A stretch of 24,996 nucleotides of DNA from Verrucomicrobiota bacterium (GTDB lineage: Bacteria; Verrucomicrobiota; Verrucomicrobiia; Opitutales; Cerasicoccaceae), in NCBI GenBank assembly GCA_039818205.1, contig JBCBUK010000028.1:1-24996 (forward strand). The letters are read 5' to 3'. The notes under the pieces are model-generated. The model ran no database searches, was not told where the DNA came from, and was given only the letters and a program-made list of their open reading frames with translations. Position numbers and translations under genes: made by a program. Positions 1-24,996 of the stretch are shown in pieces. Each line of letters opens with the position of its first letter. Position 1 is the first letter of the stretch.

Positions 1-1025
1 AGTGCCGCTTCTTCCGGCGTGTTTTCGTTGCGGAATCGCTCGGAAAATTCTTCGCTGCTTTCGCCTGGTCGAATGTAGGGAGCGTAGGGCTTTGATTCCC
101 CGGCATAGGGGCTTTCTGGTTCTTCGTTCTTTTGCTCTTCAATTGGCTGATTGGCTGGATCATACCAACCAAGCATTTCGTCACCTTCACTCAAAAGGAT
201 CTCAGGATATGCAGGGTTAATCGATTCTAAAACCTTGATTCGAGGGGCACCGCCACGGGGCGAAGTGTAGCTCAACCCCTCGTCGATCTCTGATTGCGTT
301 GCTAGACGTGTGTTATAGCGTTTTAGAGTCCTTTCACCCTTCACCAAGAAGCAATAGATTTCACCCTTCTTCACATTCGGGTTGTTCAGTGATTCGGGTT
401 TGCGGATCAAAACGATTTCTCCGTCGTCGATCTTTGGTGCCATGCTATCGCCAAACACTTTAACAGCGAAGTGGTTAGCGCTATAATCGCTCTTAAATTC
501 AGCACCAAACTCATCTCCCGAAATCGGCGAGCCTGCTGCAACCCCATAACACGGCAGGTAGTGCCATCCTTCCGGTTGATTCAATGGAATCACCTTCGAG
601 TCCATGGGTTCTTCTTGGGGTTTGAGCGCAGCGTCACGTTCGGCGCGTGCGGTATCTGCCAAGAACCCAATGATTCCTTTTACATCAGTATCACCTGGGA
701 GCCAATCGCGAATCAGCCGAAAGTCTTCTTCCATCTCCCGAGCCTCAGGGTTGTCTCCATGAATTGATATGCCAATCTCCGACGGTGAGCGACCAGCTCT
801 GACAACTTGTTCTTCAAGCCAAGCTCGAAGAACCGTTAGGCCGGTTTCTTTGTCCCCCCATAGTTTTGATGAACATAGCGCCTGGAGTAGGGCTTCTCCT
901 GGTGCTTTGGTTTCAGCTATGACACGTGAGAGATTTGATTGTGCGGTTCCGATTTTGCCGGAGAGAGATTTCTGTGTATGGCCATGCTGATTCATGGCTG
1001 CTGTTAGTGCGGCAGATAGGCTCAT
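1..1025 (-). CDS. cI: CI/LexA-family repressor: N-terminal HTH plus S24 autopeptidase (3' end outside window)
   Basis: Manual translation from the ATG at 1025 is open to base 1. MSLSAALTAAMNQHGHTQKSLSGKIGTAQSNLSRVI (XRE HTH), YGVAAGSP (Ala-Gly cleavage site), VKVFGDSMAPKIDDGEIV (catalytic Ser), ERTLKR (catalytic Lys), LESINPAYP. Confidence 0.92.
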   Translation of the reverse strand, partial: MSLSAALTAAMNQHGHTQKSLSGKIGTAQSNLSRVIAETKAPGEALLQALCSSKLWGDKETGLTVLRAWLEEQVVRAGRSPSEIGISIHGDNPEAREMEEDFRLIRDWLPGDTDVKGIIGFLADTARAERDAALKPQEEPMDSKVIPLNQPEGWHYLPCYGVAAGSPISGDEFGAEFKSDYSANHFAVKVFGDSMAPKIDDGEIVLIRKPESLNNPNVKKGEIYCFLVKGERTLKRYNTRLATQSEIDEGLSYTSPRGGAPRIKVLESINPAYPEILLSEGDEMLGWYDPANQPIEEQKNEEPESPYAGESKPYAPYIRPGESSEEFSERFRNENTPEEAA

Positions 1026-1110
1026 TATTTCTATAAACGAATATTTTGCATAAATTGCAAACTTTTTAGTTGCAAGTTTGCACGTTTTGCAAACTATCTC
1101 TCATATGCAA
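1026..1110. promoter_or_regulatory. Divergent lysis/lysogeny switch with clustered TTGCA(A) operator/promoter elements
   Basis: AT-rich gap between divergent genes. TTGCA at 1046, 1055, 1070, 1078 and 1087, and ATGCAA at 1105. Confidence 0.7.
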
Positions 1111-1314
1111 AGAGTAATGAGGCCCGAAACCGAAGTGCTGAACCTGATGGAACAATGTTTACGTCAATGTGAGCGTCCAAGTCAACCGGCTGGCAAGCGG
1201 GCAGCAGCAGCAAAGATTCGCGGTTGGTTGAAGGCATATGGCGACCGCGAACTAAACACACCGCCGCAAGTTGACGGCGAACCAGCAAGTAACCGAGCAA
1301 CGGTCAAGAAATAA
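1105..1314 (+). CDS. Small protein in the Cro position
   Basis: First ORF divergent from the repressor (ATG 1105 preferred over TTG 1078). No clear HTH motif, so the call is positional only. Confidence 0.5.
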   Translation: MQRVMRPETEVLNLMEQCLRQCERPSQPAGKRAAAAKIRGWLKAYGDRELNTPPQVDGEPASNRATVKK

Positions 1315-1353
1315 TCCGGCTCGAACTATCGAGGATTCAACAACGAACGAACT

Positions 1354-1581
1354 ATGAAGATTGAACTATCACAAGAAATGAAAACCGCCTTGATCGCAGC
1401 AGCAAAGATTCACGGGCGAAAAGCCAAGTCTGCTATTAGGCAAGCTTGGTTCGATGGTAACTACCACGCAGTATGCCTTGCTGAGCACGACAGCCCCTTG
1501 CAGAGGCTGCGTAACACTTATGGGCCGACAGGGCTTCAGAAGATTTCTATTTCTAAGCTCATCGCAGAGGCTGAAGCATGA
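1354..1581 (+). CDS. Hypothetical phage early protein
   Basis: 75-aa ORF preceded by the start-associated repeat. ATGA overlap with the next gene. Confidence 0.8.
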   Translation: MKIELSQEMKTALIAAAKIHGRKAKSAIRQAWFDGNYHAVCLAEHDSPLQRLRNTYGPTGLQKISISKLIAEAEA

Positions 1582-1889
1582 GTGAAGGAGCACTAGAGAC
1601 TATCGTCAAAATAGCTCCCAGCCTCGAAGGGCTGCTTGAGCGAGTCAGGGAACTGGAAAGCGAAAAGCAACTGCGCGAAGACTCCGAAGGCGTGCCAATT
1701 CAAAAAGCCTGCGAGTTAATATCAGGTATCCCTTTCGGCGAGGATGGATGCATTACAACGCGTAAGTGTATGGAGATGATCAACCGAGGGCTAATCAAGC
1801 GAGTTCCGGCCAGAGTGATCGGCATACCGGTTATCGTATCCCGTCAGTCAATCCGCGACTACTTCGCGGGCCTAGAATCTGAATTCTAA
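1578..1889 (+). CDS. Excisionase/HTH_17-like DNA-binding protein with N-terminal coiled coil
   Basis: VPIQKACELI...MEMINRGLIKRV...VIVSRQSIRDYF fits the winged-helix Xis-like pattern. Confidence 0.6.
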   Translation: MSEGALETIVKIAPSLEGLLERVRELESEKQLREDSEGVPIQKACELISGIPFGEDGCITTRKCMEMINRGLIKRVPARVIGIPVIVSRQSIRDYFAGLESEF

Positions 1890-1960
1890 TTTTGGGGCTA
1901 AGGGAGTTTTCCGCGGCACAGGGTGGCCGTCCTCATATTTAACAACGAACGAACTAAATC

Positions 1961-2254
1961 ATGCCAACCACCAAGAAGCGAACTGCACGTAGCAGGGCCG
2001 CGAATACGGCCACTAGTCAAGAGCCAGCCCGAATCTACAAATACACATCGCGTGTTCCCGTCCGTCACGACCTAAGCGTCAGTCTTAACGACAACACAGA
2101 GAAACTGACTTTCTTCCTCGTCGAAGCCCACAATGAACTTGGGCATCCTCCGAGCAACCCGCTCGATCCTGATACAGTTGCACTCAGCGACGCCGCAAAC
2201 GCGGTGCGCGACGAGCTCTATCGCAGGCTAGGAGGGGGCACGAGCGAGTCATGA
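1961..2254 (+). CDS. Hypothetical protein
   Basis: 97-aa ORF preceded by the start-associated repeat. Confidence 0.75.
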   Translation: MPTTKKRTARSRAANTATSQEPARIYKYTSRVPVRHDLSVSLNDNTEKLTFFLVEAHNELGHPPSNPLDPDTVALSDAANAVRDELYRRLGGGTSES

Positions 2255-2376
2255 TTATCACCGCAGCCATAGCAGCTATATGCCTATTTGTTGGTTTCAG
2301 AATCGGCAAATGTATCGCTGATCTGGATCGCGATGGCAATGAGATCGAGCGCGAAATGATGCGGCGAAAACTTTGA
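2251..2376 (+). CDS. Small single-pass membrane protein (41 aa, not in ORF track)
   Basis: MIITAAIAAICLFVGFRIGKCIADLDRDGNEIEREMMRRKL. ATGA overlap with the upstream stop, and it fills the gap to the next repeat. Confidence 0.7.
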   Translation: MIITAAIAAICLFVGFRIGKCIADLDRDGNEIEREMMRRKL

Positions 2377-2399
2377 ACACTTAACGAACGAACTAAATC

Positions 2400-2627
2400 A
2401 TGGTCATTGAAACCAAGCACATTGGCATGCGCGGCGTCTTCAGAGACAAGCGCAAGCTAGTTCAAGGCGTCATCCAAGAGATTTCACCATCTAAGACGCT
2501 TTTTCGTATCAACTCGGCCACTTGGCTTGAGAATACGACAAATTCCACGGTTGAGCTATTGCCCGATCTCAAACTTGAAGAGCCAACCAAGCCGCGCCGC
2601 GCGGCCTGCAAAAGCAAGAAGTCATGA
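2400..2627 (+). CDS. Hypothetical protein
   Basis: 75-aa ORF preceded by the start-associated repeat. ATGA overlap with the ATPase gene. Confidence 0.75.
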   Translation: MVIETKHIGMRGVFRDKRKLVQGVIQEISPSKTLFRINSATWLENTTNSTVELLPDLKLEEPTKPRRAACKSKKS

Positions 2628-3259
2628 GCAAGGTAACTGATCCAGAGTTGCTAATCAACTCACCCGATCTGACCGTTGATGACCTGGCTGGCGATGCCCG
2701 CCGCATTGGTAATGCACTGATTAACAAGGCACGTCGAATCAAGGATACGAATCGTAAGTTTCTTGTCTTGCTGCCAGGCGCTCCCGGCGTTGGCAAGTCC
2801 ACTATCGCACGCGCTCTGGCCGATGAGCTAAAAGCCGACGATAGCGACGTTGAGGCGATTTCTGGAACTATGGTGGATGTCGAGATGGTATCGCGCTGGA
2901 TGCAGGATCTTCGAATCGGGACGTTCTCCATGGGCTGGCAGGTTAAGCTCATCGAAGAGATCGACAAAGTGAACGCTACGGCGCAAACGCGCATGCTTGA
3001 TTTGATTGATCGCTTGCCCGGCAAAGCGGCGATCATCGGCACGAGCAACAAGACCTACGAGCAGATTACTGAGCGGTTTCAAACCCGCTTCCAAATGTGG
3101 GAGGTCGAGCCTCCAAACCCTATAGAGATCATGGTCTTTCTAGACAAGCGTTGGCCAGATATCCCAAGGGATCAACTGGAAGAAATTGCCCGATCCGCAA
3201 ATGGCAATGTGCGCGTAGCACTTCACGAGCTTCAAACCTGGATGGATTTAAACGCATGA
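2624..3259 (+). CDS. AAA+ ATPase, clamp-loader/RarA clade-like
   Basis: Walker A GAPGVGKS, Walker B LIEEID, sensor-1 GTSN, arginine finger RFQTRF, sensor-2 NGNVRVAL. Confidence 0.85.
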   Translation: MSKVTDPELLINSPDLTVDDLAGDARRIGNALINKARRIKDTNRKFLVLLPGAPGVGKSTIARALADELKADDSDVEAISGTMVDVEMVSRWMQDLRIGTFSMGWQVKLIEEIDKVNATAQTRMLDLIDRLPGKAAIIGTSNKTYEQITERFQTRFQMWEVEPPNPIEIMVFLDKRWPDIPRDQLEEIARSANGNVRVALHELQTWMDLNA

Positions 3260-3456
3260 ATACCGAACTCCAAGACACCGACCCAATGCCATTTGGAAAA
3301 CACAGAGGCGAGCTCATGCAGGACGTTCCTGCTCGCTACTTTCACTGGCTTTGGAACAACGGAAAATCAAAAGAGCAATTTTGCCCTGTTGCCGACTACA
3401 TCCGGCGCAATTTGAACGCGCTCAAGCTGGAGCATGAAGACGGCATATGGGACTAA
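3256..3456 (+). CDS. DUF3820/ExoX C-terminal-like small protein
   Basis: MPFGKHRGELMQDVPARYFHWL signature. The start is re-called at ATG 3256 (ATGA overlap) instead of 3097. Confidence 0.85.
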   Translation: MNTELQDTDPMPFGKHRGELMQDVPARYFHWLWNNGKSKEQFCPVADYIRRNLNALKLEHEDGIWD

Positions 3457-3460
3457 ACAA

Positions 3461-3569
3461 TTGGGCTGGGATGGTTTCGCTTCCCGTTCTAGAGCGGCCC
3501 GGTAAATGCGCTACCAACGGGAGAGACTAAGGGGCTCGAAACCCTTATGACAGCCGGGAAAGACCGGCA
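3461..3569 (+). ncRNA. Putative structured RNA/leader element
   Basis: Hairpins TAAGGG-GCTCGAAA-CCCTTA (3528-3547), GCCGG-GAAAGA-CCGGC (3553-3568) and GGTA/TACC (3501-3515), plus long-range TCCCGTT/AACGGGA (3482-3488/3516-3522). Confidence 0.55.
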
Positions 3570-3587
3570 TCAATTTGAAACACTGTT

Positions 3588-4292
3588 ATGAACAACCTTA
3601 CCATCAACTCACCACAGGACGCGCTTGAGATCGGTCGTCAGATCGCCGCCTCAGGTATGTTTGGCGACAACATCAAAAGCCCGGAAGCGGGCGCTGTGAT
3701 TGCCTGGATGGCCTACGGTGAAGGCTCGTCACTCGCCGAGCTACACTCGCGCTATCATTTCCTGCCCAATGGTCCATCCATGAAGACAAACGTTATGGCT
3801 GCACGCTTTCGCGAGCTGGGCGGTGAATACAAAATTCTTGAGCGCAGCGACACTCGCGCGGCGATCGAAGTCACTGTCAACGGGCAAAGCATGGGCACTT
3901 TTCAGTTTACCATGGAGAATGCCATCCGCGCCAAAGTTTGCTTCAAGAAGGACGGCAAGACTTTGCAAATGAATTGGGCAAATCGTCCCAAGAAAATGCT
4001 CTGGGCGCGTGTTCTATCTGACACGATTGACGCGCTCATGCCAGAAGTTAAGAGCGGCGTGAATAGCGAAGACGAAGCCGAGGACAACTTACAATCGGAT
4101 CAACCCGAACCTGCTGCAAAGCCAAAGGTCCTGGATCTCGATTTCTCGGTTTGCCCGATCGGTAACGACGAGGTGCGCGGCAAGCCTTGGTCCGTTCATC
4201 CAACTACCACCCTGAAGATGGCTTTAAAGCAGCCCATTGCGCAGGAATACAAAAACGCAATCAACGAAGAAATCCAACAACGCGCGTCATGA
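3588..4292 (+). CDS. RecT-like single-strand annealing recombinase
   Basis: FTMENAIRA...NWANRPKKMLWARVLSDTIDALMPEV resembles the conserved core of phage RecT-like annealases. It lies next to exonuclease and SSB-like genes. Confidence 0.7.
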   Translation: MNNLTINSPQDALEIGRQIAASGMFGDNIKSPEAGAVIAWMAYGEGSSLAELHSRYHFLPNGPSMKTNVMAARFRELGGEYKILERSDTRAAIEVTVNGQSMGTFQFTMENAIRAKVCFKKDGKTLQMNWANRPKKMLWARVLSDTIDALMPEVKSGVNSEDEAEDNLQSDQPEPAAKPKVLDLDFSVCPIGNDEVRGKPWSVHPTTTLKMALKQPIAQEYKNAINEEIQQRAS

Positions 4293-4471
4293 AAATCTGG
4301 AAAGTTGACAGAAGGTCCTTCAAGTCGGCGACGGTTTGGGATGCAAACAAAGACGGCGAACTTGTTGCCGAACACAAGTGCAGGCCGTTCTCAAAGCTCA
4401 ATCGTGAGACCCGAATATGGGCAATTCAGCGATTCTTAGATGGTCATAACATTAAGGTAGAACTTCCATGA
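4289..4471 (+). CDS. Hypothetical protein (60 aa)
   Basis: ATG 4289, with ATGA overlaps at both ends. Confidence 0.7.
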   Translation: MKIWKVDRRSFKSATVWDANKDGELVAEHKCRPFSKLNRETRIWAIQRFLDGHNIKVELP

Positions 4472-5130
4472 ATATCGCTTTCGATATCGAGACGATCCCC
4501 AATGAACAGATGATCGATCGTTTACCTGAGCCATCAGTTGCGCTCGGCAACCTAAAGGATCCCGAGAAGATCGCGGCCAAGAAGGCATCGGCTAAGCAAA
4601 AGCAGATCGATGATATGGCCCTTGATCCACTCTATGGGCGGGTGTTCTGCATCGGCATCGCCAAGGATGATGGAAATAGCATCTGTTCGCGCATTGAAGC
4701 AGATACTGATGACGCCGAGGCCATTGTAATTCAGCACTTCTTTGGTCTATGCAATGCGGATGCTCTGACTTTTACCAGCTGGAACGGCAACGGGTTTGAC
4801 CTGCCATTCATCTTCAAGCGAGCTGCGATTCTTGGCATCAGTCCCGAGGCATGGAACGTGCCAGCGCTGAACCTGTTTACCAGACGCGGGAGCAAACTAC
4901 ACATCGACCTGATGGACGTATGGGCGGGCTACAACCAGTTTCAAAAACTGGATGATGTGTCTCGGGTCATGTTCGACGATCAGGGAAAGCTAGAGATTGA
5001 TTTCAAAGATTTTCTGCCAGCGCTGAAGGCAGACAACACGGAGAAGCTCACGCAGATTGAAGAATACTGCAAACGCGACTGTGAGCTTACGCTAGCAATT
5101 TTCGAACGGATGCAGGGCATCCTTTTTTAA
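4468..5130 (+). CDS. DEDDy 3'-5' exonuclease (PolB exonuclease-like, stand-alone)
   Basis: ExoI FDIETIP, ExoII WNGNGFDLPFI, HIDLMD, ExoIII EYCKRDC. Confidence 0.9.
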   Translation: MNIAFDIETIPNEQMIDRLPEPSVALGNLKDPEKIAAKKASAKQKQIDDMALDPLYGRVFCIGIAKDDGNSICSRIEADTDDAEAIVIQHFFGLCNADALTFTSWNGNGFDLPFIFKRAAILGISPEAWNVPALNLFTRRGSKLHIDLMDVWAGYNQFQKLDDVSRVMFDDQGKLEIDFKDFLPALKADNTEKLTQIEEYCKRDCELTLAIFERMQGILF

Positions 5131-5162
5131 ACCAGAAACAAAACTCAAAACCATCATATCAT

Positions 5163-5684
5163 ATGTTTAAGGAAGCAGGACGCTTTCGCGTCAAAATCAC
5201 TGAAGCTTTCCCGGCGGAAGCCAAGTTCAACAAGGACGATTCGACGGCGTTCGATATCGCAATTGCCGTTCAGCGTGTAGACGACCCAAGCCAGTCGGGG
5301 TATTGGTCGGGTGAAATTAGCAAGCGCTATGGTCGGGGCAATTTGTCACACATGACGCAGGCTCAAATCACCATGGAGACCTTGCGCAAAATCGGCTACG
5401 AGGGCGTGACTCTTGAGCTCGCAAATCTGCAAGCGCTGATCGGTAAGGAAACCGAAGCCATGATCGAATCCCGCGAATACGAGGGTAAGACCTACTACGA
5501 CGTCAAATATCTAGGCGAAAGCTCAGGCGGTGTTAAAGCGATGGACGCTGGCGAGGCTGCACGCCGATTGCAGGCCTTGACCGGCATGGCTTCAACGCAA
5601 TCCGCCGCACCTGCGCCAAGCACTCAGCAAAATTTTGCACCGCCACCGGCGCAAACCGGTGGCGTTTCGAATCCGTTTGCCTAA
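5163..5684 (+). CDS. Putative single-stranded DNA-binding protein (DUF669-like)
   Basis: AGRFRVKITEA start, REYEGKTYYDVKYL strand, and a Pro/Ala/Gln-rich tail ending NPFA. Position in the recombination module. Confidence 0.6.
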   Translation: MFKEAGRFRVKITEAFPAEAKFNKDDSTAFDIAIAVQRVDDPSQSGYWSGEISKRYGRGNLSHMTQAQITMETLRKIGYEGVTLELANLQALIGKETEAMIESREYEGKTYYDVKYLGESSGGVKAMDAGEAARRLQALTGMASTQSAAPAPSTQQNFAPPPAQTGGVSNPFA

Positions 5685-5709
5685 TCCGAATCTCAAAGAA
5701 AGGAACGCG

Positions 5710-6111
5710 ATGAATCGACAACAGAAGAACTATACTATCGACCGAATCCAACAGGTTGTTCGCGAAAAGCGCTCGATGTGCTCTTGCAAGCATCCGAGCC
5801 TTGAAGAGCACATCAAACGGGCTGTTTGCAGCGGTGAAGCTAGATTGCTCAATCGCTCTGAGATCAATGAAGCCGCTGAAAAGGCCGTGATCTGCGGAAG
5901 CTACAGACCAAGCCTGGCCCTTGAGTCGATATTCTCAGAGCCAAGCTCTTACAAGCTTGCGAAGGCCAAATACGAATACGAAGAGAAGCAAATCGATGCT
6001 CGCAATAAGGCTTTAGAGGGCAAAGCACAGGAAATCATCGATAAAGTTAATCTCGATCTATACGAAGATGGCAGAGACGCCATCGCCGACGCAGTCAAGC
6101 TAGCTGCCTAA
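5710..6111 (+). CDS. Hypothetical helical protein
   Basis: ATG 5710 with AAAGGA upstream. Flanked by the direct repeat TGCCTAATCC. Confidence 0.8.
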   Translation: MNRQQKNYTIDRIQQVVREKRSMCSCKHPSLEEHIKRAVCSGEARLLNRSEINEAAEKAVICGSYRPSLALESIFSEPSSYKLAKAKYEYEEKQIDARNKALEGKAQEIIDKVNLDLYEDGRDAIADAVKLAA

Positions 6112-6117
6112 TCCAAA

Positions 6118-6579
6118 ATGGAGCCGATGCACGTCATAATCGACACGCGTGAGCAGCGCCCTTGGTCATTTGATCCGAGCGCTGTTTGCGCCCGTGTCGG
6201 CACCCTCAAGACCGGCGACTATGCGCTTGATGGCGATGATTCTTTCGCAATTGAACGCAAGTCACTGGATGACTTTTTAGGAACCATCGCCACCCGATGG
6301 CCTGTCTTTTGTAAGGAGATCAACCGCATGGCTGAATGGTCAGCCAAGGTGATCATCGTCGAAGGCGATTTCAAAGACTGCTGTTTTCGCGAAGCCCAGG
6401 GCGGCGCGATCATCGGACCCTATCACAGTCACAACCAATTGACACCGCAGTTCGTGATGAAGCGGATTGCTCAACTTTCCATGCGCGGCGTGTCCGTGCT
6501 CTTTGCTCACAACGCCGAGCTCGCGACCGGACTGGCGACATCCATCTTGCGCGAACGCTGGCTAGAACTTTCTGAATAA
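6118..6579 (+). CDS. ERCC4/XPF-family structure-specific nuclease
   Basis: IIDTREQ...LKTGDY...IERKSLDDF (GDxnERKx3D motif), IIVEG. Confidence 0.92.
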   Translation: MEPMHVIIDTREQRPWSFDPSAVCARVGTLKTGDYALDGDDSFAIERKSLDDFLGTIATRWPVFCKEINRMAEWSAKVIIVEGDFKDCCFREAQGGAIIGPYHSHNQLTPQFVMKRIAQLSMRGVSVLFAHNAELATGLATSILRERWLELSE

Positions 6580-6794
6580 TGGACGAACAGGAAATACTAA
6601 TACGCATTCTATTTGAGGCGGGCGTTCGAAACGTGGATGACGTTTTTCTTATAATTGAAGACGCCGTGAAAAGGTCAGAACTACAAAAGACAGGTGCTAT
6701 GAGCCATCTGGATAAAGATATTGAAATATTCAAAAATTTGGTCGTTTCCAGGTTTCATACATCTAAGTGCGAACGACAAACTCATAGGAACTAA
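6579..6794 (+). CDS. Hypothetical protein (AT-richer than neighbours)
   Basis: 71-aa ORF with TAATG coupling that fills the gap. Confidence 0.6.
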   Translation: MDEQEILIRILFEAGVRNVDDVFLIIEDAVKRSELQKTGAMSHLDKDIEIFKNLVVSRFHTSKCERQTHRN

Positions 6795-6800
6795 TTCAAT

Positions 6801-7679
6801 ATGAGCCTTGCACCAATTCAAGATTTGGCGGTTACCGTGAACCGCGTCTGCTACCCAGCGGACACCGTTGAGAATGCCACTTGGTTCATTCTCGACACCG
6901 ATCACGGCACTTGTAAGGGCAACATGAATTGGCGCCCTCGTGCCAAGGAGCGTTTGGTTTTTCGGGGGCGCTATGGCCAATACCAGGGACGCCGAGAATT
7001 CAAGTTCACTTCGGCGGCGTTGAATGTGCCTACAGACTCCCGCAGCTTACTTCATTACGTTTGCGAGATGGCAAGCGGCATCGGCCCAGCCATGGAAACG
7101 CAAATATGGGAAACGCTCGGCGAGCGCTGGGCGGAGCTCTCTGATACTGATGTTCCACGGCTAAAGGGCGCGAAGTTTGAAAGCTTCAGTAAGGCTATGG
7201 AGCTAGTCGAACAGGATCGGGGCAAGGGCCAGGTGATCGCCGCTTTGCTCAAGGCTGGCGCAAGCATGAGCATGGCTACTGCCGCATTCCAGAAATGGGA
7301 AACCGAAACGCTCGGCGTTGTTCAAGCTGATCCATACCGATTGGCTGAGCTTCCGAACTATGGCTTCTGCCATGTCGATACCGATATTCGCATTCACTAC
7401 GGCATAGTTGATGATGACCCGCGCCGCATTCGCGCTGCCGTCGTCTACGTGATCCGCCAACTAACCGGCAGCGGATCTACAGTTGTGACATGGTCGGACG
7501 TTCTTGAAGCGGGCATCAAGCAGCTTGGGGGAATGAGCAAGCTCATTGGTGAGCAAGTCAGTGCGATGCTTACCGAGGGCACCTTGAAAGGCTTCACCGA
7601 AACGCAAAGCATCGCACTTGCAAGCGACTTTAAGAACGAACTCGAAATTTGGAAATTTCTAACCGGAGACCCATTTTAA
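6801..7679 (+). CDS. recD2: RecD2-family helicase N-terminal half (OB/HhH region, no ATPase motifs)
   Basis: GRYGQYQG..EFKF, SGIGPAM..QIWETLG, DPYRLAELPNYGFCHVD, DDPRRIRAAVVYVI, GSTVV match the RecD2 N-terminus. It stops just before the motor domain. Confidence 0.85.
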   Translation: MSLAPIQDLAVTVNRVCYPADTVENATWFILDTDHGTCKGNMNWRPRAKERLVFRGRYGQYQGRREFKFTSAALNVPTDSRSLLHYVCEMASGIGPAMETQIWETLGERWAELSDTDVPRLKGAKFESFSKAMELVEQDRGKGQVIAALLKAGASMSMATAAFQKWETETLGVVQADPYRLAELPNYGFCHVDTDIRIHYGIVDDDPRRIRAAVVYVIRQLTGSGSTVVTWSDVLEAGIKQLGGMSKLIGEQVSAMLTEGTLKGFTETQSIALASDFKNELEIWKFLTGDPF

Positions 7680-7681
7680 TC

Positions 7682-8056
7682 ATGATCCAATTAATACTTC
7701 ATCTCATTGGTGATTACATCACCCAAACTGACTGGATGGCAAAGAACAAGACGAAGTGCAGTAAGGCCGCTTTCGCTCATGCGCTTGTTTACTCACTGCC
7801 ATTTTTGATCCTGTCGCCATCGTGGGCGGCATTCTCAGTGATCTTGATCACTCATTTTTTCATAGATCGCTTTCGCTTGGCGCGGTTTGTCTGTTTCGGA
7901 AAGAACTGGATCACATCCCCAAGTCTGAAATGGGGAGACTGCCAAGCCACAGGATACCACAAAGACGATCCTGCATGGCTGACTGTATGGCTTCTGATAG
8001 CCGCAGACAACACACTTCATTTAGCCATCAACTATGCCGCCTTGTTGTGGCTCTAA
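7682..8056 (+). CDS. DUF3307-like membrane protein
   Basis: HLIGDYITQTDWMAKNK...HALVY...HFFIDR...ADNTLH with hydrophobic helices. Start re-called at ATG 7682. Confidence 0.85.
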   Translation: MIQLILHLIGDYITQTDWMAKNKTKCSKAAFAHALVYSLPFLILSPSWAAFSVILITHFFIDRFRLARFVCFGKNWITSPSLKWGDCQATGYHKDDPAWLTVWLLIAADNTLHLAINYAALLWL

Positions 8057-8069
8057 CAAAGGAACAGTA

Positions 8070-8474
8070 ATGAAAAAATACAGCCAAGATAATGAAATTT
8101 TTCGTGAAGATGCGCCTGAAGACGCTCTTGAGCAAATTTGGGATTCTCCACACCGCAACCTAAAGCCTGGTGATGTTGTTACAGTATATGGTGGAACCGT
8201 CATCTTCTCCAAGGCATCCAGCTATGCACCCGATGTGGCGGAATACATGATGAATAACGCTAACGATGAGCATAGCGAAATCGCAGATGGTTGGGATTTC
8301 TCAAAAGAGGAAGAAGACTCACTTCAATCGGAAGTCTGTGCAGTAATTGATGCGTGGTGTGACAAGCGTGATATGCATCCTAAATTCGGACACATGGTAG
8401 ATGTCCACGAGTTGAAATATCTACTCAAAGACGGATTCGGAACCTTTGAACTAATCTTTGATAGCAGCAAGTGA
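8070..8474 (+). CDS. Hypothetical acidic phage protein
   Basis: ATG 8070 with AAAGGA upstream. The stop overlaps the helicase start. Confidence 0.8.
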   Translation: MKKYSQDNEIFREDAPEDALEQIWDSPHRNLKPGDVVTVYGGTVIFSKASSYAPDVAEYMMNNANDEHSEIADGWDFSKEEEDSLQSEVCAVIDAWCDKRDMHPKFGHMVDVHELKYLLKDGFGTFELIFDSSK

Positions 8475-9643
8475 TGCAACTTGACCCAACACAACTAGAC
8501 GCCGTGGCACATGCGGTTGGCAACCGCTTTTCAGTGATCACTGGCGGAGCAGGAACCGGCAAAACGACAATAATTAAGGAAATGGTTGATAACCTCAAAG
8601 CCGAGAAAAAGCCCGTTCACCTTTGCGCGTTCGCGGGCAAGGCATCAGCCCGCCTCAAGGAAGCAACAGGCCGCGAAACATCCACCATTCACCGTTTGCT
8701 TGGCTACAATGGCGTGAAATTCATGAACCCAACTTTGCAGGGCTCAACCGTGATCGTGGATGAAGCGTCCATGGTTGATAGCGAATTGATGGCGGCGATT
8801 ATCACTCGCAAGCCCGATCGCCTGATCCTGGTTGGCGATGAAGCGCAGTTGCCGCCCGTTGGCAAGGGCCAGCCATTTCATGATATCATCGCTGAAGCGC
8901 CCAAGCTCGTTTACAACCTGACTAAATGCTTTCGGAATCGAGAGGCCGTTTTCAAAGCGGCAACGGCCATTCGCAATGGTGATTCAATTCTTGATCAGGA
9001 TCAATCTCCTGGCGAGCGTTGGAGCATCCTTGAGACCGGCAACGCGCAACAGACACACGATTACATTTTGTCGCTCGTTCAGCAGGGAGCTTTCGATTTC
9101 AATCAAGACATTATCCTTTGCCCAAAGAATGGCGACAGCGAGGCGGACCCGTGCACCGTCAAATCGCTCAATGATGATATTGCCGAAATCATCAATCCGC
9201 GCAAGCCAGATGACGGCGCTATCAAAGTTGGCGATCGCATCATCAATACCAAGAACGTTGCCGAAAAGGACATCTGGAACGGCACGACAGGCACCGTTCA
9301 CGCCATCGGCCAAAGGGGCGATGTTCATATTGATCTAGACGTCCCAACCGATGAGAACGAAGGAACGGTTCACCTAACCAGAGATGAGGCCAAGAATCTC
9401 AAGCTTGCCTATGCGCTCACTGTCCACAAGTCGCAGGGGTCGCAATATCGGCGCGTCATGTTCGTAGCCCTTGGCCGCGATCAGCACGCGCTTCTGACAC
9501 GATCATTGATCTATACAGCCGTCACGAGAACGCGGGAGATGTGCGCCGTTGTTGGCGAGCATCGAGCATTTCAAAAAGGGCGCATGAAGGTGACGAGTAA
9601 GCGCACTGTGATCCAAGAACTTTCAAAACAGGAAGCGGCGTAA
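8471..9643 (+). CDS. recD2: RecD2-family SF1B helicase motor (C-terminal half)
   Basis: ITGGAGTGKTT, STIHRLL, IVDEASMVD, LVGDEAQLPPVG, IWNGTTG, LAYALTVHKSQGSQY, LIYTAVTR. Confidence 0.95.
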   Translation: MMQLDPTQLDAVAHAVGNRFSVITGGAGTGKTTIIKEMVDNLKAEKKPVHLCAFAGKASARLKEATGRETSTIHRLLGYNGVKFMNPTLQGSTVIVDEASMVDSELMAAIITRKPDRLILVGDEAQLPPVGKGQPFHDIIAEAPKLVYNLTKCFRNREAVFKAATAIRNGDSILDQDQSPGERWSILETGNAQQTHDYILSLVQQGAFDFNQDIILCPKNGDSEADPCTVKSLNDDIAEIINPRKPDDGAIKVGDRIINTKNVAEKDIWNGTTGTVHAIGQRGDVHIDLDVPTDENEGTVHLTRDEAKNLKLAYALTVHKSQGSQYRRVMFVALGRDQHALLTRSLIYTAVTRTREMCAVVGEHRAFQKGRMKVTSKRTVIQELSKQEAA

Positions 9644-9654
9644 ATGAAGACAAT

Positions 9655-9702
9655 TATTAACGACGAGTCCTTGCGGTCGTCGCAAGGGACGGCGGGTTAG
9701 GC
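9655..9702 (-). other. attC-like integron cassette recombination site (48 bp)
   Basis: Minus strand reads R'' GCCTAAC, 5 nt, L'' GTCCCTTG (extra C), CGACGACCG, L' CAAGGAC, 5 nt, R' GTTAATA. Confidence 0.65.
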
Positions 9703-10012
9703 AAGAATATTGAAAGGTCAAAAAATGATACGTGTAAACTATAGCGAATGCAAAAAAGCCGGTATCGATGATGACGAAGTGAGGAAAATCGCTGCCTGCT
9801 TTCAGCGGGCCATGCTCCGGGCTGATAAGCTTGGCATCAGTGTTTTTGGCGGCTCCAGCCAACTTACCCTTCGTGTTAATGGTTCGGAGCTAGAGGGCGA
9901 ACAGCATATGGGCGGCCAGTTGATCGTGGGTGAGATGGACGGTTGCGTTGTGTCTGGTGGATGTGGCGCCCAAGGGCCAGGGCCGGACGGATTAATTCGT
10001 GGTGAAGCCTAA
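9661..10012 (-). mobile_element. Putative integron gene cassette (352 bp) inserted in the phage
   Basis: Begins G|TTAGGC on the minus strand at 10013/10012, exactly complementary to R'' GCCTAAC of the attC at the other end. It contains exactly one ORF. Confidence 0.6.
9725..10012 (+). CDS. Hypothetical protein carried in the putative cassette
   Basis: ATG 9725 with GAAAGG upstream. The TAA stop lies inside GCCTAAC. Confidence 0.8.
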   Translation: MIRVNYSECKKAGIDDDEVRKIAACFQRAMLRADKLGISVFGGSSQLTLRVNGSELEGEQHMGGQLIVGEMDGCVVSGGCGAQGPGPDGLIRGEA

Positions 10013-10074
10013 CTGTGATTAGATGGAAACTGTTCCATATAAGGCAGCAATAACCGGGCAAAGGAAGAACGCAA

Positions 10075-10743
10075 ATGAAACCAGATTCACAGATTGAGCG
10101 CGTGCTAGATCAGGCTGATTCAGTTGATCTACAAGAAGGCTTGGAAGCTTATTTTAATTACCACCGAACCTTGAAGCTAATCGCCGATGAACACGGGATT
10201 GATGTTCGCCGCGTGTGCGGATGCTTTGCCGCCCTAAGCCCGAATTCTGATTACTTTGGCAATCTTCGCTCAACGCTTACCTTGTGCATCGGTTTCGCCA
10301 ATGGCCTAAAATCCGAATCATGCACGGTTACTACTTACAATGTGAATCGCGAAAAAGCATGGCGTATTTTAAATGGTGAACATTTCTTTTCCGTGTTTCG
10401 CGGTCTAAAAGTCCGCAACTTTTTCCTGAATCTCTCCGAGCCCGATCACCCCGAAGCGGTCACGATTGACGGTCACATGATGAATGTTGTTCACGGATCG
10501 CCAAGAACGATGCATCAAAGTTCGGTTACGCCATCGGGATACGTTCGGGTAGCCAAGGCATTCTCAAGGGTCGCAGCAAAGCGCGGTATGCTACCAAGCC
10601 AATCACAGGCGATTGCTTGGTTCACATGGAAGCGAATTCACAACATCGTTTATGACGGTCAGGTAGACATGTTTCGCGAAGGAAACCAGTGGCGCAACTT
10701 TGTTCCGATTGAAGAAATTAAACCCTTTCGAATAAGTGCATGA
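10075..10743 (+). CDS. HhH-GPD glycosylase-like phage protein (DUF7178-like)
   Basis: FAALSPN, GLKVRNFFLNL, AVTIDGHM (VDxH-type catalytic Asp), PSQSQAIAWFTW. Confidence 0.7.
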   Translation: MKPDSQIERVLDQADSVDLQEGLEAYFNYHRTLKLIADEHGIDVRRVCGCFAALSPNSDYFGNLRSTLTLCIGFANGLKSESCTVTTYNVNREKAWRILNGEHFFSVFRGLKVRNFFLNLSEPDHPEAVTIDGHMMNVVHGSPRTMHQSSVTPSGYVRVAKAFSRVAAKRGMLPSQSQAIAWFTWKRIHNIVYDGQVDMFREGNQWRNFVPIEEIKPFRISA

Positions 10744-13130
10744 TTACTGCAATAGATTTTTATGATAAAGATGACGTCCTTCCGCGATGCGGTAATTGCC
10801 TTTCCTGGCTCAAATACATTGGCGTTGAAGTCCACAATGGGCGATGCGCTGCGATCTGGCGAAATGGTGACAACCCGAGCGCGGTTGCTGTGTCTGCTGA
10901 CCAATGGTATGACCATGTTTCCAATGAGGGCGGCGGACTGGTTGAGCTTGTTCAGGCAACCAAGCTCGACGGAATACGAGATGCGAAATCAGATCCGGGA
11001 TACTTCAACAAAACGCTAGCCATTCTCGCCGAGTGGGCGGGCGTGCAGCCTCGCCAGAAGCGCCGCGTTGTTTCCGAGGGCTACAACCCAATACAGGCCT
11101 TGCTTGATGACGGATACATCGAGACGAAGCGCTATCTGTATCAAGATGACGCCGGGAACGTAATCTATCACAATGCGCGATTTGAGCACCCCGACAAAGC
11201 CAAAGAGTTTCGCCAGGGCACGCCGGATGGAAAATGGACAGTTAAGGGCATTGAGCCTTTACTGTATCGCTGGAATGATTCCGCAAAATCTTCTTCATGG
11301 TGCGTCATTGTCGAAGGCGAGAAGGACGTTGATACGCTAGTTGATCGCGGCGTTCCTGCAACCAATGGGCGAACAGCTTCAAAATGGAGCCAAGACACTC
11401 TGAATCGATTCGCCGGAAAGGATGTGTGCATTATTCGCGATAACGATGATGCGGGATCCGACAAGGGCAAGATTGTTGCAGCCCGCCTAAAGGGAATCGC
11501 CAAGAGCGTCAGAATGGGCGCGATATCTGGGCTTCCCAAAGGCGATGTGACTGATTGGTTCGAGAAGGAGTCAGGCGACATGACCAGGCTATTCGCCTGG
11601 ATGCACAAGCTACCCGAGCTCGACCTATCAAAGGAGGAATTCAGCGAGACACGCGCAATTGCCAAAGAGGCAAACCGATTCCCGTTCTCAAATTACATTT
11701 CGGTCAAGGTCACAAATCATCTAGGCAAAGAGAAGACGGAAAAGAAGCCGCGCCACATTAACGATATGGTGAAGGACATCTACAAGCGCTTCATGGACTT
11801 CCCCCGCGTGATCGGTCGCGGTTGCCTATTCGATCACGATCTTGATACTGGCGAAGTTCATATGCTCCATAAGGCGGATCACCTTATCGGCTGGATTGAC
11901 GCAAAGAGCGGCAAGAACTGCTCATTCTCCAATGGTGATAACTTTCGAACAGCCGCGCAGTTATACGATCGGCTTGCACGCGAGGGTATTTCTTATGAGG
12001 CAATCTCCGAGGTGCCAAACTGGCCAAAGCGAAATGATATTTTCTATGCTCATGAGCCGTTGCCCGCACCAACTCCAGGTCATCGCGTATTTGAAGAATT
12101 TGTGAGTATGTTCAATCCGGCTTCGGATGCATACCGGACGATTTTGAAGGCGCTGATTGCCGCGCCTCTCTGGTATGTGCCGCGCGTATCTCGCCCCGGA
12201 TGGATCATTGATAGCGAAGACGGGGCAGGGTGCGGAAAGACGACGATCATTGAAATGGTTGCTCACTTGTATTCCAGCGATCCGATTCGAAGCAATGCGC
12301 AGGAGATGAGGCGGAACTTTGGTGAGGTGATCAAGCGCCTAGTGTCAGCTAGTGGTCGCGGTAAGCGAATATTCCTAATGGACAATGTCACGGGTCAATT
12401 TTCATGCGATGAGTTGGCCGACATGATGACGAGCCAGAGTATCAGCGGCAAGGCCCCTTACGGGCGCGGCGAAGAGACTCGGCCAAATGATCTTGTTTAT
12501 ACTATCACAGCAAATTCCGCGACCGTGGACAATGATTTGGCCGAGCGCTGCTACTTCATCTACGTGAAGCGCCCGGAATGGTCCAAGAACTGGCGGCGGG
12601 ATGTTCTAAAGTTCATTGAAGCGAATCGCATGCAAATTCTAGCTGATATCGTGGACCAACTTGAGAACGGCGAGAAGCGGGCACCGGAAACACGATTTCC
12701 TGAGTTCTGCTCAGAGATCCTAGGGCCGCTATGTGAGAGCGAAGAAGAATTTCGAGCTGCGCTGGTCGCAATGGAAGAAGCTAAGGCGGCGTCCAATGTC
12801 GAAGAAGAGCAAGCCAAGACCATCGAAGATGAATTTCAATCGCGCTTGATCGAGGCTAATTTTCGCCCTGGCAGCGAACACATATTTATACGCAGCGAAG
12901 TCTTGCGAGCATGGCTAGATGACATTTTCCCCGGCGAAAAGAAGGGTGCCCAGTATATCCGAAACCTTGCGAAGAATGACCTTACTCAGCGCTTCGATTC
13001 CAAGCCGCACATCTATCCGCACCATGGGCCAAAGCGGAAAAGGGGCATTATGTGGGTTCCCGAGAGCGCACAAGGCGAGACGGTTCGCATCATCGGTATG
13101 AATGGCCGGAAGACAATAGAGGTCATTTAG
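10740..13130 (+). CDS. Primase-helicase (TOPRIM primase plus P-loop NTPase)
   Basis: VIVEGEKDVDTL and IRDNDDAG (TOPRIM), KGDVTDW, GAGCGKTT (Walker A), FLMDNV (Walker B), ITAN, DLAER. Confidence 0.9.
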   Translation: MITAIDFYDKDDVLPRCGNCLSWLKYIGVEVHNGRCAAIWRNGDNPSAVAVSADQWYDHVSNEGGGLVELVQATKLDGIRDAKSDPGYFNKTLAILAEWAGVQPRQKRRVVSEGYNPIQALLDDGYIETKRYLYQDDAGNVIYHNARFEHPDKAKEFRQGTPDGKWTVKGIEPLLYRWNDSAKSSSWCVIVEGEKDVDTLVDRGVPATNGRTASKWSQDTLNRFAGKDVCIIRDNDDAGSDKGKIVAARLKGIAKSVRMGAISGLPKGDVTDWFEKESGDMTRLFAWMHKLPELDLSKEEFSETRAIAKEANRFPFSNYISVKVTNHLGKEKTEKKPRHINDMVKDIYKRFMDFPRVIGRGCLFDHDLDTGEVHMLHKADHLIGWIDAKSGKNCSFSNGDNFRTAAQLYDRLAREGISYEAISEVPNWPKRNDIFYAHEPLPAPTPGHRVFEEFVSMFNPASDAYRTILKALIAAPLWYVPRVSRPGWIIDSEDGAGCGKTTIIEMVAHLYSSDPIRSNAQEMRRNFGEVIKRLVSASGRGKRIFLMDNVTGQFSCDELADMMTSQSISGKAPYGRGEETRPNDLVYTITANSATVDNDLAERCYFIYVKRPEWSKNWRRDVLKFIEANRMQILADIVDQLENGEKRAPETRFPEFCSEILGPLCESEEEFRAALVAMEEAKAASNVEEEQAKTIEDEFQSRLIEANFRPGSEHIFIRSEVLRAWLDDIFPGEKKGAQYIRNLAKNDLTQRFDSKPHIYPHHGPKRKRGIMWVPESAQGETVRIIGMNGRKTIEVI

Positions 13131-13390
13131 TCGCACACACTGCACACACTGAACACACCTTATTTATCCACAATGAATTAAAAATCGATGAAAATGCACA
13201 CAGTGAACACAGAGCGTTAAACCCGGGGTGTGTGCGTAAATCCCTAGTATTTATCAGGCCTACAGGACTAGAACACATGAACACACTACCCTCTATTATA
13301 GGATTTCTAGGAAAATACATAAAATAAGCAAAAATTTATCCAGATAACTACAATGCAAAAATGCCCGTGTTAGCGTGTTTTTGTGTGCGC
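13131..13390. repeat. Putative replication origin: G(C/A)ACACA iterons, DnaA boxes and AT-rich tract
   Basis: Direct copies at 13133, 13142, 13151, 13196, 13205, 13271 and 13279. Inverted copies at 13227-13235 and 13382-13388. TTATCCACA at 13164-13172. Confidence 0.7.
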
Positions 13391-13407
13391 AGTCGAAAAT
13401 TACGAAA

Positions 13408-14277
13408 ATGCCAGGATCAACCACAGTCGAGCACCCGAAAGAGCAAATTTCGCTGACCTTCACCGAAGACGATCACCGATACGTTGATTCGACCGGCGCG
13501 GAGTATACCAGCGTTACGACGGTCGCAAAAACCGACTTCCCGAAGTTCGATGTCGTGTCAGCTGCGGAGCGTGTCGCCAATCGCGAAGGCTGCACCGTGG
13601 ATGATGTTATTTCGAAATGGGATGCGAACCGCGAGAGCGCGTGCGATTATGGCACACGAGTTCATGAGACCGCAGAAGATGTGCTGAACGGGCTCAAGCC
13701 AAGACATCAGCCCAGGGACGAAAAAGAGCAAATCGCATTTTCCGCCACATGGGACGCCTGCCAAAGGTTGCTCGATCGCTGGGAACTAGTCGAAACCGAG
13801 AAGCTAGTATTTTCACCGCATGCGCGAATTGCCGGAACGCTCGATCTATTGATGCGAGATCCTGAGACTGGCGCTTTCCTTGTGCTCGACTGGAAGACGA
13901 ACAAACAGCTCACATGGGAGGCCTTCAGGGGCACGACAGGAAGCGGGCGCTGCGCAAAGGTGCCAGATGCGAACCTAGCGCACTACAGCGTGCAGCTATC
14001 GCTCTATGAGTTCATTTTGAGGTGGGAAGGCTATTTACCTAAGCCAGAGTATGGTCTGCCGGTCGTTCACCGTGCCTTGATGCACGTAGCGCCTCTGGAT
14101 CCTAGAGTTCATTGGTATGCGCTACCAGATGCGGGCACCGTAGCGCGTGGCCTCTGGGCTAACCATGCCCAATCGCACCGAGGCGGATTGCTCGCGTCAC
14201 TGGCCTATGTCGAACGCCACGGAATCAAGGGCGTAGGCAAAAAGCAAAAGCGCAAAAGAAAGAGCAAAAAAGCTTAG
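13408..14277 (+). CDS. PD-(D/E)XK nuclease (RecB/Cas4-like exonuclease)
   Basis: YTSVTT, GTRVHE, ETEKLV, IAGTLDLL, VLDWKT, HYSVQLSLY. Start re-called at ATG 13408. Confidence 0.9.
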   Translation: MPGSTTVEHPKEQISLTFTEDDHRYVDSTGAEYTSVTTVAKTDFPKFDVVSAAERVANREGCTVDDVISKWDANRESACDYGTRVHETAEDVLNGLKPRHQPRDEKEQIAFSATWDACQRLLDRWELVETEKLVFSPHARIAGTLDLLMRDPETGAFLVLDWKTNKQLTWEAFRGTTGSGRCAKVPDANLAHYSVQLSLYEFILRWEGYLPKPEYGLPVVHRALMHVAPLDPRVHWYALPDAGTVARGLWANHAQSHRGGLLASLAYVERHGIKGVGKKQKRKRKSKKA

Positions 14278-14288
14278 TTGTGGTTATG

Positions 14289-14339
14289 CCCGAATTTCAC
14301 CCGATAAACACCCGTTAGCAACAGGCATATAATTTGATC
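14289..14339 (+). promoter_or_regulatory. Putative promoter with phased CCCG repeats
   Basis: TATAAT at 14328-14333, 6 nt before ATG 14340. CCCG at 14289, 14300 and 14311. Confidence 0.55.
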
Positions 14340-14909
14340 ATGTTTCGAGTTTGGAAAGAAGCGAAAAGCCAACACTGGCGAGCCCAATATTTTGATGGGC
14401 ATGGCAACGATCGAAAATACACGTTGACCTTTGGAAAAGACACCCCGCGCGAAACGGTCGTTGCGGAGACGATGCCAGATGCGGCGCATTACTACGTTTT
14501 ATTTCTCCATCGTGATCAGAACCTATGGCTACGTCTGGAATCAAGAAACTATGACCTGAAGCGGATGTATCAGCGCGTATCTCTGTTTCACGAATACTAC
14601 ACCATTGAGGAATTCGCCTTCGACCTTCGCGAATTGGGCATCACTCCAGTTGAGCCAAAGAAGGCCGTGAATCGGCGACAAAGAGAGAAGCGCTCATACA
14701 AAAGGCTCACAAAGCGCAATCAGAAGTATACCTTCAAAGGGCGCGAACTCACGCTCAAGGAATGGTCTGCGGTATCAAAGATCCCATACAAGGCCTTGCA
14801 AATGCGCATCGCTCGTGGATGGCCAATGGATAAGGCCCTCAATACACCAATCATCAACAAGGAAACGACTGGTAGAATGGGAGCCGAAAGGAGATGGTCA
14901 CACAAATGA
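14340..14909 (+). CDS. Protein with C-terminal HTH of the type appended to phage HNH endonucleases; possible regulator
   Basis: YTFKGRELTLKEWSAVSKIPYKALQMRIARGWPMDKALNTP. No HNH catalytic motif seen. Confidence 0.65.
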   Translation: MFRVWKEAKSQHWRAQYFDGHGNDRKYTLTFGKDTPRETVVAETMPDAAHYYVLFLHRDQNLWLRLESRNYDLKRMYQRVSLFHEYYTIEEFAFDLRELGITPVEPKKAVNRRQREKRSYKRLTKRNQKYTFKGRELTLKEWSAVSKIPYKALQMRIARGWPMDKALNTPIINKETTGRMGAERRWSHK

Positions 14910-15442
14910 TTGAGTTAGATATCAGGAAGGACATCAGGAAGGCCGAGAAGCAATTGGACGCGCATGCGCGTAAGCACATACCAAAGGCTGCTCAATTAGC
15001 CATCAATCGTGCTACGACCAAAACCAGGACGGCTGCGCGCCGCAAGGTGGCCAAGGTCATGAACATTCCACAGAAGCGCATAAAGGACAGCTTCCCGATT
15101 AAGAAGGCTAGCCGTAATAGCCTCATCGCCACAATCAGAGGCGTAGGCAGGCCTATCAAGTTGATTTACTTCAATGGAACTCGACAGCTAAAGAAGGGAG
15201 TTAAGAGCGCGGCATACAACGTCAGGCGCATCTATCGTGGCACATTTATAACGACAGTAGGGGCAGGGCACCGGGGAGCCTTTAGGCGGAAGGGTGATCC
15301 ACGCCTGCCCATCAAAGAGCTGTATGGTCCCAGTGTGCCTAGCGGTATGGAAGACAAGGCTGTTCAGGATGAGATGCAGAAAATAGCGAAGCCAACGTTC
15401 CTAAAAGAATTCAAACGTCAACTGAAACGGTTTATTAAATAA
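14906..15442 (+). CDS. gpZ-like minor tail (tail completion) protein
   Basis: AAQLAINRATTKTRT...RLPIKELYGPSVP, highly basic. Confidence 0.75.
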   Translation: MIELDIRKDIRKAEKQLDAHARKHIPKAAQLAINRATTKTRTAARRKVAKVMNIPQKRIKDSFPIKKASRNSLIATIRGVGRPIKLIYFNGTRQLKKGVKSAAYNVRRIYRGTFITTVGAGHRGAFRRKGDPRLPIKELYGPSVPSGMEDKAVQDEMQKIAKPTFLKEFKRQLKRFIK

Positions 15443-15471
15443 CCTAATATAAAGATATCTTTATGCGTTGC

Positions 15472-15540
15472 GGGTCCTTCTGATGATCAATGACTTACGG
15501 GGGCGCAGCTCGCAAAATGTCGCTAGATTTTAATTTCCGC
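15472..15540 (+). other. Lambda-like cos packaging site (cosQ and cosN)
   Basis: GGGTCCT (15472-15478) equals lambda cosQ. TTACG-GGGGCGCAGCT-CGCAA (15495-15515) resembles lambda cosN, and TCGCTA follows as in lambda. It lies directly upstream of terS. Confidence 0.85.
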
Positions 15541-15559
15541 TAAGGGGGCCACCCCAATA

Positions 15560-15991
15560 ATGACACAACAACAGATAGCAGATCACCTAGGCGTTGACCG
15601 TTCGAACATCTCGAAATGGCTAAAATCGAGGGATATTAAGTCGCCGTATGATCTCGATAAGATTCGCATTCGGTATATCCGCGAGCTCGCCGAGAAGGCT
15701 GGCGGAAGGTTCACAAGCGGAGACCTTGATCCCTTGCAAGAGCGAGCCCGGAAGGACAAGGCAATGGCCGATCGCTACGAGCGAGAGAATGCGGTTGCCG
15801 ATGGCCTGCTTGCAAACCGTGAAGAGATTGAAGACTTTGTGTCTGAGAATAATCGCCGCGCGAAGGTCCGCTTGCTGAAGCTTCCGCGCGACCTAGCAAT
15901 TGCAGTGCCGCGAGAGGTTGCGACTATCGTTGAGGCTGAATCGAAAGCCGTAATTCGTGAAGCGCTGGAAGAGCTTGCAAATGCTATTTGA
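15560..15991 (+). CDS. terS: Terminase small subunit (Nu1-like)
   Basis: N-terminal HTH TQQQIADHLGVDRSNISKW and ERARKDKAMADRYERENAV..GLL coiled coil. It lies between cos and terL. Confidence 0.9.
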   Translation: MTQQQIADHLGVDRSNISKWLKSRDIKSPYDLDKIRIRYIRELAEKAGGRFTSGDLDPLQERARKDKAMADRYERENAVADGLLANREEIEDFVSENNRRAKVRLLKLPRDLAIAVPREVATIVEAESKAVIREALEELANAI

Positions 15992-17813
15992 TCTGGATCG
16001 CGTTTATAGGGGTTGGGCTCCTCCGCCTGATTTGAAAGTTTCTGAGTGGGCGGCTGAGTTCCGGCGCCTGTCGCCAGAAGGAAGCGCCGAGGTCGGGCGA
16101 TGGCGAAACGAACGGACGCCTTATGTCGTTGAGATCATGGACTGCGTCAATGATCCAACAATTGAGCGCATCGTCCTTAAGACATCAGCCCAGATCGGTA
16201 AGACTGAGTTTGCAAATAATGTCGTTGGATACTACGCGCACCAAGATCCATGTTCGATGCTTATGGTTCAACCGACTGAATCCATGGCGAAGTCATGGGT
16301 TGGGGAGCGTGCGAATCCTATGTTTCGCGATTGCCCCTGTTTTGAAGGGATGCTGACTGAAGACAACTTGATGCACAAGGCCTTTCCGGGTGGTTTCCTT
16401 GCGGTTGGTTATGCGAAATCGGCGGCGTCCCTGGCGTCAAGGCCTATTCGGGTTCTATTGCTCGATGAGGTGGATCGATACGACCTCAAGGTCAAAGATG
16501 AAGGCGACCCTGTTAACCAGGCTATCACGCGCACGAAGACGTTTCACAATAAGAAAATCATCGCGGTTAGCACTCCTAAGCTAAAGGGAAGCAGCCGGAT
16601 CGATGCGCTGTATTCTGAAACAGATCAGCGAATCTATTTGGTGCTTTGCCCGAAGTGCGGAGATCATAGCCCTTTGAAATGGGAAGATATCAAGTTTGAT
16701 CCTGGTAGCCCAAAGGATTCTGCCGTTTGGGTCTGCCCCAAGTGCACTAAAGAAATTGAGCACAGACATAAGCGGGAGATGTTAAGAGCTGGACGCTGGG
16801 AGGCGCAACAGCCATTCAATGGATTTGCCGGCTTTCATATTAACGAGCTTTATTCCCCATGGGTGACTTGGGGTGAAGTTGCCGCCTCATACCTGAGCGC
16901 AAAGCGCACCGATGAGACCTTGCAAACCTGGCATAACTTAAGCATGGGTGAGAGCTACGAACCCAAGACTGAACGGGTTGATAGTAGCACGCTATCGGGG
17001 CTCAAGGAAGGTTACACAAGTAGGTTGCTGCCGAAAGGCGTTCTGTGGCTCGTTGCTGGTGTTGATACGCAAGCGGATCGTTTCGAGGTTGATGTTTGGG
17101 GTTATGGGTTGGGCGAAGAGCTATGGCATATTGAAACCGAAATAATTCTTGGAGACCCCAAGAATAAATCAACGCAAGACAGTCTTGATAAGTATCTGCT
17201 TAATAAGTGGCCCGTTGACGGATACGGCGACTTAGAGCTTGGTGCTGCGTTTGTTGACAGTGGTGGCAATCGAACCAAGTCAGTTTATGACTATGTCCGA
17301 GGCAAGGCCGGGAGAAAGATTTTCGCTATCAAGGGTGCAAGCTCTGAAGATCCATTTGACCGGAACGTCGAAGTCTTGAAGCAAGGCTATTCGAAAAAGT
17401 ATCGATGCAGCTTGGTGATAGTGCACGTTTCAAAGCTCAAATATCAAATTTACTCTCAATTCAAAAAGGCAATATCAGTTTGCAACAATGATTCTCTTGA
17501 TAGCGGGGGGGCGGGCTATGTTCATTTTTCATCCGCCAGTGACTCTGAGTTTTTCCAGTCGTTATCATCCGAGAAACTATCGCGCAAAACCGTCAACGGT
17601 CGGCATCGGTATTTTTGGGAAAAAGAGTATGAGCGAAACGAGCGCCTTGATAATGTCGTTTATGCGCGGGCAGCGTTTATGCAGTTCAAGCCAGACTTGA
17701 AAAAAATAGAACAAATGCGGGAAGAAAGAGTTAATAAAGTCGTGAACTCTCCAGAAAAAAAGAAGAAAACCGCGACAAGGTCCAAACGAAAGAACTGGGC
17801 AACTTCCTTTTGA
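15981..17813 (+). CDS. terL: Terminase large subunit (lambda gpA family)
   Basis: PPPDLKVSEWA, TSAQIGKTE, LLDEVDRY, VSTP, CPKC zinc motifs, GVDTQ, VDSGG, RNERLD. Confidence 0.97.
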   Translation: MLFDLDRVYRGWAPPPDLKVSEWAAEFRRLSPEGSAEVGRWRNERTPYVVEIMDCVNDPTIERIVLKTSAQIGKTEFANNVVGYYAHQDPCSMLMVQPTESMAKSWVGERANPMFRDCPCFEGMLTEDNLMHKAFPGGFLAVGYAKSAASLASRPIRVLLLDEVDRYDLKVKDEGDPVNQAITRTKTFHNKKIIAVSTPKLKGSSRIDALYSETDQRIYLVLCPKCGDHSPLKWEDIKFDPGSPKDSAVWVCPKCTKEIEHRHKREMLRAGRWEAQQPFNGFAGFHINELYSPWVTWGEVAASYLSAKRTDETLQTWHNLSMGESYEPKTERVDSSTLSGLKEGYTSRLLPKGVLWLVAGVDTQADRFEVDVWGYGLGEELWHIETEIILGDPKNKSTQDSLDKYLLNKWPVDGYGDLELGAAFVDSGGNRTKSVYDYVRGKAGRKIFAIKGASSEDPFDRNVEVLKQGYSKKYRCSLVIVHVSKLKYQIYSQFKKAISVCNNDSLDSGGAGYVHFSSASDSEFFQSLSSEKLSRKTVNGRHRYFWEKEYERNERLDNVVYARAAFMQFKPDLKKIEQMREERVNKVVNSPEKKKKTATRSKRKNWATSF

Positions 17814-17816
17814 GCC

Positions 17817-17840
17817 AGCCACAGGCGGTAGACTTACAGA
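17817..17840 (+). promoter_or_regulatory. Putative late promoter (copy 1)
   Basis: AGCCACA-GGCGG-TAGACT, 6 nt before GTG 17841. Confidence 0.6.
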
Positions 17841-18428
17841 GTGAGTCACTACCAGAAGCAAAGTCCAGAGCCTTCCGTCATTTATGCGAAGACTTCCATT
17901 TTTTGGAAGCGCACAATTGATGCGGTCTATATCGACGGCGTTCTTGTGGCGAGCGCTCTGGCAGGCGAGGGATATACCGCCGTATATGAAATGCGCAACG
18001 AAAGCGGGTTGATCGTCATTAACACCGGCGGGAGTGGCCGGGTGTATGCAGTCAGTGAGAGCAGCGTCACAACCGAAGCCTACGCTGGCGGCGAATATAC
18101 CTGGCAGTTGTTCTTGGTGAATGGCGATGATCGCTGGCTTATCGATGAAGGCACAATGAAGATCGTTGGTTATTCTGCGACAGGCCAAGATAACCGGAGC
18201 CAGGTGAAGCGGATTCTTGACGCTATCAATGCCACTATTGAAGGCCGAGCTTCGCGGGCCGACATGGAATACAGTATCCAGACCGGATCCGGTAGTCGCA
18301 GCATCAAACACGCTTCAATGGAAGAACTTATCAAGGCCCGGTCTCATTTCTCGGCTCTTTACCATGCGGAACAAGCAAGATCAGGAAAGCGCCGGTCTAT
18401 CATTAAATCTCGATTCTGCAATAGATGA
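17841..18428 (+). CDS. Head-tail adaptor (gpW-like C-terminus with N-terminal beta domain)
   Basis: ILDAINATIEGRAS..MEYSI..GSRSIKHASMEELIKAR. It lies between terL and portal. Confidence 0.75.
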   Translation: MSHYQKQSPEPSVIYAKTSIFWKRTIDAVYIDGVLVASALAGEGYTAVYEMRNESGLIVINTGGSGRVYAVSESSVTTEAYAGGEYTWQLFLVNGDDRWLIDEGTMKIVGYSATGQDNRSQVKRILDAINATIEGRASRADMEYSIQTGSGSRSIKHASMEELIKARSHFSALYHAEQARSGKRRSIIKSRFCNR

Positions 18429-19945
18429 GCAATAAGCGCCAAAATAGGGAAGTTCGTCAATTCGTAGCTAGTTTGCATCCGGGCTTCAAGGGGGCAAATG
18501 ATGAAAACCTAGCAGACTGGGTAACGTCACCGATCGATATCAACGATGTCCTGCGGTTCGATCTGTGGAAGCTTCGTGCTCGTTCACGCGATATGGCGAT
18601 GAACGATGACACAGCTAAGCGATTTCTGAATCTTCTAAAGCAGAATGTCCTAGGCCATATGGGTATTCGATTGCAGATGAGGAACAAAAAGAAGAATGGA
18701 AAACCAGACAAGGCCTTGAATGACAGCATTGAAACGGCCTGGAAGTCTTTCTGTAAGAAGCGTCGATATCGCGGACAGTCAGCCAGCCCAACCGCGTGCG
18801 GATCCATGAGTATGCGCGAATTTCAATGGCTACGTCTTTGGATGCGCATTATCGATGGGGAGACTTTTACTCAAATTCTTCGCGGGTATCCTCATAATAA
18901 GCAGCGATTCGCTATGAGGCTTATCAATCCAGATCTTCTTGATACCGGATATTGTGCGACCGAAAAGGAGTCGAGGAATGGTAATCGCATCGATATGGGT
19001 ATTGAATTCGATGAATTCGATCGCCCAGTTGCTTATCATTTCAGCAAGCTAACCAACAGCGGAACGATAAGTAAGCGAAGTCAGGACCGCATAAGAATTC
19101 CAGCCGATCAGATTATTCATGACTTTCGGCATGAATACGTAGGTCAGATTCGCGGGATCCCTGATTTTGCTTGCGTGATGCCTAAGCAAAAAATGCTTCA
19201 TGGCGTGCATGAGGCTATTGTTATCGGGTGGCGTGTTGCCGCAGCAAAAATGGGCTTCTTTACTGTGAATGACCCTGAAGCCGGATTCGATACCGGTAAA
19301 TATGATGAATTTGGAAATATGGTAATTGATGCTGTGCCAGGAAGCTTCGAGGCGCTCCCTCCTGGTGTTGACATTAAAGATTTTTCACAGGAATACCCGA
19401 CGTCAACTTACGAATCGGGTCACAAGGTGTTCATGCAACAGCTTGCAAACGGATTGAATATTAGTTCTCCGACGCTAGCAAATAACTACGAGGGCGTAAA
19501 TTATTCTTCGCTTCGCCAGGCGATGCTCACCGATCGCGACGCCTTCCAGTGTTTGCAGGCCGAAATGGAAGATAACGGTTATCAGCCAATTTTTGACGAA
19601 TGGTATGATTGGAACGTAAATGTCATGGGAACGGTTCGTATTCCTGAGTCCAAGCGAGACATTGAGCCTGAATCCGAATGGCAAGCTCGCGGCTGGCCTT
19701 GGGTTGATCCGCTCAAGGAAGTCAACGCGCAGAAAGTCGCGGTAGATGAGAAGTTCCGAACCCGCCAGAGCGTAATTGCTGAAACCTCGGGAGCCGATTT
19801 TGCAGACACCGCCGAGCAGCTTTCTGAAGAGGAAGAAATCCTGAAAATGCATGGTTTAGCAACAGCCAATAAGATGGATCCATCGAAACCAAACGACCAA
19901 GAAAGCGATGAATCCGAAGAAAAAGACCAAGACGAAGACGAATAG
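18425..19945 (+). CDS. Portal protein (lambda gpB family)
   Basis: LRARSRDM..ND, GIEFDEFDRPVAYH, GQIRGIP, VNYSSLR, WVDPLKE. Confidence 0.96.
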   Translation: MSNKRQNREVRQFVASLHPGFKGANDENLADWVTSPIDINDVLRFDLWKLRARSRDMAMNDDTAKRFLNLLKQNVLGHMGIRLQMRNKKKNGKPDKALNDSIETAWKSFCKKRRYRGQSASPTACGSMSMREFQWLRLWMRIIDGETFTQILRGYPHNKQRFAMRLINPDLLDTGYCATEKESRNGNRIDMGIEFDEFDRPVAYHFSKLTNSGTISKRSQDRIRIPADQIIHDFRHEYVGQIRGIPDFACVMPKQKMLHGVHEAIVIGWRVAAAKMGFFTVNDPEAGFDTGKYDEFGNMVIDAVPGSFEALPPGVDIKDFSQEYPTSTYESGHKVFMQQLANGLNISSPTLANNYEGVNYSSLRQAMLTDRDAFQCLQAEMEDNGYQPIFDEWYDWNVNVMGTVRIPESKRDIEPESEWQARGWPWVDPLKEVNAQKVAVDEKFRTRQSVIAETSGADFADTAEQLSEEEEILKMHGLATANKMDPSKPNDQESDESEEKDQDEDE

Positions 19946-21026
19946 CTACTTCAATATCTCTAATCGTGTTGATGGTGAGCCTCGGGCTATTAAGATCCAT
20001 GATGAGATTGGCGGCTGGGGACTTTGGGCTCAAGAGTTCATGGCCGAGCTAAACGAGATCGAGGATTCCGAGATCGAGATCGATATCTTTTCCCCAGGTG
20101 GATCTATCGCTCATGGCCTTCAAATGGTAAAGGCTATAGAAAGTCACCCGGCAACTTTTACAGCCAAGATCGATAGCCTAGCAGGATCGATGGCAACTGG
20201 CCTCGCTTCAGTATGCGACAAAGTAGTCGCTAGCCGATTTGCAACTTACTGGATTCATCGCGCTCAGGGCGTCGCTATGGGCGATGCCGACGAACTCAGT
20301 AATGCGGGCGAAGACCTAGCGAAGCTCGAGGTCAAATTGATTGACATCTACGAAGCCAAATCTGGCGCTGATCGCGATCAGATTGCCCAATGGATGTCAG
20401 AGGATCGCCCCTGGACAGCTGAAGAGGCCAAAGAGCGAGGTTTCATTGATGAGATCTACGACGAGGATTCGGACGAATCTACGAACCGAATCACGCCCGC
20501 ACTAATTGAGGCCGTGGCGAAAATTTCAAATTCCACGCCGCCGCAACCGCGCGGCAAAACAACAAAACCAAAATCACAAGCGACCATGACACCTGAAGAA
20601 ATCCAGGCCATGAAAGACGAGAATGCTCGTCTCAAAACTTCCGAGCAGGAAGCGAAAACCCAGCTTGCGGCGGCGAACAACACACAGAACGCTGCCGTTG
20701 AAGCTGCCCTTAAAAAAGACCGTGAGCGCACCTCGCAGATTAACGAACTTGGATCTAAGTTCGGCTTTAAGGCTGAAGCCAAGAAGTTTGCCGATGAGGG
20801 CAAGTCCGTTGAGGAGTTTCAGGCTCATATCCTTAACAAGTCTCCCGACGACTGGCAAAACAGCCTCAAGGTGAAAAACCCTTCCCATCAGCGCAATCAA
20901 GCTGACGAGGATGGCGACGGATCCGATCCAATTGCAAAACTGGAAAAGGAAATTGAGAACGCCAAGACACCGCTTGATGCGGGGCGCGCTGGCAAAGCCA
21001 TGCTTGACCAAATTCGCAAGAAGTAA
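19908..21026 (+). CDS. ClpP-type prohead protease with C-terminal scaffold domain
   Basis: IFSPGGS, IDSLAGSMAT (Ser), WIHRA (His), TAEEAKERGFIDEI, followed by a coiled-coil C-terminus. Confidence 0.92.
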   Translation: MNPKKKTKTKTNSYFNISNRVDGEPRAIKIHDEIGGWGLWAQEFMAELNEIEDSEIEIDIFSPGGSIAHGLQMVKAIESHPATFTAKIDSLAGSMATGLASVCDKVVASRFATYWIHRAQGVAMGDADELSNAGEDLAKLEVKLIDIYEAKSGADRDQIAQWMSEDRPWTAEEAKERGFIDEIYDEDSDESTNRITPALIEAVAKISNSTPPQPRGKTTKPKSQATMTPEEIQAMKDENARLKTSEQEAKTQLAAANNTQNAAVEAALKKDRERTSQINELGSKFGFKAEAKKFADEGKSVEEFQAHILNKSPDDWQNSLKVKNPSHQRNQADEDGDGSDPIAKLEKEIENAKTPLDAGRAGKAMLDQIRKK

Positions 21027-21072
21027 GCGGTTTCGTTTAGTTCATCAAACCTAACTCAAATCATTCATAGCA

Positions 21073-22014
21073 ATGCCTACACTTAGTGTTCCACTTATCG
21101 CCGCAATGTTCTTCGAGCGCTTTCGAATTCATGCGGGTCCTATCATGTCGCTTGCAACAGATTTTTCTGCTGAGCGCGCCAAGAAGGGCCAACAAATCAT
21201 CGCCCGCGTTGGTCAGACTCCGTCTGCGCCGCAAGACTACGATTCGACCGATGGCTTTTTCCCAACGCCGGACGATGCAAAGTCCCTGCTGGTCGATGTT
21301 CCAATTACCATGGATCAATTCAAGACGGTCCCAATTGAGATTCCGCTAGCGGATTCAATTGAAGCCACAATTGATTTAATGCAGGGAACAGTTGATTCGG
21401 CTGCTGAGGTTCTTGGAAAGGCAATCTTTGACCATGCAATGGCAACGATTCTAGCGGCCAACTTCAGCGGTGCCACCGTCCTTCCCGCCGCCGACAGTGA
21501 CTACGACATGCTCGAAACGGTGCGGAAAGCCCTGAACGCGCAAGGCGCTGGGCGGTCTGGTCGATTTGGCTTCGTGTCACCTGATGTGTTCACTGCGCTT
21601 GACGATGATGCACGAATCACAAGCAAAGATTATCGTGGGCAGACCTCTGATAATGCCTATGGGTCCTTTGTTGGATTGAAGGGATTCCAGAACATTTGGG
21701 AATACCCAGATATGCCGGCCACTGGAAACCTTTCTGCATTCTTCGGTAACAAGTCTGCAATCGCCGTTGCATCTCGCCTACCAGCTGACATTGGCGAATA
21801 TGCGAATCGTCTTGGTGTCGTTCAAACTGTTCGGATGACACCAATCACCGATGAGGAAACCGGAATTACGCTTTTGTTTGTTACCAGCCAGAACAATAAG
21901 ACCGGTGACCTTCAGGTTGCTGTTGCAGCGATTTACGGCGCTGCCGCAGGGAAGCAAGGCGGTGCAAATGGCTCCATCATGGACAATGCAGGGCACCGCC
22001 TGGTAACTGCATAA
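21073..22014 (+). CDS. Major capsid protein
   Basis: 313 aa after the protease and before a terminator. VPITMDQFKTVP and RFGFVSPDVFTAL segments are typical of HK97-fold coats. Confidence 0.85.
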   Translation: MPTLSVPLIAAMFFERFRIHAGPIMSLATDFSAERAKKGQQIIARVGQTPSAPQDYDSTDGFFPTPDDAKSLLVDVPITMDQFKTVPIEIPLADSIEATIDLMQGTVDSAAEVLGKAIFDHAMATILAANFSGATVLPAADSDYDMLETVRKALNAQGAGRSGRFGFVSPDVFTALDDDARITSKDYRGQTSDNAYGSFVGLKGFQNIWEYPDMPATGNLSAFFGNKSAIAVASRLPADIGEYANRLGVVQTVRMTPITDEETGITLLFVTSQNNKTGDLQVAVAAIYGAAAGKQGGANGSIMDNAGHRLVTA

Positions 22015-22034
22015 AGATTAAATGGAAAATTTTC

Positions 22035-22069
22035 AGGCCCGCATTCTGTCAGTGTGCGGGCCTTTTTTT
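22035..22069 (+). terminator. Rho-independent terminator after the capsid gene
   Basis: AGGCCCGCA / TGCGGGCCT stem followed by a T run. Confidence 0.92.
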
Positions 22070-22074
22070 GCCTT

Positions 22075-22098
22075 AGCCACACCAATTAGAATACAATC
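22075..22098 (+). promoter_or_regulatory. Putative late promoter (copy 2)
   Basis: AGCCACA-CCAAT-TAGAAT immediately after the terminator, 6 nt before ATG 22099. Confidence 0.65.
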
Positions 22099-22524
22099 AT
22101 GAAGCATTTTATTATCAAAGGATTCAAGGGTCAGAGCAAAACCGAGATCGGCCAGACTCTTTTTGAATGTTCGAAGCGCAGCGAAGCTAATGGCTTTATC
22201 GCTGAAAATGATCTGAGCGAGTTTGCTCGAATCGAACTTGGAGTCTTTACCCGCCTCAAGAAGTGGAATGGCTCTCATCGTCAGCCTGAGGATTCGGCCA
22301 ATGAAGACGAGGCATTGCTTGATGATCTCGAAGGCGATGTTGATGATTCGGATTTCGAGGCAGAGGCAGAGGCAGAGGTAGAGGCAGAGGTAGTCGCAAC
22401 ACTCGCCGGAGAGCTGGCGAAGCTCGACAAGGTAACGAAAGAGGATGCGGCCCGCCTGTCGGCTCAGTTTGGTGTAAGTGAGCCGACAGTTCGCCGTCAC
22501 TTTAGCAAAATCAAGCAAGGCTAA
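22099..22524 (+). CDS. Hypothetical protein with acidic linker and C-terminal HTH-like segment
   Basis: AARLSAQFGVSEPTVRRHFSKI. Six GAGGYA repeats at 22357-22392 encode EAEAEAEVEAEV. Confidence 0.75.
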   Translation: MKHFIIKGFKGQSKTEIGQTLFECSKRSEANGFIAENDLSEFARIELGVFTRLKKWNGSHRQPEDSANEDEALLDDLEGDVDDSDFEAEAEAEVEAEVVATLAGELAKLDKVTKEDAARLSAQFGVSEPTVRRHFSKIKQG

Positions 22525-22835
22525 TGGCCTTCGAAGAAGATTTTAGTTCGTTCATGAACCCCGCCGACGGTTTTAGCGTTCGCGCAACCGTTGGCGGGGC
22601 CTCCATTGATAGCGGCATCTTTGATGGTGGCTACGCGGGAAACAATGCAAGCATGTTCGGATCAGAGTCCACGGGTCCGACATTTACCTGCCCAATTCAG
22701 AAGCTAACCAACGGCTACGAGGAAGACACCGAAGTTGTTATCTTAGATGGCCCAAATGCTGGAAATTACTTGGTAAAGGACGATATGCCCGACGGCACTG
22801 GAATGATTACACTGGTATTAGTGAACGATGAATAA
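22524..22835 (+). CDS. Head-tail joining protein (gpFII-like)
   Basis: MAFEEDFSSF...GIFD...PTFTC...PDGTGMITLVL pattern, with matching size and position. Confidence 0.8.
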   Translation: MAFEEDFSSFMNPADGFSVRATVGGASIDSGIFDGGYAGNNASMFGSESTGPTFTCPIQKLTNGYEEDTEVVILDGPNAGNYLVKDDMPDGTGMITLVLVNDE

Positions 22836-23241
22836 GAAGGTAATTCGTGCAGCATTCAGGAATTTGCTGATTGATCAGTTGGGGCTTCCGGAATCAAAGG
22901 TTTTCACCAGTAAGTTTGACCGAGTAAAGGCCAATAGGCTACCAATAATTCGCATTGTCCCGTCTGCCGGGGATTCAGAGAGGGTCGCCAGTGGTAGCTA
23001 TGATGACTCCTACATCCTAGTGATTGAGGTAGAAGCAAAGAACACGCGCGCATTGCCGGTGGATGATTCGCTTGATGACTTCGTTGACCAGATAACTACT
23101 GCAATTCGGCTCGGAAGCATCGAGCTAGATGGCTTGCTTCATGACTATCAGGTAACCGGAAGTCGGTATACTTTCGATTCTGAAACCGGCGATGAAATTG
23201 GATCAGTTTCGATCGACGTCGAGTGCACGCTAAAGCCTTAA
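22828..23241 (+). CDS. Tail terminator (gpU-like)
   Basis: IRAAFRNLL...LPIIRI...LDDFVDQITTAI. It precedes the tail tube gene. Confidence 0.7.
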   Translation: MNKKVIRAAFRNLLIDQLGLPESKVFTSKFDRVKANRLPIIRIVPSAGDSERVASGSYDDSYILVIEVEAKNTRALPVDDSLDDFVDQITTAIRLGSIELDGLLHDYQVTGSRYTFDSETGDEIGSVSIDVECTLKP

Positions 23242-23257
23242 CCACAGGGACTAGAAT
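23240..23257 (+). promoter_or_regulatory. Putative late promoter (copy 3)
   Basis: AACCACA-GGGAC-TAGAAT upstream of the tail tube gene. Confidence 0.6.
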
Positions 23258-23298
23258 TGGGCTTTCAATAAACATTTCATTTCAAATCAGGAAATAGC

Positions 23299-23706
23299 AT
23301 GAAAGTTCACGGGAAAGACGGGATCGTCAAAGTTGGCGATCCAGCAGTAACAATGGCTGAGGTCGGTTCGTGGAACATGGACGACGACGCGGAAACCTCA
23401 AGCGGTTGGTCCAAGGGCGACGTAAACACGACCAACGAAACCACTGTGAAAACCCAAACGGGCTCAATCGAACTGCTCTTTGACCCAACTGATACAGCAG
23501 GCCAGGGAGCTGCGGTTCCAGGTGCAGAGCTTGACGTTGAGCTCTATCCAGGAACCCAGGAAGCGGGAGCCGTATACTACGGCGGAAAAGCTAAAATCAC
23601 TAGCGTTGGTATCTCCTCACCGAAAGGGGAATACGTTTCCAAAACTGTTGGTTTCGTCAACTCCGATGGGGCTGGCATCACGCCCCAAACAGTCGCCGCA
23701 CCTTAA
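23299..23706 (+). CDS. Major tail tube protein
   Basis: HGKDGIVKVG...EVGSW...TGSIELLFDPTDTAGQ...YYGGKAKITS, 135 aa. Confidence 0.85.
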   Translation: MKVHGKDGIVKVGDPAVTMAEVGSWNMDDDAETSSGWSKGDVNTTNETTVKTQTGSIELLFDPTDTAGQGAAVPGAELDVELYPGTQEAGAVYYGGKAKITSVGISSPKGEYVSKTVGFVNSDGAGITPQTVAAP

Positions 23707-23732
23707 CCAATCTCAACCCACTAGATCAAAAC

Positions 23733-24086
23733 ATGAACAACAATAGCACTGGACTAACTGCCGTTCTCGGCGAAATGGACCGCCTCGGAACCCAATCAAT
23801 TGAGGTCCCAGAGTGGAATACGGCTGATGGCGAGCCATTCTTTGTTTACTGGAAGCCGCTTTCTCTTGAGCAGGTTGCAAAGTATGTGGGCAAGAAGGCC
23901 AAGGACGCCAACGCGCGCATCATTTGCGACCATGCAACCACCGAAGATGGTGCGAAGCTTTTTTCGCCGAGCGATTTTCTGAAGGTGTCGAAATCGGGCC
24001 ATTTTAAGACAATCAATCGGATTGCATCAGCAATTATTGGTGAACCCGAAGAAGAGGAAGAGGGTGAAGAGCCCCCTTTAGACTAG
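23733..24086 (+). CDS. Tail assembly chaperone (gpG-like)
   Basis: IEVPEW...VYWKPLS...EDGAKLF. It lies between tail tube and tape measure and ends at a slippery site. Confidence 0.85.
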   Translation: MNNNSTGLTAVLGEMDRLGTQSIEVPEWNTADGEPFFVYWKPLSLEQVAKYVGKKAKDANARIICDHATTEDGAKLFSPSDFLKVSKSGHFKTINRIASAIIGEPEEEEEGEEPPLD

Positions 24087-24256
24087 CCATGGCGCGGGAT
24101 GCGCCGCCCATTCCAGGCAGCAAATACAATCTGTTTTGCCTGCACAGTTTAGCGAGTGAGAAGAACCTTAGAATTACGGAAGTATTATCTATGACGGAAT
24201 TTGAGATAGATCAATATTTCCAATACTTCGAAACACGTGGCGAAAAACGAAACTGA
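24077..24256 (+). CDS. gpT-like extension of the tail chaperone reached by -1 frameshift
   Basis: C CCT TTA heptamer at 24074-24080. The -1 frame reads FRLAMARDAPPIPGSKYNLFCLHSLASEKNLRITEVLSMTEFEIDQYFQYFETRGEKRN to TGA 24256. Confidence 0.8.
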   Translation, partial: FRLAMARDAPPIPGSKYNLFCLHSLASEKNLRITEVLSMTEFEIDQYFQYFETRGEKRN

Positions 24257-24996
24257 AAGCCGATTTACGATCAAGGCTATCGATAAGACTCAACGGGTCT
24301 TGCGCGGGATTCGTCGCGGTTTCAATGACACGGCAACGAAGGTTCGGAATTCGTTGGCTATCGCCACAGCCGCGATTCTACTGTTCGCTTCGGGAGGCCT
24401 GTCTGCGGCTGATTCGCTCGCGAAAATCAGCGATCAAAGTCAGCTCGCAACCGAGAACGTTCAAGCCTATCGCCTTGCGATGGAGTTGGCTGGAGGCTCA
24501 AGCCAAGGTCTGGACAAGTCGATTGTTCAAATGAACAAGAACATCGGGATCGCGGTTCGTGACGGCGGTTCCCTTGAGCGTGTATTTGAAAGCCTTGGCC
24601 TGCGAGCTTCAGACCTGGCAGCGCTCGGAACCGATGAGGCCTTTGAACAAATAGGCGAGGCGATTTCGAAGCTACCGACAGCCGCTCAAAAGTCAGCGGC
24701 AGCATTGCAAATATTTGGCCGGCAGGGACGAGAGATGCTCACCCTTTTTAAAGACGGTCGAGCGGGTATTGACGCAGCCAGGGAAGATATTGAAGCGCTT
24801 GGCTTGGCCATGTCTCGGGTTGATGCCGCAAAGGTGGAGATCGCAAACGATCAGCTAACGCGCCTGAACCAAGTCAGCCGGGGTGCTAGTCAGATTCTAG
24901 CCGCCGAGCTTGCGCCAATAATTGACGACATCGCATCCCGATTCCTGAACTCCGCGAAAGAGGCGGGCGGGCTTCAGATGCAGATTGAAAAAGCGG
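24237..24996 (+). CDS. Tail tape measure protein (5' part, not in ORF track)
   Basis: GTG 24237 is open to the window end: MAKNETESRFTIKAIDKTQRVLRGI...ADSLAKISDQ...AAALQIFGRQGREML, Ala-rich and helical. Confidence 0.92.
   Translation, partial: MAKNETESRFTIKAIDKTQRVLRGIRRGFNDTATKVRNSLAIATAAILLFASGGLSAADSLAKISDQSQLATENVQAYRLAMELAGGSSQGLDKSIVQMNKNIGIAVRDGGSLERVFESLGLRASDLAALGTDEAFEQIGEAISKLPTAAQKSAAALQIFGRQGREMLTLFKDGRAGIDAAREDIEALGLAMSRVDAAKVEIANDQLTRLNQVSRGASQILAAELAPIIDDIASRFLNSAKEAGGLQMQIEKA

Follow-up and report, generated by a model that had tools for sequence, protein, structure and literature searches.

A single integron-type cassette with a reversed gene in the early operon of a prophage from a Verrucomicrobiota bacterium

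The stretch of DNA analysed here (24,996 nucleotides, hereafter the window) corresponds to the complete contig C28 of a Verrucomicrobiota assembly and contains an integron-type gene cassette of 352 bp that is real and has a clear polarity. Its single gene is antisense to its attC site and shares the orientation of the early operon in the temperate phage that carries it. It is best explained, with a probability of about two in three (0.68), as a single cassette from a phage pool of reversed cassettes that was inserted at a secondary GTT site. The features concerned are:

3 to 1025, minus strand: repressor-like ORF with an S24 peptidase and a weak HTH, running off the contig end
8471 to 9643, plus strand: RecD2-like helicase, C-terminal part; left flank of a variable slot
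9655 to 9702, minus strand: attC site of 48 bp, whose top strand is the minus strand
9702 to 9696, minus strand: attC R'', which fits RYYYAAC
9690 to 9683, minus strand: attC L'', 8 nt, one of them the extra base (site position 16, located within 9686-9688)
9673 to 9667, minus strand: attC L', 7 nt, pairing 7/7 with L'' minus its extra base
9661 to 9655, minus strand: attC R', GTT kept; bases 9660-9655 apparently derived from the target
9661 to 10012, minus strand: cassette unit, 352 bp
9712 to 9717: purine-rich, RBS-like stretch
9725 to 10012, plus strand: ORF of 95 aa (phrog_19257), antisense to attC
10007 to 10013, minus strand: far core G/TT, with a presumed crossover between 10013 and 10012
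10075 to 10743, plus strand: DUF7178 gene, the slot's second accessory gene, not part of the cassette
10740 to 13130, plus strand: primase; right flank of the slot

The gene order of the window runs from the repressor-like ORF on the minus strand through replication and recombination genes on the plus strand to lambda-like head and tail genes. The S24 peptidase and HTH of the ORF at 3-1025 indicate that the element is temperate, with the plus-strand genes as its divergent early operon. Between the repressor-like ORF and this operon an inverted repeat was observed at 1041-1097 (24-nt arms, 83% complementary), which is likely an operator region. The cassette is located between the RecD2-like helicase and the DUF7178 gene, with the primase next. 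A reading made from the sequence only had described an integron-type cassette at this position, and every element was found where it had been placed, including the cores, the 5-nt spacers, the extra L'' base and the target-derived end. The far core was complementary to the cassette's own R'' at 7/7 positions (10013-10007), as claimed, and the arrays of the host genus obey the same rule of complementarity.

The attC site has two 5-nt spacers and a centre of 9 nt. Position 23 is an A (9680) within a 5-nt terminal loop, no stem follows beyond it, and both extrahelical bases are at canonical positions. The plus strand, equivalent to the bottom strand of the site, folds at -11.9 kcal/mol (z -3.3), and the computed folding probability of the site was 0.045 when integrated and 0.14 as a circle, compared to 0-0.54 for host sites. 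According to Bouvier et al. (PMC2727003) the first extrahelical base, a G, sets the strand choice and is followed by a T 6-8 nt further on, and Nivina et al. (PMC7439510) reported better recombination with a spacing of 6 bp and with a stable stem surrounding the second base. The window site resembles such canonical sites in its R and L boxes, its unpaired central spacer, the extra G16 of the bottom strand and a T 6 bp on; it differs from them in having no apical stem past the second position and in its length of 48 bp, as against at least 55 bp in 154 reference sites (minima of 57 bp among 90 viral, 55 bp among 46 genome and 56 bp among 18 host-genus sites). This length, which had been read correctly, weakens the case for an intact, fully active attC, and not the case for derivation from one. 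The site has most likely had its tip deleted; it could also be a naturally minimal, working attC. A search of Rfam gave no match. The left flank was considered as an attI and was set aside, with a spacing that by eye is unlike that of the one host-genus attI seen and is one base off what we take to be the spacing of attI sites. In addition, an 18-codon ORF (9644-9700, plus strand) begins immediately behind the helicase stop, spans the entire attC hairpin and terminates in R''; it could take ribosomes past this structure, and such a length is not unusual by chance.

To score the site, 18 attC sites from this assembly and two congeners were used as a reference set, from which the window site was excluded. 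Two models were built from this set, a covariance model (R2) and a PWM. A model R1 was left unused, since the pairing already known was missing from the structure it predicted. A covariance-model check had been proposed by the sequence-only reading, and with our own host-genus model (R2) it turned out positive: the best match in 79 kb was exactly 9655-9702 on the minus strand, with a modest 20.4 bits (E 7e-4), and the next-best match had 13.5 bits. In a score combining a PWM with pairing, the site reached 28.7, which lies within the leave-one-out range of the host sites (22.4-41.8) and ranks 16th among 275,300 AAC..GTT pairs in the genome. The R'' 7-mer has a frequency of 2.5e-5 per position in the genome and three copies in the window, one of them overlapping the stop codon. 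The L-box pairs covary among the 18 host-genus sites, which is not independent evidence because the sites were chosen partly for that pairing. Searching for the same site elsewhere by its L-arm pattern returned six viral matches, all inside coding sequence and without cores, and blastn of the 352-bp unit against 50,697 phage records returned nothing.

These results bear on whether the structure could be a chance or regulatory hairpin ahead of an ordinary phage gene, with a coincidental 7-mer at the far end. Such a hairpin would fit a site that is shorter than any reference and scores modestly, that was unlisted in a filtered genome-wide covariance run (150 of 1154 candidates scored; 18 sites at 26-55 bits, mostly training sites), and whose gene has ordinary genes as homologues. 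It is nevertheless quite improbable, since four independent features coincide, namely the cores, the spacer lengths, the extra base 16 together with A23, and a far core placed on the stop codon. The E-value of 7e-4 argues in the same direction, no terminator-like T tract was found at the site, and in a negative control for the spacer pattern L-box pairing with one mismatch or fewer was seen in 0 of 66 viral matches that share these cores and spacers. The polarity of the site was equally distinct, with the opposite (plus) polarity scoring -9.4 instead of 28.7. Together with the extra base and A23, which mark the minus strand as the top strand, this makes it highly unlikely that a normal sense cassette was inserted via its top strand and that the inversion is only apparent, even though the stop codon overlaps the AAC core as in normal cassettes and top-strand recombination at R'' occurs once the extrahelical bases are moved or removed (PMC2727003).

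The ORF occupies 288 of the 352 bp of the unit, with its TAA falling within the far core, and the earlier description of a single ORF filling the unit, antisense to attC and co-oriented with the early operon, was accurate. It matches the phage family phrog_19257 (E 1e-18), with 68 hits among 50% representatives, and the closest homologue (P0002) is 88% identical. Distant homologues were located at 13 viral loci (12 distinct), 12 obtained from one search and the remaining one from five C-terminal pattern matches, the other four of which were non-homologous; at these loci they are ordinary genes that often abut their neighbours, and none has an attC. A gene-context search with the window protein and P0002 gave no confirmed loci. 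The AlphaFold model of the 95-aa protein had a pLDDT of 90.9, and structure searches with it returned no PDB match (Foldseek best E 2.1; VIA best Z 3.1). No Pfam family was found for the protein and its Atlas neighbours are hypothetical proteins. From its family and position, the gene is taken to encode an early accessory protein.

The slot between helicase and primase is variable. Of 14 related phage loci that include DNA downstream, 8 have the two genes directly side by side, a count that omits two loci ending inside the helicase and one weak match, and other genes are present between them in the remaining six. A sister prophage on contig C30, with 75-81% identity to the early region of the window, has different genes in the slot, including a methyltransferase-like ORF (by eye). 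No attC was found in the slot of the related phage loci or of this sister prophage. The sequence-only reading had suggested that relatives be searched for the empty site, and this gave no result, the relatives all being too distant: a precise empty site was absent among them, with helicase protein identities of at most 88% and slots that differ throughout. In a DNA search of 16 family genomes the sole match was the C30 sister prophage, ending at the helicase end, and the helicase and DUF7178 relatives from viral and metagenome contigs were likewise all too distant. The contigs of three runs contained no empty-site or excision joint; two of these runs hold almost none of the stretch, and contigs drop rare forms. 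Apart from the slot, the RecD2-like helicase is itself split, with an HHH part at 6801-7679, a helicase part at 8471-9643 and two small genes between them, where the C30 sister prophage has two other genes. Further related prophage pieces were present in the assembly on C13 (from about 107000), C29, C30, C40, C22, C59 and C63.

The contents of the slot also allow the cassette to be viewed as the last remnant of an integron or array of the phage's own, from which intI and the other attC sites have been lost. The DUF7178 gene in the same slot would be in line with this, as would the intact reversed integrons of many phages and the segment 10013-10038, whose AAC and short palindrome could represent a collapsed site. 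We consider this origin unlikely, as no intI fragment or second attC was found in the window, in the sister prophage contigs or at 16 related helicase loci, and as the DUF7178 gene overlaps the primase start and has no core; for the same reasons that gene was rejected as a second cassette. The palindrome itself (10023-10038; 16 bp, perfect, 6-bp arms and a 4-bp gap) lies just outside the cassette, ahead of DUF7178, with this sole exact copy in the window, and may be either an operator or a site that has collapsed.

As stated by the sequence-only reading, the window has no intI, and no integrase family was detected among the 42 ORFs scanned; IntI would hence have acted in trans. This part of the earlier proposal was supported; the host integron as the source of the gene was not. 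No ORF in the assembly passed the IntI cut-off. The N-terminal half of an intI was present at C39:7540-8117, cut after about 190 codons and abutting a cassette array, and the catalytic half was absent from the assembly. A second N-terminal-like intI piece was observed at C1:195015-195353. The IntI cut-off was passed in 3 of 15 other family genomes, all of the same genus.

If the phage drew on the chromosomal integron of its host, it would have taken one of its rare inverted cassettes. The attC arrays and the intI remnant of the assembly, the three genomes of the genus that pass the IntI cut-off and the recognition of the window site by a host-built model are all compatible with such a source. 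However, the cassettes called in the host genus were sense-oriented, and among the best 80 bacterial genome loci 0 of 32 clear cassettes were antisense. The gene family is of phage type, and an A at position 9, found in 18/18 host-genus attC sites, is missing in the window site. A check for the unit in the host, also suggested earlier, came out negative, with no second copy of the gene in this assembly and one weak match with two stops in 400 other genomes of the phylum. The host is therefore given little credence as the donor of the gene; it may have lent the integrase. Four host attC sites were listed without a close neighbour site (C1:91738-91793, C7:97183-97269, C2:566118-566199 and C5:43448-43504) and are possible chromosomal single cassettes.

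The orientation of cassettes was compared between viral and bacterial integron loci. With an alignment of congener IntI sequences, the best 80 of at least 541 viral and the best 80 of at least 600 genome IntI loci were surveyed; one script called a cassette wherever two attC sites in succession had cores that match, and the strand was that of the longest ORF. Calls that were unclear or duplicates were dropped (59/94 viral, 16/48 genome). Among the clear cassettes of these loci, 29 of 35 were antisense in the viral set as against 0 of 32 in the genome set, and antisense cassettes formed the majority at 19/24 viral and 0/14 genome loci; the loci are related and thus non-independent, and some of the viral contigs may be chromosomal. 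According to this split, the cassettes of phage integrons are of the opposite type to those of bacterial ones. A looser count of the viral cassettes gave 50 antisense and 16 sense. The attC sites themselves had the usual arrangement, opposite to intI, in 36 of 37 viral arrays, and all 19 viral integrases of antisense-majority loci passed the TIGR02249 cut-off. PHROG matches were obtained for 13/29 viral antisense genes versus 3/32 genome sense genes, and in 8 of the 29 viral antisense cassettes the stop codon is at the same core offset as in the window. The sequence-only score of the window site was 22.3 with viral sites versus 14.7 with host-genus sites, which is only suggestive, as the models differ in size. 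The window gene had no homologue at any of the 160 IntI loci surveyed, which leaves its donor array unseen.

In contrast to the usual bacterial cassette, whose gene is sense and ends at attC, the window cassette has an antisense gene, like most of the clear viral ones. It shares with the reversed-cassette integrons of viruses a canonical attC polarity, a reversed gene, cargo of a phage family and a stop codon in the core, and differs from them in being alone, with no intI, array or recognised attI. It also differs from a complete integron, as the only intI in the assembly close to an array is the half on C39 and no plus-strand sigma-70-like promoter was found within 9400-10300. The idea of a phage-borne cassette-capture system, put forward earlier, was not borne out: there is one site only, and no attI-like platform was recognised.

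According to the preferred reading, that of a single reversed cassette from a phage pool, a 352-bp circle would have been excised from a reversed-type integron array, most likely on another phage. An IntI acting in trans, supplied either by an integron phage infecting the same cell or by a related host whose intI is intact, would have recombined the folded bottom strand with a GTT just behind the helicase, and of the two possible orientations, the one retained would be that in which the gene is read by the early transcript. The hairpin, complete to the canonical second extrahelical position, would subsequently have lost its tip; this would lower re-excision and turn the cassette into a fixed accessory gene. 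The cassette is probably decaying.

Single-attC cassettes and clusters of attC sites in phages are already published (Loot et al., bioRxiv 10.1101/2022.09.11.507474; Qi et al. 2023, PMC9892861). Loot et al. described SALINs, IntI-mediated insertion at GWT sites and expression driven by resident promoters, and suggested attC loss by slippage. The window resembles a SALIN at attG in having one cassette with no intI or second attC nearby, a GTT target that fits GWT (a weak criterion) and, as would be expected here too, expression from a resident promoter. It is unlike one in the location of the cassette in a prophage early operon, in its antisense gene of a phage family, in its 48-bp site and in the absence of the CRGM motif of attG hotspots at +6 to +9. 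With the phage CALINs of Qi et al. it has in common attC-bounded cassette DNA in a phage genome without intI; at least two attC sites are required there, and the window has one. The main text of that study describes arrays of the typical kind and a single instance of divergent attC sites, not systematically antisense genes, and phages are seen there as vehicles for bacterial cassettes. A search of the open-access literature, which covered text from PMC4889954, PMC5371416, PMC8352920, PMC5737381, PMC13492144, PMC11551772 and PMC10127599, found no paper on phage cassettes that are systematically antisense.

On its own the locus is modest, and its value lies in what it indicates about the spread of reversed phage cassettes outside integrons. 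It suggests that such cassettes also reach integron-free phages, where tools needing two attC sites miss them. The window site, with complete integrase boxes and no apical stem, probes the minimum of an attC. To our knowledge, there is no settled account of how genes turn into cassettes, and the phrog_19257 family, a plain phage operon gene elsewhere and a cassette here, offers a before-and-after pair. In the available part of PMC8352920, cassette genesis is mentioned with no mechanism given. As a tentative generalization, which we regard as possible and on balance doubtful, phages may keep their own pool of reversed cassettes, in which an attC has become attached ahead of ordinary early genes, IntI in trans spreads the cassettes singly into temperate phages that lack an integron, and tip deletion of attC fixes them there. 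If true, integron recombination would contribute to phage mosaicism in a way that has gone unrecognised, and families that comprise both plain operon genes and cassettes would record cassette birth.

The viral integron arrays L161, L163, L169, L184, L210, L211, L218, L219 and L225 mostly have an intact IntI together with antisense cassettes. Their cargo includes DNA methyltransferase, PAPS reductase and DHH genes, and L161 and L163 appear to have common cassettes in a differing order.
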